Positions 1 through 64,000 of a stretch of 64,000 nt of DNA are shown here, in pieces. The position numbers and the translations under genes were made by a program. Location of the stretch: assembly GCA_020350205.1 (NCBI GenBank), contig CP070707.1, positions 2,812,734 through 2,876,733 of the forward strand. The letters run 5' to 3'. The notes beneath the pieces were generated by a model that was not told the DNA's origin, ran no database searches, and was given only the letters and a program-made list of their open reading frames with translations. This DNA comes from a bacterium (GTDB lineage Bacteria; Calditrichota; Calditrichia; RBG-13-44-9). Within the stretch, counting starts at the first letter, position 1. The number at the start of each line of letters is the position of its first letter.

Positions 1-738
1 TTCAAAATCATATAATGCTTCTGTACTGGGTGCTTTTACAACAATATCAAAATTTCGATTCCTTCCGCCGAAACACTTCATGAGGGTAGAAATAGGCACC
101 ATGACCTGCCGATCAAAATTGGGGCCTCCAAAAAAGCCGGCGCTGCCTAATTTTTCCATTACTCCCACCACCCGGAAATGATACCGGCCAATCTTAATCT
201 TCTTATTGATCGGGTCTACGTCTTTGAATAGACGGTCTTTTATCTCCCAACCGATGACACAGACCTGTTTTTTATACTGGACATCATTATCGATAATGAA
301 CCGTCCGTATTGGGGGGCTCCGGCCGACACCAGTACGTGATTTTCAGTTGTTCCGATGATCGTCACATTTTCCAGGACAGTTGAACGATATTTCAGGTTT
401 TGATTACTGAAGGTGCGTGTATTAACCGCTTTGGCCTCATGTAGCTGACGTTCCAATTTTTCGCCATCCCTCAGGGTCAGCTGGTTTCTATTCCTGAATT
501 GGAAAAAATTTCCCGAAAATACCCAGGGAGTTCGGGAAACATACAAAACATCTGAACCAATTACGGAGATACTTTCTTTAAAGCGGTTACCCAAACCGTT
601 TGCGGCGGTCATGGTTGTGACAACAGCGACAATGCCGATGATGATACCCAGGGTGGTCAGCATACCCCTCACCTTATTCGCTTTCACGGCACCATAAGCA
701 ATACTGAATGACTCTTTTATTTCGTGTAATGATTTCAT
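1..738 (-). CDS. ABC transporter permease, MacB/FtsX-like (partial, runs off the window start)
   Basis: Not in the ORF track. Hand translation from ATG at 738 gives MKSLHEIKESFSIAYGAVKANKVRGMLTTLGIIIGIVAVVTTM..., the typical MacB-type permease N-terminus. It lies directly downstream of the ABC ATPase. Confidence 0.9.
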   Translation of the reverse strand, partial: MKSLHEIKESFSIAYGAVKANKVRGMLTTLGIIIGIVAVVTTMTAANGLGNRFKESISVIGSDVLYVSRTPWVFSGNFFQFRNRNQLTLRDGEKLERQLHEAKAVNTRTFSNQNLKYRSTVLENVTIIGTTENHVLVSAGAPQYGRFIIDNDVQYKKQVCVIGWEIKDRLFKDVDPINKKIKIGRYHFRVVGVMEKLGSAGFFGGPNFDRQVMVPISTLMKCFGGRNRNFDIVVKAPSTEALYDFE

Positions 739-757
739 TTTTCAATAACTAATTAAA

Positions 758-1453
758 TTAAGCTGCAAAATGTTTATGATTCAACTCATCAGTTTCTACC
801 AATCCATCTTTAAGTTTGATAACCCGATTGGCATGCGCGGCGATATCATTTTCATGGGTTACCAGAATAATAGTATTCCCGGCTTGATGTAATTGATCGA
901 GGACCGACATGATTTCAGCACCGGTAGATGAATCCAGATTCCCGGTTGGTTCATCAGCCAGAATGATTGAAGGATTATTCACCAGAGCCCTCGCTATAGC
1001 CACACGTTGCCGTTGGCCGCCTGAAAGTTCACTGGGTTTGTGTTTCATGCGGTCAGTCAATCCGACTTTTTCAATGGCCTCTTCAGCCAATTTTTTTCGC
1101 ATGGAAGAGGAAATTCCGCTGTAAACCATGGGGAGTTCCACATTGTGAAAAACATCAGCCCTCGGGATCAGATTAAAGGTCTGAAAAACAAACCCAATTT
1201 TCTGATTTCGAATTTCAGCCAGTTGATCATCATTCATTTTACTGACGTCTGCTCCTTCCAGTAAATATGACCCCGCAGAGTGGGTATCCAGACATCCGAT
1301 AATGTTCATCAGGGTAGATTTTCCAGAACCGGAAGGACCCATAATCGCCAAGTATTCGTTTTTTAGTAAATTCACAGAGATACCGCGTAATGCTGCAACA
1401 ATTTCCGTTCCCATTTTATAATTTTTTGTGATTTCCTTAATTTCGAGTTGCAT
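758..1453 (-). CDS. ABC transporter ATP-binding protein (MacB/LolD family)
   Basis: Walker [10 protein letters not shown], signature [15 protein letters not shown], Walker [13 protein letters not shown]-loop VTHE. Confidence 0.95.
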
Positions 1454-1489
1454 GGAAATATCTCCACAGTTTAGAATAAGGGTTAATAT

Positions 1490-2758
1490 TTATTGTCTTG
1501 CCATTGCATTCTGGATTGTTATTTTCGAACCATTCCGCAGATCCTGGCTAATAGCACGATAATTGCCAGTAACAATTTCATCGTCCTCTTTTAATCCATC
1601 TTTTATTTCAATCAGAGTCTCACTCTGAATTCCGGTCACAACCTGTTTGGCAATAACACTTTTATCATCAACCACAAAGACAACCTCAACAAAACCATCC
1701 TTATCCGGGGTATAGGTGAGCGAGGCCGAATCATCTGCGATGGCGACATCGCCTTCGCCGGATGGTTCCATTTTTTTCAACTGGGCGGGTGTCCGCACCG
1801 CCACACTCTGGATAGGAATTGCCAGTGCATCTTCCTGGATATCGGTAATGATATCACTGCTGGCGGTCATTCCGGGTCTGAGTTGATCTCCCGGATTAAT
1901 AATCGTGATTTCCACCTCAAAATCAGTTTTCTGATCCACCGATCCCTGACCGGATATCTTGGCACTGCTGGCTATTTCGGTTACCACGCCGGTATAGACC
2001 AGATCTGGCAGAGCATCCACCTCAATCTTGGCACTGTCCCCTAACGCCACCGAGACAATGTCATTTTCATCCACGTCCACCAGGGCTTCCATTCCCCCCA
2101 AATCGGAGATAATGAGAATCACATCTTCCTGAAATTGTGATCCCAGGGCAATCTCTCCCACTTCCTTATTCAGGCTGCTGATGGTTCCCGCCATGGGTGC
2201 ATAGATAGTTGTTTTGGAAAGATCGTCCTGTGCTTGTTTCAGGAGAGCCCGCGCCTGCTCTACTAATTCAAGTGCAGATTGATGACGGGCTTTTTCCACC
2301 TGGTATGCCGCATGCATCTGATCCAGCGTGGCCTGTGATTCCAGATTCCGATCGAATAAACCGCGGGTACGCTCATAGTCTTTTTCTACTCTCAGCATAT
2401 TCTCTTTCGCCAAACGGGCATCTGCCTCTGCAGAACGCACATTCGCTTCGGATCTTTCCACTACCGCCAGAAATTTTTCCCGATCCAGCTGCACTAAAAA
2501 TTGTCCTTTCTCAACCCAATCTCCCTCTTCAACTTCTAGTTGAGTAATTTTGGCAGCTACATCGGCGCTGATTTTAACCTGGGTTTTGGGCTGAATACGA
2601 CCGGTTGCACTTACTGTTTCCACTACCCGTTGTTTTTCAACTTTGGCTGTCTGAACTTGAATTACATTATCACCGCCGTTACGGGAAACAAGCGCAGCAA
2701 CAATTACAATGAGAAATACCAGCGTAATCGATATGATTAATATTCTTTTCTTAGACAT
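1490..2758 (-). CDS. Efflux membrane-fusion (periplasmic adaptor) protein, MacA/HlyD family
   Basis: N-terminal TM anchor, lipoyl-like V.EGDWVEKGQ.L, coiled-coil hairpin, IYAPMAG, LRPGMTA; in an operon with the ABC ATPase and permease. Confidence 0.92.
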   Translation of the reverse strand: MSKKRILIISITLVFLIVIVAALVSRNGGDNVIQVQTAKVEKQRVVETVSATGRIQPKTQVKISADVAAKITQLEVEEGDWVEKGQFLVQLDREKFLAVVERSEANVRSAEADARLAKENMLRVEKDYERTRGLFDRNLESQATLDQMHAAYQVEKARHQSALELVEQARALLKQAQDDLSKTTIYAPMAGTISSLNKEVGEIALGSQFQEDVILIISDLGGMEALVDVDENDIVSVALGDSAKIEVDALPDLVYTGVVTEIASSAKISGQGSVDQKTDFEVEITIINPGDQLRPGMTASSDIITDIQEDALAIPIQSVAVRTPAQLKKMEPSGEGDVAIADDSASLTYTPDKDGFVEVVFVVDDKSVIAKQVVTGIQSETLIEIKDGLKEDDEIVTGNYRAISQDLRNGSKITIQNAMARQ

Positions 2759-3231
2759 GACCTGATCTTCTCCACTTTTTTATTAAAACACTTTTCATTT
2801 AAGTCAATTCCTGAATGTTCGATTTTTTTAGAGATTTAACAGATGACACTTCCAATTACGAAGTAACTTTAAGAATGTTACAGCAATTCATAATTATTTT
2901 AGTCAGGTTACCCATCCTAATGAATGAATCATGTCAAGCCGCAGAGTCACGGTCCACGAATTTCCTCTGAACGACACTCAGCTATGTTCATTCTTTGGTT
3001 AGAAGCAAATCATGTTTACAATTCAGCTTGAATAAAATGCTTATTCTTATTCTTGGTGTATTTGCATCTTAACCAATCCTCCCGGCATCGGAAAAAGAAT
3101 ATCTGTCTCTCCTGGTGGTTAATTTCAAAATTTGTTGAAGAAATTTGTGATAAAAGAAAAATTGAGGATGGTTGAAACTGATTACATTTTATTGTATCTT
3201 AAAGAAAACACGCGTGAATAATTTCTTAAAA

Positions 3232-3744
3232 ATGACAAATCCCTTGCACCGATTATTTTCAACATATTTAGCTGTGGCCACTTTTTTACTGTTTTTTGCT
3301 CTATCCGGATGCGGGATAAAGGACCAACTCAAAAAAACGCCTGATTTTTCTCCGGCAAATTTACCAGAAGCCCATTATATCTACGAAGATAATTTACTAA
3401 CCCTGGCAGCCCGGATTCGCAAGGCAGATATCGCAGGAGGGTATGAATATGAATTTCTCATTTCAAATAAGGGTATTACCCCTATACCCCTGGATTATTA
3501 CGGCGATATTTTAACCATCAGTTATATGGGTAAAATTTTTTCCTCACGAAAACTGCTTAAATTTAATGAATATCCGAGGAGTCTGGAATCTGGGCAATAT
3601 TTGGTAATCCCTTGTCATATCGATGGGATCTTCAGTCAATCGGTGTATGATATTGAAAAATTAATCTTCAAACTTGGCGAACGGAGGTATACTTTATCCA
3701 GAAATCCCGGGGCCTTGTGGAAGGATAAGGATACTGTCTTGTAA
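3232..3744 (+). CDS. Hypothetical lipoprotein
   Basis: ORF track 3172-3744; ATG at 3232 preferred because it gives a signal peptide ending in the lipobox LSGC. Confidence 0.6.
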   Translation: MTNPLHRLFSTYLAVATFLLFFALSGCGIKDQLKKTPDFSPANLPEAHYIYEDNLLTLAARIRKADIAGGYEYEFLISNKGITPIPLDYYGDILTISYMGKIFSSRKLLKFNEYPRSLESGQYLVIPCHIDGIFSQSVYDIEKLIFKLGERRYTLSRNPGALWKDKDTVL

Positions 3745-3785
3745 TATTTTTTTCTGATTGCTAATTCGAAATATTTATCCCTTTA

Positions 3786-4436
3786 TCAAATTGGCCAGAC
3801 TTCTTTTTTGGCCGCCATATCCCAGAACAGAAATTCATATCTGGCTGTTTGCCTGAATATGTTGGAATAAATTTTCAACTGGGTTTCACTTTGTCCTTGA
3901 ACAAGTTCATCCAGCGTCATCGCCAACCAGTCTACATACTGCACGAATCCTTCACTGGTCCAGTTATCGATAAATTCCTGCCAGGGACTGCTTCCGTTCA
4001 TACCCTTCTTGACTGCCATCCAGGAATCCAGATAAACCTTCTCTGCAGCATAAAGTACTGTAAACCCTTCCTCAAAACTGCCATTGTAAGCAGTATTCAT
4101 AAGAAATTGAATATAGGCATGACAGGTCGGTGAAGGTTGGATGTTTCCCAGATCAACCCCGTGCTTTTGGGCATTGTTGCGAAACAATTCCAATTCCTTA
4201 TCCAGTCCGACCATTATCTGTATAAAATTAGAGCGCAGCGCAAGCGGTGCTTTGGCCAGTAACACGGCAATAAACGGGATAGCTTCACGCACAAATATAA
4301 AATCCTGCTGAATCCAGGTTTTAAACGTATCGGTTTCAATCGTTCCTTCAGCGGTCTTAACCAAAAAAGGATGCTTTAAAATGGCCGACCAGATTTTTTC
4401 AGATTCATGTAACAGCTTTTCATGATAACGCTTCAT
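3786..4436 (-). CDS. tenA: TenA family protein (thiaminase II / TENA_THI-4)
   Basis: W..ILKHPFL, F.TWIQQD.IFV, PSPTCHAYIQFL, WIDNW-like FIDNWTS, and E..FWDMA motifs. Confidence 0.85.
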   Translation of the reverse strand: MKRYHEKLLHESEKIWSAILKHPFLVKTAEGTIETDTFKTWIQQDFIFVREAIPFIAVLLAKAPLALRSNFIQIMVGLDKELELFRNNAQKHGVDLGNIQPSPTCHAYIQFLMNTAYNGSFEEGFTVLYAAEKVYLDSWMAVKKGMNGSSPWQEFIDNWTSEGFVQYVDWLAMTLDELVQGQSETQLKIYSNIFRQTARYEFLFWDMAAKKEVWPI

Positions 4437-4601
4437 TGCAAAAATCCCTTGTTATATACCTCCCAATATACTCATTAGAATAACATGATATACCATGAAA
4501 GATTACAGGTCAGTATATTTTTAACGGTCGCGGATCCGATTACGAGATTGCTGAGTAAAGCTTCTCTCCGCCGCTGATCCAATATTCATGCAATTTGACC
4601 G

Positions 4602-5204
4602 TCACTCCTGGGGAGCAACATATTCTACCATCACCTTCATCGCGGTATAACTAACTGTATCAAATATTTCCTGTACGGAACGGGTATAATCCGAGTTATG
4701 GCTCATAATCGCATTCTTAATCATAAATACATTGAAATCCAGATCCTTGCCACCATAATAGGTCGCCAGAACACAGCCCACCGCACTCAACCCACACAGA
4801 AAAAGAGTATTGCATTCTTTTTCTCGCAGTATTTTCTCCAGGTCGGTCTTCTTGAAAGAGCTGGGATAGTTCTTAATTACCATCGGATCATCATCTTGAA
4901 TAGGGACTGATTCCGGAAACTGAAAACCATCCGAATCCGGTGCAGGGCCCCATTGAGGGTCAGTGTTATATACCCGAACGATGGGAAAACCCTGTTCCCG
5001 AAACAGATGGATGGCAGCATTGATCATTTGCAGTCCCAATTCCTTTTCTCGTTCAGGAATGTAGGGCAAATACTCTTTCTGAATATCAATCACCAACAGG
5101 CAGGGCTTCAATCGCTTGTCAGTCTCTGTATCCCGCTGTTCAGATTGAGAGAATGCCAAAGACAACATGAGGGTTAAACCGAGGATAAAAGGTATTACTT
5201 TCAT
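4602..5204 (-). CDS. Isochorismatase-family cysteine hydrolase with an N-terminal signal peptide
   Basis: LLVIDIQ (Asp), VIKNYPSSF (Lys) and CGLSAVGCV (Cys) triad; hydrophobic N-terminus MKVIPFILGLTLMLSLAFS. Confidence 0.85.
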   Translation of the reverse strand: MKVIPFILGLTLMLSLAFSQSEQRDTETDKRLKPCLLVIDIQKEYLPYIPEREKELGLQMINAAIHLFREQGFPIVRVYNTDPQWGPAPDSDGFQFPESVPIQDDDPMVIKNYPSSFKKTDLEKILREKECNTLFLCGLSAVGCVLATYYGGKDLDFNVFMIKNAIMSHNSDYTRSVQEIFDTVSYTAMKVMVEYVAPQE

Positions 5205-5276
5205 GGGTATCCTTTAAATTAAGTTTGGTTAAAATAAAATAGTTCGAATGATGTTTAAAGTTGACCGATATGACCA

Positions 5277-5870
5277 TCAAAAATTTTTACCCAGCTGATA
5301 GGCTTTTAACAAATTCGGGTGTCTGTAGGTATCATCGTTTGGCATGATACCCCCCAGAATCACCATTTCTGCTTTCTTTACTCCCACACCCAGCAAGCGG
5401 TCATTCAGCATAATCTTGCGCATACTGTCGGCAATACCGGTTTCTTCGAGATGTTTCTCGGTATGTCCCGCCGAGCAGATGACCAGGGCTTTTTTAATCT
5501 GGATTTGGGTAACATGCTGATCGTTTTCATCATAATCATAGGCATAGCCATAGGTCAACACCCGATCAAACCAGCCCTTCAGCTTGGCCGGGCAATCACT
5601 CCACCATAGCGGGTATATGAATACCAGCGCATCTGCCCGGTTTATTTTCTCCTGTTCACGTTTTACATCCTCTGGCACAGGCACCGAAGGATCCATACCA
5701 ATTTCACGCTGATATTGAGCTTCATTCATTTCGGACACAAACTTCATTTGATAGAGGTCGCCTATTTCGAAGCGGTGGCCAGCTTCAGTCAATCCCTGCG
5801 TGAAAGCATCCAGAACCAGTTTACTGTAAGATTTCTGACTGGGGTGGGCGAAAAGGATGTAAACCTGCAT
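5277..5870 (-). CDS. NAD(P)H-dependent oxidoreductase, flavodoxin-like fold (KefF/MdaB-like)
   Basis: AHPSQKS, DLYQMKF, ADALVFIYPLWWSDCPAKLKGWFDRV motifs. Confidence 0.9.
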   Translation of the reverse strand: MQVYILFAHPSQKSYSKLVLDAFTQGLTEAGHRFEIGDLYQMKFVSEMNEAQYQREIGMDPSVPVPEDVKREQEKINRADALVFIYPLWWSDCPAKLKGWFDRVLTYGYAYDYDENDQHVTQIQIKKALVICSAGHTEKHLEETGIADSMRKIMLNDRLLGVGVKKAEMVILGGIMPNDDTYRHPNLLKAYQLGKNF

Positions 5871-6265
5871 TTTGATTCACTCGCTTTCTTTTCTGATAAT
5901 TTCCGACTATTAAAACGAATTAGAGAGGCCATTGTTACAGGTATTTCTAAATATTTTACGGAATCAACTTTAAATTAGTAAAGCAGATTACATATGAATC
6001 AGGCCGGTAATAATATATCTCAATCATAAATATTTCGATTCACTGGCGATTTAATTTCTTGCGAAGCGCTAAGAATCCTCCCTCTAAACATAGCTTCTGG
6101 TTGATTAGGTCTATTTTCTGCATAGAAAAAATACAGGACCCCGCAAGATGAGTTGCATCTGGGATTGATTTTTTTCCCGTTAAAAATTCTCATCCCCATG
6201 TATTTTCTTTAATAATCTGTCTGTTGGTAAGACTGGGGGATTTGGGGAATGTTCTATCATAGCTC

Positions 6266-6554
6266 TCATAATGTTTCCCCTTTATGATAGCTCATGAAAA
6301 GCAACCGTTATGCATCAGCTGCTTCTGACAAATTCAGGAATGGTGAAAATATTGGGTGAGTCCAGGATGTACGCTGCCTGGTTTTCGTGGATAAATCTTT
6401 CCTCGGCCTCCGGATGACTGGTCAGTTCCTGTGGGAGAAATTTCAGGGCCACAGTGCGTTTAAGTTTGGTGTCTTCGGCTTTGTAAACGACTCCCATTCC
6501 ACCTGCGCCGAGTTTTTCAATAATTTTATAATGTGAAATGGTTTTACCGATCAT
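6266..6554 (-). pseudogene. Decayed Ser/Thr protein kinase, N-lobe remnant
   Basis: [41 protein letters not shown] (Gly loop, VAxK) stops at 6315. After a frameshift the sequence reads ...A*RLLFMSYHKGETL* to 6266, matching the kinase hinge region. No C-lobe follows. Confidence 0.85.
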
Positions 6555-6653
6555 GTGTTTCTATGATATTTTAAATCAGCTAAATTTCTCGCTTGTATCA
6601 GAATGAGATCAATCTTAAACAAACTGTTTATTCATAACGAGGTGAATCATTCA

Positions 6654-8471
6654 TTATTTTATTTTGTACAAAATGTCTATACTGTATTCATTGGCTTTTA
6701 TCTCATTTTCTTCTTTGTACAATTTAATATAGCGAACATAGATTTTGACCCTGAGTTTCTGGTTCTCATCGTACAGCATCATTTTGTGAGGTAATATGTT
6801 GTTTGTGTTGTAGTGACCATAATCAGCCATAAGTTGAGTCATTAGCGGAAGTAAATCGATCTGCAGAGAATCGAGTAACTTCTCTTCCCGGGATACTACA
6901 AATGTGATGGTATCTAATTTTGAATTAACCCAATAAGAAAGCAACAGATCGGTAGAGACCGTTTTATTCCGGTCAATGCGGAAATATTTCTGGCGTATCA
7001 TCCGATCATATCCCTCTACCTCTATTACTGCCGCATGGTCTGAATCAAACCTTATCGTATTTCCGGAAGAACGATACCAGCTTTTAATATATTCAACCCC
7101 CATGAGCTGAGCTACCATTGCCGGTTCCTTGGGCTGAGATCGTTCTCCCAGTGAATCCTCTTTTAAACTTTCCCGAAACCAGTCTTGTATCCGGCCATAG
7201 CCATGATTATCATATAAATAGGAGAGGATTGAGCTGATCTGGCGGGAATCATCCTGCGAGATGGCTGCGGATGCTTTTTGAATTTTCCCATTCAGCAGGA
7301 TTTTATTATTCAACAAAAATTCCTGAAGTCGCTGAACCTGACTTTTTTCAGAGACCGTGAACGCACCCCATGGGCCAAAGGATATGAGCAAAGCCAACGC
7401 AAATAAGGATATCGGAATGATTTTTATACTTTTAGGACGACTCAGGATAAAATAGATTACGATCCCCCCCAGCCAGAGTCCGAGTGCCAATCCGATATAC
7501 CGCCCCTCGGTCATGCCATATTCTGAAATTCTTCTCCAGAGTGCCAGCAGCAGCATGATGACCAAAGGGATCATAACAACATAAAACCACCGTGATGCTT
7601 TTTTTATCCATAAGTTTTCTTCCCGGTCACGGATGGGATAAAGCAATAGAAGTGAAAAAATACCGGTTGTAGAAAATCCCAGAATCAGTCTGCCAACCCA
7701 GCCTTGCGGCCAATTCCAGGATATCAAAATTTTAGCCATGTAGGAATAAAGTATAATCAGATAAACCAGTACCAATGGAAAAAGGATGTATTGGGCAAAA
7801 ATTTTAATTCCTTTTGGATAGTCAACCGAGTCTTCTAGCGGGTCCAGGTTTTTGGGTATACCTGCCAGGAAAGACCAGGTATTAAACAGGCCGAGGAGTA
7901 TGAACCATAATTGACCATAACGCTTCCCGGGAACATTTATTCCAAACAGATTATCCAGTGCTGCTAGGGCGAGAGATAAACCGGCATAGAGTACGACTGT
8001 ATAAACTAAAGTGGTAAGAATGCGAATTAATAACGTTTTATTATAGTGCCAGAATCCATTGACTTCACCGCGAGTCGAATAGGGAGCAAACGCTACAAAA
8101 AGGTGTAAGGCCACAGCAATGAATATCATGCGCAGAATATGGATAGCTGGAGCTTCTGCCAGGTTAGCTGGAACCGTGGAGCCGTATGCCACCAGCAGGA
8201 CTACACCAATGCCTTGAAGCATCACCGCCAGTCCTTTTCCCCATTTCTTTTTCTCGGAGAGGAGTGCAACACCAAGTAATAGAGGAACGCCGAGTATGGT
8301 GGACAGTAAGATTTTGAAAAAAACAGTTGCTTCGGCCGGACCTTCGTGATCAATCAGGATCACGACGGAGATAGTACCAATTGCCGCATTGATTAAAACA
8401 ACTGGAAAACGTTTGAATGTGAGAATGGCCTCCTGCAAAACCTGTTGCAAAGATGGCAATTTCATGATCAC
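6654..8471 (-). CDS. DUF4153-like polytopic membrane protein
   Basis: About 10 TM segments, motif RISEYGMTEGRY, and a soluble C-terminal domain, as typical of DUF4153. Confidence 0.75.
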   Translation of the reverse strand: MIMKLPSLQQVLQEAILTFKRFPVVLINAAIGTISVVILIDHEGPAEATVFFKILLSTILGVPLLLGVALLSEKKKWGKGLAVMLQGIGVVLLVAYGSTVPANLAEAPAIHILRMIFIAVALHLFVAFAPYSTRGEVNGFWHYNKTLLIRILTTLVYTVVLYAGLSLALAALDNLFGINVPGKRYGQLWFILLGLFNTWSFLAGIPKNLDPLEDSVDYPKGIKIFAQYILFPLVLVYLIILYSYMAKILISWNWPQGWVGRLILGFSTTGIFSLLLLYPIRDREENLWIKKASRWFYVVMIPLVIMLLLALWRRISEYGMTEGRYIGLALGLWLGGIVIYFILSRPKSIKIIPISLFALALLISFGPWGAFTVSEKSQVQRLQEFLLNNKILLNGKIQKASAAISQDDSRQISSILSYLYDNHGYGRIQDWFRESLKEDSLGERSQPKEPAMVAQLMGVEYIKSWYRSSGNTIRFDSDHAAVIEVEGYDRMIRQKYFRIDRNKTVSTDLLLSYWVNSKLDTITFVVSREEKLLDSLQIDLLPLMTQLMADYGHYNTNNILPHKMMLYDENQKLRVKIYVRYIKLYKEENEIKANEYSIDILYKIK

Positions 8472-8668
8472 CTCGATTTATTTAGTTCGTCATGCATAGC
8501 TCTTGGTTTTTTCGTCCGGTTTTGAATACCATATTCCGATATAACACCATTTTATTCAAAAATCTCGTCATACGATATCGCTTTGCCAATTATAATATAC
8601 TACTTTTGTTTTTTTGCAAATTCCCACCAAGGGTCACCCAAAAGCTTCCGTCTATTCTGAGGCTCACA

Positions 8669-9145
8669 TATGTGGGCAGGCTTAATATCCCAATGAATGA
8701 TCATCTCTCAGTGGATTTAGACTAATATTTCCCCAAATTAAATAGCGATATCAATTATCTCTTCAACTGATGGAGATGAACATCCCTCTGTATTCCCCTG
8801 CGAAGGCCTGCCTGCCGGCAAGGCAGGGGCAATTAGGGGATTGTACTTTAATTTCTCTTTTCGCGTCAAACCTTCATAACAATTTATCACGATAAATAAA
8901 TGACCTTTGGGTGTTGCATCGAGGTCGTGAATGGCGCAAATATTATAGCGTTGTAGTACAGATGCAGCCTGGGCTTTGTGGATAAATCTTTCCTTGGCTT
9001 CCGGATCGCGGGTGAGTTCCGGGGGGAGGAATTTGAGGGCAACAGTGCGTTTTAGCTTGGTATCTTCGGCTTTGTATACCGATCCCATACCTCCCTCGCC
9101 AAGCTTTTCGAGGATTCGATAATGAGATATGGTTGTGCCGATCAT
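8669..9145 (-). pseudogene. Decayed Ser/Thr protein kinase
   Basis: [42 protein letters not shown]. Reading in frame past the stop at 8738 gives I*FGEILV*IH*EMIIHWDIKPAHI, i.e. three in-frame stops and a mutated HRDIKPAN catalytic loop. Confidence 0.88.
8782..8841. repeat. 60-bp REP-like hairpin containing a nested 21-bp palindrome, inserted in frame in the kinase pseudogene
   Basis: ATCCCTCTGTATTCCCCTGCGAAGG[CCTGCCTGCCGGCAAGGCAGG]GGCAATTAGGGGAT. The inner near-palindrome is at 8807-8827 and encodes PALPAGR on the minus strand. Confidence 0.7.
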
Positions 9146-9341
9146 TTTAACATCTGCCCATAAGTAAAGTTTAACAGGATTCCCAGACCCAAGGAAATCC
9201 GTTACATTATTGCCTAGCAGATGCGTGCGTAATACCAGCTCGTTATAATCAAATATACAGTATTAAATTATTTATTTCAAATCTTTAAACGATGGTAAAT
9301 CCTTCGTTTAAAAAATTTATGTTATAAGATAGTAAATGGTA

Positions 9342-9554
9342 TTATTCCTTCACCGGCAAGACATGAACTGCTTTGATAACCAAATGCACCTCATCTCCCA
9401 CTTTGAGATTCATATGTTCCACCGACTCAGTGGTGAGAACCGACCCCATTTCAGCAGGCACATGAACATCAAACTTTACCAGTGACATAACATCCCCGGT
9501 CTTGATTGATTTTACCTTAGCAGTAACCTTATTGCGCGCACCATATTTCATCAT
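9342..9554 (-). CDS. Stand-alone TOBE/Mop domain protein (molybdate-binding molbindin-like)
   Basis: YGARNKVTAKVKSIKTG ... SVLTTESVEHMNLKVGDEVHLVIKA matches the Mop/TOBE pattern. Confidence 0.88.
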   Translation of the reverse strand: MMKYGARNKVTAKVKSIKTGDVMSLVKFDVHVPAEMGSVLTTESVEHMNLKVGDEVHLVIKAVHVLPVKE

Positions 9555-9645
9555 TAACTTCTTTCCCGTTTATTTTGATTCTGAATTCAACTATTTTAGT
9601 TATCCTATTTACTGTATGTTTCACTTGCTTGCATGCATTTATTTC

Positions 9646-9774
9646 TGACAGGATAAACAGGATTAACCTTAAAAAATAAGATAAATTGAAACTATTAGGT
9701 TTAGTCCTAATGGAATTAATAATTTTCCATCCCTCAAAACTTGAAGGAGAAAAACTCATCCGGTTATCCTGTCA
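9646..9774. repeat. Miniature inverted-repeat element (about 129 bp)
   Basis: Left end TGACAGGATAAACAGGAT (9646-9663) and right end ATCCGGTTATCCTGTCA (9758-9774) are near reverse complements around an AT-rich core. Confidence 0.65.
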
Positions 9775-9812
9775 AATTTATATTCGAAAGCATTTAGAAG
9801 GCTCATTCAACA

Positions 9813-10871
9813 CTATTTGAGTAGCATCATTTTCTTAATGACAACCTCACTGCCAGCCTGTAACCTGTAGATGTAAATTCCGCTGGCTAAATCTGAGGCA
9901 TTGAATTCAAAGGTATGAAAGCCAGCATGCCGAAAATCAGAAAGCAATGTGTAGATTTTTTGTCCACTCAGGCTATATATTTCCAAGGTCACATGATTGC
10001 CAACTGCCAACTGAAAACTGAAAACTGTATTTGGATTAAACGGGTTGGGATAATTTTGGTAGAGAACAAATCGCTTTACAGCTGAATTTTTCTGACTCCC
10101 TATTTCGGTCGGATCCGTGAAATATGCCCGGCGAACCAGCGAGCTGTCCAAAATAAAGGGATTGGGACAGTTATCCTGATAAGGGGCAATTAAAGAAGTA
10201 CGGACAGACTCCAGAGAATCTGCCGGATCTTTCCGATGCCAATTCAATAATTCACTTTTCTGAAGCTGAAAAAAATTGGGATCAGCCGTATTGGCTTCTT
10301 CCTTATACATGGTATAAAAATAGAACATCGCCCGCGCCACATTCCCTTTATGATCCTCCCGCGGCTCAAATAATGCAGAATTATCGTCCCTTTCACTGTA
10401 TTCATCAATGTTAGTGTTCGGAATGGTAGTTAAAACTTGGGTCTTTCGGAACCAGCGATCCGTGTTTGTATCGGGTACCTCCGCAAAGGGATCACTGCCC
10501 CGGGCAGAATTAACCTGAATACGGGTTGCATACAGATGATGCATATCGGACTTGGCATTTCCCACCGCCCCCTTACTCTGGGGCCAGGTATGTTCAGTAT
10601 CGATGCCGTTGTTATAGGCCCAGGTATTGGGATCCTGCGAAGGATCCATCCAGATCGTAAAATCTGAATAGACGCAATGCAGACTATCGTCCAGGGTATA
10701 TATTTTTGAAAACAGGGTATCCCGGGCATCGGCATAGGAGAGCACAGATTGTGGTTTATAATGCACTACCAGGCTGTCTAATAGTTCAGCACCCGTAAAA
10801 CCGGGGAAAATTGTATTATTCTGACCTTTTAACAGGGAAAGAAATAAAAATATTAGGACCACTATTTTCAT
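9813..10871 (-). CDS. Secreted endonuclease I family nuclease with a C-terminal sorting (Por_Secre_tail/T9SS type A-like) domain
   Basis: EHTWPQSKG, KSDMHHL, NSARGSDPF and FEPREDHKGNVARAMFYF are EndA/Endonuclease_1 motifs. The C-terminus is FVLYQNYPNPFNP...SGIYIYRLQAG...KKMMLLK. ATG 10871 gives the signal peptide MKIVVLIFLFLSLLKG. Confidence 0.9.
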   Translation of the reverse strand: MKIVVLIFLFLSLLKGQNNTIFPGFTGAELLDSLVVHYKPQSVLSYADARDTLFSKIYTLDDSLHCVYSDFTIWMDPSQDPNTWAYNNGIDTEHTWPQSKGAVGNAKSDMHHLYATRIQVNSARGSDPFAEVPDTNTDRWFRKTQVLTTIPNTNIDEYSERDDNSALFEPREDHKGNVARAMFYFYTMYKEEANTADPNFFQLQKSELLNWHRKDPADSLESVRTSLIAPYQDNCPNPFILDSSLVRRAYFTDPTEIGSQKNSAVKRFVLYQNYPNPFNPNTVFSFQLAVGNHVTLEIYSLSGQKIYTLLSDFRHAGFHTFEFNASDLASGIYIYRLQAGSEVVIKKMMLLK

Positions 10872-11153
10872 GGCTTTAAGGACAAAAAGAGATATATTAT
10901 AATTAACACAGATAATTATGCAAAACAATCCAATAGAAACTCTGATATCAATGTAGTAAATATCGTACTCAACATCAAATAGAATCCCTGATGTATAACT
11001 GAAAAGACTCCATTTTTCATACTTTTCCAGGCAGAGGTTTATTCCTTTTAAGCATTTGGAAAAAGAATTCTAAAAAAATATTTTTATTAACTCGACCAGC
11101 ATGAGTGAATCTATACAAATATTTCCTTTACAACATCATAACAGGAGAATATT

Positions 11154-11711
11154 ATGAAATTAATAGCTACTATCTTTGCGATTCTTTTTTTACAATTTTT
11201 ATCTATCACTTCAGCCATCGCGCAAACCGGTGCGGTGCAGAAAGCAACTGACGACAAAGATATTGAAATATTGTTCCGTATTAAATGGGATGGGAAAATT
11301 ATACCTGGTATTAGCAAAGTCAGTGGCTTAAAACGAGTAACCGATGTAATCGTCAATCGCCAGGGTGGGGATCCAAACTTGCAGAGAAGATCGCCCGGAC
11401 TCACCCAATATGAGCCCATTACCATCCAGAGACCGCGCTCGTCTGATAGAGAATTCGAAAGGTGGGCGAATAAGGTGTGGAACTTCGGATCGGGTCTTGG
11501 TTCAGAAGTATCACTGAAAGATTTCAGAAAGGATATCCGTATTGAATTGGTAACTACAACAGGGGAAATCTTACTGGCGTTTCAGGTCTACCGATGCTGG
11601 CCTTCGGAATATCAGGCACTTAGTAATTTGGATACAGACAGCGATTCCCTGGCTATGGAAACACTGACTCTTCAGCATGAGGGTTGGGAGCGGGATTACA
11701 CTATAGAATAA
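11154..11711 (+). CDS. Phage tail-tube-like protein (T4 gp19-like / CIS tube family) with an N-terminal signal peptide
   Basis: FRIKWDG..IPGISKVSGLKR, R.GGDP..R.SPG.T.YEPITIQR, WANKVWNFGSGLGSEVSLKDFRKDI, AFQVYRCWPSEY and EGWERDY are recognisable gp19-like tube motifs. RBS AGGAG precedes the ATG. The N-terminus is MKLIATIFAILFLQFLSITSAIA. Confidence 0.88.
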   Translation: MKLIATIFAILFLQFLSITSAIAQTGAVQKATDDKDIEILFRIKWDGKIIPGISKVSGLKRVTDVIVNRQGGDPNLQRRSPGLTQYEPITIQRPRSSDREFERWANKVWNFGSGLGSEVSLKDFRKDIRIELVTTTGEILLAFQVYRCWPSEYQALSNLDTDSDSLAMETLTLQHEGWERDYTIE

Positions 11712-11750
11712 AGATAAAAATGTAGAATAAAAAACAACTAGGAGGTCTTT

Positions 11751-12347
11751 ATGTTAAATAAACATCTTCAAAAAGGTAGTATAGTAGGATTCTGGATAAT
11801 AATTTTAACTTTTTCTATCAGCATAGCTGTCGAATTTTCAGTAAACACCCATCGATTTGATCCCTATAAACAATTCAAATTCAGAGTAAAATGGGATGGG
11901 AAATATATACCAGGTGTCTTTCGGGTGAATGGGTTACATCGAAATACCATGGTCATTACAATGCGCGAGGGCACAGGCCCAAATGTACAAAAAAAGATGC
12001 CTGGAGAAACGGTATATGAACAGATAATCCTGGAGCGAGGACGAACTCATGATACCGCCTTTGAACAATGGGCCAATAAAGTATGGAATTATGGGTCAGG
12101 TCTTGGAAATGAAGTGTCACTGCAAGATTTTCGGAAAGATATTATCATCGAATTGTTAAATGAAACCGGTCAGATTGTTATGGCTTTCAAGGTTTACAGA
12201 TGCTGGCCCTCTCGTTACAGCCCTTTGCAGGAATTAGATGCTAATAGTAATGAGATCGCAGTGGAAAAGATTGTTCTAGAACACGAAGGTTGGGAAAGAG
12301 ATTACGAAGTTCATGAGCCTCTAGAACCCTCTTTTACAGAGCCATGA
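11751..12347 (+). CDS. Phage tail-tube-like protein (T4 gp19-like / CIS tube family) with an N-terminal signal peptide
   Basis: FSVNTHRFDPYKQFKFRVKWDG, ILERGRTHDTAFEQWANKVWNYGSGLG.EVSL.DFRKDIIIE, AFKVYRCWPS, LDANSNEIAVE..LEHEGWERDYEVHEP.EPSF. RBS GGAGG; hydrophobic leader ...SIVGFWIIILTFSISIA. Confidence 0.92.
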   Translation: MLNKHLQKGSIVGFWIIILTFSISIAVEFSVNTHRFDPYKQFKFRVKWDGKYIPGVFRVNGLHRNTMVITMREGTGPNVQKKMPGETVYEQIILERGRTHDTAFEQWANKVWNYGSGLGNEVSLQDFRKDIIIELLNETGQIVMAFKVYRCWPSRYSPLQELDANSNEIAVEKIVLEHEGWERDYEVHEPLEPSFTEP

Positions 12348-12495
12348 TAATAGTTTTTTCTCCAAAGAAATTCGTAAATAAATAAATCCCGCTCGAATTA
12401 ATACGGACAAAATTTCTTTAAAAATTCAAATTCAGATCCCAATTGGATATATAACCGTAAATTATCCGGACAGCTTTCGGTATCATTATTGAATC

Positions 12496-13281
12496 TTACT
12501 GGCAGACCAAACCCTGAATTTTCTCGGGTAACACAAAGAAATTTTTATCCAGCGCCATATTATGTTCAATTCGCTTTACCCTGGAAATCAAAACCTGTGA
12601 AGCCATCTCAATTCGGGTTTCGAAAGGTAATTTTATGCCGTCGACTTCACGGTAATCAGAAAAATAGGATCGCACCAGCAGACTTCCCATTTCACTCCTT
12701 AATTCCGTTTTCAGGGCAATCATGAGCATCGTCTCAGGATCGAAATAAAGGAGCTGCGAATCGGCCTCATAGGGTTCGAGATATACCACAAAACAATGCT
12801 GACCATTCACTTTTTCCAATCCCCGGTATTCCACTTTTTGGTAGATTTCCCTCCAACACACAAATCGGTCCAGCATATTCAGGTGCAAAGCATTTACCCG
12901 TTCCTTATCAGATTTAATAATGGGACCTTTCACGTCGGACAATTCCCACACTGTTTCTCCATCACACCCGCTCATCACCGTACCGGTAACCAGTGATTCT
13001 GTGATCACTCGACTTAGATTCGGTTTCTGTGCATATACGACTATGTTCATGAAAATATTACTTCCCTGAATTTCAATCTCGGATTGGGTCATCCGATTTT
13101 TAATTTTTTGGTAGGCATCTATACCACCGGTCACCCGGAGATAAGCATCCAGGATTTCTTCGGCACCGGGTGAAAATTGAGCATAAGCACACGGAAGAAT
13201 CAGGAGGATACTCCAAATAAATCCCATCATTAAAGTTTTGAATAACCAAATCTTCAGGTTAAAAAAATTACAGATTTTCAT
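12496..13281 (-). CDS. Exported protein, LolA-like / outer-membrane lipoprotein-sorting fold (tentative)
   Basis: Signal peptide, then AEEILDAYLRVTGG; repeated beta-strand pattern, YFDPET.L, FSDYREVDGIKLPF. Confidence 0.6.
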   Translation of the reverse strand: MKICNFFNLKIWLFKTLMMGFIWSILLILPCAYAQFSPGAEEILDAYLRVTGGIDAYQKIKNRMTQSEIEIQGSNIFMNIVVYAQKPNLSRVITESLVTGTVMSGCDGETVWELSDVKGPIIKSDKERVNALHLNMLDRFVCWREIYQKVEYRGLEKVNGQHCFVVYLEPYEADSQLLYFDPETMLMIALKTELRSEMGSLLVRSYFSDYREVDGIKLPFETRIEMASQVLISRVKRIEHNMALDKNFFVLPEKIQGLVCQ

Positions 13282-14647
13282 TTCCCTCTCCTGTGGTTTC
13301 TTTGGGTCTGATATTTGATTTACTATTTAATGTTCCTGCCTCGATCCATTGTATTGCCGCCTCAATAACCGGATCTTTCCTCTGAAGAAGTAATTGCGGG
13401 GTTAAGGAAATCTGCTCATCCGGTTCCAATCCACCACCTTCCAGCATTTCTCCGGTAACGGTTTTATAGCAGGCCGTGGCATATTGAAAGCCATCCCCGT
13501 TGGGCAGTCTTTCCAAGGTCGATCCCAAAACAGCCCCCGCACTTCGCGAACCAAACAATCTGGCCCTGCCCGCATCACGCAAACCGGCCGCCATGATTTC
13601 AGCAGCACAGGCGCTGTGCCCGTCAATCAGAATTGCCAATTTCCCACGGAATACTTCCGGCCGGGGAGAGACCACTATTCGCAACGACATATCCCGGTAG
13701 CACATACTACCGATATAAGCCCCTTTTTCCACTATAAACCACCCCCCCATTCCCTGGACCATATTGAGCAAGCCGCCCGGATTCCCGCGCAGATCGATGA
13801 TAATTCCGGGACTATCCATAAATTGTTCCACGGCAGTATTAAAAACCGGCATGAGATGCACCGGATCCATAAAGGCATTGAACGCAATGTATCCGATGCC
13901 GGTATGAAGAGTATCTGTTTCAATCCATATCTGTTCCGGCGGGAAAAATCCCACCTGAAATAGCTCACTCGCCGGTTCCATGAAGGTCAGGTTGACGGCG
14001 CAGGTATCATTTACTCCTTTGCGATATACGATGTTGATACTGTCCCCAACCTCTCCTTTTAGGCAATGATTGACCCAGCTTGACAGGATAATATCAGCGT
14101 ATCGCTCCTCTGCCAAATTTTTTGCATGGAGCACCAATTCATTATATAATATCTTTTGATTAACTGAAATAATTTCACTCCCATAGGGAATTCCGGCAAG
14201 GTATACCGGAAAATTTCGTTTTATCCTGACCACATAGACCCGATTATCCAGCACCCGGATGTCCAAGCCCAGAGTTCCCCGGAAAGAATCCTGGAATATG
14301 CTTTTTTCTATTTGTGTATAAAACGAAGAGGGAATAAGCTGGTAATGAGATAATCCCAGGGTATCAATCATTCTCGCCAGAATCCGGCTGGTTTCTTTTT
14401 TGGATTTCGCCTGAAGGATATCCGGATAGAGGCAATCGAAAATACCCTGCCAGTCTATGCTTCCAAAAGTTGGATCATAGTGTTTTTCATGAATGGTTTT
14501 CCAGACATATTCGAATGACTGAGTCGCCAGACTTTTCTCTGTTGTAGTCAGGGTATCCATTGCCCGGGCTTGCAGAGAATTGTTCTGGATTAAAAAAATA
14601 ATCCCGGCGGATAAAATGAGGATTCTCAAATAACAAATCATGACCAT
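13268..14647 (-). CDS. S41 family peptidase (C-terminal processing protease-like, with PDZ domain)
   Basis: GTLGLDIR PDZ segment, IGYIAFNAF, IIDLRGNPGG, LIDGHSACAAE, GSRSAGAV, G..LEG.GLEPD. Confidence 0.9.
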   Translation of the reverse strand: MVMICYLRILILSAGIIFLIQNNSLQARAMDTLTTTEKSLATQSFEYVWKTIHEKHYDPTFGSIDWQGIFDCLYPDILQAKSKKETSRILARMIDTLGLSHYQLIPSSFYTQIEKSIFQDSFRGTLGLDIRVLDNRVYVVRIKRNFPVYLAGIPYGSEIISVNQKILYNELVLHAKNLAEERYADIILSSWVNHCLKGEVGDSINIVYRKGVNDTCAVNLTFMEPASELFQVGFFPPEQIWIETDTLHTGIGYIAFNAFMDPVHLMPVFNTAVEQFMDSPGIIIDLRGNPGGLLNMVQGMGGWFIVEKGAYIGSMCYRDMSLRIVVSPRPEVFRGKLAILIDGHSACAAEIMAAGLRDAGRARLFGSRSAGAVLGSTLERLPNGDGFQYATACYKTVTGEMLEGGGLEPDEQISLTPQLLLQRKDPVIEAAIQWIEAGTLNSKSNIRPKETTGEGNENL

Positions 14648-14654
14648 CTCCTTC

Positions 14655-14984
14655 TCAGGGAAGTTCAGTTAAAAACAGTTTCATTTGCTGTTGGTAGCGA
14701 TCAAACGCTTCCCGACCTGTCTGGGAGAGACTAAGAAAAGTTCGTGGTATTTTCTTGACAAATTCTTTGCGAATGTCCACATAGCCGGCTGACTCTAATT
14801 TACTCAGATGGGAAGAGAGGTTCCCTTTGGATAATCCGGTCTGACGCATCATAAAGACAAAATCCGCACTCTCAATAACATAGAGGTAGGCCATGATCAT
14901 AAGACGCGCCGGTTCATGAATCATGCGGTCGATCTCCCCCAGTATTTTGACCGTATTCTCTTGTTTGTCAGGATTTTGCATCAA
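14655..14984 (-). CDS. Winged-helix transcriptional regulator (HTH_34 / MarR-ArsR-like)
   Basis: IDRMIHEPARL.IM..L, DF..M..TGLSKGNLSSHLSKLE.AGYV, T.L.LS..GR.AF. Confidence 0.9.
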   Translation of the reverse strand: MMQNPDKQENTVKILGEIDRMIHEPARLMIMAYLYVIESADFVFMMRQTGLSKGNLSSHLSKLESAGYVDIRKEFVKKIPRTFLSLSQTGREAFDRYQQQMKLFLTELP

Positions 14985-15627
14985 TGTCCTCCGGAGAGGT
15001 TTTGGGATACTGACGAATAAAGTGAATCAGTCTGAAAAATCCGATACCGAGGATAATCAGTGCCGAAATACCAAAAGGTAGCAGGGTATCCAGGGGTTCG
15101 CCCAATAAGGGATATAACAATTCTGAGATGGGAATACTCAAGGCAAAAAGAAGACCGGTGACAAACAAAGTATAATAGGACATAACCAGTGCAAGAATAG
15201 TAAAGACGATCAGAAAAAAAAGTGAGAAAAGAAGTGGCGCTGTGGGTAGGGAATTCCATGTTATCTGAAATAATCCCATGGTTTTCACCAGAATGAGAAG
15301 GACAAGTATCAGGAATAATAATATTCCGGCGATCATCACACGACGGGCCGCCTGCTGACGGCGAGGGGAAGGCTTCACGATTCCCATGCGCGGGAAGGTA
15401 ATGGAGCGTTTTCCCAGGATCAGCCAGGCAGCTGCCAGGATGAGTTCACTCATAAACAGCAGGTTTCTGTTGACACCCAGCTGGAAGAAAAGCGGATTAA
15501 AAGCCAGCGCCAGCATCAGGAATCCCCAGGTAATGTCATATATTCCATCCTGAAAAACCGATTGATAGATCTGTTTTTCGATTTTTTTAAGGTCAGGCAA
15601 GGATTGCATGTCTTTCTCCTTTTGCAT
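14968..15627 (-). CDS. Hypothetical membrane protein (about 6 TM)
   Basis: Several hydrophobic segments; overlaps the HTH regulator gene by 17 bp. Confidence 0.75.
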   Translation of the reverse strand: MQKEKDMQSLPDLKKIEKQIYQSVFQDGIYDITWGFLMLALAFNPLFFQLGVNRNLLFMSELILAAAWLILGKRSITFPRMGIVKPSPRRQQAARRVMIAGILLFLILVLLILVKTMGLFQITWNSLPTAPLLFSLFFLIVFTILALVMSYYTLFVTGLLFALSIPISELLYPLLGEPLDTLLPFGISALIILGIGFFRLIHFIRQYPKTSPEDIDAKS

Positions 15628-15815
15628 ATAATATGGTTTGCATTACAAACTAGTATTAATATACAAACTAGTTTACTAAAAAGTTACAAGAAAAATATTT
15701 TTTTTAATTTAGACAGTGGAATCATTGAATTATGCTTGACCACTAAAAACAATTACAAAAAATAATCTTAAATCTTCTGAATAGATTTGTTTCCACTAAA
15801 AATAATTATGTAATT

Positions 15816-17360
15816 TTGGACTCCGGAGATTATGCCAGAAAAGGTAAGTTCACTTTGATTAAAGTCAGGTTTAATTTCAGTTACAGACTCATTATTGGCG
15901 CATTATTACTCATCTCACTTATCCTCGCTATCGGATTCATTAGCATTGCCTATATTTATCGCTTACAGGACAAAACAACCCAGATCATGAATCAAAACTT
16001 GGAAAGCCTTAAAGCTGCCCGAGAACTTGAAATCATCCTATTTCATATGCGGGGATTGACCTTCAACTATCTGCTGGACAAACAACCCAAATGGCTGACT
16101 CAGCTAGATGATAGAGAAAAAGAATTCATTAATTCGCTCGATAAGGCACGCAAAACTGCTAATACCCAGGAGGAAATCAACCTGGTTCAGCAAATATCAG
16201 TTCTTTTTTCCAATTATGAACAGGATTTAAAAACTGCACAAATCATGTATAAACAGGGTCAAATTTCACGTTCTAATGCTCTACTTTTACATGCCAGCAG
16301 AAACCTATTTGATACCATCTATGAAAAATGCAAATCTTTTATAGCAACAAATGAAACAGCACGATCCGTTTACGAACAACAAATAAAACGTGTCAATGAT
16401 ACAATCCGGACTGTCATGTATGTACTAGGGATTGGCGGTATTTTACTCGGAGCCATGTTGGGATGGATTATATCTCGCATCATTCTCAATCCGATTAAGG
16501 ATTTAGTTACCAAAATACGAGGGGCGGTTGAAGGGAGTTCTAGTGATCAGATTCATATTTCCCCCGGAAGGGAATTGAGGGAATTGGATCAGCATTTGTA
16601 TCTGATGAGTAAAAATATTCATTCTGCCCAGGCGGAATTAGAAAAAAACCGTCTATTACTGGAACGTTCAAATCGTCTGGCTGCTCTTGGTAAGATCTCG
16701 ACTGCTATTGCACATGAACTTCGCAATCCACTTACGGCACTGCAAATGTTGATTTACTCTATAAAGAATGATCCCGATATCACCAAAAAATATGAAAGTG
16801 AAATAGAAGTGATGTTTAAGGAAATAAACCGCATGAATTCTTTCATTAAAAATTTCTTGAATTTTGCAAAACCTGCCGAACCAAAACCAGTACCGGTTGA
16901 TTTAGCGGAAATTATCCGGGAAACGTTATTACTGTTGGGACCCCGTCTAAGACAAAATAATATTGATTGCCTGGAAAAATTAACAAAAGATAAAATCACA
17001 CTGCTGACCGATCCGGATCAATTCAAACAGGTATTAATAAATATTATCCTCAACGCTATCGATGCTATGCCCAATGGGGGTCGAATAACCATAGAGAGTA
17101 GCATAATCTCACCCGTATCAGACAGTCTATTTCTTCAAATTAAAATTAGCGATACCGGGAAAGGTATTTCAGATAATTTAATAGAGACTTTATTTGATCC
17201 TTTTGTAAAGGGGCGGGAGGATGGTTTGGGTTTGGGACTATCCATTTCGCACCAGATTATTACCCTCCAAGGGGGATGGATTACAGCAACAAATAATGAA
17301 CAAGGGGGTGCAAGCTTTACGGTACAACTCCCATACATGAGGGAAATCTCGCATGAATAA
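15816..17360 (+). CDS. Sensor histidine kinase (periplasmic helical sensor, HisKA, HATPase_c)
   Basis: Two TM segments, H-box AIAHELRNPL, N-box QVLINIILNAIDAM, G boxes DTGKG and GLGLGL. Start codon uncertain. Confidence 0.93.
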   Translation: MDSGDYARKGKFTLIKVRFNFSYRLIIGALLLISLILAIGFISIAYIYRLQDKTTQIMNQNLESLKAARELEIILFHMRGLTFNYLLDKQPKWLTQLDDREKEFINSLDKARKTANTQEEINLVQQISVLFSNYEQDLKTAQIMYKQGQISRSNALLLHASRNLFDTIYEKCKSFIATNETARSVYEQQIKRVNDTIRTVMYVLGIGGILLGAMLGWIISRIILNPIKDLVTKIRGAVEGSSSDQIHISPGRELRELDQHLYLMSKNIHSAQAELEKNRLLLERSNRLAALGKISTAIAHELRNPLTALQMLIYSIKNDPDITKKYESEIEVMFKEINRMNSFIKNFLNFAKPAEPKPVPVDLAEIIRETLLLLGPRLRQNNIDCLEKLTKDKITLLTDPDQFKQVLINIILNAIDAMPNGGRITIESSIISPVSDSLFLQIKISDTGKGISDNLIETLFDPFVKGREDGLGLGLSISHQIITLQGGWITATNNEQGGASFTVQLPYMREISHE

Positions 17361-18780
17361 AATACTGATTGTCGATGATGATGAGAGTGTCCGTTTTTCT
17401 TTCAATAAATTATTCTCAGAACCGGATTTTAAAATCAGCGCTGCACGAAATGGTCTAGAAGCGCTTAAAAAGATCGCTGAAGAACTGCCGGACCTTGTTA
17501 TCCTGGATATCGAAATGCCCGGAATGTCTGGTATCGAGACACTACAGGAAATAAAAAAAGTCGCACCAAGGATTCCCGTACTCATGATCACGGCATATGG
17601 ATCAAGTGAACGGGTAATAACAGCGTTGAAATATGGTGCCTTTGAATATATAGAGAAACCTTTTGACATTCCCCGTTTGACAACCTTGGTCGAAGAAGCA
17701 CTTAAGATGAGCACTCTGGCCAAAAGAGAAATGGGTGTCAAACCAGATGATACCAGAAACTGGAATGATAATTACCTCATCGGAAGTAGCCCAGAAATCA
17801 AGGAAGTATACAAATTAATAGGTAAAGTGGCGACAAGTGATGTGAATATTTTAATCATGGGTGAAAGTGGCACCGGAAAAGAGCTGGTCGCTCGAGCCAT
17901 TCATAAATACAGTGATCGGTCAGATAAATTATTCCTGGCAGTGAATTGTGCTGCTATACCGGACAACCTGTTGGAAAGTGAACTCTTTGGATATGAAAAA
18001 GGGGCCTTTACAGGAGCAACAAGACGTAAGCCGGGTAAATTCGAACAAGCGAATGAAGGTACCCTCTTCTTAGATGAAATCAGCGATATGAGCCTGACCA
18101 TACAGGCAAAATTATTGAGAGTCTTGCAAGAAGGTACCTTCGAAAGGTTAGGAAGTAATGAAACACTGAAGAGCGATGTCCGAATTATTGCAGCAACCAA
18201 TCGCAATCTTGAGCAGGCAATCTCCCAAAAAGCATTTCGTGAGGACTTATATTACCGTTTAAAAGTGATCACAATCACACTGCCACCACTACGGACCCGG
18301 AAAACAGATATTCCGGAACTGATTGACTTCTTTCTGAACAAATATCGTCTTCAATTAAAAAAAAGTGCAATCACTATAACCCCGGAAATAGTGCAAAAAA
18401 TGTCTGAATACAATTGGCCGGGTAACATCCGTGAACTAGAAAATGTCCTGAAACGTGCTATTTTACTGAGCAGAAACAATGTAATTTCCGAAGACATAGT
18501 TCAGAAAGAATTGTTAAACGCAAATCGACAGATACCCAGCGATAAATCCTATCAAATATCTATTCCACTGCCTGCTCAACTGAAGGATTTTGAGGGAAAA
18601 CTGTATGAGCACATTATCGCTTTTGTTGAAAAGGATTTGATAATAGCCTCATTGCATGCGATGGAGGGAAATCAGGTTAAAACTGCAAAACTATTGGGAA
18701 TATCTCGGGTGATGTTACACGACCGCCTCGAAAAGTATGGAATCTCCACCAAGGCAAATAAAAAAAAGATTGAAGAATGA
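17353..18780 (+). CDS. Sigma-54-dependent response regulator (NtrC family)
   Basis: Receiver domain ILIVDDD / LDIEMP, AAA+ GESGTGKE, GAFTGA, WPGNIRELEN, and a C-terminal Fis-like HTH. Confidence 0.95.
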   Translation: MNKILIVDDDESVRFSFNKLFSEPDFKISAARNGLEALKKIAEELPDLVILDIEMPGMSGIETLQEIKKVAPRIPVLMITAYGSSERVITALKYGAFEYIEKPFDIPRLTTLVEEALKMSTLAKREMGVKPDDTRNWNDNYLIGSSPEIKEVYKLIGKVATSDVNILIMGESGTGKELVARAIHKYSDRSDKLFLAVNCAAIPDNLLESELFGYEKGAFTGATRRKPGKFEQANEGTLFLDEISDMSLTIQAKLLRVLQEGTFERLGSNETLKSDVRIIAATNRNLEQAISQKAFREDLYYRLKVITITLPPLRTRKTDIPELIDFFLNKYRLQLKKSAITITPEIVQKMSEYNWPGNIRELENVLKRAILLSRNNVISEDIVQKELLNANRQIPSDKSYQISIPLPAQLKDFEGKLYEHIIAFVEKDLIIASLHAMEGNQVKTAKLLGISRVMLHDRLEKYGISTKANKKKIEE

Positions 18781-18859
18781 AAGACTCTGCTATTCTATGG
18801 AGATAATCATTTTGAAACTTCTGAAAAATTCCTTTATTATAAATAATGATTAATTTTAT

Positions 18860-18945
18860 TGTCATCCCGGACTTGATTCGGAATCTCATTTCATTCAAAT
18901 TTATCAATATATTCTTTGGATTCCCGCGCCGAGACCGGAATGACA
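18860..18945. repeat. REP/MITE-like inverted-repeat element (86 bp)
   Basis: TGTCATCCCGGACTTGATTCGGAATCTC ... GGATTCCCGCGCCGAGACCGGAATGACA. The termini TGTCATCCCGG and CCGGAATGACA are reverse complements with one mismatch. Confidence 0.75.
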
Positions 18946-19135
18946 GAATATTTTAATCAAATGAATTATTGTTATAAATGACACGATAGTAACCTTTTTC
19001 AGAAGTTTCTATTTTGTAAATTTTTCAGACAGGCAGCAAAAAAAATTTACACTTTTTTTCAGTATCCCTTCCAATTTATTGAGTTGGTTATTCCCAAAAC
19101 GGCTCCAATTATGCTATTTAATATTTTCCTGATTC

Positions 19136-19151
19136 TGGCATCCTTTTTGAA
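19136..19151 (+). promoter_or_regulatory. Candidate sigma-54 (-24/-12) promoter
   Basis: TGGCATCCTTTTTGAA against consensus TGGCAC-N5-TTGC: correct GG-to-G spacing, but GA instead of GC. It lies about 90 bp upstream of 19242 and downstream of an NtrC-family activator gene. Confidence 0.45.
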
Positions 19152-19241
19152 CAACAATTTCCGGCTGAACTAAATATTGTGCCAAAGAAATCAGGCTGAT
19201 TTAAAATTTTTAAAAGATGAACTAAAAGAAAGGGTAATGTA

Positions 19242-19865
19242 ATGAAGGTTAAACTATTTGTTAGTCTAGTTGTTTTTATTATCGCAGCGCTTCTGCTCAC
19301 AAGTTGTTCAAAAGCACCACAAGAACTGGTAGAGGCTGCAAAAAATGCAGTGGATTCAGCAAAGTCTGCACAAGCAGATTTATATGTACCAGACGAATTC
19401 CAAAATATTCAGGATTCATTAAATGCAGCCTTGTCCGAAATTCAGGCACAAGATTCCAAGTTCTTTATAAGCCGTGACTATACTCATGCTAAAAAGCTTC
19501 TGGAATCAACAACCTCAATGGCAGAAACGGTTATTGAAGATGCAAACTTTCGTAAAGATGAAATTCGCGTTGAGGTTCAGGAATCATTAGCAGAATTAAA
19601 ATTACTTCTGGAAGAGAATAAGAATTTAATGAGTAAGGCTCCCAAAGGCAAAGACGGCCGGCAAGCTTTAGAAATAATCGAGGACGAAATCACAGTTATC
19701 GAGGCTTCTTTAAGTGAAGTCTCGGCTTTAATAACAAATGGTGACTATATCAATGCAAAAGATAAAATCGATGCCGGATTAGTGGAAGTTCAATCTATCA
19801 ATGATGAATTGAGAGAAGCAATCGCCAAACGATCAGGGATCTCCAAGAAAGCTACCAGAAGTTAG
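19242..19865 (+). CDS. Helical lipoprotein (DUF4398-like)
   Basis: Lipobox LTSC followed by an Ala/Glu/Lys-rich amphipathic helical sequence with internal pseudo-repeat character. Confidence 0.7.
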   Translation: MKVKLFVSLVVFIIAALLLTSCSKAPQELVEAAKNAVDSAKSAQADLYVPDEFQNIQDSLNAALSEIQAQDSKFFISRDYTHAKKLLESTTSMAETVIEDANFRKDEIRVEVQESLAELKLLLEENKNLMSKAPKGKDGRQALEIIEDEITVIEASLSEVSALITNGDYINAKDKIDAGLVEVQSINDELREAIAKRSGISKKATRS

Positions 19866-19891
19866 ATTCGTTCCATTCAGTTTCACCACTT

Positions 19892-19924
19892 ACCTCGACC
19901 TCTTGAAACCAGGTCGAGGTTTTT
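19892..19924 (+). terminator. Intrinsic terminator / intra-operon attenuator
   Basis: Perfect 10-bp stem ACCTCGACCT / AGGTCGAGGT with a 9-nt loop, followed by a T run. Confidence 0.75.
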
Positions 19925-19943
19925 ATTATATCAGGATGAGAAA

Positions 19944-21083
19944 GTGCGAAATAAAATTCATCTTAGACAATTGACCGGGATTACGAAAGCGAGACGAAAG
20001 TGGTACGTGTCTTTCTTTTTAATCGGTGCGGTTATTGTTCTGGGATGCGCGATTGGAATTTACATAGGATTCCCACATCCGCCGGTTCAGGCGATTAATA
20101 GAACCCGTGTATTACTAAGCGAGGCAAGAAGGAGTGAGGCATGGCGATATACACCCGGGCTTCTTCGTGAAGCGGAAAATTGCTTCATGCTGGTCCAATC
20201 AGAGTGGAGGAAGCAGAATCAAAAAATCTTTTTGAATCGTGATTTTAAAGTTCTGCTTTCACTTAATAATATCGCTCTTCAACAAGCCTTGATAACGCAT
20301 CAGCGAACAAAGGAAATTAAAGATTCACTAAAAATTCTTTTAAAAATCAAGATTGAATTAATGTCTCAAAAAATTGACAGCATGCAAGCGGTTATCCAGA
20401 ATTTTCCGGCTCAAAAATTAACCCGATCTAAATTCACCAAAGGTAGTTTATTCATACTTGAAAGCCGGCTTGCTTATGAGCGTGGAAATTACCAGGAGGC
20501 AAATCAAAAACTTGCTAGAACCGAAGAATATTTGGGAGAGGTGTACCAAAAAATCAATGATCGTCTAATAGAATACATTAAAGAGCTTCCCAAATGGCGT
20601 TCCTGGGCTACTGAAGTAATAGAGTTATCTAAAACAAATAAATCAACAGTCATCATGATTGATAAGATGGCGAGAACGTGCCAAGTCTATCTAGCAGGTG
20701 AGTTAAAAGCAGTCTATTCTGCCGAATTCGGAGCAAATTGGATAGGCCATAAAATCTTCAGAGGAGATCTCGCTACACCCGAAGGAAAATATTTTATCAA
20801 AGAAAAAAAAGATCTGGGTCAGTCTAAATATTACAAAGCCTTAGAACTTGATTATCCCACCCCAGAAGATCGCGAAAATTTTATAAGCCGGAAAAAATCC
20901 GGAAAACTGCCCAAAGATGCCCATATCGGTGGATCAATAGAGATTCATGGTGAGGGGGGCAAGGGATTTAATTGGACCGAGGGTTGTATTGCATTAAGAA
21001 ACGAAGACATGGATAAGCTATTTCAGATGACTTTTGTCGGTACTCCCATACTTATTGTAGGTACGCTGAACGGACTTCAATGA
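19944..21083 (+). CDS. L,D-transpeptidase (YkuD family) with an N-terminal TM anchor and helical domain
   Basis: GDLATPEGKY, YYKALELDYP, IEIHG...WTEGCIALRNEDM (catalytic His and Cys). Confidence 0.92.
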   Translation: MRNKIHLRQLTGITKARRKWYVSFFLIGAVIVLGCAIGIYIGFPHPPVQAINRTRVLLSEARRSEAWRYTPGLLREAENCFMLVQSEWRKQNQKIFLNRDFKVLLSLNNIALQQALITHQRTKEIKDSLKILLKIKIELMSQKIDSMQAVIQNFPAQKLTRSKFTKGSLFILESRLAYERGNYQEANQKLARTEEYLGEVYQKINDRLIEYIKELPKWRSWATEVIELSKTNKSTVIMIDKMARTCQVYLAGELKAVYSAEFGANWIGHKIFRGDLATPEGKYFIKEKKDLGQSKYYKALELDYPTPEDRENFISRKKSGKLPKDAHIGGSIEIHGEGGKGFNWTEGCIALRNEDMDKLFQMTFVGTPILIVGTLNGLQ

Positions 21084-21113
21084 TTCATTAAAGACAATAA
21101 ACGGCAATATTAC

Positions 21114-21869
21114 ATGAAGGAAAATGAAAATCTAAAAAATGGATTTGGAATTCCAATTGTACAAAATCATTTAGAGGAATCTATCCATATCTCTAAAGTT
21201 CCAGTACCTGAAACTCCACGAAACATGATAAAACTGGGTATTATGATAGGGTGGGCTTTAGCAATCCTGTTAATTTTTATCTCTCCCCTGTTTCAGGAAC
21301 TAAAACATGCCATTCTTCCGACAGGAGACCAACAAATAACAATAAAAAATAAAGACCTGCTTAAGGAGTATAAATCATTAAATCAGGCTGTGAGAAACCT
21401 CAAGAAAAAAGGTGCCAGTCTAATTCCATCTGGATATTACTTGATCGTGAACACTGCAGAAGGTGATTTTTTTTTAAAATTCCAAAAAAACACAATACGC
21501 CAGGGACTTTGTTCAACCGGAAGCTATGTACACCTGAAATCCTCTGATAACAGACAATGGGTATTCCGAACACCCAGAGGATTATTCCGTATTCAGGACA
21601 AAATTGAAGCGCCTATTTGGCGGATGCCAGACTGGGCATTTTTGGAGAATGGAATACCTGTCCCGCCTCCTAATTCCCCGGAGAGATTTGAGGCAGGCGT
21701 TCTAGGAGAATATGCACTTTCACTGGGAGATGGATATTTAATCCATGGTACACTTTACAAAAGATTTTTGGGGATGCCAGTGACACATGGTTGTGTGCGC
21801 TTGGACGACGAAGATTTAAGAAGTGTTTATATAAATTTAGCGGTCGGATCAAAAGTGTTCATCTATTAG
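21114..21869 (+). CDS. L,D-transpeptidase (YkuD family), membrane-anchored
   Basis: F.TPRGLF, P.W..PDWAF.E, LG.YAL.LGDGYLIHGT...VTHGCVRL. Confidence 0.92.
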   Translation: MKENENLKNGFGIPIVQNHLEESIHISKVPVPETPRNMIKLGIMIGWALAILLIFISPLFQELKHAILPTGDQQITIKNKDLLKEYKSLNQAVRNLKKKGASLIPSGYYLIVNTAEGDFFLKFQKNTIRQGLCSTGSYVHLKSSDNRQWVFRTPRGLFRIQDKIEAPIWRMPDWAFLENGIPVPPPNSPERFEAGVLGEYALSLGDGYLIHGTLYKRFLGMPVTHGCVRLDDEDLRSVYINLAVGSKVFIY

Positions 21870-21876
21870 GGATTTA

Positions 21877-22764
21877 ATGCTTTATTTCAAATTTAAAACC
21901 TGGTCAGTAAAATTTAAAAAAAGATGGATCAAACCAATAATCCCGGTTGGTAATTTATCCCAATTACTTGGACCGAACCGCCTTACCGGAATTTGGATTA
22001 TGATCAGCATTTTTCTACCTCCAATCTCAATATTCATAATTATGGTTATATTACCTGCTCTCTCCCCTGAAATTTATTGGAAAGAGAAGACTCTTCACGA
22101 CTCCGAAAAAAAAATTACCATATCTAAATTGTCTGATACTGACAGGGAACTGGCAGAAAAAATAATTTCCTTAGCAAAAGAACAGGCATACCTTACTACC
22201 CGATTGCAGTGTGCGAAAGATGATTCCATTTCTGTTTCCCTAAACCTTGCCGACTCCTCTCTAAACATTGACATTCATGGATTAACGGTAAGAGAATGTG
22301 TAATAAAGGAGGTTAGTTTGAATCGGGGATATCGCCATCTAAAGGATCAGGATATTTTAATTTCATGGATATCCTCCGTATTCCAACTGGAACATGAGCT
22401 GGCCACACTACCGAAAGCACCGATTGTGGTGAAAAATGCACCTAAAGATACGCTTGAAGCCCGTGATTTTTTTCAGGAACCTGGTAAACGCGAGATTGAA
22501 GACACCTATATCACCCTATATTTCAGTAAGGGTCTTATTATCGAATTGGAACAGGTAGAACCCCTCAAAATTTCAAGTTATCTTTCTAAATTAAATTATA
22601 CTATCAGAAAATCTCTCACCAGATCTTTTCTTGCACTCCAAGATCTCTTAGAATTTAAAATTCCTGAATATCCGATTCGGATAAAATTAAAATTGACACG
22701 TAATGACATCCAGGCGGTGTATAGGGCTCTCCCGAAAAAGGCAAAATTAGCTCTTTTTATATAG
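21877..22764 (+). CDS. Membrane-anchored hypothetical protein, probable catalytically dead YkuD-like paralog
   Basis: TM segment plus coiled coil like the upstream gene. Its C-terminus KLKLTRNDIQAVYRALPKKAKLALFI resembles GCVRLDDEDLRSVYINLAVGSKVFIY of 21114-21869 but lacks the His and Cys. Confidence 0.6.
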   Translation: MLYFKFKTWSVKFKKRWIKPIIPVGNLSQLLGPNRLTGIWIMISIFLPPISIFIIMVILPALSPEIYWKEKTLHDSEKKITISKLSDTDRELAEKIISLAKEQAYLTTRLQCAKDDSISVSLNLADSSLNIDIHGLTVRECVIKEVSLNRGYRHLKDQDILISWISSVFQLEHELATLPKAPIVVKNAPKDTLEARDFFQEPGKREIEDTYITLYFSKGLIIELEQVEPLKISSYLSKLNYTIRKSLTRSFLALQDLLEFKIPEYPIRIKLKLTRNDIQAVYRALPKKAKLALFI

Positions 22765-23675
22765 GAATGTGCCATAAATCAAATGAAATTCGATGAAAAC
22801 CATATGCTGATCTGAACGCAGTAAATTAACTTTTTCAGGTGAATTGTATGAAACTGCCTCAGGAAATATTTTGACTTATGATGTTTTTTCTTTATCACTT
22901 AATTGAATCTATCTGTGATTAGAAATGATACCCTTATATAATTTGATAATAGATTCCTGTATCAGGTGAAGTTTAGTTTATTTTTTCCGATTATTATTAT
23001 TGTTTGTGGAAATTTCTGAAATTAAATTTAAACATAATTGGAACGGATTTTGAATGTCAAACAGTATGCTCAAAAATAGATATTCTATGCACAAAAGGAT
23101 AAAAACTCCCCTCATAACATCATTAATATTTCCCTATTTTATTTGTTGGACCTTAATTGACTTAACTTGGAATATACTGCTATCTGCTCATACAAGAATC
23201 CCAAGTAATTCAGAGCAGATTTTGTGCAATCAACATGAATTCTCAATAGTATATAACTTACCAGTAGGTTTAACTGGTCTGCTACTACACAGTAAAACTG
23301 TTCTCAATAACAAACATAACCTCTGCAATTTGAATCATTGGCAACGGACCCTCCATTATTATCACAAAAATGACCTTATTTTAAATCACCCCTTTCCCTG
23401 CTTCAAAATTTCGTTTAGTGTTTTCACTTCTGATATTTAAATAAACTTTCCCGCTCCATTCTGAGCAATACGATTCTAGTCCGGTAAAAAATATTTGTGT
23501 TCTGATTTCAGAATTACAAGTGATTCACATCGTTCGTGTGAAACCAAGGTGATTGAAAACTTTATATCATTATAAAGAACCCAAAATTGAAGAGTGAAAA
23601 ATTGCAGTTTTTTGAAAAATATTTTATTTATCCTAAAATTTTTATTTCAATTATTTTTATTGAGGAGTCATTTAT

Positions 23676-24023
23676 ATGGAAAGTCTATTTTTTGGTCGTG
23701 AACAAAATCAGAAAATCGAATATAAAGTCAGCGTCAGTCCCAAAACTTTCGATCGCAAGAGAAAAGATATGACCCCGCTGTTAACCTTCTTTAATAACAG
23801 TGAAAAATCAAAACTGATAAAAAACCTGTTCAAAGGCAATACCATGCAATTCGAGTCATTTATGAACGAGCTCAACAGTAAAGTGAACTGGCAGGAAGCA
23901 TTCATGTTTATTGATGCCGAACTGGTAAAAAGGAAGGTCGATCTTATGAGTCGGTTCGCAAAATTACTAACCAACCGGGTGTATCAAGTGTACTTCCCAG
24001 AAGACATGTCTATCGGTAGGTAA
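23676..24023 (+). CDS. Hypothetical protein (small helical domain)
   Basis: RBS GAGGAG upstream; plausible amphipathic helices (KLIKNLFKG...F.NELN...W.EA..FID). Confidence 0.65.
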   Translation: MESLFFGREQNQKIEYKVSVSPKTFDRKRKDMTPLLTFFNNSEKSKLIKNLFKGNTMQFESFMNELNSKVNWQEAFMFIDAELVKRKVDLMSRFAKLLTNRVYQVYFPEDMSIGR

Positions 24024-24054
24024 TAACCTGAATTAAGGATTGACCGGGTAAATT

Positions 24055-24693
24055 ATGGTTGATTTTATACTGAATTTTGATAAATATCTGGAACAAATTA
24101 TCAGCTTGTATGGTAACTGGACCCTCTTACTTCTTTTCGTGATCATTTTTTTTGAAACCGGATTGGTAATTACACCTTTTTTACCCGGCGATTCTTTATT
24201 ATTTGCCACCGGGACACTCGCAGCAACCGGGATTCTTGATTATTCGGTATTAATCATTTTAATGAGCACAGCAGCGATCCTCGGTGACAGCTTAAACTAT
24301 TCACTGGGTTATGCAGTGAATCGACACCCACATTTGATCCATAACCGATTTATCCGATCTGAGCACATACGTCGGACAGAAAAATTTTACCAGCGGCATG
24401 GGGGGAAAACGATAATTTTGGCAAGGTTTATCCCCATTATCAGAACTTTTGCACCCTTTGTTGCAGGAGTCGCAAAAATGTCTTATAGAAAATTTTTATT
24501 TTATAATATTATAGGCGGTGTAATATGGGTGACTGGTTTTGTGCTACTAGGTTATTTTTTTGGAAATATCCCGGTAATTAAAAATAATTTTTCGCTTTCT
24601 ATTCTTGCCATTATTATTTTTTCCTTACTCCCCTTTTTAAATGGATATTTACGCAAAAACAAGTATAAAAGAACAACAAATATTTCCACTTAA
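24055..24693 (+). CDS. dedA: DedA family membrane protein
   Basis: FFETGL...PFLPGDSLLF, AAILGD..NY, GGKTIILARFIPIIRTFAPFVAG. Confidence 0.95.
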   Translation: MVDFILNFDKYLEQIISLYGNWTLLLLFVIIFFETGLVITPFLPGDSLLFATGTLAATGILDYSVLIILMSTAAILGDSLNYSLGYAVNRHPHLIHNRFIRSEHIRRTEKFYQRHGGKTIILARFIPIIRTFAPFVAGVAKMSYRKFLFYNIIGGVIWVTGFVLLGYFFGNIPVIKNNFSLSILAIIIFSLLPFLNGYLRKNKYKRTTNIST

Positions 24694-24877
24694 AGGTAAG
24701 GATATTAACCCGTTCATTTGTTGCGACGCAAAACAAATTTCTAGGCTTGATATTTGAAAAACAGTTCTGAAAGTTTATATAAATTATCTACCGAGGAGTT
24801 TCAAATAGGATTAGTTATTTTTACCATTCTACCAAAACCTAATTACATATTACTTTTTAAATTGGACTAAAGTTAAA

Positions 24878-26101
24878 TTGCACTATCCTGAGATCAGAAT
24901 ATTTTTTCTGCAAATATTTATAATGCTTGCTTCTGCACTTATTTTCGGACGAATCGCACGCATTTTTAAACAGCCGATGGTTTTTGGAGAATTCCTGGGT
25001 GGAATTATTCTGGGTCCATCTGTTCTTGGAATACTCTCTCCCAATTTGTTTCATACTGTATTTTTGGCGGATACATTTGCCAAAACCGCCAGAGAAGGAA
25101 TTACCCAAGTTGGCATGTTATTCTTTTTATTTATTGCCGGTTTAGAGGTAAAGTTGGGATACCTTCGCAAACACAAATTGACAATGATATTGACAAGTGG
25201 TTTCGGAATATTATTTCCCTTCATTCTCGGGGTTGCTTCCGTATTATTCTTACCACAATTATTTAACTTTCCGTCCGCCGATGACGTGATACTCTATGCC
25301 CTATTGATAGGGACTTTTCTTTCCATTTCAGCTTTACCAATCATAACACGCATTTTAATTGATCTTGGTTTAATCAAAGAAAACACCGGTCAGATTATAA
25401 TGGCATCCGCAGTTTTCAATGATGTTATAGGTTGGATTCTTTTTACTATCATTCTAAGTAAATACGTTTCATCAGGACTGCACCCTGCCGGTCTCAAGAT
25501 AACTTCAATTTTTTTTATCCCTGTTTTATTTTTAATAGCATTTTTGATAAGGAAGATGAGATTATCGCCCGTTTGGAAAAAATGGAATCAAAATGAACCT
25601 GGTCAAATCATGATGATAATAACAGTCTCTTTGTTACTAACAGCAGCAATAGTTGAAACCCTTGGCATTCATTCTGTCTTCGGTGCATTTTTATTAGGGG
25701 TAGCCTTAGCAGAGGAAACCAATAAAAACAGGGTACACGAAATTATTTACCAATTTACCGTGAGTTTCTTTGCTCCTCTTTATTTTGTTTCTCTCGGGAT
25801 GCAAACCAATTTTTTTACAAACTTTGATGTACTTCTCATCTTATTTTTACTGGGAGTGGCCACTCTCGGAAAAGTTGGCGGGGCCAGTCTGGGAGCCCGG
25901 TGTTCTGGGATTCCTCTTAGGCAGTCTCTGATCATTGGTTTCGGTTTAAACGCCCGTGGTGCAATCGAAATGATCCTGGCTTCGATTGCGTTTCAATATA
26001 ATTTAATCAATGAAGCTGTCTATGTTGCATTAATTTTTGTAGCAATCATTACGTCAATGATCAGCAGCCCGGTGATGGGCTTTCTAGTCAAATATCGTTA
26101 A
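24878..26101 (+). CDS. Cation:proton antiporter (CPA2 / Na_H_Exchanger family)
   Basis: QP.VFGE.LGGIILGPS, SISALP, GAFLLG, FFAPLYFVSLG, LNARGA.E. Start is uncertain (TTG). Confidence 0.92.
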   Translation: MHYPEIRIFFLQIFIMLASALIFGRIARIFKQPMVFGEFLGGIILGPSVLGILSPNLFHTVFLADTFAKTAREGITQVGMLFFLFIAGLEVKLGYLRKHKLTMILTSGFGILFPFILGVASVLFLPQLFNFPSADDVILYALLIGTFLSISALPIITRILIDLGLIKENTGQIIMASAVFNDVIGWILFTIILSKYVSSGLHPAGLKITSIFFIPVLFLIAFLIRKMRLSPVWKKWNQNEPGQIMMIITVSLLLTAAIVETLGIHSVFGAFLLGVALAEETNKNRVHEIIYQFTVSFFAPLYFVSLGMQTNFFTNFDVLLILFLLGVATLGKVGGASLGARCSGIPLRQSLIIGFGLNARGAIEMILASIAFQYNLINEAVYVALIFVAIITSMISSPVMGFLVKYR

Positions 26102-26290
26102 TCATCACCTTAAGTAGATGTGTCCTTCAATTTGAATCTTTTTGGCTGACATATAAATTGAATGGGTGATCGGTAGGTTATTTAATGCCGAGTATTTTAT
26201 TACAATTGCCACAGTGTTTCTTAATAGATCCATCTTCAGCTGCATTCAGAATTTCCAGTATCGTCATATATCCCTAAATGGCTAACCACC

Positions 26291-27562
26291 TTATACATTA
26301 AATGTCACAATCCCTGGCTGTCTGATTTTCAATTTTATCACACTCTTCCTACCGAATATTTTTTCTATTCTTCTGATATAGTCATCCACCTGTCTTTGCG
26401 GTAAAAACACTTGAATCGTTCCGGCAAATCCCCCACCGTGTACCCGGCACGCACCTTCCTTAATTTCAGCAATATATTGAGCGGTTAATGCCAAAGCTAG
26501 TGTGACACCTTGTTCATGTTCATTCTTTACTGAATAGATGTTTTGTAACCACTTCAAAGATGAATCTCCGGATTGCTGTACGAGAGATAAAAATTTTTGA
26601 AAGTCGCCTGAATCAAGCATTTTAATCTGTTCGACCACGCGTCTATTTTCATCAAAATAGTGCATTGTTCTAATTACTGCGCGGTCACCGACACTATTTC
26701 TTAATTCCGCAATTTTATCCAAAAAAACATTCTCATCAACCTCCCGCAGGACGTCTTTTTTAAACTTTTTTGCGACAGATTTCATCTCTTCAGGGACGGA
26801 AGCATAATCTTCCGTTAGATCTGCATGACTGCCCCCGGTATCTACGATAAGAATATCATACTCGTATCGCTTAAAATCAAAATCAATCTCCTCCACCTGA
26901 GGATTTTGTGGGTCCTTGAAATCGATCGCAATAATTCCACCTACAGCACAGGCCATCTGATCCATCAATCCGCAGGGTTTGCCAAAAAAAACATTTTCTG
27001 CGTATTGTCCAATCTGAGCAATGGTGTTTGGTGGAATTTTTGCTTCATTAAACAGGTAATTAAAAATGGAAGCGATTAATACCTCCACAGAAGCTGAAGA
27101 ACTGAGCCCCGAACCTTGCAGGACATCACTGGTCATACAGGCAAAAAATCCACCCGTCTTGTACCCAATTTCATTGAACCGCTTAGCTATACCACGAATA
27201 ATCGCCATGGTTGTTCCTGCTTCTTCTTGGCAAATTTCAAGATCATCTAAATTAATCTCGAATGGGTCTTCATATCCTTCCGAGTAAAGAATTACTTTCT
27301 GCATATCATTTTTTGAGGCCACAGCGATTGAATCTAGATTAATACTGGCGGCTAATACTTTTCCATTGTTATGGTCAGTATGATTACCACTGATTTCAAT
27401 ACGTCCCGGCACACTAAAGAATATCTGGGCTGGTTCTTTGAAAATCTTTAAAAATTTCTTCACTAAGCGTTGATAGCGTTCAATTTGTATTTCAAGAGTT
27501 CCCTTATCCGATCCATAGAGTTTATCTAGGTTTCTGAGATTTTTTTGAAAATCTATCCTCAC
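26291..27562 (-). CDS. galK: Galactokinase
   Basis: [30 protein letters not shown] and [13 protein letters not shown] kinase motifs; adjacent to galT. Confidence 0.92.
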
Positions 27563-28605
27563 TTGTCAGCTCCCAATTTAAAATGAATATCAGACATATT
27601 GCGTAGACGCTCAGCAGCCTGTTCTGCGGTAATGTCTCTTTGTGCTTCAGAAAGCATTTCGTAACCTACCATGAATTTTTTAATTGTTGCGGAACGCAAT
27701 AAAGGCGGATAAAAATGGGCGTGCAAGTGCCAGTGCTCATTCCTATTTTTATCAAATGGGGCGCCATGCCATCCCATTGTATAGGGGAATGAAATATTGA
27801 ACAGATTATCATATTTACATAGGAGTCCCTTCATAATTTGGGCAAGTGCTTCCCGTTCTTCCTTTAGTGTATCCGACAGTCGCAGTAGCTGTCGTTTGGG
27901 CAACAGTAATGTTTCAAAAGGCCAAACTGCCCAAAAAGGCGTCAACACAACCCAGTATTGATTTTCTATAATTATCCGTTCTTGATGTTTCAGTTCTTCA
28001 TAAAGATAATCTAATAATAAAACAGATTTGTTTTTTTTGTAATAAGCCACTTGATTCCGGTTTTCCTTATAGGGTTCAACGGGCAGAGTGTTGCTAGCCC
28101 AAATCTGCCCGTGTGGATGTGGATTTGAACATCCCATAATCTCACCCTTATTCTCAAAGACCTGTACCCATTCATAATTTTGGCCCAATTCACGGATTTG
28201 TTCTGACCATAAATCTATCACCTTCACGATATCGCTTTCCGTCATTTCAGCTAAAGTCAAATCATGACGCGGTGAAAAACAGATTACCCGAGAGGTTCCA
28301 GTCACCGAAGAATATCTGAATAAATCCTGTCCTGTATCCTTAAAATCAGGAGTATCAGGAAGAAGTGCAGTAAAGTCGTTAGTAAATACAAACGTATTGG
28401 TGTATTTGGGATTAATGTTCCCACCGGCGCGTTGGTTTCCCGGACAGAGATAACATTCTGGATCATATTGGGGGCGAATTTCTTTTAGCGTCACTTCCTG
28501 CTGGCCCTGCCAGGGGCGCCTGGTACGGTGCGGCGAAACCAGTACCCAATCGCCATTTAGCTGGTTATACCTTCGGTGCGGATGATTGTTAATTTTCAAA
28601 TTCAT
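27559..28605 (-). CDS. galT: UDP-glucose--hexose-1-phosphate uridylyltransferase
   Basis: [39 protein letters not shown] (HPH active site), [10 protein letters not shown]. Confidence 0.97.
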
Positions 28606-28622
28606 TCAGGCAATTTCCATTT

Positions 28623-30260
28623 TTACCAAAAAACTGCGTATAACGCCGCCAGAATCAGAATAATTAGATAAGCACCGATATTAAACGGAGCACTTGTTTT
28701 AAAAGTACTTGCTGTCAGAGCTATTCCTTTAGGATCGTCTACATGAATGGAAGTGCTTAGACTTACACCGACAATCACAACCATTGTAATGAGTGTTGTG
28801 TAGAGCATCTGATCCATCCAGGGCAGATCAACAGCTTGTGTTTTGAGTAACAGCGCTACAGGTATGGAGATAATCACACCGATAATTGCACTTTTACTTG
28901 TGGCCTTTTTCCAGAATAAACCCATCAGGAAAACCGCCAGAATACCGGGACTCACCAAACCTGTATATTCCTGAATGTATTGAAACATCTGGGGAATATT
29001 ACCGAGAAAGGGCGCAATGAATCCAGCTGTGATTAAAGCAATAGCCGCACTAATTCTTCCGGTATTTACCATCTGTTTTTGTGTCGCATTTCTGTTGAAA
29101 TATGGTTTGTATATATCCATTGTAAAAATAGTTGAAGTGGAATTTAACATCGACGCCAGCGATGAAACAATAGCAGCCACCAATGCAGCGATGACGACTC
29201 CCTTCAGTCCATCCGGAATAAACATGCTTATCAGCCAGGGATACGCTTTATCATAATTGATCGAACCATCAAATTTGGTAAAAGCTTCTGTTACACCCTT
29301 AACCGCGGTTGTTCCTTCCGGCTGGGTAAACATAACAAATGCAATAATCCCAGGAATAACTACAATCAGGGGAATTATGAGCTTCAGAAATCCAGCGAAT
29401 ACCAGTCCTTTCTGCGCTTCGACAATTGATTTTGCTGCAAGAGCACGTTGAATGATATACTGATTGAATCCCCAATAATACAAATTCGCCACCCACATAC
29501 CACCGATTAGTACTGCAATTCCGGGTAAATTAAAATATTCGGGATCAGTACGGTCAAGAATCATATGAAATTTATCGTCTGCAGATTCCAAAATATGATT
29601 CAAACCGTTTAACAAACCACCATCCGGTGTCACTGCATTAAGTGCGAGAATTGTAGTGATCAGACCTCCTAAAACCAGCATGATCACCTGAACCACATCG
29701 GTCCAGGCAACCGCAGAAAGTCCACCATATAAAGAATATGCAGCGGCGATAAAGCCAAGAGCCGCGATTGCCCAGATAATCATACTTCCATCACCATTAC
29801 CAATAATTGTATCGATCGCCTTTGCGCCTAAAAACAATACAGATGTCAGATTCACAAAGATGAATAATGCAATCCAGAAAACAGCTAAAATTGTTTTTAA
29901 ACTTGTACTAAAACGTTGCTCGATAAACTCAGGAATGGTGTATAATTTTTTCTCTATAAAAACGGGCATAAAATATTTGGCCACAATAATCAATGTTAAG
30001 GCAGACATCCATTCGTAAGATGCAATTGCTAAACCGATTGCAAAACCAGAGCCAGACATTCCGATAAACTGTTCGGCAGAAATATTTGCAGCAATAAGCG
30101 AAGCGCCGATGGCCCACCATGGAAGAGATTTTCCTGCTAAAAAATAATCCTCGGTATTTTTCTCATGTCCCCTTTTTACCCGGGATACCCAAAGACCTAA
30201 ACTAACAATCCCGATGATATATACTGCAAAAACAATAATATCAACTATTGAAAATTTCAT
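28623..30260 (-). CDS. Sodium:sugar (galactose) symporter, SSS family
   Basis: YFLAGKSLPWWAIGASLIAANISAEQFIGMSGSG, YGGLSAVAWTD, WGFNQYIIQRALAA; close to vSGLT-type transporters. Confidence 0.95.
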   Translation of the reverse strand: MKFSIVDIIVFAVYIIGIVSLGLWVSRVKRGHEKNTEDYFLAGKSLPWWAIGASLIAANISAEQFIGMSGSGFAIGLAIASYEWMSALTLIIVAKYFMPVFIEKKLYTIPEFIEQRFSTSLKTILAVFWIALFIFVNLTSVLFLGAKAIDTIIGNGDGSMIIWAIAALGFIAAAYSLYGGLSAVAWTDVVQVIMLVLGGLITTILALNAVTPDGGLLNGLNHILESADDKFHMILDRTDPEYFNLPGIAVLIGGMWVANLYYWGFNQYIIQRALAAKSIVEAQKGLVFAGFLKLIIPLIVVIPGIIAFVMFTQPEGTTAVKGVTEAFTKFDGSINYDKAYPWLISMFIPDGLKGVVIAALVAAIVSSLASMLNSTSTIFTMDIYKPYFNRNATQKQMVNTGRISAAIALITAGFIAPFLGNIPQMFQYIQEYTGLVSPGILAVFLMGLFWKKATSKSAIIGVIISIPVALLLKTQAVDLPWMDQMLYTTLITMVVIVGVSLSTSIHVDDPKGIALTASTFKTSAPFNIGAYLIILILAALYAVFW

Positions 30261-30667
30261 ATAATACTTCCCCTTTTAAACAGATAATCTATTCAACATC
30301 CCTGCCCTGATTCAAATGTTTTTTTTATTGACTTTTTTGGCAGTATCCTGCTCTGAAAACTGAATAATTCCCACTGTTTTGTGTAAATTCTGATATATTT
30401 AGCCTTTGGCCTTGAAGGTGGGATTTGGTTTAACTTTTCAAACGGTTTAATGATATCACCAAGCCGCCGTTCATTTTAATTTTAATAATATCGAACCCAG
30501 GTTGCGTGGTATACGGAGCCTCGTGCGGCAGAAGTCAAATGATTTGATAGGGGTCCAGTTAAATTCGAAAAAGCAATTATTTCGCGAGTGTTGTAAGATT
30601 CTGATATTATTCAAAAAAATAAGGGCAATTAAGCCCTCTTATTTGATTTACTTTTATTTTACTAAAG

Positions 30668-30751
30668 TGCTGGCGGGGGGACTCGAACCCCCACGGGCGG
30701 TAGCCCACTACCCCCTCAAGATAGCGTGTCTGCCAATTCCACCACGCCAGC
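30668..30751 (-). tRNA. tRNA-Leu(GAG)
   Basis: GCTGGCGTGGTGGAATTGGCAGACACGCTATCTTGAGGGGGTAGTGGGCTACCGCCCGTGGGGGTTCGAGTCCCCCCGCCAGCA: acceptor stem, anticodon GAG, long variable arm, GTTCGA T-loop; CCA not encoded. Follows secG, like secG-leuU in E. coli. Confidence 0.97.
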
Positions 30752-30760
30752 GAACTGAGC

Positions 30761-31159
30761 TTATTCAGGTTCTTCCGCCGGTGGCTGCTGCTCCGATTCC
30801 GGTTGAGGTTGTACCGGTAATTCCATACCTTCTTCCAGCGGTTGACCGGTCACCGGTTGCGGGAGTTCGCTGGATTGCTGCTGCCGCTGTAATTCACGCT
30901 GAATTACACTTCCTCCTTCTCCGCTAGTCGGTCGACCAATAAAACCAATCGTTAAACAAAGTAAGCCGTACAGAATTGCCAGAAAGGTTGTGGCTTTCTG
31001 TAGAAAATTTGCCGCACCCCTGGGACCGAATACCCCTCCGGCTCCCATTCCGCCAAAAGATGCTGCTAATCCCCCACCCTTGGCGGATTGCATCAATATG
31101 GTTAAGGTCATTAATAATGCCACCAGCACAAATAATATGAGCAAAATTGAATATAACAT
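30761..31159 (-). CDS. secG: Preprotein translocase subunit SecG
   Basis: ILMQSAKGGGLAASFGG...FG.RGAANFLQKAT; two TM segments and an acidic tail. Confidence 0.95.
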   Translation of the reverse strand: MLYSILLILFVLVALLMTLTILMQSAKGGGLAASFGGMGAGGVFGPRGAANFLQKATTFLAILYGLLCLTIGFIGRPTSGEGGSVIQRELQRQQQSSELPQPVTGQPLEEGMELPVQPQPESEQQPPAEEPE

Positions 31160-31447
31160 AAGACTTTTTCCTCCAATACCACGGTCATGTAAATTTTAAG
31201 CCCAGAAATTTAACCGAAATCACAAGGTATTACAAGCAAATTTTCATTTGCGAAAACAGGTATTGAAAACCAGCCGGAATGATTCCTTCCGCCTCCGAAA
31301 GAATCCCTTCCCAAAAAAACCGGAAGGAACTCACAGTTTATTTCAATTGAAATAAAAATTGCAAATCATAATAGATGCCTGCAAAATCAAGGGAACACAA
31401 AATTCATACATTGGAACTTTATCCCAAAATAGATATATTTTAAAGGT

Positions 31448-33292
31448 ATGAAGAAGAATTCACTAAAAAATAAATCACTGCAGGATAAAATCACCAATCT
31501 CTCTATCTATCCCGGGGTGTATTTGTTCAAAGATAAAACCGGCAAGGTACTCTATGTAGGTAAAGCGATAAATCTCCGTAACCGGGTTCGCAGTTATTTC
31601 CAGGACGCCCGGCATTTGGATACCAAAACTCTGTTATTAGTGAAACGAATCCATGACCTGGATACCATCATCGTAGATAGCGAAATTGAAGCGCTGATCC
31701 TGGAATCGAATCTGATCAAAAAGTATAAACCCCGGTATAACGTAAATCTGCGCGATGATAAAAGTTATCCCTATATTCGCATCACTAACGAACCGATTCC
31801 CCGCATCTTCGTCACCCGTAAAATCGTCAAAGACGGCTCAAAATATCTGGGGCCATATACCGATGTCAAACATCTTCGCTCTATTATGAGACATGTTCGG
31901 AAAATTTTCCCTATTCGCTCCTGTAAATATTATCTGGATGACGATATTATCGCCCGTAAAAAAGTAAAAATCTGCCTCGATTATCATATCCACCGCTGTC
32001 AGGGACCATGCGAGGGGATGGTTAGCAAGGAAACCTACAATGAAATGATCAGTCAGGTGGAAAAATTTTTAAAAGGTAAAACGAGGGACCTTGTCCAGGA
32101 ACTGACGGACAAAATGCAACGGGAATCTGAAAAGCTAAATTTTGAAACCGCTGCCAGATTGCGGGACCAGATACAAATGATTGAAAATTATTCATTCAAA
32201 TCCCAAAAAGTGGTTATGACGGATTTCGAAGATCGCGATGTGGTTACGCTGGCGGTTGAAGAAGAGGACGCCTGTTCAGTGATATTTAAAATCCGGGATG
32301 GCAAAGTTATCGGCAAACAACATTTTTATCTCCAGGGTGTGGAGGGAAAAGACAGCTCGGAAATACTCACTCAGTTTTTACAGCAATATTATCTGGATGC
32401 GGATCAGTATCCCCGGCAAATTATACTCCCTGAGCAGCCCCGGGACAAGCAGCTCCTGGTTGAATGGTTGAGCCAACAGACAGGACAGAAGGTAAAACTG
32501 GTTATTCCTCAACAGGGTGAGAAAAAGAAAGTTCTTCAATTAGCACAAAAGAATGCGGGTTATCTCCTGCAAGAACTGTTGATGCAAAAATCCCAACGAA
32601 AAGACTACCTGGCCTATCCGGTGAAAATTTTACAACAGGACCTGCAGTTAACAAATCCTCCCCGTCATATCGAAGCTTTCGACATTTCCAATCTTCAGGG
32701 TCAGGACGCCGTTGCTTCCATGGTCTACTTTTTCAACGGAAAACCCCGTAAGAATGAGTACCGTCGTTTTAAAATTCGCAGTAAAAACAGCCCCGATGAT
32801 TTTGCAATGATACGTGAGGTGGTATTCAGAAGGTACAAGCGCATTCTACAGGAAAAAGCAACACTCCCGGACCTTATACTCATTGACGGCGGCAAAGGTC
32901 AACTCTCAAGCGCGCTCCAAGCCCTGCAAAAACTTCAGGTTGAAAATCAACCCATAATCGGTTTGGCCAAACGACTGGAAGAGGTCTTCATTCCCGGTGT
33001 CAGCGATCCCCAGAATATATCAAAAAGCTCTGCCGGATTGAAATTACTGCAACAGATTCGTGATGAATCTCATCGTTTTGCTCTCAGTTATCACCGCAAA
33101 TTACGCGGTAAACGGACTCTCAAATCTCCCCTTGATGATGTACCCGGTATCGGCCCTAAACGTAAGCAGTCGCTCCTGAAAGCCTTTCGATCAGTCAATA
33201 TCTTGCGTGAAGCATCGGCAATAGAAATTATGGAAAAAGCAAAATTACCCCGCGTATTGGCGGAAGCGATTTGGAAACATTTTCATGGATAG
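31448..33292 (+). CDS. uvrC: Excinuclease ABC subunit C
   Basis: GIY-YIG domain PGVYLFKD...YVGKAINLRNRV, UVR domain, IEAFDISN, PDLILIDGGKGQL, HhH PGIGPKR. Confidence 0.98.
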   Translation: MKKNSLKNKSLQDKITNLSIYPGVYLFKDKTGKVLYVGKAINLRNRVRSYFQDARHLDTKTLLLVKRIHDLDTIIVDSEIEALILESNLIKKYKPRYNVNLRDDKSYPYIRITNEPIPRIFVTRKIVKDGSKYLGPYTDVKHLRSIMRHVRKIFPIRSCKYYLDDDIIARKKVKICLDYHIHRCQGPCEGMVSKETYNEMISQVEKFLKGKTRDLVQELTDKMQRESEKLNFETAARLRDQIQMIENYSFKSQKVVMTDFEDRDVVTLAVEEEDACSVIFKIRDGKVIGKQHFYLQGVEGKDSSEILTQFLQQYYLDADQYPRQIILPEQPRDKQLLVEWLSQQTGQKVKLVIPQQGEKKKVLQLAQKNAGYLLQELLMQKSQRKDYLAYPVKILQQDLQLTNPPRHIEAFDISNLQGQDAVASMVYFFNGKPRKNEYRRFKIRSKNSPDDFAMIREVVFRRYKRILQEKATLPDLILIDGGKGQLSSALQALQKLQVENQPIIGLAKRLEEVFIPGVSDPQNISKSSAGLKLLQQIRDESHRFALSYHRKLRGKRTLKSPLDDVPGIGPKRKQSLLKAFRSVNILREASAIEIMEKAKLPRVLAEAIWKHFHG

Positions 33293-33405
33293 ATAACAAT
33301 ATTACTTGTATATAATATAGTATTGGGTGAAGTGAATTTTGGGATCAGCACCTCGTACCTGCAGTATATTTTTAGAAAACATTAAGTATATGATGTTTGT
33401 AATTG

Positions 33406-33629
33406 GTCATTTCGAGCGCAGTCCCGGCTGAGCGGGACGAAGTCGAGAAATCTTTATAATTTGATAGACCTTTCCCCGACTGAACGACGGATAGGTCTCA
33501 TGCAGAGAGATTGTCTCTATCAACCTTAGAATAACGCGACCGATCTTTCGACTCCCCCGCACTCAATCGGACTTCACTATATGTATTAAGAATTATTAAT
33601 AAATTGAGTACAGGATCGCTCAAGATGAC
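33406..33629. repeat. Composite MITE/REP-like element with nested small palindromes
   Basis: Left arm GTCATTTCGAGCGCAGTC[CCGGCTGAGCGGGACGAAGTC]GAGAAATCT; right terminus CGCTCAAGATGAC (33617-33629). A degenerate inverted copy of the arm lies at about 33541-33577 and an internal hairpin AGACCT...AGGTCT at 33466-33498. Confidence 0.65.
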
Positions 33630-33909
33630 AATTTAAAAGTGCAAGTAACTTTGGCAAGTTGAATCTTTTCGTCCTCGAATGAATGGATATCATCAATTTC
33701 GCTCTTGCCATTCTGCTTGTCCAGACTCCGATGATTCTATGCATTCTTGGCAAAACTCTGATGGAATTCTGTGCCACACTACCAGGAAGCAATTATTTTT
33801 GAATAAATAAAAAAATCTTTACACCGATGAATGATCAGAGACCAAAATTGTTTCGAATGATGCATAAATAAGGTATTATTAATGCATATTTTTATGTAAG
33901 GCTCAAGGC

Positions 33910-35886
33910 ATGTTTCTTAAAGATATTATACACAATCCAAAACGAATTTTATTCACGGGAATGTTATTAATATTTCAGATTTTAATGGTCAATGCCCAGA
34001 TCCCGACCAAATCGGATTCACTCCCGCAATACCGACTCAGCGAAATTGTAGTCTTGGGAGAACGGCTTCCGGAAAGTGAGGTTTTGCCGCTATATGAGAT
34101 AAAACAGGAAGAGATCCAGCAGCTGGATGCTACCAGCGCCCGCAATTTGATGGAGTATGTTCCCGGGGTTTATTTTTCACTGACTGAAAGAAATGAATAT
34201 ACCTTTCGACTGCGGGGATTTGAGCAGCGGCAGGTCAACGTGTATTTGGACGGTATCCCGATTTCCGTTCCATTCGACGGGGTAGTGGATATCGCACAGC
34301 TGGGGGGCGATAACTTCGAAAATGTCCGAATATCCAAAGGCATCTCTTCAGTCCTATATGGAGCAAATACTCTGGGGGGAAATGTCAATCTTATCACGAC
34401 ATATCCCAGCAAATCCCTTCACTACCGGCTCCGGGCCGAAGGCAGCGACCAGGGAAGATGGTTTGGAAATATTCAGGTCTCAAGTGGCTGGAAAGAATTA
34501 CGATACAGTGCCGGCTTTTCCCACGAACAGTCCCCGAATTTTACCTTACCTTCGGACACACCTCCCCTGAAAAACAATAGGGGAACTGCCCGTGATAACA
34601 GCGCATTCCGAAAAAATAGCGGCGCTATAAAATTACATTATCATTTGCACCCTTCCCACCGGATAGGACTGCATCTGAACATCATTCAGAACCGTTTCAA
34701 CGTTCCTCCCAACGCACTTGAAGAGCGCCCCCGCTACTGGCGATTTCCGGAATGGCAAAAAAATGTTGTCAGCCTAAACAGTGAACATCTCTTCTCAGAT
34801 CAGTTTATTCTGCGGTCTGTCTGGTATTTTGATTCTTACCACAACGTCCTGGATGCCTACCAGGACTCCACTTACTCCGAACTGAGATTCAGATCGACTT
34901 ATGATGATTACTCATTTGGGGCAATTCTTTATCCGCAGTTTCATTATTTCACCTGGGGAGATACCCGGGGAATATTATCCTATAAGCAAGACGTACACCG
35001 CGAGAAAGCGGCTGATTCAGATCCCTACTCAAAATTCTCAATGCACACCATAACATTTGGACTGGAACAATATGTTCAGCTATCGCCGGATTGGCGGGCC
35101 ATGCTGGGTGCAGATGGCAGCTATCTCAATCCGCTCTATGCCGATGGGGGTGAACTTCGCGAAGCAATTTTCCTGGGTAACCTGCAACTTACTTTAAACT
35201 ATTCATTTCTGGATCTCTTTAAAATGATTGGTTCGTTAAGCACCAATAGTCGGTACCCCACCCTGAAAGAACTCTACTCGGAGCGCCTGGATCAAAACAT
35301 TGCTAATCCGGGGCTTGAACACGAACGCGCCTTGAATATGGAAATTGGATTTAGATTCAATGATGATGAGGGATACAGCAACATCACTCTGTTCAACAGC
35401 AGGTTGACCGATTTGATCACAAATGTCCACATTGAAGAGGGAATCAGTCAATACCAGAATATAGGAAAAGCAAACCTGCGCGGTTTCGAACTGGAAGTTG
35501 GGCGAAATCTGGGAAATCTGAATATAAATACCAATTACACTTATCTGCAGACTCTCAATCAAACTTCGGATCGGGTTACAGATTACCTGGCTTATCGACC
35601 AAAACACCGGATTAATGGTCTATTGGATTTTACTTTTCTGGAACGCATGCGACTCCATGCCGAGGGGAGCTATACCTCCGACCAGTATTACCAGAATCCC
35701 GATAATTTGCAATGGGAAAAATTGAATGATTTTGGAGTAGTAAATGTAAAATTTGAATTCCAGCTCACCCCCATTACCCTGATTTATCTGCGGGGTAATA
35801 ATTTGTACGATTCATTTTATTTCACTGAATATGGTATCCCCATGCCGGGCAGGGAGATAATATTAGGGGTAAAGCTGGGGAAATGA
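33910..35886 (+). CDS. TonB-dependent receptor
   Basis: Signal peptide, TonB-box-like EIVVLG, plug motif VPGVY...LRGF...YLDGIP, SVLYGANTLGGNVNLIT, and a C-terminal PGREIILGVK beta-signal. Confidence 0.95.
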   Translation: MFLKDIIHNPKRILFTGMLLIFQILMVNAQIPTKSDSLPQYRLSEIVVLGERLPESEVLPLYEIKQEEIQQLDATSARNLMEYVPGVYFSLTERNEYTFRLRGFEQRQVNVYLDGIPISVPFDGVVDIAQLGGDNFENVRISKGISSVLYGANTLGGNVNLITTYPSKSLHYRLRAEGSDQGRWFGNIQVSSGWKELRYSAGFSHEQSPNFTLPSDTPPLKNNRGTARDNSAFRKNSGAIKLHYHLHPSHRIGLHLNIIQNRFNVPPNALEERPRYWRFPEWQKNVVSLNSEHLFSDQFILRSVWYFDSYHNVLDAYQDSTYSELRFRSTYDDYSFGAILYPQFHYFTWGDTRGILSYKQDVHREKAADSDPYSKFSMHTITFGLEQYVQLSPDWRAMLGADGSYLNPLYADGGELREAIFLGNLQLTLNYSFLDLFKMIGSLSTNSRYPTLKELYSERLDQNIANPGLEHERALNMEIGFRFNDDEGYSNITLFNSRLTDLITNVHIEEGISQYQNIGKANLRGFELEVGRNLGNLNINTNYTYLQTLNQTSDRVTDYLAYRPKHRINGLLDFTFLERMRLHAEGSYTSDQYYQNPDNLQWEKLNDFGVVNVKFEFQLTPITLIYLRGNNLYDSFYFTEYGIPMPGREIILGVKLGK

Positions 35887-35898
35887 AGGAAGATACGG

Positions 35899-35940
35899 GA
35901 ATATTGAATATCTGACAACGAATGTTGAATATTGAATCCA
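35899..35940. repeat. Short degenerate heptamer tandem repeat
   Basis: GAATATT GAATATC TGACAAC GAATGTT GAATATT GAATCCA. Confidence 0.55.
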
Positions 35941-36042
35941 ACAGAGTAGATGTTATTTATTTAGTCGTGCCTTTTTTACCTTTTTCCTTTATCCATTTTT
36001 ATACAGGCGGAATATTTATTCCGGGTCATCAGCTGTTTTTGT

Positions 36043-36807
36043 TCATTTCTTCTTATTAAAATATTCATTTATCCACTTCTGAAAATCTTTTCCTACCCAC
36101 AGATCAGTAAAAGCCTCGGTTTCAAATTCCACTAACGATTCCTCTGTATCAATATGACTGCGCCGGTAGAGGTCCAGAAATATTTTGACAGCGTCAGCAG
36201 AATTTTGAATTATTCTGGAAGCCAATGCCATGGCTGCCGGAAGCAAGGCTTCAACTTCCACAATAGTATCAACGAAACCGTACTGAAGGGCAAGCCTGGC
36301 ATCCACATTATCGGCAGTAAGGAGTAAATGCAATCCTCTGTGACCCAATATTCTGAACAGTCTCAGCCCACCACCCCAGCCGGTAATGACGCCATTAGCT
36401 GCCTGTCTGAAAGAGAACCGGGCATTACTTGAGGCAATTCGAAAATGACAGGCAGTCAATATTTCGCAACCACCTCCAAATACCTGTCCGTTAATGGCCG
36501 CAATAACCACCCTTTCTCCAGACCAGAAACGATTGAGAATGGACTGCATGCGTAAAGACATATTTCTAGCCTGCTGACGGGTTTTCAGACGCATGAAATA
36601 TTTCAGGTCCCCCCCCGCGCAGAAGGAGGTTGCTCCGGAAGCGGTAAGTATCATCACCCGGACTTCAGGATGGCCTTCAATTTCATCAAGTATTTCCTCC
36701 AAGCGGGTCATCATCTCTTCACTGATCGCGTGATGCACCTCCGGACGGTTCAAGGTAATAACCGCAATGTGGTTTTGAGAATGGTAATCCAGCAGGATAT
36801 GTGGCAT
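36043..36807 (-). CDS. Enoyl-CoA hydratase/isomerase (crotonase) family protein
   Basis: ITLNRPE, FCAGGDLK, IAAINGQVFGGGCE, GVITGWGGG. Confidence 0.93.
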   Translation of the reverse strand: MPHILLDYHSQNHIAVITLNRPEVHHAISEEMMTRLEEILDEIEGHPEVRVMILTASGATSFCAGGDLKYFMRLKTRQQARNMSLRMQSILNRFWSGERVVIAAINGQVFGGGCEILTACHFRIASSNARFSFRQAANGVITGWGGGLRLFRILGHRGLHLLLTADNVDARLALQYGFVDTIVEVEALLPAAMALASRIIQNSADAVKIFLDLYRRSHIDTEESLVEFETEAFTDLWVGKDFQKWINEYFNKKK

Positions 36808-36937
36808 AATAATATGTCATCTAAATCTGAATTAACAATATTTAATGATTAAATTCAAAAAAGCTGAGAATCTTGAATCTAGTATATATACTCTTCTACG
36901 GAATATGGGATATCGAAACTCATCAGCAGCTTTTATA

Positions 36938-37070
36938 TTTCCAGTTTCATCTATCCGGTACCTAATACTGAAATTCCAGTATCTAATATCTAGTATTTTG
37001 TATTTTGTATTTTGTATTCTGCATCTTGTATCTTGTATCCTGTCTTTTGTCTCTTACCTTTCGCCTTTAC
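36938..37070. repeat. Degenerate heptamer tandem array (19 units)
   Basis: In-register 7-mers: TTTCCAG TTTCATC TATCCGG TACCTAA TACTGAA ATTCCAG TATCTAA TATCTAG TATTTTG x3 TATTCTG CATCTTG TATCTTG TATCCTG TCTTTTG TCTCTTA CCTTTCG CCTTTAC. Confidence 0.8.
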
Positions 37071-37085
37071 TTCCCGCCGTTTATG

Positions 37086-37919
37086 TCAGTCGAGTAATCC
37101 CCTTTTATTGGCCCAGCCGTAAAAATCTTGTTCCAGCTGTTCGAACGAGTCTATGACAAACAACAGCGGTTGCATATGCCACACATCATAGGGTTGCTCA
37201 CACATCTTGTCCAGGTCCGCCGGCCGTTTTTCCACTTTATCGGTTAAACTATGTTGAGTTTCCGCATAAGAAGATATGATCCCGTTCCCATAAATTCGCA
37301 ATCCCTGGCCGGTATGGATCAATCCAAATTCCACTGTGAACCAGTAAATAGTTTCCAACCTCCGCCGGTCTTTTCCCTGCGCATTCATCGAAGCTTTTCC
37401 GATTTTTTGATAAAAATCGGCAAATGCTCTGTTTGTAATCATAGGAGTGTGACCGAAGATATCATGAAATAAATCCGGTGCCGGGGTATAATCCAGCTCG
37501 TGCCTGGGCCGGATATAGTCAGTTGACGGGAATACCCGTCTTGCCAGTCGTGAAAAGAAATCTCCTTCGAATAGAAGACCCGGGACACGGGCAACCTGCC
37601 AGTTGGTGGTTTCCTCCAGTATGCGTCCCACCTCGCCCAGGTATGGAATTCGCTCTTCCGGGAATTTCATCATCTCCAGACCTGCCATATATTCCTGCGC
37701 GGCTCGCCCGGGCAGTAACTCCCGTTGCCGTTTATAAAGAATTTTCCAGGTTTCCTGTTCCTCATCGCTATAATCAGGATAAACGATATCATTTCCTTCC
37801 GGGGCAGGACCATCCAACTTTATCGGGACAACTCTGGGATCATCACCCTGTAAGCCGGCTTTTTCAAACGCAGATAAAGATTCATCATCTTTCTGCTTTT
37901 TATTTTTTAAGTTATCCAT
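37086..37919 (-). CDS. phhA: Phenylalanine 4-monooxygenase
   Basis: DYTPAPDLFHDIFGHTP (Fe ligands), YWFTVEFGL, YGNGIISS. Confidence 0.93.
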   Translation of the reverse strand: MDNLKNKKQKDDESLSAFEKAGLQGDDPRVVPIKLDGPAPEGNDIVYPDYSDEEQETWKILYKRQRELLPGRAAQEYMAGLEMMKFPEERIPYLGEVGRILEETTNWQVARVPGLLFEGDFFSRLARRVFPSTDYIRPRHELDYTPAPDLFHDIFGHTPMITNRAFADFYQKIGKASMNAQGKDRRRLETIYWFTVEFGLIHTGQGLRIYGNGIISSYAETQHSLTDKVEKRPADLDKMCEQPYDVWHMQPLLFVIDSFEQLEQDFYGWANKRGLLD

Positions 37920-37968
37920 ATTTACCTCCGTGTCAGCTGTATATAAATGTGTTACGGTTTAGGAAAAT

Positions 37969-39945
37969 TTAAAATGCCTGCCGAATGGCATCCAACATTG
38001 CCGGGTCTTCCAGACTGCTCATATCCCCCGGATCTCTTCCCAGATAGACCGAACGAATCACCCGATGCATAATTTTAGCATTGCGGGTTTTGGGAAGTGC
38101 AGAAACAAATTTAATCTCTCGGGGTCTTAACGGTTTACCCAATTCTCTGGTAATCAGATCGAACAGATGATTGCGCAGGTCCTCAGGCTTTGCCACGGCC
38201 TCACTTAATACACAAAAAACGACGACCGCTTCTCCTTTCACATCATCCGGTACCCCGATAGCTGCTGAATCCGAAATCATGGCGTGGCTGTTCACGATAG
38301 ATTCTACTTCTGCCGGACCCAGCCGTTTTCCGCCAACTTTAATAGTATCATCACTTCTCCCTAAAATATACCAGAGCCCGTCTTCATCGATCGCCGCATA
38401 ATCCCCGTGATACCAGGTATCCGACTTCCTTCCCCAGTAGGTGTCCAAATACCGATTCTTATCATTCCAAAAACCGCGGGTCATTCCTATCCACGGTTGC
38501 CTGATAACAAGTTCACCCACCGCCCGACGCACAGGGTTTCCCTGATCGTCGACCACTTCAGCATCCATTCCTGGAATCGGCCCGGAAAAGGCACAGGGTT
38601 TTAGCGGTTTGAAATAATTTCCACAGAGAATTCCACCACTAATTTCCGTTCCACCGGAGTAATTGATAATTGGTTTTACTTCCTTTAACACATGCGTAAA
38701 TACCCAGCGCCAGGAATCAGGGTCCCAGGGACTTCCAGTTGAGCCCACCATTCGGAGACTGTCTAAATTGTGCTTTCGAACCGGAGCTGTCCCATGCGGC
38801 ATCAAGGCCCGGATTAAAGTCGGTGTAATTCCCAGGTGGGTTACCCGGTGTTTATCTACCAACTCCCAAATGCGACTTACGGATGGATAATCCGGTGCAC
38901 CATCAAATAAGAGCATCGTAGCACCGACCAGCAAACTTCCGAATACCTCCCAGGGCCCCATCATCCACCCCATATCGCTTATCCAAAACATAACTTCAGC
39001 GGGATGCAGATCCATGGCCTGGTACATATCCTGGGCCGCTTTAATCGGAAAACCACAATGGGTATGCACCGCGCCTTTGGGTTTTCCGGTAGTCCCGCTG
39101 GTATAGATGATCATTAAGGTATCCTCTGCCGCAGTTTTTTCGGTCTGACATTGTGAAGAGGCACCTTTTATCAAGTCCTCCCACCACAGGTCCCTGGGTC
39201 GGTTCATTGATATGCTTTTATTATGAATTCTGTCAACGATAATTACTTTTTCCACCGTAGTCACATCTTGCAGAGCCTCATCAAGAACGGGTTTCATTGC
39301 TACCTTTTTTCCCCGTCGCCACATACCATCAGCGCTGAATATAAACCGGGCACCAGCATCTTTCAATCGCATTGAAATAGCGGTCGGTCCGAATCCACTG
39401 AATAAAGGGAGAATAATTGCTCCTAATTTAATCACAGCTAAAAAAGCGATGACAAGTTCAGGAATCATGGGCATATAGAGTCCCACCACATCACCTTTTC
39501 GAATGCCAATCGATTTTAATCCATTAGCACAACGATTCACTTCACTATATAGATCACCAAAACTGAGTCGGAGTAATCTGCCTTCTTCACCTTCCCAGGA
39601 GAGTGCCAAGCGGTCTTTCCCGCTGCTTGATTGCCACTTGTCCAGCATATTATGAACGATATTCATTTTCCCATTCACGCACCAGTTCGGGAATTGTATC
39701 CCGGGGGACATGTCTACAATCTTAGAATACGGGGTGTAAAATTGAATATCGAGATCCTCCATGACTGCTTCCCAGAACCATTCCAGATCTGAGAGAGAAC
39801 GTGCCAGGAGTGAGTCGTAATCGGTGATTCCATGCCGTTCCATAAATTTCTGTAAATTACTGTTTTCGATCCATTCTTGGTTGGGGAACCAGACAATAGG
39901 TTGTCCGAAAGGAAAAGTATCTCTAGGGATAGGATGGTCTGACAT
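37969..39945 (-). CDS. AMP-dependent acyl-CoA synthetase (acetate/acetoacetate--CoA ligase-like)
   Basis: IIYTSGTTGKPKG P-loop, SGGTEISG, WYHGD, GRSDDTIK, LPKTRNAKIM. Confidence 0.9.
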   Translation of the reverse strand: MSDHPIPRDTFPFGQPIVWFPNQEWIENSNLQKFMERHGITDYDSLLARSLSDLEWFWEAVMEDLDIQFYTPYSKIVDMSPGIQFPNWCVNGKMNIVHNMLDKWQSSSGKDRLALSWEGEEGRLLRLSFGDLYSEVNRCANGLKSIGIRKGDVVGLYMPMIPELVIAFLAVIKLGAIILPLFSGFGPTAISMRLKDAGARFIFSADGMWRRGKKVAMKPVLDEALQDVTTVEKVIIVDRIHNKSISMNRPRDLWWEDLIKGASSQCQTEKTAAEDTLMIIYTSGTTGKPKGAVHTHCGFPIKAAQDMYQAMDLHPAEVMFWISDMGWMMGPWEVFGSLLVGATMLLFDGAPDYPSVSRIWELVDKHRVTHLGITPTLIRALMPHGTAPVRKHNLDSLRMVGSTGSPWDPDSWRWVFTHVLKEVKPIINYSGGTEISGGILCGNYFKPLKPCAFSGPIPGMDAEVVDDQGNPVRRAVGELVIRQPWIGMTRGFWNDKNRYLDTYWGRKSDTWYHGDYAAIDEDGLWYILGRSDDTIKVGGKRLGPAEVESIVNSHAMISDSAAIGVPDDVKGEAVVVFCVLSEAVAKPEDLRNHLFDLITRELGKPLRPREIKFVSALPKTRNAKIMHRVIRSVYLGRDPGDMSSLEDPAMLDAIRQAF

Positions 39946-40126
39946 AATCTCTCTCCCGGAATCCGGGTAAAATTTATAATTTTTCTACATTGGTTTTATG
40001 GATATTGCAAATTTATTAATTCTTTCAGTCCAATTGGAAACTGAATTTTTCTCAAACATTCCAGATTCACACACACTTAAAATCCCAAATTGAACAGGAC
40101 AAACCAGACGTGACCTGTGGTATCGA

Positions 40127-41281
40127 CTATTCCATCCAGCTATAAGGATATTTAGAATCATCGATTTCCAGGGCAGCCCGACCAATTTTTAAGGGCTTGA
40201 AGGTGTCCAGCATCACGGCATATTCTTCGGTTTTGGTTTCACCAATAGCTGCTTCATAACGACCGGGATGAGGACCATGAGAAATTCCATGAGGATGGAT
40301 GGTTATCGAACCTTCACTCACTCCTTTTCGACTCATAAAATTTCCTTCCACATAATACAGAACCTCATCGCTGTCAATATTACGATGATTATAAGGTGTG
40401 GGAATAGCCAGCTCATGGAAATCGAATAAGCGGGGACAAAAAGAACATATCACAAATCCCGGCGCTTCAAAGGTCTGATGAACAGGAGGAGGCTGATGCA
40501 CTTTGCCCACTATCGGCATGAAATCCTTGATATTAAAGATCCAGGGATAGTAAAACCCATCCCATCCAACAATATCGAAAGGATGATGGGCAAAGGTCAA
40601 TTCCTGTATACCATTCCCAAGTTTTAATAAAAACAGGAATTCTCCCTCCTCATCCCTGGGCTCCTGGATTTCCGGGATTCGGATATCTCTCTCACAATAA
40701 GGGGAATGTTCCAGTAATTGGCCATAATCGTTACGGTACCGTTGGGGTGTATCAATCATTCCGGCAGACTCCATAATCAGCAATCTCGTGTCATCTGCTT
40801 CCAGTGTTAAGCGATACATGACACCACGCGGAATAACGATATAATCTCCGGGTCCATATGGCATATTTCCGAAGATGCTCACCAGCTGACCTTTTCCATG
40901 ATGAACAAAAATCAGTTCATCCCCAATTCCGTTACGGTACAGAAATTCACCCTGCTCTTTCGGAGCAGCCGTAAATAGGGCCACATCACTATTGAACGCC
41001 AGCAGTTGCCGACCACTAATCCAGTTTCCGGATGGTTTAAATTTCAAGGTTTCCAGATGCCGGTTGCGATGCGGTTGGTCCGTGACCGATTCATACTTTA
41101 TCGGTTTGAAATCACCCACACCCGAAATCCGGGTTGGGGGTCGCAGATGATACATATTAGTATAAATACCGGAAAAACCTGCCCGACTTACCAGCTGTTC
41201 ATGATAGAGTTTTCCCTCTCTATCCCGATGTTGAGTATGACGTTTAGGCGGAATATTTCCCTGTCTCACGTAAAATGGCAT
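40127..41281 (-). CDS. hmgA: Homogentisate 1,2-dioxygenase
   Basis: G.IPPKRHTQ, HPFDIVGWDG, VHQPPPVHQTF, PYNHRNIDSDEVLYY, HPHGISHGPHPG. Confidence 0.95.
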   Translation of the reverse strand: MPFYVRQGNIPPKRHTQHRDREGKLYHEQLVSRAGFSGIYTNMYHLRPPTRISGVGDFKPIKYESVTDQPHRNRHLETLKFKPSGNWISGRQLLAFNSDVALFTAAPKEQGEFLYRNGIGDELIFVHHGKGQLVSIFGNMPYGPGDYIVIPRGVMYRLTLEADDTRLLIMESAGMIDTPQRYRNDYGQLLEHSPYCERDIRIPEIQEPRDEEGEFLFLLKLGNGIQELTFAHHPFDIVGWDGFYYPWIFNIKDFMPIVGKVHQPPPVHQTFEAPGFVICSFCPRLFDFHELAIPTPYNHRNIDSDEVLYYVEGNFMSRKGVSEGSITIHPHGISHGPHPGRYEAAIGETKTEEYAVMLDTFKPLKIGRAALEIDDSKYPYSWME

Positions 41282-41307
41282 GAATTTCTCCTTACCTAAA
41301 TGGTTAC

Positions 41308-42399
41308 CTATAAATTTCCCCGCTTGGCCTGTTCGCGCTCAATCGCCTCAAATAGTGCTTTGAAGTTCCCTTTACCAAAACTTTTCGAACCTTTTCTCTC
41401 GATGACTTCATAAAACAGGGTCGGACGGTCCTGCACCGGTTTGGTAAATATTTGTAGCATGTATCCAAACTCATCAATATCCACCAGGATTCCCAGTTTT
41501 TTAAGATCATTCATATTTTCATCAATTTTACCCACCCGTTTACTTAATTCCTCATAATAAGCTGGTGGAGTGTCTAAAAATTCTACCCCCTTTGCTTGAA
41601 GCTGGGTAATGGTTTTTACAATATCATTCGTATACATGGCAATATGCTGAATACCGGGACCGGAATAATATTCCACAAATTCCTGTATTTGCGATTTTTT
41701 TAAACCGACAGCCGGCCGGTTGATGGGCATTTTAATCACTTCTGTAGGATCGGCCACCACAATCGATCTCAAGGCACTGTACTCAGTGGCTACATCTTTA
41801 TCGTCAGCACTCCAGAAACGGTGAAATCCAAGCACATCTTCATACCATTCCGCGATTCGCTGCATTTGATTTTCCGGCTGATTACCCACAAAATGATCGA
41901 TATGTGTCAAGCCCACGGATTGTGTTTCAAGTGGCGATTGGTATTCCTTAAATTGGGGCAGGAATATTCCCTTGTAATTCTGGCGTTCCACAAAGGTATG
42001 TATGGTATCGCCATACGTACGAATAGACGCAGTGATAACTTTTCCAAATTCGTCAGAAGCGGATTTGGGATCGAATACAGATTCGGCACCGCGATTGATC
42101 GCATACTTCCAGGCTTTCTTGGCATCATCCACTGTAAAGGCTACATCTTTTACCCCATCGCCATGCTGAATAAGGTGGATGTTAAGGGGGGAGTTGGCCA
42201 TAAGGGGCGAGGTAAAAATAAACCGAATTTCACCTTGACGCAAGGCATAGGAGACCTTTTCCCGGTCACCGGTCTCCAGGCCCCGATAAGCGTAGGGCTC
42301 AAAGCCAAACTGATTCTGATAATAGTGAGATGCCTGTTTGGCATTACCTACAATCAGTTCAATATAATCAACTCCAAAAATACGATAGGTTTCTGTCAT
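41308..42399 (-). CDS. hppD: 4-hydroxyphenylpyruvate dioxygenase
   Basis: HGDGVKDVAF, IDHFVGN, KSQIQEF, GIQHIA, LQIFTKP, GFGKGNF-like SFGKGNFKALFEAIEREQ. Confidence 0.97.
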   Translation of the reverse strand: MTETYRIFGVDYIELIVGNAKQASHYYQNQFGFEPYAYRGLETGDREKVSYALRQGEIRFIFTSPLMANSPLNIHLIQHGDGVKDVAFTVDDAKKAWKYAINRGAESVFDPKSASDEFGKVITASIRTYGDTIHTFVERQNYKGIFLPQFKEYQSPLETQSVGLTHIDHFVGNQPENQMQRIAEWYEDVLGFHRFWSADDKDVATEYSALRSIVVADPTEVIKMPINRPAVGLKKSQIQEFVEYYSGPGIQHIAMYTNDIVKTITQLQAKGVEFLDTPPAYYEELSKRVGKIDENMNDLKKLGILVDIDEFGYMLQIFTKPVQDRPTLFYEVIERKGSKSFGKGNFKALFEAIEREQAKRGNL

Positions 42400-42750
42400 A
42401 AAAATGGACCTCCTTAAACAAAATCAATGAAAAAAGGATTGTTCACTCGCGTTTTAAATACCCGGGGACAAAATCCTGTTCTTAGATCTAATCTTTCACT
42501 TCAATGAGATTCTGGAAATATGTAATCCAAGCAAAAGTGGGTTATCACTATAGACAACAAGTAAATTCTCTTCTAAAAATTCCATATTAAAATTAACTCA
42601 TGGTAAATGCAAGGCTTTTTTAGTGGTTTAATTATATAAGTTGCTGATTTGATAGTTGGCAGGAATTTCACCTTGATTCATTCTCCCTTTTAACCAATAT
42701 TTATGTAATCTGAAGGGTTAAGAAAGAAACTTCTTACATAGGCCACAATC

Positions 42751-43914
42751 ATGACTCAATTTAAGACTCAAAATAAAACTGCTGATTTCGACCGGGCCGA
42801 AGTAAATCATTTAACTTCACCCCGACAAATACGATCGGGAAAGAACAAAATGACAAATAGCCCCCCTGCCAAACCCATCTATCCCTTCTTCCCCAGAACG
42901 TTCTCGCAATTGGTCAACCTCTTAAAAATTGGTATGAGTCTGGGAGTGTCTTTAGTGCTGCGCAGGCCATACATATGGGGAAATCCAGTGATTGCTCATA
43001 TCGAACCAACCAGCCTATGCAATTTGCACTGTCCATTATGTCCCTCAGGAACCGGTGAATTAACCCGTCAGCGCACCAAATTGAATTTCGACCAGTTTAA
43101 AATAATTATGGATAAAATTCCTCCTACTGTACGGATGTTATTACTGTGGAATCAGGGTGAACCCTTCATGGTGAAAGATTTTCTGCAGATGGTTTCATTT
43201 GCCAGACAGAAAAAACTATATATAGTAACCAGTACCAATGGACATTTTTTCCATAATTTAGAAACCGCAAAAAAAATTGTACAATCGGGAATTGATGAAC
43301 TGATTGTTTCTCTGGATGGCGCTGATCAGGAAAGTTATCAAAAGTATCGCATCGGAGGGAATCTGTCAAGAGTTATTCAAGGAATAAAAAACCTGTCAGC
43401 TGCAAAAGATCAATTGAATCTGAACAAACCGCTTATCCATTTACAATTTATTCTCATGAAACATAATATTGTGCAGCGAGATCAAATGATTGATCTAGGA
43501 CGGGAAATGGGAGCCGATAAACTATCTTTCAAAACGCTGCAGATGGTCAACCGGCAACGAGGAAATCAATACCTTCCCGAAGACCAAAGATTCACCCGCT
43601 ACAGACCATTGACAGATACGGAACCACCTCAAACAAAAAAGAGGCGATTTTTCGCTAATGATTGTTTGCGGTTGTGGTATAGTATGGTTATCAATTGTGA
43701 TGGGCAAGTTTCGCCCTGTTGTTTTGACAAGGATGCGGAATTTCCAGTGGGCAACTTATTAACTCAATCATTTGCTTCGATTTGGCGGGGTGAACAATTC
43801 AGAAAGTTTCGTCGGAAGTTACTGGATTCTCGATTCGAATTGGAAATGTGTCAGGACTGTACGGAAGGAGTTCAAAATTTGTTTACAGAAACGATTGACT
43901 ATCGTAAAAATTAA
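42751..43914 (+). CDS. Radical SAM protein with a SPASM/twitch domain
   Basis: CNLHCPLC (CxxxCxxC), NQGEPF, STNG, and the C-terminal C...W..MVIN.DG.VSPCC ... C..C cluster. Start may be at the downstream ATG. Confidence 0.92.
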   Translation: MTQFKTQNKTADFDRAEVNHLTSPRQIRSGKNKMTNSPPAKPIYPFFPRTFSQLVNLLKIGMSLGVSLVLRRPYIWGNPVIAHIEPTSLCNLHCPLCPSGTGELTRQRTKLNFDQFKIIMDKIPPTVRMLLLWNQGEPFMVKDFLQMVSFARQKKLYIVTSTNGHFFHNLETAKKIVQSGIDELIVSLDGADQESYQKYRIGGNLSRVIQGIKNLSAAKDQLNLNKPLIHLQFILMKHNIVQRDQMIDLGREMGADKLSFKTLQMVNRQRGNQYLPEDQRFTRYRPLTDTEPPQTKKRRFFANDCLRLWYSMVINCDGQVSPCCFDKDAEFPVGNLLTQSFASIWRGEQFRKFRRKLLDSRFELEMCQDCTEGVQNLFTETIDYRKN

Positions 43915-44190
43915 TTCATCCAGCTATGAACCGGTATATAATAATCCGGCGTATTAAAAAGGGGAAAATGTAAAACAAGTAATTTCAGAGGGAAAATGTG
44001 TGTCTTAAATCTAAAAATAGCTGTAAAAATCCCTTTTTATTTTTTCTCAAAAAATTCCTTGCACCTAATCATCTCAAAATTTAATTTCAATAGTTAAGTC
44101 AAGTAACCCGGATTTTACTCACCTGGATATCAAAAATAGTGATGTAAATCCATATGTTACATATGTTTAATAAAGCATGAGGTAAGTACT

Positions 44191-44391
44191 TTGGAAAAAG
44201 GTGTCGTAAAGTGGTTTAATGGGCAAAAGGGCTATGGATTCATTAGTCGCGAAAATGGTGATGACGTATTTGTTCATTTTTCTGCAATTGAGTCAGAAGG
44301 ATATCGCACTCTGAATGAGGGGGATGAAGTAGAATTTGAAGTCACCGATGGTCCTAAAGGTTTACAAGCGACCAATGTCAAAAAAGTTTAG
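44191..44391 (+). CDS. csp: Cold-shock protein (CspA family)
   Basis: [24 protein letters not shown]; TTG start with RBS GAGGT. Confidence 0.97.
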
Positions 44392-44414
44392 TTAGACAAT
44401 AACCACAAAAGCGT

Positions 44415-44444
44415 AACCCCGGTAGTATCACCGGGGTTTTTTTT
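44415..44444 (+). terminator. Rho-independent terminator of csp
   Basis: AACCCCGGT-AGTATC-ACCGGGGTT followed by a T run. Confidence 0.88.
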
Positions 44445-44556
44445 GTATAATTTTAGATGATTCTCAATATTCCAGTTATATTGATAGAAACTAACCTTTG
44501 TGAGAACGGCGATTTTTTTTAAATTTACTCTGTCCAAACAAATACAGGAGTCTCCT

Positions 44557-45288
44557 ATGAAAATGTTTTTAATCCTATTGATGACACTCGTCCTTTGCCA
44601 GATCTTGTGGGCACAGGATGCCGTTAAATCGGATGTCCACTTATTTCAGACGTTTTTAAGAGACGCTCCGATCTCCAGCAGCGGTTACGGCGAGTTTGGT
44701 GTAGCTTACTTAAATTATGATTTTTTAAATCAAACTTCCCTGGGTTTACAGGGGGGATATCCCATCAATGAAAAAATTGAGATTGATGTGGGTTTGGGAT
44801 TTTTATTCATGAATCCAGATTTTGCTGATAACCAATCTGGACTTTCCGACATTGCCGTCACAGGTCGTTACTTGATAGTTGAAGATAATAAGAATCTTTC
44901 TGCTGGCGGCTATCTGACTTTACCCGTGGGAAGCAATGATTTATGGGGACAAAACAGATTTAATTTCGGGGCGTTTGCTGCAATTCGCCAGCCTTTAAAT
45001 GAAAAATTTGTGTTTACAGGCGTTTTAGGATTGGATTTTCTGGAGATTGGCAACGATCATGAAGCAGCAATTCTTATTAATATCGGGACAATATATGCAA
45101 TGAATGAGAAACTGCATCTGGTCGGTGAATTGAAATTTCAGAGTAGAGTGGATTATGTCCTGCTCTCCGGAGGCGCAGACTATTCATTGAACGAAAAAGG
45201 AAGAATACGAGGTGCCCTTGGGTTTGGGTTGGATGATGGTGCACCAGATTTCATGATTATGGGAAGTTATATGTTATTTCTTCGTTAA
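44557..45288 (+). CDS. Outer-membrane beta-barrel protein (hypothetical)
   Basis: ATG 44557 with RBS AGGAG gives a signal peptide. Alternating beta-strand pattern, SGLSDI.V.GRY, and an aromatic-rich C-terminal strand. Confidence 0.72.
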   Translation: MKMFLILLMTLVLCQILWAQDAVKSDVHLFQTFLRDAPISSSGYGEFGVAYLNYDFLNQTSLGLQGGYPINEKIEIDVGLGFLFMNPDFADNQSGLSDIAVTGRYLIVEDNKNLSAGGYLTLPVGSNDLWGQNRFNFGAFAAIRQPLNEKFVFTGVLGLDFLEIGNDHEAAILINIGTIYAMNEKLHLVGELKFQSRVDYVLLSGGADYSLNEKGRIRGALGFGLDDGAPDFMIMGSYMLFLR

Positions 45289-45339
45289 TCAGTACGATAC
45301 ATATACAATCAGCCGCAAATTTAATATATATGAATATAA

Positions 45340-45382
45340 AATTCCCCTCCCCTTACAAATGTTTAGACCGGGGAGGGGAATT
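45340..45382. repeat. Long hairpin between convergent genes (bidirectional terminator or REP-like)
   Basis: Perfect 13-bp stem AATTCCCCTCCCC / GGGGAGGGGAATT with a 17-nt loop. Confidence 0.65.
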
Positions 45383-45407
45383 GATTTTCTGGATATATAA
45401 TTTCGCA

Positions 45408-47600
45408 CTAAGCTAGTGTAATATAGACAATTTTACCTTTCCATGTGAACTTGATTTGTTCTCCCAAACTCAGAATTTTGGCCAGTTCCGAATTCGACTC
45501 CAGGAATTGAAAATATTCATCACTCAAGAATTTTATTTTAGAGTCCGCCTCTGTTTGCAGTGATAATCCTTCCTCAATCCAGATACCACTCCGCAGGGTA
45601 AATGTACGAGCGCCAATACGCTGCACCGTAAGCAGCATGTCCACCTCTGTTTCTCCGACGGCCAGCTTTTTAAGAGCTCTGCTGGAATATACCGCACCTT
45701 TACCAGCTGATTGTTCAACCGCAAGCGGAAGACTGGCCATGGCGTCGTAAAATGCCTCAGATCCGACACTTTCATCATCTTCTTCTGCTCTGGCTTCTCT
45801 TGATTTCTGGCGCGAATAAATTAGTACTTGAGAAACACCTCTAGATCCTTCCTGAATCTGTTCATTAATATGAGCTAACTCCTGTTGCTGTTCCTTAACC
45901 AGATAAGAGGTATAAGGCGTTATAATACCATATTCTTTGCCGAGAGTTTTTATACTCTCGATAAATTCAGGATTTTCCCCATGGAACCGAATTTCCGACA
46001 ATAAATGATGCACCTTGCGATTAGCCCACAACTTAGCTACAAATTCATTTTCACTTTCCCGCTCCGCAAACTGAACCTGATAAGTATATTTTTTGGTGCG
46101 GTCACCCTGCCTGCCAACTAGGTGTATACGGGCCTGACCATGATTTCGGTATCGGCCCAGAAGAGTCAGTCGCTCCCCCTGATATACATCTGCAATTTGC
46201 ATTGGGTAGATATCCTCTACCTGGACACCTTCAAAATCAATACTGACATCAGTCAGGACTGGATTTGATATTTTGTTAAACAGAGAAGATATCGCGGATT
46301 CAATTGTTTCCTCCGGTTTAACATATTGAGTTCGACCACGACTATCCTCCGAAATTTTATCCAGTAAAAATGTATTCACATCAAAACCGACCCCGAATGT
46401 GAAGATTCGGATAAATTCTTTTCGAACTTTCTTTACATTGTTCAGAATATTACCAATCCCTGTTTCTCCTTCAGTTGGCAATCCGTCAGTTAAAAAAATG
46501 ATATCGGTGGAGCGATTATCTTTCTGACTTTTCATTGCCAATGCTTTCTGCAGGGCTTCGTCAATATTGGTTCCTCCCGAGGCAGATAGATTGTCGATGA
46601 AATATTGGGCATTTTTTTTCGCTCCCTCCCGGGCATGGACCCACTGTCCCTGAAAATAATTCAGGGTTGAACTGAACGTAATAATGTCAAATCGGTCCTC
46701 TGATTGTAAGGATTCCACACAAAATTTTAATGCCTGGCGAGCCTGGCGAATTTTCTCACCCTGCATGCTACCAGAAACATCCATGACAAAAATAACATCT
46801 TTCGAGATCCGGGCAGGCGTTGATATTTCCTGATTTGGATTCAGCAAAAGAATGAAGAATCCATTTCGATCAGTTCGGGGTCGAAATGAAAGTAGTGTAT
46901 GTTGGATCTCCTCCCGGGAGACTGAGTAATAGAGAACAAAATCTCTGTCCGTCTCTTTTTCCTCCAGAGTAACCCGGGCTATTGCGGGTCCGGAATGATC
47001 TATTTCTATGGTGTGTGAAGGTGAAAAAATATTGCCAATCGTATTTTGCTCCCGGATGGTTAACGAGAGATAAAAGTTATCGGTGTTTTCAATTCCAATC
47101 TGCCGGACAGGAAAGATAAATTTAAAATCTCTTTGTTGGTATTGTAGAATCTGGGCGTATGAAAATTCAATTTTCCGCTCATCCCGGGGTTCTATCGGAA
47201 AAATACGAGCTTTGAAAATTCCATAACCTGCATACTCCAATAAAGCCGGATCACGCAGCGATCTAACAATATTTCGGTATATTTCAGCGGCTTCCTTACC
47301 GTCCAGCAACTCTCCCTTTACTTTTTCGCCATCCACATAGAGGTGAAAATCATAAATTTGGGCTTCACCGGGTAACATAAATACATACTCACCCTCCAGA
47401 CGTTGCGAGGAAGGATTAAAAAATACCTGTTCTACCTTTACTGTGGCGATACCACTACGAACATCCGCTATGGCTTTTGTCGATCGCAACTCTATTTTCG
47501 CAGAAGTTAAACGACCTGGAATCTCAGGCATGATAATCCGCCCCTGTGAATAGGCCAGAGACACCCCCATCAACATTACATAGAGAATTGACTTCATCAT
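45408..47600 (-). CDS. VIT + von Willebrand factor A domain protein (exported)
   Basis: VIT-like VEQVFFNP..LEGEY.F.LP..A.I..F, MIDAS motif DVSGSM.G.K, GGTN and FLTDG. ATG 47600 has RBS AAGGAG and a signal peptide. Confidence 0.9.
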   Translation of the reverse strand: MMKSILYVMLMGVSLAYSQGRIIMPEIPGRLTSAKIELRSTKAIADVRSGIATVKVEQVFFNPSSQRLEGEYVFMLPGEAQIYDFHLYVDGEKVKGELLDGKEAAEIYRNIVRSLRDPALLEYAGYGIFKARIFPIEPRDERKIEFSYAQILQYQQRDFKFIFPVRQIGIENTDNFYLSLTIREQNTIGNIFSPSHTIEIDHSGPAIARVTLEEKETDRDFVLYYSVSREEIQHTLLSFRPRTDRNGFFILLLNPNQEISTPARISKDVIFVMDVSGSMQGEKIRQARQALKFCVESLQSEDRFDIITFSSTLNYFQGQWVHAREGAKKNAQYFIDNLSASGGTNIDEALQKALAMKSQKDNRSTDIIFLTDGLPTEGETGIGNILNNVKKVRKEFIRIFTFGVGFDVNTFLLDKISEDSRGRTQYVKPEETIESAISSLFNKISNPVLTDVSIDFEGVQVEDIYPMQIADVYQGERLTLLGRYRNHGQARIHLVGRQGDRTKKYTYQVQFAERESENEFVAKLWANRKVHHLLSEIRFHGENPEFIESIKTLGKEYGIITPYTSYLVKEQQQELAHINEQIQEGSRGVSQVLIYSRQKSREARAEEDDESVGSEAFYDAMASLPLAVEQSAGKGAVYSSRALKKLAVGETEVDMLLTVQRIGARTFTLRSGIWIEEGLSLQTEADSKIKFLSDEYFQFLESNSELAKILSLGEQIKFTWKGKIVYITLA

Positions 47601-47717
47601 AATCTCCTTTTCTTTTGTGGTACACTCTATCCTTGACATTTTTCTCACAAAATCCTAATTTTATAAGTGCCGCGATTTACCATCTGCCTATTAATGACAT
47701 TAATGAGAGAAAGGTAA

Positions 47718-48299
47718 ATGCTCAAATTTTCTGGTTCGCGTGAGAAGGAATATATTCAGCGAATTAAAACTGATGACCGTACTGTTTTGGGTGAACTTTT
47801 TATTGAGTACCAGCGAATGATCTATGGCTATATTTTGAAGAATGGGGGCAATAAAAATGATGCAGAGGATGTTCTGCAGGAGACGATTATTGTGCTATGG
47901 CAAAAGGTGAATTCGGATTCCTTACAGTTAACAGTTAAACTCGGAACCTATTTGATGGCAATCGCAAAAAACAAGTGGATGGCCGAATTAAGAAAAAGGA
48001 ATAGAATCGTATCACAGGAGATTCCTGATCATATCCCGGATGGAAATCCAAACTCTCTGGAGAGTTTGCTCAGTAAAGAAAAAATTGAATCAGTTAGAAT
48101 GGCACTTGAAATGCTGCAACCGATTTGTAAAAAATTATTGCTTCTGTATTATTTTGAAGAGAAAAGTATGAAGGAAATTTCCAAAATCCTCAACCTGGCC
48201 AACACGGATGTGGCCAAATCGAAAAAATACCAGTGTAAAAAGAATCTCGAGGAAATTTTGGAAGATCACTTAAATGAGTCTGAGGGAGATATCGAATGA
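47718..48299 (+). CDS. ECF sigma-70 factor
   Basis: Region 2 DAEDVLQETII.LW...TYL..IAKNKW; region 4 L.P.C..LL.LYYFE.KS.KEI. Confidence 0.92.
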   Translation: MLKFSGSREKEYIQRIKTDDRTVLGELFIEYQRMIYGYILKNGGNKNDAEDVLQETIIVLWQKVNSDSLQLTVKLGTYLMAIAKNKWMAELRKRNRIVSQEIPDHIPDGNPNSLESLLSKEKIESVRMALEMLQPICKKLLLLYYFEEKSMKEISKILNLANTDVAKSKKYQCKKNLEEILEDHLNESEGDIE

Positions 48300-49399
48300 C
48301 ATGCAAATATTATCATGATAGTGAAATATTTGAAAATTACTTGCTCAATCGACTTTCCCAAACCGAGCGGTCCGATTTTAATATTCATCTTGAAACATGT
48401 GAAGAATGCCGGACAAAGCTGGAGAAAGAAAAATTGCTGTTTATCGGCCTGCGAGAAATTGGTAAGCAGGAAATGAAAGATGAGATCAGACGTCAGGTTT
48501 TATCGAAACAGCGAGAAAAGACAAGCGCGGATTGGGGAATTATTCTGAAAGTCGCAGCAGTCATTCTTTTTGTTGTCATTACACCCAGTCTGATATATTA
48601 TTATCAATATATGACACCCGAACTGGGGCAATACAGCATGAAAGAAAAAGCCCCGGCCATGGAGACCGAAACCGGTCAGTCAAGAACCGAACCTGAGGAA
48701 CAGGAACTTCCCGGGAGGAGACATGTCCTAGCAGAAGATGCCAGCGTTAATGATGCAAAAAAAGGACAGCTCAGAGTAGAGGCATCTGATCAAGCATTAA
48801 AAAAACGATCGATTTCCCCGGCAGAAGAGATCCCAACGAGTGGAGATGCCCTGGCAGTTAGCGAAACAGTTGATGAAGACCGAGCAGATCGAGAGATTCA
48901 AAAAGAGGAACCGGCAGCACCACAGCAGGGTGTTCCGGCAGAAGAAATGGATTTGATGAGCAGGGGTAAAATAGCACCTGCTTTGGCTCACGAAGGTCAA
49001 GTATTACATTATGAAAAGGATACCGCCCTCTCAATATCCAGAGATCAAAAATCAACTTATTACCAGCGACAGACATTATCCGAACTGACCCAAGCTCAAA
49101 AAACCTGGCAATTCAGACAAGCTTCCCAGAATATAATCCTTCAGCTTCAATTACGTAACGATTTGGTATTGAAGAACGAAAAATTTCCGGAAAAGACACC
49201 TGCACAGGTCATTCGCCAGGATTCACTGGAAACAATGATACAATGGCAGGTACCCCCAGAAATTTATAATTTGGATCCAAACCAGGTGACACTCTACCTA
49301 TCTGATTCCAAAACCCTCCAGATTAAATTACCGGCAAATGTCAGTTATCGTATTGATCTTGAACAGAGATTACAGGAAGCAGTCCAAGTTAGCCCCTGA
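48296..49399 (+). CDS. Putative anti-sigma factor (zinc-finger HxxxCxxC, TM, extracytoplasmic domain)
   Basis: HLETCEECR, a single TM segment, a long acidic linker; overlaps the sigma gene stop (ATGA). Confidence 0.8.
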   Translation: MTCKYYHDSEIFENYLLNRLSQTERSDFNIHLETCEECRTKLEKEKLLFIGLREIGKQEMKDEIRRQVLSKQREKTSADWGIILKVAAVILFVVITPSLIYYYQYMTPELGQYSMKEKAPAMETETGQSRTEPEEQELPGRRHVLAEDASVNDAKKGQLRVEASDQALKKRSISPAEEIPTSGDALAVSETVDEDRADREIQKEEPAAPQQGVPAEEMDLMSRGKIAPALAHEGQVLHYEKDTALSISRDQKSTYYQRQTLSELTQAQKTWQFRQASQNIILQLQLRNDLVLKNEKFPEKTPAQVIRQDSLETMIQWQVPPEIYNLDPNQVTLYLSDSKTLQIKLPANVSYRIDLEQRLQEAVQVSP

Positions 49400-49487
49400 T
49401 ATAAGGTTGGCCTTATCCGGAGACCAATCAAAAGTAACGAGAGCACAATCAGAAATATTTACTCTCCCGGAAACACTGCCACCACTT

Positions 49488-50342
49488 TCACTTTCGGGAT
49501 AGTATATCTATAAAACCATAAATATTACTGAAATACTGCTCGGTCTGACTTTGCACGATAGCACCGTGCTCCATACCCGCTGCAATCCAGATTGATTTTA
49601 GTGTGGAGGGACATAACTCATACAATGTGTAAATAACATCCGCAGTTATTATTTCATCGGCAGAACCCGTAAAAGCGTAAAACCCGGTCTTTTTGAAGTT
49701 TTTAATTGCCTCCTCCGGTTCCAATCCTTTGGCTATAAGACTTTCATTTTTAAATCTTCGAGAATCATTCCCGGCTTGCTGTATTAAATTAATTCTCTGC
49801 AGGACTTTAGATGTGTTTTCATAAGGACCCTCGGCAATTACTGCTGTAATATCGTCTCTGCTACCTGCAACACTTATCGCCAAACAAGCTCCCATGGAAT
49901 GGCCGAATAAAATTATCTCTTTGGAATACTTATCTTTAACATGATCAATGGCGGCATGCAGGTCCGTAATAAATTCCCGGTAAATTAACATGTCCTGATC
50001 TATTTCAAATTCAGAACTTTTACCAAAACCACGGTAATCAAACAACAGAATATTAAATCCATTTTGGGAAAATTCTACCGCATAATCCAGGAAATAACTC
50101 ATATTTCCCGCATCACCATAGGTAAATATGATGGAAGGCTTTTCATTTTTTTCCAACTGAGAATAGATATACCAGCCAGCCAATGTAACGCTATCGCGGG
50201 TCGTAATAGAGACCGAATCATATTTACATCCATAAGCTGCTGGGGTTTTGATATATTCAGCATATGGTTTCATCGAATAGATGTTCATGGAAAAAATTAA
50301 AATGACGAAGATAACGATTCGTAAATAAGCAATCATATGCAT
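49488..50342 (-). CDS. Alpha/beta hydrolase, exported
   Basis: LFDYRGFGKS, nucleophile elbow GHSMG, Asp in GSADE, His in GMEHG. Confidence 0.9.
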   Translation of the reverse strand: MHMIAYLRIVIFVILIFSMNIYSMKPYAEYIKTPAAYGCKYDSVSITTRDSVTLAGWYIYSQLEKNEKPSIIFTYGDAGNMSYFLDYAVEFSQNGFNILLFDYRGFGKSSEFEIDQDMLIYREFITDLHAAIDHVKDKYSKEIILFGHSMGACLAISVAGSRDDITAVIAEGPYENTSKVLQRINLIQQAGNDSRRFKNESLIAKGLEPEEAIKNFKKTGFYAFTGSADEIITADVIYTLYELCPSTLKSIWIAAGMEHGAIVQSQTEQYFSNIYGFIDILSRK

Positions 50343-50412
50343 TCTCTGCTCCTAACTTGCAACAGACCGGTTTACCTGCACTTATTAATTTTTAATCACG
50401 AACGAGGACTAT

Positions 50413-51243
50413 TTATCCACACCCTCCCGTGTGAATTGCATCCAGGTCTACCTCAATGTTTTCCCTGATCTGACGCTGCAGATAGAGCCGCCAGGCATTC
50501 TCAATCTGCTCCGGATCGCCTCCTAACAGCCCTTCCAGATCTTCCACTCCGTTCAACCAAATTTGACGAACTTTCGGTATACCGTAAGTCTGGTGGATAA
50601 AACTGATAAAACTTGCTGCCGAGATACCCGCCCTAATCTCACCAAGGCTTTTGAAATCATTAAAAAGTTGTTCTAACTTCGGTAATTGGCCGTTCGACAA
50701 AAAATGAAAAGCGATTTCATTTACTGAATATCGCTGACACCAACCGTCACAATAAATAGCGATACCTTCAATCATCCACTGACTACTGGGGTGGGGAGAC
50801 CCCCAACCTCCCATGGTAACAATATGGGCGAACTCATGTTTTTCGAAGGACCGCCAATCGGGATTCAGCACTAAAAAAATACCGTTACCGGTCCAATCCG
50901 AGAAACCTGAATATCGGTGACCAACAATTCTTTCCATTTCAGCGCGGGATTCGAGGTAAAATACGTTTAATGGAAGTCCATTTGGAGAATCATCTAAGAG
51001 TGTCAAAACCTCGTCAACGGAAGATGTTGCGCTGTGAAGTAACATCATTCGATGTCTTTCAGCAAATGAATTCTCTTGATAGAATATCTTAATGTTATCT
51101 GAAGAAAAAGACTGCCAGGAGAAAGTTGAATCATCTATTGCCTTTTGAACAAAACTTTCAAACGGTTTGGCTGAAACGGATGTTATCAAGATTAGCAGAA
51201 GTAAAGTTTTGGCAGGTTTTAAAAAGCCATAGATATTAAACAT
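50413..51243 (-). CDS. Peptidase MA-like (gluzincin) metalloprotease, exported
   Basis: KHEFAH (HExxH) followed by WMIEGIA; signal peptide. Confidence 0.8.
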   Translation of the reverse strand: MFNIYGFLKPAKTLLLLILITSVSAKPFESFVQKAIDDSTFSWQSFSSDNIKIFYQENSFAERHRMMLLHSATSSVDEVLTLLDDSPNGLPLNVFYLESRAEMERIVGHRYSGFSDWTGNGIFLVLNPDWRSFEKHEFAHIVTMGGWGSPHPSSQWMIEGIAIYCDGWCQRYSVNEIAFHFLSNGQLPKLEQLFNDFKSLGEIRAGISAASFISFIHQTYGIPKVRQIWLNGVEDLEGLLGGDPEQIENAWRLYLQRQIRENIEVDLDAIHTGGCG

Positions 51244-51322
51244 TCACGATCCTTACAAAATATTGTTCTAACATATCAGTCATTTATTCGAATACTATCG
51301 TCACAGCGCTCCGGGATCTCGG

Positions 51323-51874
51323 CTAGAGCGATGTCGTGATATATCTGGTGAGGCTAGAATCCTCTTTCAGATTTCTTCCAGTATTATTTTCATCCATGAA
51401 ATTGAGATTAATCCGGATATCCATGAGTCCGACATCAATCGAATCATGAACCGTAGATAAAGCTCCCGGAATCTTTCCGGTTCCCTGCTGGATATATGAT
51501 TGGCTAAAGAATAAAATGAAAAGTGCAACCACAACAGTCGCTGCTAATGCTTGATAAAGAGGAATTCTGTAAGAGAATAACAATTTTATTTTTTCGAGAA
51601 ATTTCAGAAAACCGGGGTCTGTTTTTCTATGGACTTCGCGAAATCGGGAAACTAAAACCTGACGTGTTGATTTTCGTGGTTCTATCTTCAACTTCTCATC
51701 GACTCTCATTCCAGCCCGCAGGTAATTCATATTTTCTTGAAATTCTCTGCACGATCGACAGTCTTTCATATGCTTTCTAATGCGTGATTTTTCGGCAGAA
51801 AGCAGATGATCTTTCTTCATATTTAACAGAATATTCTGAACAATTTGACATTCGGCTTTGAATTTATTGGTCAT
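51323..51874 (-). CDS. Putative anti-sigma factor (zf-HC2-like, single TM)
   Basis: HMKDCRSC, one TM segment, immediately downstream of the ECF sigma gene. Confidence 0.8.
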   Translation of the reverse strand: MTNKFKAECQIVQNILLNMKKDHLLSAEKSRIRKHMKDCRSCREFQENMNYLRAGMRVDEKLKIEPRKSTRQVLVSRFREVHRKTDPGFLKFLEKIKLLFSYRIPLYQALAATVVVALFILFFSQSYIQQGTGKIPGALSTVHDSIDVGLMDIRINLNFMDENNTGRNLKEDSSLTRYITTSL

Positions 51875-51877
51875 AAC

Positions 51878-52471
51878 TTATACCTCACTGTAAACGGGAT
51901 TTAGATCCTTTAAGTCTTGTCCTAATTTCCGGGTCAGATAAAACAATCGGGATTTCAGAGTTCCTTCCTTCATACCGGTGATCTCAGAGATCTCCTTAAT
52001 AGACAAGTCTTCCTGAAAGCGAAGAATGAAAATCAACCGTTGCTCGGGTCCCAATTTATAGAGTTTCTTTTCCAGGGCACTCTGAAATAATTTTGTATCC
52101 AGATATTTTTCCATTCCATTTCCTGATTCGGAAAATTTTCCGCTATCTTTTTCCTTTTGATTAAATCTTCTGCGAATTTCCAGACGTCGATATTCATTTT
52201 TGCATTGATTATGAGCGATCGTATAAAGCCAGGTCGAAAATTTTTTTTGATGATCAAAAAGCTCTGGTTTTTCAACTATTTTAAGAAAAAGATCCTGCAA
52301 AAAATCCTGTGCCTTTTCGTGATCCCCAAATAACATCCTGTAAAAATAATAAAGCAATTTTTTACTGTAACGTTCATATAATTCAAGAAAAGCGTCTTCA
52401 TTTCCCTGCTGAACAAACATCATCAACTGTTCATCAGAAGTCAGTTTATATTTTTTCCGCAGAAAATTCAT
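51878..52471 (-). CDS. ECF sigma-70 factor
   Basis: SDEQLM..VQQG..AF.ELYERY, AQDFLQD, FSTWLYTIAHN.CKN, LSIKEI..ITG..EGT.KSRL. Confidence 0.95.
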   Translation of the reverse strand: MNFLRKKYKLTSDEQLMMFVQQGNEDAFLELYERYSKKLLYYFYRMLFGDHEKAQDFLQDLFLKIVEKPELFDHQKKFSTWLYTIAHNQCKNEYRRLEIRRRFNQKEKDSGKFSESGNGMEKYLDTKLFQSALEKKLYKLGPEQRLIFILRFQEDLSIKEISEITGMKEGTLKSRLFYLTRKLGQDLKDLNPVYSEV

Positions 52472-52527
52472 ATCGAAAGGTTCACTTAGGTCGCCTTCGT
52501 TTAATTTATACGTCGTTAATATATATT

Positions 52528-53718
52528 TTATTGTACTCGAATTCCTTTTTTTTCGAAATCTTTCATCAACTCATCATCAAAGCCGGTCTTCTTTGCCAGG
52601 TACAATGCCTCTTCCGCCCAATATTTTGCTGTTTCATCTTCACCGCTCTCGTGATAATGCTCAGTCAAATTGACCATTCCGGCCACGTAGTTGAGATTCA
52701 ATTTATCCATCAAACTGGTGGCCAGATAATCTTCACTATACCAGTCATATTTTAAATAATCGAGACGAAAATTATTTATATTCTTTTTGATTACGGCTTT
52801 ATTATCAATTCTCTCCTTACTGTATTTGTAAGCTAGCCCAACAATGTAGAGATTTTCCTTGATCGATTCGATAAATTTCTCATAGACCGTGAGTGCATAA
52901 TAAACCGGAACATCTGGATAAATTTCTGTGATATAGGTTCCGAGGGCAGCGGCAAATTCAGGACTGCGGTAAGCAGGCAATTTACCATAATCAACTTTAA
53001 TACCTTTTTCCATAAGTTTCCGTTCAAGATATTGCTTATCAGCCATCATCAAAGACGTATTTAACACGGTAACATCGGACCTAACATTTTTAATCCTCTG
53101 AAGCATCCATACCGGATAGGTATCATTGTCACCATTAGTAAATAAGATTGCATTTTTTGAAGTGGACATGAGTACGTTATAATTATAATGAAGAAGCCCA
53201 GGTGCCATATCCCGGCTGTGATACCATTTCTCAAGAAACTCTCGCATTTTTTTCTCATTTCCCACATATTCATAATGACCGACAAAATCGCTGTATAATT
53301 CTGGTTGATCTGGATCGAGTTCAAAGGCTTTTTCCAGAAATTCTATCTCACCTACTTTGGCATCATTTTTATGTTTCAGAAAATAATAAGTATAAGAATT
53401 AGGTATGGCTTTTCCCATATCATCAATGATTTCACTCAATTTTTGTCTCTTTTCTTTGGTGTGTATAGTTTCTGTGAATTTGGCATATCGAACAGCATTG
53501 TAATAATTTCTCCAAGCTACAGCGTTTTTTGGATTCCTGTCAATTTCGGTTTTCCAAAGATCAGCCTGTTTTACATACCATTCATTCGGTTTTTGAACAT
53601 AAATCACACTGTACACATTTTCAGGCTGATCTTTTTCGGACGCACAAAAAAGTGAAAAAGGAATTATCGCCGAAAAAATAAATACAAAAATACTTGTGGT
53701 AAGAAGCACAGATTTCAT
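52528..53718 (-). CDS. Exported TPR-like protein containing a DUF2723/TMEM260-like soluble domain
   Basis: Signal peptide, helical repeats, and NAILFTNGDNDTYPVWMLQ...RSDVTVLNTSL, which resembles the post-membrane domain of DUF2723 proteins. No polytopic TM region. Confidence 0.65.
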   Translation of the reverse strand: MKSVLLTTSIFVFIFSAIIPFSLFCASEKDQPENVYSVIYVQKPNEWYVKQADLWKTEIDRNPKNAVAWRNYYNAVRYAKFTETIHTKEKRQKLSEIIDDMGKAIPNSYTYYFLKHKNDAKVGEIEFLEKAFELDPDQPELYSDFVGHYEYVGNEKKMREFLEKWYHSRDMAPGLLHYNYNVLMSTSKNAILFTNGDNDTYPVWMLQRIKNVRSDVTVLNTSLMMADKQYLERKLMEKGIKVDYGKLPAYRSPEFAAALGTYITEIYPDVPVYYALTVYEKFIESIKENLYIVGLAYKYSKERIDNKAVIKKNINNFRLDYLKYDWYSEDYLATSLMDKLNLNYVAGMVNLTEHYHESGEDETAKYWAEEALYLAKKTGFDDELMKDFEKKGIRVQ

Positions 53719-53880
53719 GTTTTGTTCTCCTTAAAGTTATCGAAGGTGAGTAAATAGCATTTTAAAATCATTTACTGTTAGTACACCCAGATTTGAAAAA
53801 CGTTTAAAAAAAATATTATTGCCCGGTAACTTTTTATTCCGCCCCTCGTAAAAATGTCTAAAAACTATTGAGAATCTAAA

Positions 53881-54036
53881 ATGATCTTATTCTTAAAAAT
53901 ATTATTTTACCTGACCATTGCAGTCCCCTTCATTTATATGATTTCAGATGTATTTGTGCATGTAGTAAAAGGGACTTATCAGATATATTCTAAACGACTT
54001 AAGCCAGTCATCATACTGGCGATAACCAGACATTAA
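53881..54036 (+). CDS. Small hydrophobic protein (51 aa), below the ORF-track cutoff
   Basis: MILFLKILFYLTIAVPFIYMISDVFVHVVKGTYQIYSKRLKPVIILAITRH*, followed 40 bp later by a strong terminator. RBS is weak. Confidence 0.4.
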   Translation: MILFLKILFYLTIAVPFIYMISDVFVHVVKGTYQIYSKRLKPVIILAITRH

Positions 54037-54075
54037 CCTTCCTAAAACACCTCCAAAGAATGACGCAGTACCGCT

Positions 54076-54102
54076 ACGGCTCCATGAAGGAGCCGTTTTT
54101 TT
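54076..54102 (+). terminator. Rho-independent terminator
   Basis: ACGGCTCC-ATGAA-GGAGCCGT followed by T6. Confidence 0.8.
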
Positions 54103-54265
54103 ATGGATTAAATTGAGAAAATTTTAACCTTTATGCTCAGGAATTGATGCTCATTTTAATCTCCAGGTCGTGATCATACAAAAATTTAGAAAAATAATAA
54201 GTTTTTCTGACTCGTGCCGATAATGTTCTCAAGATTACAGAGTGGTCGTAAAAGTGAGGTTTAAA

Positions 54266-55696
54266 ATGAATTCAACATTCAAGGCTTATTTGCACTTTGT
54301 CTTAATAACCGGATTAATTCTTGGTATTTTGGGAGGATGTTCTCATAAAAAGGCTTATAAAAAAGCGCTGGAATATGAGAAGGCAGGAAGATATGTCGAA
54401 TCTGCAGAAAAGGATCTCGAAGCACTGGATAAGAAATCAGATTTTACTGAAGCCAAGGAACATTTGAATAGTGTAGCCCCTATGGCATATCAGGAACTTC
54501 TGGGGAAAGCTGAAAATTTTGAGAGAAATAGCCAATGGGTTGAAGCAATTAATTCATGGCAGCATTTGGAAATATTACTTAATCGTTTTCAGCGTCAGAA
54601 TATTCATTTGACAACAGTAGATACCAAAAGTCGCCTGAACCAAGCCAAGCAAAAAGGAACAATCTATCACTACAGTCAGGGACAGCAGACATTTCAATCC
54701 GGTCAATATTTGGCGGCAATCGATCATTATAAAAAAGTCATGACCATATCAGGGAATTATTTGGAAACCCAGCGAAAATTATGGGAATCTTATATGCGAT
54801 TAGGAGATCAAAAATTAAGCAGCAGGGAGTATGCCGGCGCAGTAGAGTACTATCAGGCTGCATTGGGTTACACATCAAATCCTGCCTCAACAAATCCCCA
54901 GATCGCAGAAGCTTTTTACCGCTGGGCTGACAAATATTATACCGAGAGTAATTATCGCGAGGCTACCGAAAAATTTGAAAGCGTGCTCACGGTCGTTCCA
55001 AATTACCGTGACGCCAAAATACGTCGGGAGGATGCTTACCAAAAAGCCCTGAAACGGGTTGCCATTCTTCCCTTTAAGGATAACACCGCATCAAATTCAC
55101 AATATGCTCAATTATTGACCGATAATATCATCAATAATTGTATTAAGGAGAATCTCAAGTATGCTACTTTCATGAACCGGGCACATATCGATTTGATTCT
55201 GGAAGAGCACAAACTGGCAATGGCAGGCGTCGTCGATCCTAATAAAGCTTCAGAAATGGGCAAACTGGAGGGTATTCATTATTTTGTCACCGGAAGCATT
55301 ACCCAGGTACTTCAACAAAATTCAGCACCTAAATATGTGGATCAGACCTATAACAAGGTTTACACAGAAAAAGATACCGCCGGAAATGCTATTCAGAAAA
55401 CCCAACCGATCAACTACCGGCAATATACATCCTCCCGGGGGGTACAAATAACTGCCAGTTTTCAGGTGGTGGAAGTAGAAACCGGTCGTTATATCACCGG
55501 AGATAATTTCACAGAGAAAATAACAGATGAAGCCAGCTGGATACGATATACTGGCAGCATTTCAGATCTTCCCGAGGACAAACAAAAACTGGCAAGTACC
55601 AAACCAGAGTTGCGTTCCCTGGACTTACTCCTCGGGGATGGATTACAGTCAATTTCCGGTAAGATCAGTGGCCAGATCGTGACCCTGCTTAAATGA
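54266..55696 (+). CDS. TPR lipoprotein with a C-terminal CsgG/HfaB-like domain
   Basis: Lipobox LGGC (ATG 54266), TPR repeats, then RVAILPF...IDLILEEHKL..G.VD...A.E.GKL.GI.YFVTGSI. Confidence 0.8.
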   Translation: MNSTFKAYLHFVLITGLILGILGGCSHKKAYKKALEYEKAGRYVESAEKDLEALDKKSDFTEAKEHLNSVAPMAYQELLGKAENFERNSQWVEAINSWQHLEILLNRFQRQNIHLTTVDTKSRLNQAKQKGTIYHYSQGQQTFQSGQYLAAIDHYKKVMTISGNYLETQRKLWESYMRLGDQKLSSREYAGAVEYYQAALGYTSNPASTNPQIAEAFYRWADKYYTESNYREATEKFESVLTVVPNYRDAKIRREDAYQKALKRVAILPFKDNTASNSQYAQLLTDNIINNCIKENLKYATFMNRAHIDLILEEHKLAMAGVVDPNKASEMGKLEGIHYFVTGSITQVLQQNSAPKYVDQTYNKVYTEKDTAGNAIQKTQPINYRQYTSSRGVQITASFQVVEVETGRYITGDNFTEKITDEASWIRYTGSISDLPEDKQKLASTKPELRSLDLLLGDGLQSISGKISGQIVTLLK

Positions 55697-55720
55697 GCGA
55701 AATTAGCATATATGGGCTTT

Positions 55721-56419
55721 TCAAGAATTTGCCCGTGTAACAATTTCACGGGCTAAAATGTCCATCGGATCGAGTATTCGCATATTAAAGTTGAGTTCCT
55801 GGACGATCAATGCGACCTCTGTACAACCAGAAATTATAAGTATCGGGTCCCTCTTCTGTAAAAATTCCAGTGCATGACGAATGAGCGATATATTTTCGGA
55901 ATTTACTTTCGTTTTTTTTACACCATCCTTGCCGTAAATCGCTTCCATGACAAATTTTTCCTGTATCGTTTCAGAGGGAATAACGACCTGATATCTCTCT
56001 AAAAATTTATGGTATAAGCCCGTTCGTAACGCCCCGGTGGTTGTTAAAAGCCCTAGAAGGCTTCCTTCAGGGATATTATTATCCAGGTAAGACGCCAGGA
56101 GTGCAATCATATGTAATACCGGAATTTTTATAGACCTGCTGATATCCTGGTAGAAGAGGTGGGCAGTATTGCAGGCAATGGCAATGAAATCTGCTCCCCA
56201 CTTTTCCAACAGTCGTGCAGATTCTTGTAATTGAGGAAGCGGCGAGGTTCCTTTACCCAATATATACTCCGTGCGGTCCGGTATTTGAGGTCGGTTATCG
56301 ACTAAAATTCGCAGGTGCTGCTGTTCTTTTTCAACCGGGGTGAGATCGTAAATCTTCCGTAATAGTTCTATCGTAGAAAGGGGACCCATTCCTCCTATAA
56401 TGCCAACAATCTTGGACAT
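55721..56419 (-). CDS. Aspartate/glutamate racemase family protein
   Basis: IGIIGGMGPLST, QIPDRT, and two catalytic Cys in IACNTAH and SGCTEV. ATG 56419 preferred. Confidence 0.92.
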   Translation of the reverse strand: MSKIVGIIGGMGPLSTIELLRKIYDLTPVEKEQQHLRILVDNRPQIPDRTEYILGKGTSPLPQLQESARLLEKWGADFIAIACNTAHLFYQDISRSIKIPVLHMIALLASYLDNNIPEGSLLGLLTTTGALRTGLYHKFLERYQVVIPSETIQEKFVMEAIYGKDGVKKTKVNSENISLIRHALEFLQKRDPILIISGCTEVALIVQELNFNMRILDPMDILAREIVTRANS

Positions 56420-56738
56420 ATAATTACCCGCATTTATTCTTCGCAAAATAGCACTTCATTTGTCGCTAAATTTTCTTTTTATTTATTTAAAACTCAACTG
56501 AAAATTAATAAATTTCATGGTCTATTAAATTTTGAAGGATTATAAACACACGAATGGATAACAGTGAATGCAGCGGAATGATAATCTTACCGAAAATGAT
56601 GCCAATAAAATCTCGCTCAATAGGAATATCACAAAAAAATCAAGATGTTTTTACCCATCTGACTTTTATTTTAAATTGACAATCAGCAGGAAAAAAATTA
56701 CCTTGATATGATAATTTGGGCCTTTCAGCACAATTTTA

Positions 56739-57422
56739 GTGAGGACTATTATGAAAATTAAACCTGATCTCATTGAAGAAATTAATCAGTTGGTATGTGC
56801 CGGTTTACTGGAGGGCGCTTCTGAAAAACTGAAAGCAATCCTGGCCCATAATGAAGATAGTTGTATTTTTCAGAAAATGCTCGGTGATCTTTACTATCTG
56901 CAGGGCCAGGTAAACGAAGCCATTGAAACCTTTGAAAAAATTGTTAAAAAAAATCCTCGCTTTACCTCTGCTCTTTATGGTCTGGGCATTGCTTATTATC
57001 GAGCCGGGAAACTCAGTAAAGCGATTAAACAATTCGAACAGATTATTGAAATTAATCCTCAATTGGCCATGGCCTACTACTGGCTGGGAATTTCATACCG
57101 GCATTTTGGAGAAGAAGAAAAGTCTATCGAATCTTACCGGAAATTAATTGAGATCAGCCCCGAATCAGAAATTGCGTATTACCATTTGGCCGGTGTCTAC
57201 ATGTTTAAAAGAAATTACCGGGAAGCTACCAAATATCTGAAACAGCTCTCTGAGAAGTCAACCGAAAACGCAGAAGTTTTTTACCGGCTTGGATTATGTT
57301 ATCACAATATGGGTAATTATGAAAAGGCTGTATATAATTATAAAAAAGCCCTGGAATTAAATCCGGACAATTCCCGTTGTCAGGAAATGCTGGATTTGAT
57401 TATCCATGTGGATGAGCCATAG
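56739..57422 (+). CDS. Tetratricopeptide repeat protein
   Basis: About six consecutive TPR units (A.Y.LG..Y...G...AI..F...IE.NP). Confidence 0.9.
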   Translation: MRTIMKIKPDLIEEINQLVCAGLLEGASEKLKAILAHNEDSCIFQKMLGDLYYLQGQVNEAIETFEKIVKKNPRFTSALYGLGIAYYRAGKLSKAIKQFEQIIEINPQLAMAYYWLGISYRHFGEEEKSIESYRKLIEISPESEIAYYHLAGVYMFKRNYREATKYLKQLSEKSTENAEVFYRLGLCYHNMGNYEKAVYNYKKALELNPDNSRCQEMLDLIIHVDEP

Positions 57423-57434
57423 GTTATTTTCCGG

Positions 57435-60083
57435 TTAACGAACCGCGAAATTCTTTTCAACCTGATCATAAGAATGAAATGAGATGTCTGGAAATCCTTG
57501 TCCATGTTCGTCTGTTATACGGAAATAATACCCCCAATCCATAGAGGAATTTGTTACTTTCAGCAATAGCTTATTATACCCTGGATGCAAAAGGACAGTA
57601 ACCTGATCCCGGTCAATGGTTGCACCCTCTCTGATGTAGTGCTGCCAGATTTTTTTATTATTTAACCATAATTTGCAGGCTTCATCCGTACCCAGACGGA
57701 TTTGTGCTTTTCTCTCCTCGGGGGAATATATATAAACCAGAGCATAAGCAACCGACCAGGCATACTCATGATACAATTCTTTTAAATTGCTATAACCGTC
57801 TTGAAAACCATCATTCATAACTTGCCAGGAGATATTTTTCCCGGCAGAGGAATAGGCAACGTTCATATCTATTTTATTTTCCGGGGGGAAGTTATAATTA
57901 AATCCCGAGCGATTTTCTACTGCAAATGGACCGATAACTCTCCACACCGTATCTGCAGGCAATCCGAATTTTCGGTAAATATTTTGAGTTAATTCTTTGC
58001 TTTCCGAAACAGATGCATACCGCGCAATTCCCAGTTTTATCAAAGTCTCAATATTTCGACGGGGAGATTTTTCGGCTTCTACTAAAAGATTCTGATAGGT
58101 ATCACCAAACTCCGGCTCAGTGGATATAGCATCCATTATTTCATAGACGTATCTCCAGTATTGCCATCTCGGAAAGGATGATTCCAGTATAAAAGTCGAA
58201 AATTCATCACGTTTATTTTTAAATATGTTTTTTGCTTTTTCTATGTCTTGAATTCGGATATATAAAATGCAAAGCCCAATATCCCGGAGCACTGCAATTT
58301 CAGATTGCGGATCCACTTTGAGGCTTTCCAACATTTGTATGCTTTGAGAAAGCGGAAGATCTGTTTCCAACATCGATCCGATCATATCTCCAAATCGGGT
58401 AGGATCATTGATTAAATCTGGCAACTGATGACGCATGCGGGAGAGAGTTTCCTGATGAATTTGCATCGCTGCAGCAGAATCTCTTTCGGATCTATATAAC
58501 CTGGCAAGAGCAAGGGGAACTGTGGTTGATGATGGATCATTTATCATGACTTTTCGATAGGTTTTTATCGCTTTATCGATTTTACCAAATCGCCAATAAA
58601 TCTCAGCCAGAGATTCCTCAACATCAAAATGGAATTTCTGCTCGGAGGGAAGATCATTAAGCACATTTATATATGTATTGCTCTTGTCTTCATTCCCCAA
58701 TTCAAAGTAAATTGTCAAAAGTCGATATGGCAAATAGTAAAAATTGGGCCATTTTTTGAAAGCGGTTAGCAGAAGTGATTCCGCATCATCAAACCGACCT
58801 GCCCTGATCAAGATCTCTGCTTTGCTATCATAGGGATTAGGCTCATCGGGAGCTAACAATTGATATTGGTCAATATATTTCAAAGCGGTGGTAAAATCCC
58901 CTCGTGCTGCATATAAATATCCCAATTGATTATAAATCAATTTTCTATTGGGATCTAATTCCATCACGTATTCATACTCCTGCAATGCTCGATCGAGATC
59001 GTGCAGATACTCGAGATAATAACCGGCTAGTTGAACTCTGAAATTCAGATCGAGTGGAAATTTCTCAACAGCATCCTCTAATAATCCCAGGGCACCCGGG
59101 ATATCCCGCTGATTAAATTTTTGAAGAATTTGCAGACGCAGCTGATCCGGTTCAGACAACTTATATTTATATATATCAGCTTTTTCAAGTAATTTCTTAT
59201 GATCAGAATTCCCTCTACTATCCATTTTCATCATGGCTAATTCAAGATACGCGGCAGCAAAGGTGGTATCATACTTTATGGCATCCTTGTAACAACGTTC
59301 AGCTTCTGCGATAAACAGTTTATCCCGCTTTTCCTGAGCTTCCGAGAAACAACGAAAGGCTTCCACTGAACTAGTCATTTCAGCCAGATCAATTTCGGAA
59401 CCGGCCCCTTTTCCAAAATTAACCCGCAAATTTTCCCGAACTCTGCTGGAAAGTTCATCAACCATGGCAAATATTTTTTCAAGGCTTTCACCCTCTACCG
59501 AACGAACATACATATTTTGTCTGTTATAGACATCTCTCATCTCAATATCAATGAAGAGATGTTCCCGTTCAATATAATATCTGCCAGACAGAACAATTTG
59601 AATTTTAGCTTGCTCAGCAATCTGATCGATTTCGGTTTGATTTTGAAGAGCCTTTTCGTCCTTTCCCTGTTGCTGTGCTATTTCAAGAAAACGGTTAGCT
59701 GATATAACATTAAGTAAGGGTGATTGCTTCATATCAGTCGTGAGCATTTCCATCAAACCACGTTCCAACCAATCCATTGCAGGATCCCCAGTTTCATTTC
59801 TGAATAACACGATTGCAATGGAATGCTGATCCTCAGCCAAGACTTGCAGCACACTGGAAGCGGTCTGGGTGTCCTGACTGGAGGAGATATCACCGGAAGA
59901 GAGTCTGATTTTTTTATCTGAATCAGATTGACAACTAATCAAAAAAAGGAATAGACCAAAAACAGAAAATAACGCCACTTTCATAACAAAGATGTCCTTT
60001 GGAGTATGTCTTTTTAACTTACGCTTTCTTTCAGTTGAGGTTACCAGATTATCAAAATTTATCCATTTTTTTCTTATGTTCAT
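57435..60083 (-). CDS. Membrane-anchored multidomain protein: TolB/FlgO-like domain, TPR repeats, C-terminal beta-sandwich
   Basis: RBS GAGG. Hydrophobic segment ending in LISC; SIAIVLFRNETGDP..DWL..GL.EML..D; TPRs with NP YD..A; C-terminal W..IGPF...AYA..YI.SP....LRLG.D...K.WLN...L.PG.N.LLLKV. Confidence 0.8.
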   Translation of the reverse strand: MNIRKKWINFDNLVTSTERKRKLKRHTPKDIFVMKVALFSVFGLFLFLISCQSDSDKKIRLSSGDISSSQDTQTASSVLQVLAEDQHSIAIVLFRNETGDPAMDWLERGLMEMLTTDMKQSPLLNVISANRFLEIAQQQGKDEKALQNQTEIDQIAEQAKIQIVLSGRYYIEREHLFIDIEMRDVYNRQNMYVRSVEGESLEKIFAMVDELSSRVRENLRVNFGKGAGSEIDLAEMTSSVEAFRCFSEAQEKRDKLFIAEAERCYKDAIKYDTTFAAAYLELAMMKMDSRGNSDHKKLLEKADIYKYKLSEPDQLRLQILQKFNQRDIPGALGLLEDAVEKFPLDLNFRVQLAGYYLEYLHDLDRALQEYEYVMELDPNRKLIYNQLGYLYAARGDFTTALKYIDQYQLLAPDEPNPYDSKAEILIRAGRFDDAESLLLTAFKKWPNFYYLPYRLLTIYFELGNEDKSNTYINVLNDLPSEQKFHFDVEESLAEIYWRFGKIDKAIKTYRKVMINDPSSTTVPLALARLYRSERDSAAAMQIHQETLSRMRHQLPDLINDPTRFGDMIGSMLETDLPLSQSIQMLESLKVDPQSEIAVLRDIGLCILYIRIQDIEKAKNIFKNKRDEFSTFILESSFPRWQYWRYVYEIMDAISTEPEFGDTYQNLLVEAEKSPRRNIETLIKLGIARYASVSESKELTQNIYRKFGLPADTVWRVIGPFAVENRSGFNYNFPPENKIDMNVAYSSAGKNISWQVMNDGFQDGYSNLKELYHEYAWSVAYALVYIYSPEERKAQIRLGTDEACKLWLNNKKIWQHYIREGATIDRDQVTVLLHPGYNKLLLKVTNSSMDWGYYFRITDEHGQGFPDISFHSYDQVEKNFAVR

Positions 60084-60092
60084 TTCAACCTC

Positions 60093-62123
60093 TTATCCGG
60101 GATCATATTGAAAGATTACCATGGTTAAATCATCATGCTGAGGTTGTCCTCCCATATATTTTTCCAGAGTTCTGATTAATTCCTTGCGATAGGTTGAAAA
60201 AGCACCCCGATGATCAATAAAAAACCGCATAAATCGATCCTCTCCATACTCCTCAAGATTTTCATTCATGGCCTCAGTAATTCCGTCCGTGTAGAGAACA
60301 ACCATATCGCCCGGAGATAATTTCACATTTGATTCAGAAATTTTATCCTGAAATAAATCTCCCCGGTTCAGACCCAATCCTATTCCTGACGGAGTGATCA
60401 ACCGGTTCGAGCCATTTGCCCCAACGTAAAGCAGGGAATTATGTCCCGCCCTGGCGAATCTAAACTCACAGTCCTCCCGATCCAAAATACCATAAATCAT
60501 CGTGACAAAAAGGTGACGATCCACGTTGGAGAACAGACTTCGATTAATTTCTTTCAGTAGCTGCTTCGGCGAGGCAACCCGCGGCGCTAATTGAAGCATC
60601 ATGCCTTTAATTTCCGCCATATAGAAAGACGCAGATGTTCCCTTGCCACTTACATCAGCAATGACAATACCCAGGTGATTATCATCCAAACTGAAAAAAT
60701 CAAAATAGTCCCCCCCTACTTCCTGTGCGGAACGACAAAATCCATCAATGTGGAAGTCGTCAAATTGTGGCATCTGGACAGGCAGAAGTTTCATTTGTAC
60801 TTCTCTGGCAATCTCTAATTCACGTTTAAATCGTTCTTGCTCCTGCTGAATTTCATATAAGAGGGTATTATCCAGTGCAAGTGTCGCCTGATTGGCTAAC
60901 ATGACCACAAACTGTTGTTTTTTTGCTTCAAACTGTTGCTGATGAGATGGTAGCACAAAAAATAGCATACCCAATAACTCCTCCTTGACGACCAGGGGTA
61001 TCACCCATCCATTCGGCAAATTCAGATCATGATGCAAAATATCCAAGATGGATTCCGGACAATCATGAATCATAAATCCCGTTACTTTTTCGCGAATATA
61101 TTCCTTTAATTCAGGCGATGTAATAATCGGCGGGAATAAATGCTTTTCCTTTTCAAGTGCTGTGATTTCCTCGTAGAGTGTGGGATTGTTTTTATTGCGA
61201 ATGTACAACCTGGTCGTTGAGGCTCCGATAACTGTACCCATTCGTTCACGGATAATGAGCGCCAATTCCCTTAAAATAAAGGTTCCTCTTAATTCACCAG
61301 CTAAATTTTCAATGATCTGACGCTCCTTTAAACCTTCAACCATTTCATTAAAATTTTCAGAAAGTTGTCCAATTTCATCACTGGTTTCTATGTCGATTTT
61401 CTGCTGCAGGTTACCGTTTGCCACCGCGGTCATAGCCCGGCTTAATCTTTCCAAGGGATCTGTTAACCGGCTGCTAATAAATACCGAAGCTCCTGTAAAT
61501 ATGAATAAAAAGAATGTCGCCAAGCCGATGATCAAATATATCGAATTTCTCTGTTCAGTATTGATCTGGATTAATGAAAAACCGACATGCACACTTCCTA
61601 ATATCCGGTCACCAATCTGGATATTGACGCGCTGGGTACGAAAGTCTTCCCGGCTCTCATCGGCCACCGCCCCTTCATCCAGGCGTCTTATAATTTCTGC
61701 CTCAAGACGCCGGCTTAACTGAGAATATTGAATGTCAATGAGATCATCATTCAAGGCATGGGCTCGCAAGGTCCGGCGGTCATCATAAATTGCTATATAT
61801 ACGATATCCCGGTTAAAATCAATGAGACGTGAAATGTAATTCTGATAGACGGCCCAATCCTGACGGTCCAGCAATTGGATAGTCGCAATATTTTCAGCAA
61901 TTCGTTGTATCTGCATCTCTACCCCGGCCCGCTTATTGTGCAATTCCCGGATGGTAAAGAAGTACGTTATGGTCACAACGATCACCGTCACCAAAATAGC
62001 TGAAAGAAATATAAATTTGGTCCGGAGAGAAATGCTTCTGTGCTCAAGCCACCTCATCATAACTTTAAATATACCATTAAAATTATATTTATCAAACGTA
62101 TTTACCACCGATTCTTCCAACAA
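60093..62123 (-). CDS. SpoIIE/PP2C-family phosphatase with HAMP and GAF domains
   Basis: ELEIAREVQ..LLP, EVGGDYFD, IADVSGKG, RAGH, LYTDGITEA, QHDDLT; HAMP with DEIGQL..NFNEM. Confidence 0.93.
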   Translation of the reverse strand: MLEESVVNTFDKYNFNGIFKVMMRWLEHRSISLRTKFIFLSAILVTVIVVTITYFFTIRELHNKRAGVEMQIQRIAENIATIQLLDRQDWAVYQNYISRLIDFNRDIVYIAIYDDRRTLRAHALNDDLIDIQYSQLSRRLEAEIIRRLDEGAVADESREDFRTQRVNIQIGDRILGSVHVGFSLIQINTEQRNSIYLIIGLATFFLFIFTGASVFISSRLTDPLERLSRAMTAVANGNLQQKIDIETSDEIGQLSENFNEMVEGLKERQIIENLAGELRGTFILRELALIIRERMGTVIGASTTRLYIRNKNNPTLYEEITALEKEKHLFPPIITSPELKEYIREKVTGFMIHDCPESILDILHHDLNLPNGWVIPLVVKEELLGMLFFVLPSHQQQFEAKKQQFVVMLANQATLALDNTLLYEIQQEQERFKRELEIAREVQMKLLPVQMPQFDDFHIDGFCRSAQEVGGDYFDFFSLDDNHLGIVIADVSGKGTSASFYMAEIKGMMLQLAPRVASPKQLLKEINRSLFSNVDRHLFVTMIYGILDREDCEFRFARAGHNSLLYVGANGSNRLITPSGIGLGLNRGDLFQDKISESNVKLSPGDMVVLYTDGITEAMNENLEEYGEDRFMRFFIDHRGAFSTYRKELIRTLEKYMGGQPQHDDLTMVIFQYDPG

Positions 62124-62288
62124 AGTCTAAACTTTTTAATTATTTTACATGTTTCTGGATAATTCAAAATACACTTCCGATAAAAAATGTACTATCAATC
62201 CACCCAAGGTAATAAATGAGGTTTTTGTTGCAAATCAGATCTTGAACTTATATGTTGAGCTGGAAACAAACCGAATGAATGGTTCTAG

Positions 62289-62720
62289 ATGAGCATGATT
62301 TATGAACAAGCTGCTGCCTTGCCGGTACGTCTGGTAGCAAAAAATATACAAATTTTACTGGTTCAGACTCGCAGTGGGGATAAATGGACTATCCCCAAGG
62401 GGATCATTGATCCGGGATTTACCGCCCAGGAGACCGCACTTGCCGAAGCATACGAAGAAGCGGGTTTGAAAGGAGCTTTGCATCCGGAGATATTTGGCAC
62501 TTTCAGTTATTCCAAGTGGCAAGGGACCTGCATAGTGCAGGTTTTCCTCATGAAAGTTTACCAAGAACTTATTCACTGGCCAGAGCGATACTTCAGAGAA
62601 CGCAAATGGGTTAATTTAGAGCAGAGCGCCCGGATGCTTAAATATCCTGCTCTTAGCAAAATTATTGATAAAATCAACAAAGACACACTGAATTCAGCTG
62701 GATTTTGGAAAGACATATAA
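62289..62720 (+). CDS. NUDIX hydrolase (DIPP/Ap4A-like)
   Basis: QAAALP, W.IPKG, EAYEEAG nudix box, WPE...R.R.W. Confidence 0.88.
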   Translation: MSMIYEQAAALPVRLVAKNIQILLVQTRSGDKWTIPKGIIDPGFTAQETALAEAYEEAGLKGALHPEIFGTFSYSKWQGTCIVQVFLMKVYQELIHWPERYFRERKWVNLEQSARMLKYPALSKIIDKINKDTLNSAGFWKDI

Positions 62721-63310
62721 GTGATACAATTTGTTAGTATGATAATCCTGTCATAGGATAAAATGAGTAATGTAGAAGTAAAAATAATATGACAACTCGA
62801 CTGGTTGAGCGCGCAATATCAGGTTTTCAATATAAAACTAAAATGACCGTAGGCTGACTGGGAATAGAGAAATTTTTTTATTGATCAGCAGTCAAAAAAA
62901 CAAACATCGTTCGGGGTACGAGCACCCGGACAATTCAGTTATTTCTGTTTGCGGTTCCCCAAAAAGGTCCCCGCTTGATTGTGATGATGATTCCAAAAAA
63001 ATTCTGTTTCCAAATATTGATGAGTCACTTTCTGCTGAAAATTAGTTAACAATCCCATAGTGACCATTAAAATATGTAATTCCATGCCACATAGTTCATA
63101 CAGGTTTGGTTAATTTATCCGGCCTAGCCCGGGATTTCGGCCAGGTTTGTCTGATACTTCCCTAAATTTTTAGAAAAAAGCTTTATATAAATTGATTTTT
63201 TCTTAAATATGCTAATGGTTGTCTACTTTTCATTTAGTTTTTGGGGGACTTTTCCTTAAATTATCGATTCAGATATTTTGAACTAATTTTAAACAGATTC
63301 ATTCAAATAT

Positions 63311-64000
63311 ATGACTAAACGTATTCAGACCTACATTCACCGTGAAATCAGCTGGCTTTCATTTAATGAAAGAGTGCTCCAGGAAGCAGCCGATCCAACT
63401 GTCCCGCTAATCGACCGCTTTAAATTTCTAGGGATATATTCCTCCAATCTGGATGAATATTTCAGTGTGAGAGTGGGATCTCTCCGCAGAGTTATCAAGG
63501 CAGGAATCAAAGCAAAATCTGAATTTGGGGGTAAGCCGCAGGATATTCTCAAGAAGATTCATAATATCGTGCTGAAACAACGTGATTTATTTGATCAAAT
63601 TTTTAGTGGGCTGCTGGCCGAGCTTGAAAAAGAAGATATTTCGATTATCAATGAAAAGGAACTTAACCCGGTACAGGAAAAATTTGTACAATCTTATTTT
63701 GAGCAGGAAGTTCGTCCCCGTTTGGTACCGATTATGCTCAATTCGCACCCCTCTTTTCCCTATCTCAAGAATGCGGTGCTCTATCTGGCGATTCGACTTT
63801 CCCGACCAGCAGAATCCAACAGTGTTGCCTTCGCACTGATCGAAATCCCGGCAAACATTTTGCCCCGTTTTGTGGTGTTACCAAAAGTAAATCATAAAAA
63901 ATATATTATCATGTTGGATGATATCATCCGGTTTGGCCTGAAAGATATTTTTTCTATTTTCGACTTCAATACTTTTGAAGCCTATACCATAAAACTCACA
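63311..64000 (+). CDS. ppk1: Polyphosphate kinase 1 (partial, runs off the window end)
   Basis: Not in the ORF track. Hand translation gives MTKRIQTYIHREISWLSFNERVLQEAADPTVPLIDRFKFLGIYSSNLDEYFSVRVG, the PPK1 N-terminal motif. Confidence 0.96.
   Translation, partial: MTKRIQTYIHREISWLSFNERVLQEAADPTVPLIDRFKFLGIYSSNLDEYFSVRVGSLRRVIKAGIKAKSEFGGKPQDILKKIHNIVLKQRDLFDQIFSGLLAELEKEDISIINEKELNPVQEKFVQSYFEQEVRPRLVPIMLNSHPSFPYLKNAVLYLAIRLSRPAESNSVAFALIEIPANILPRFVVLPKVNHKKYIIMLDDIIRFGLKDIFSIFDFNTFEAYTIKLT

Follow-up and report, generated by a model that had tools for sequence, protein, structure and literature searches.

To our knowledge, all characterised tubes of the phage-tail type (phage tails, tailocins, eCIS, T6SS) are assembled on a baseplate in the cytoplasm, with a sheath around or next to them. 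Tube proteins usually require the baseplate hub for the start of polymerisation. The inner tubes of the Cis1 type known from extracellular or thylakoid-anchored CIS, namely the AlgoCIS tube (7adz), Anabaena All3324 (7b5h), Afp1 (6rao) and Pvc1 (6j0b), belong to the same Pfam/TIGRFAM family and have the same fold as the two proteins described here. Our literature search found no published description of exported or signal-peptide-bearing tube proteins. One secretome study listed a Phage_T4_gp19 protein as abundant extracellularly; its leader status was not stated there.

We analysed a window of 64,000 nt (positions 2,812,734-2,876,733 of the forward strand of CP070707.1, assembly GCA_020350205.1) from a member of RBG-13-44-9 (Calditrichia, Calditrichota). 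A first-pass annotation, made from the letters of the window, had described two tandem, co-oriented genes 39 bp apart, each with a strong ribosome binding site at its ATG. The open reading frames, here named T1 and T2, were exactly as described, with a gap of 39 nt (Table 1). We consider it probable, though by no means assured, that T1 and T2 form a Sec-exported, self-assembling tube-fold module, which descended from an eCIS inner-tube subunit and was released from its machine. The tube subunit appears to be re-used outside the cytoplasm, since the leader-bearing pair recurs in several phyla without parts of an injection machine.

Table 1. Features of the T1-T2 locus (positions within the window).
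Feature	Positions	Strand	Remarks
T1 Shine-Dalgarno motif, AGGAG	11143..11147	+	6 nt 5' of the T1 ATG, read in the sequence
T1	11154..11711	+	185-aa tube-fold ORF with export leader, without N-terminal arm and C-terminal tail
T1 signal peptide (predicted)	11154..11222	+	residues 1-23, MKLIATIFAILFLQFLSITSAIA, putative cut before Q24
T1 variable polar linker	11223..11270	+	residues 24-39, in place of the N-terminal arm of T2 and canonical tubes
T2 Shine-Dalgarno motif, AGGAGG	11740..11745	+	5 nt 5' of the T2 ATG, read in the sequence
T2	11751..12347	+	198-aa ORF, complete canonical eCIS inner-tube sequence plus leader
T2 signal peptide (predicted)	11751..11828	+	residues 1-26, MLNKHLQKGSIVGFWIIILTFSISIA, putative cut before V27
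T2 conserved N-terminal arm	11829..11876	+	VEFSVNTHRFDPYKQF; common to canonical tubes, missing in T1
T2 conserved acidic/proline C-terminal tail	12306..12344	+	EVHEPLEPSFTEP; in canonical eCIS tubes, missing in T1
Weak terminator-like hairpin with T-rich run	12466..12490	+	3' of T2, pattern scan only

The assignment of both genes to the gp19-like tube proteins was confirmed by profile search, with scores far over the cut-offs. Against PF06841 (Phage_T4_gp19, cut-off 28.2 bits) T1 reached 110.6 bits (E 6.3e-32, profile positions 4-134 of 134) and T2 136.2 bits (E 8.2e-40, positions 2-134 of 134). The scores against TIGR02241 were 102.3 bits for T1 and 134 bits for T2 (cut-off 62.4). With 28.8-54.1 bits, both proteins stayed far below the equivalog cut-offs of the NCBIfam models CIS1_fam and CIS5_fam (220 and 260 bits), and neither matched an Hcp family in Pfam. 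The best Foldseek matches of the AF2 models (pLDDT 79.8 for T1 and 77.6 for T2) were CIS tube chains, with E values of 2e-11 to 1e-10 and target TM of 0.71-0.78. These were 7b5h_AN and 7adz_1a for T1 (E 1e-10) and 7adz_1a for T2 (E 2.3e-11, TM 0.78). The Hcp structures 6bdc and 8gra were matched at a distance (E about 1e-5).

T1 and T2 differ at both ends of the tube core. Seven residues of the T2 arm (F29, N32, R35, D37, P38, Y39 and K40) were invariant in alignment A1, as were E189, P190 and E192 of the tail, with P193, F195 and P198 nearly so; the AF2 monomer model was of low confidence in the arm. The T1 linker showed no conservation in alignment A2, and the arm columns were empty for T1 in the class consensus table. 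The AF2 model of T1 had a helix at residues 2-27 and then, ahead of the core, a stretch of low confidence (26-32, pLDDT <50). Both the N-terminal arm and the tail at the C-terminus have been lost from T1, whereas T2 retains them. We also looked for charge complementarity between T1 and T2 and saw none.

Our homologue sample comprised 228 database cluster representatives, of which 106 were T2-like and 64 T1-like. The T1-like proteins formed a clade of 68 rows (support 99) and the T2-like proteins a separate clade (support 95-98). Copies from Eisenbacteria and Calditrichia grouped in parallel within the two clades, the pattern to be expected if the two genes are inherited together. The deep branches of the tree had no resolution and were compatible with one or several gains of the leader. 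T2 was 62-70% identical to leaderless tubes within eCIS loci, which are structurally unsolved Cis1-type tubes from Nitrospira, Betaproteobacteria, Cyanobacteria and Methanothrix and have the N-terminal arm and the C-terminal tail in common with it. A leaderless tube gene lay directly behind the sheath gene of a complete eCIS locus (sheath, Pvc16_N, AAA ATPase and eCIS_core) in 67 of the best 80 species genomes. All 69 tubes in eCIS context started with M-A/T/P/V-Q/E-F and had no leader, and no leader-bearing gene was found behind a sheath or in a CIS locus among the best 80 species-genome loci examined. The first-pass annotation had named leaderless close homologues in complete CIS loci as a finding that would refute its proposal. 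Such homologues do exist; the export idea stands nevertheless, since they form a clade of their own (support 90-98). This separation, together with the lack of leader-bearing proteins in CIS loci, points to the leaderless proteins as the source from which the exported pair arose.

We scored leaders by our own heuristic statistics (basic n-region, Kyte-Doolittle value of the h-region, positions -3 and -1) on the window proteins and the 170 T1-like and T2-like homologues. The tripartite features of a Sec-type leader, claimed by the first-pass annotation for each protein, were recovered: both window leaders start basic, continue with a hydrophobic core and have a small residue at -1. Leaders were also present in every T2-like and T1-like representative (170/170), so that the homologues do have conserved signal peptides. 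Mean pairwise identity was 0.28-0.30 for the leaders versus 0.70 for the mature part; what is conserved in the leaders is the feature rather than the sequence. In T1-like leaders (n=64) the 11-residue Kyte-Doolittle core was at least 2.16 (median 3.0), with a median of 2 K/R within the first 8 residues, and in most representatives the leader ended with a small residue followed by Q. Q after predicted leaders is enriched four-fold in the genome of the window, and Q at +1 of T1 agrees with this. The T2-like leaders (n=106), with a median length of 26, had a median K/R count of 2 and a mean D/E count of 0.07 within the first 10 residues, and Kyte-Doolittle values of at least 1.94. Their -1 position, three residues before an invariant Phe, was A in 85, S in 11, G in 8 and T in 2 cases. 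The predicted mature end of T2, VEFSVNTHRFDPYK, has the same start position as the Met-trimmed cytoplasmic relatives (MAQFSVN..RFDPYK). This agreement, pointed out in the first-pass annotation, was borne out by alignment, and the predicted cut reproduced the MAQ-F start of leaderless relatives in the T2-like proteins. At least 11 of the 150 nearest 50%-cluster representatives also had export leaders, some of them of the lipoprotein type with long linkers.

Two other export routes were considered for the pair and rejected. A loose RR motif as for Tat export occurred in just 16 of 106 T2-like and 1 of 64 T1-like leaders, and a lipobox-like motif in just 5 of 106 and 2 of 64, respectively; the window proteins had neither.

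T1 and T2 stood in tandem in all leader-bearing loci with enough DNA (10/10, the window included). An all-against-all ORF comparison of ten leader-bearing loci revealed nothing common but T1 and T2. The neighbours in the window were unrelated genes: a T9SS-sorted endonuclease I, a LolA-like protein, an S41 peptidase, an ArsR-type regulator, and a histidine kinase with an NtrC-type regulator. The terminator-like pattern scan gave a single site, not above chance expectation. A called 168-aa ORF upstream of the single exported tube (loci L094/L095) was dismissed as a partner gene, as it is Arg/Pro/Cys-rich, belongs to no family and looks non-coding. The pair was present in 5 of 17 Calditrichaceae genomes and in no other genome of the window's own genus. 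With this patchy distribution within the family, the module is accessory.

The first-pass annotation had stated that the 64 kb contain no sheath, baseplate or AAA-ATPase gene. This held, and neither the window nor the rest of the genome had a homologue of an eCIS sheath, baseplate-J, Pvc16_N cap, eCIS_core or CIS ATPase. Sheath profiles PF04984 and PF17482 had no match in the window's genome or in the other four that have the pair, and Phage_sheath_1C was missing from all five pair-bearing genomes of the phylum. Where genomes of the phylum have an ordinary tube, a sheath adjoined it in 9 of 14. In the window's genome, tblastn with six sheaths of the parent eCIS lineage gave no match, and tblastn for Pvc16_N, eCIS_core and the CIS ATPase returned only weak generic AAA matches. 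PF04865 (Baseplate_J) had no match there, and the sole PF04965 match was TssE of a T6SS. The 4.06 Mb genome has no eCIS component; a T6SS is present outside the window.

The first-pass proposal that a tube fold left its contractile machine and now crosses the inner membrane is supported by leaders in about 170 clusters, by the self-contained pair and by the sheath-less genomes; export itself we infer. The ancestor of T1 and T2 would have been an inner-tube subunit (Cis1/Afp1 type) of one widespread eCIS lineage, which left the machine and gained Sec-type leaders cleavable by signal peptidase I. Translated from the annotated ATGs, both proteins would cross the inner membrane unfolded and have their leaders cut off, which would leave T2 with an N-terminus identical to that of a cytoplasmic tube protein. 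They would fold outside the cytoplasm, in the periplasm of the diderm host or beyond, and may form two-subunit rings or short stacks without sheath, baseplate, spike or ATPase. T2 retains all the conserved elements of a subunit that polymerises into a tube, arm and tail among them, whereas T1 retains the ring-forming core only. For this reason T1 is most likely the partner that starts, ends or limits T2 assembly. No baseplate hub is encoded, though tubes normally start on one, which counts against assembly of T1 and T2. The missing charge complementarity and the patchy distribution also speak against this reading. Tentatively, the T1/T2 pairs and the single or lipoprotein-type exported tube homologues of Calditrichota, Eisenbacteria, KSB1, Latescibacterota and other lineages could represent an unrecognised class of envelope or extracellular nanostructure, a ring or tubule of injection-system tube subunits, put together outside the cytoplasm without sheath and baseplate, in which T2 stacks and the arm-less T1 initiates or caps.

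Other explanations concern the leader itself. A start-site artefact, with the true translation start 3' of the hydrophobic segment and ordinary cytoplasmic tubes or decaying remnants as products, is highly improbable. The first-pass annotation had argued that the leaders are hard to dismiss as mis-called starts because no other Met precedes the core. Met is indeed absent in both, but the T1 frame contains a GTG and a TTG, 15 and 3 codons 5' of the core, respectively, neither preceded by a Shine-Dalgarno motif, so that the argument is strictly valid for T2 only, which has no further ATG, GTG or TTG between its start and the conserved core. Most homologous loci also have a Shine-Dalgarno motif 4-6 nt 5' of the leader ATG, the leader frame is open with signal-peptide features kept in about 170 clusters, and the mature parts are strongly constrained. 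We regard it as unlikely, to a lesser degree, that uncleaved hydrophobic N-termini act as signal anchors and keep the tube domains attached to the inner membrane on its outer side. The T2 copy of the window has 18 uncharged residues in its hydrophobic stretch and a poor c-region, and could for these reasons remain membrane-anchored; its residues 2-24 form one continuous helix in AF2, and some relatives are lipoprotein-like, i.e., tethered. Against this, most homologues have a classical polar c-region (e.g., TLSQA, ANA, AKA), and cleavage at the predicted site would give the arm its native N-terminus back. The small residue at -1 (A/S/G/T in 106/106 T2-like proteins) and the mostly small or aliphatic residue at -3 would be needless for an uncleaved anchor.

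The remaining explanations concern role and partners. Exported tubes might bind incoming phage tails, eCIS tubes or T6SS tubes, or the tips of these, and block injection in the periplasm or at the surface. T2 shares 62-70% identity with the tube of an eCIS lineage that is very widespread in the environment, which would suit such a decoy or immunity factor. The module also resembles defence genes in being accessory, patchily distributed and variable in genomic position. A known anti-phage defence system was rejected, as no PADLOC model matched at E 0.01; defence-island neighbours were lacking as well, it is not obvious how a hollow ring would block a tube, and the strong conservation of the mature part is unlike the diversifying pattern typical of decoys. 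We give this role a low probability. There is very little to recommend T1 and T2 as trans-acting parts of a contractile system whose genes lie elsewhere. A T6SS cluster that looks complete (TssB/C, Hcp, TssE/F/G, ClpV and VgrG; 2755024-2772615) is present in the genome about 51 kb upstream of T1, but this has its own Hcp, 60 kb from the pair, and a Sec leader is incompatible with tube assembly in the cytoplasm. The other four pair-bearing genomes had no sheath and no TssC; for lack of TssC there, a link of the T6SS to T1 and T2 was rejected.

If the exported module exists as proposed, a Sec-routed and selectively maintained tube family without the other machine parts would mean that the tube module is able to function alone outside the cytoplasm. 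This would raise the questions of how a tube or ring is nucleated without a hub, and of what use uncultured sediment bacteria would have for a roughly 4-nm channel or a carrier ring in their periplasm or on their surface. It would also raise the question of exported self-assembling tubes as simple protein nanotube scaffolds.

Among known systems, the Cis1-type tubes of eCIS are cytoplasmic and have no export signal; in contrast, T1 and T2 carry Sec-type leaders of 23 and 26 residues, form a fixed module of two paralogues, and are not accompanied, nearby or elsewhere in the genome, by genes for a sheath, baseplate, cap or ATPase. Leaderless orphan tubes of the same lineage (eight loci from Dadabacteria, Anaerolineales and Syntrophaceae) lie outside eCIS loci like T1 and T2 and share the derived motifs CWPS, ERGRTHD, DPYKQF and HEGWERDY with them. 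Unlike T1 and T2, they are single genes without leader and start with MAQF or MVQF. The data line up as a clean evolutionary series, from the tube in an eCIS locus over the leaderless orphan to the exported single copy or exported pair. Hcp (TssD) of T6SS has distantly the same tube-superfamily fold but belongs to another family; it is cytoplasmic and exits via the T6SS, whereas T1 and T2 are predicted to exit via Sec. Since Hcp assembles into stable hexameric rings by itself and serves as a carrier, it is a plausible functional analogue of T1 and T2.

Profile searches confirmed the gp19-like identity claimed for T1 and T2, the two tandem tube-fold proteins with predicted Sec-type leaders. Both were well over the cut-offs of PF06841 (28.2 bits; T1 110.6, T2 136.2) and TIGR02241 (62.4 bits; T1 102, T2 134), and both stayed far under the cut-offs of the NCBIfam equivalogs CIS1 and CIS5, the tube and the tube adaptor in extracellular contractile injection systems (eCIS). 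The gene arrangement was also as described in the first-pass annotation: the two ORFs have the same orientation and a spacing of 39 nt, with the Shine-Dalgarno motifs AGGAG 6 nt before the ATG of T1 and AGGAGG 5 nt before the ATG of T2. The proteins share 53.5% identity and are the only PF06841 gene products of the single-contig 4.06 Mb genome. The AF2 models (pLDDT 79.8 for T1, 77.6 for T2) start with an N-terminal helix (residues 2-27 and 2-24, respectively), which a stretch of low confidence separates from the tube beta-sandwich. Their top structural matches were tube chains of AlgoCIS (7adz), Anabaena CIS (7b5h), PVC and Afp (E 2e-11 to 1e-9); the nearest solved chains by sequence were 7b5h All3324 (E 1.6e-16) and 7adz.

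Positions of the tube genes, their neighbours and related features (window positions unless a contig or locus is named)
Feature	Position	Strand	Remarks
T6SS cluster	genome contig C1 2755024-2772615		51 kb upstream of T1, outside the window; locus L009 covers the TssE match
Ser/Thr kinase-like ORF	8738-9145	-	135 aa; Pkinase positions 1-89 of 263 (N-terminal lobe only), below cut-off
Endonuclease I with T9SS C-terminal sorting domain	9813-10928	-	divergent to T1
T1 ORF	11154-11711	+	185 aa
T2 ORF	11751-12347	+	198 aa
LolA-like protein	12496-13281
S41 peptidase	13268-14647
Orphan tube in locus L006	~10001-10522

The search with T2 yielded many proteins of ~198 aa. Their first ~26 residues diverge in sequence, but in every case they are basic at the beginning, hydrophobic in the core and small-x-small at the end; the conserved A/x-E/D/Q-F-x-V-N..RFDPYKQFKFRVKWDG comes next. 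Close relatives with 173-176 aa begin with MAQFSVN. The T1 search gave the same pattern within its own type. Such leaders recur among homologues: 228 cluster representatives comprised 106 T2-like proteins (leader and arm, the conserved N-terminal element of T2 and canonical tubes), 64 T1-like proteins (leader, no arm), 56 leaderless proteins and two truncated sequences with neither leader nor arm. In the T2-like proteins (n=106) the leader has a median length of 26 residues, residues 1-10 contain 2 K/R (median) and 0.07 D/E (mean), and the hydropathy of the best 11-residue window is ≥1.94 throughout. The predicted position -1 is A in 85, S in 11, G in 8 and T in 2 of them. Since this position lies three residues before an invariant Phe, the predicted cut would place the mature N-terminus two residues before that Phe, which is exactly the start of the Met-trimmed leaderless relatives (MAQ-F), as had been proposed for T2. 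Identity is 0.28-0.30 for the leaders versus 0.70 for the mature part, which argues that selection is on signal-peptide properties rather than on leader sequence. Twin-arginine motifs and lipoboxes are rare among these leaders and absent from T1 and T2 of the window. T1 and T2 very probably carry genuine export signals, and we infer their export and cleavage from sequence.

The predicted +1 residue of T1 is Gln. In the whole genome of the window, a Calditrichaceae genome, Gln follows the predicted signal-peptidase site in 16.9% of the ORFs with a leader versus 4.2% in the background, with leaders and sites called by a crude heuristic. This four-fold enrichment amounts to a partial Q-rule. It resembles the Q-rule of Bacteroidetes but is weaker (PMC5837995); according to the same paper, the rule is not valid across the whole FCB group.

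If the leaders were start-site artefacts, translation would begin downstream of them. In all loci compared the leader ATG begins an uninterrupted reading frame, and in most a strong Shine-Dalgarno motif lies 4-6 nt before this ATG. The claim that no other start precedes the core held for T2 of the window, which has no further ATG, GTG or TTG there, but not for T1, which has an in-frame GTG and TTG, neither with a Shine-Dalgarno motif. Because of the open frame in every locus, the Shine-Dalgarno motifs and the lack of an alternative T2 start, predicted translation from the annotated leader starts is supported, and an artefact is highly improbable. Retention of the leader as an uncleaved membrane anchor is unlikely.

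T1 and T2 could also act in trans as parts of a T6SS or a hidden CIS. The window's genome lacks Phage_sheath_1, Baseplate_J, Pvc16_N, eCIS_core and a CIS-type ATPase, so that the absence of eCIS genes noted for the window extends genome-wide. Its sole gp25-like gene is the TssE (PF04965 E 6e-16) of a T6SS cluster with TssB-/TssC-like, Hcp-like (154 aa), TssF/G-like, ClpV-like (872 aa) and VgrG-like proteins. Adjacent tube pairs were found in 5 of 86 genomes of the phylum, all within the window's own family, and the sheath C-terminal domain is absent from all five; among genomes of the phylum with ordinary tubes, the sheath adjoins the tube in 9 of 14 searched. TssC is confined to three genomes of the window's genus. 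Since it is missing from the other four pair-bearing genomes, we rejected the T6SS as a partner of the pair, and a trans-acting role is scarcely credible. A function as decoy or in immunity against incoming tails has a low probability.

All leader-bearing loci of this type with enough DNA have T1 followed by T2 (the window and L003, L004, L008, L010, L011, L012, L014, L092 and L096). Where a source is named, it is Calditrichaceae, Calditrichia or Eisenbacteria, and for proteins also KSB1 and Latescibacterota. No other gene is common to these loci. In the tree, the copies from Eisenbacteria and from Calditrichia show matching groupings in the T1 and T2 clades, which fits an old duplication with subsequent joint inheritance. 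L028, L094 and L095 form a separate leader-bearing group, with a single T2-like gene and no partner. Exported proteins are frequent around the pair (endonuclease I, the LolA-like protein, the S41 peptidase), but none of the three is conserved beside it in other genomes. The kinase-like ORF probably represents a pseudogene or part of a gene. Another genome of the order (G056, contig C2 62620-63042) has a PF06841 match whose 189-aa frame is good except for one in-frame TAG; this could reflect a pseudogene or an error in sequencing.

Relatives were scanned with one genome per species, and the best 80 of 590 were retained. Of the retained relatives, 67 are leaderless tubes (MAQFSVN..DPYKNFKF) placed immediately behind a sheath gene and ahead of Pvc16_N, AAA ATPase and eCIS_core genes, in complete eCIS loci of Nitrospira, Beta- and Gammaproteobacteria, Cyanobacteria, Acidobacteriota, Bacteroidota, Chloroflexota and even Methanothrix. 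These canonical tubes, of Cis1 type, are extremely conserved: their mean pairwise identity of 0.86 (loci L015-L089, tube at ~10001-10520) holds across archaea (Methanothrix or Methanosarcinales) and many bacterial phyla. Such unusually high identity suggests that the gene spread horizontally in recent times, is very strongly constrained, or both. Eight leaderless genes, from Dadabacteria, Anaerolineales, Syntrophaceae and others, are orphans in whose vicinity no CIS gene lies. No leader-bearing locus has CIS genes. Orphans, T2-like and T1-like proteins share the derived residues DPYKQF, ERGRTHD, CWPS and HEGWERDY, where eCIS tubes read DPYKNF, ERGVTHD, CWVS and NEGWERDY. The single orphans of L006, L016, L017 and L019, in Dadabacteria-type genomes, carry the derived residues of T1/T2 and are syntenic behind a DJ-1/PfpI gene, far from CIS genes; this orphan is a cytoplasmic tube without a sheath. 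Trees resolved eCIS (support 90-98), main T2-like (95-98) and T1-like (99) clades, small extra leader-bearing groups and leaderless orphans scattered between; they do not settle the deep branching, which is compatible with one or several gains of the leader.

Of the nearest 150 representatives of clusters at 50% identity, at least 11 have export leaders, some of them with lipobox-like sites and long low-complexity linkers. The more distant tube homologues P0298, P0263, P0251, P0232 and P0266 have lipobox-like or classical leaders and then 20-50-residue low-complexity linkers before the tube domain; a TQN repeat and a PTPVPTPAP stretch are examples of such linkers. This suggests tethered, exported variants.

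We consider it reasonably probable that T1 and T2 form a self-assembling two-subunit tube-fold module, which would derive from an eCIS tube, be exported by Sec, then be cut by signal peptidase, and work with no contractile machine. Our literature search found no description of tube proteins with export signals. A granule secretome study ranks a Phage_T4_gp19 protein first in abundance within an extracellular protein cluster; leaders are not mentioned there.

Assembly of T1/T2 into rings or tubes is slightly favoured. Both paralogues keep the blocks WANKVWNxGSGLGxEVSLxDFRKD, VYRCWPS and HEGWERDY. T1 has a variable polar/proline-rich linker of ~16 residues in place of the arm, reads RPRS where T2 and canonical tubes read ERGRTH, and ends three residues past ERDY. 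Terminal extensions of solved tubes contribute to ring-ring contacts; no solved structure exists for the arm and the acidic/proline C-terminal tail of this lineage. T2 may be able to stack, and T1 may form or join rings but fail to continue the stack on at least one face. A role of T1 as cap or initiator is a tentative suggestion, and no charge complementarity was found between T1 and T2. Compared with the canonical eCIS tube, T2 is a complete tube plus a leader, with the arm FSVN..RFDPYKQF and the tail EPxEPSFTEP retained.
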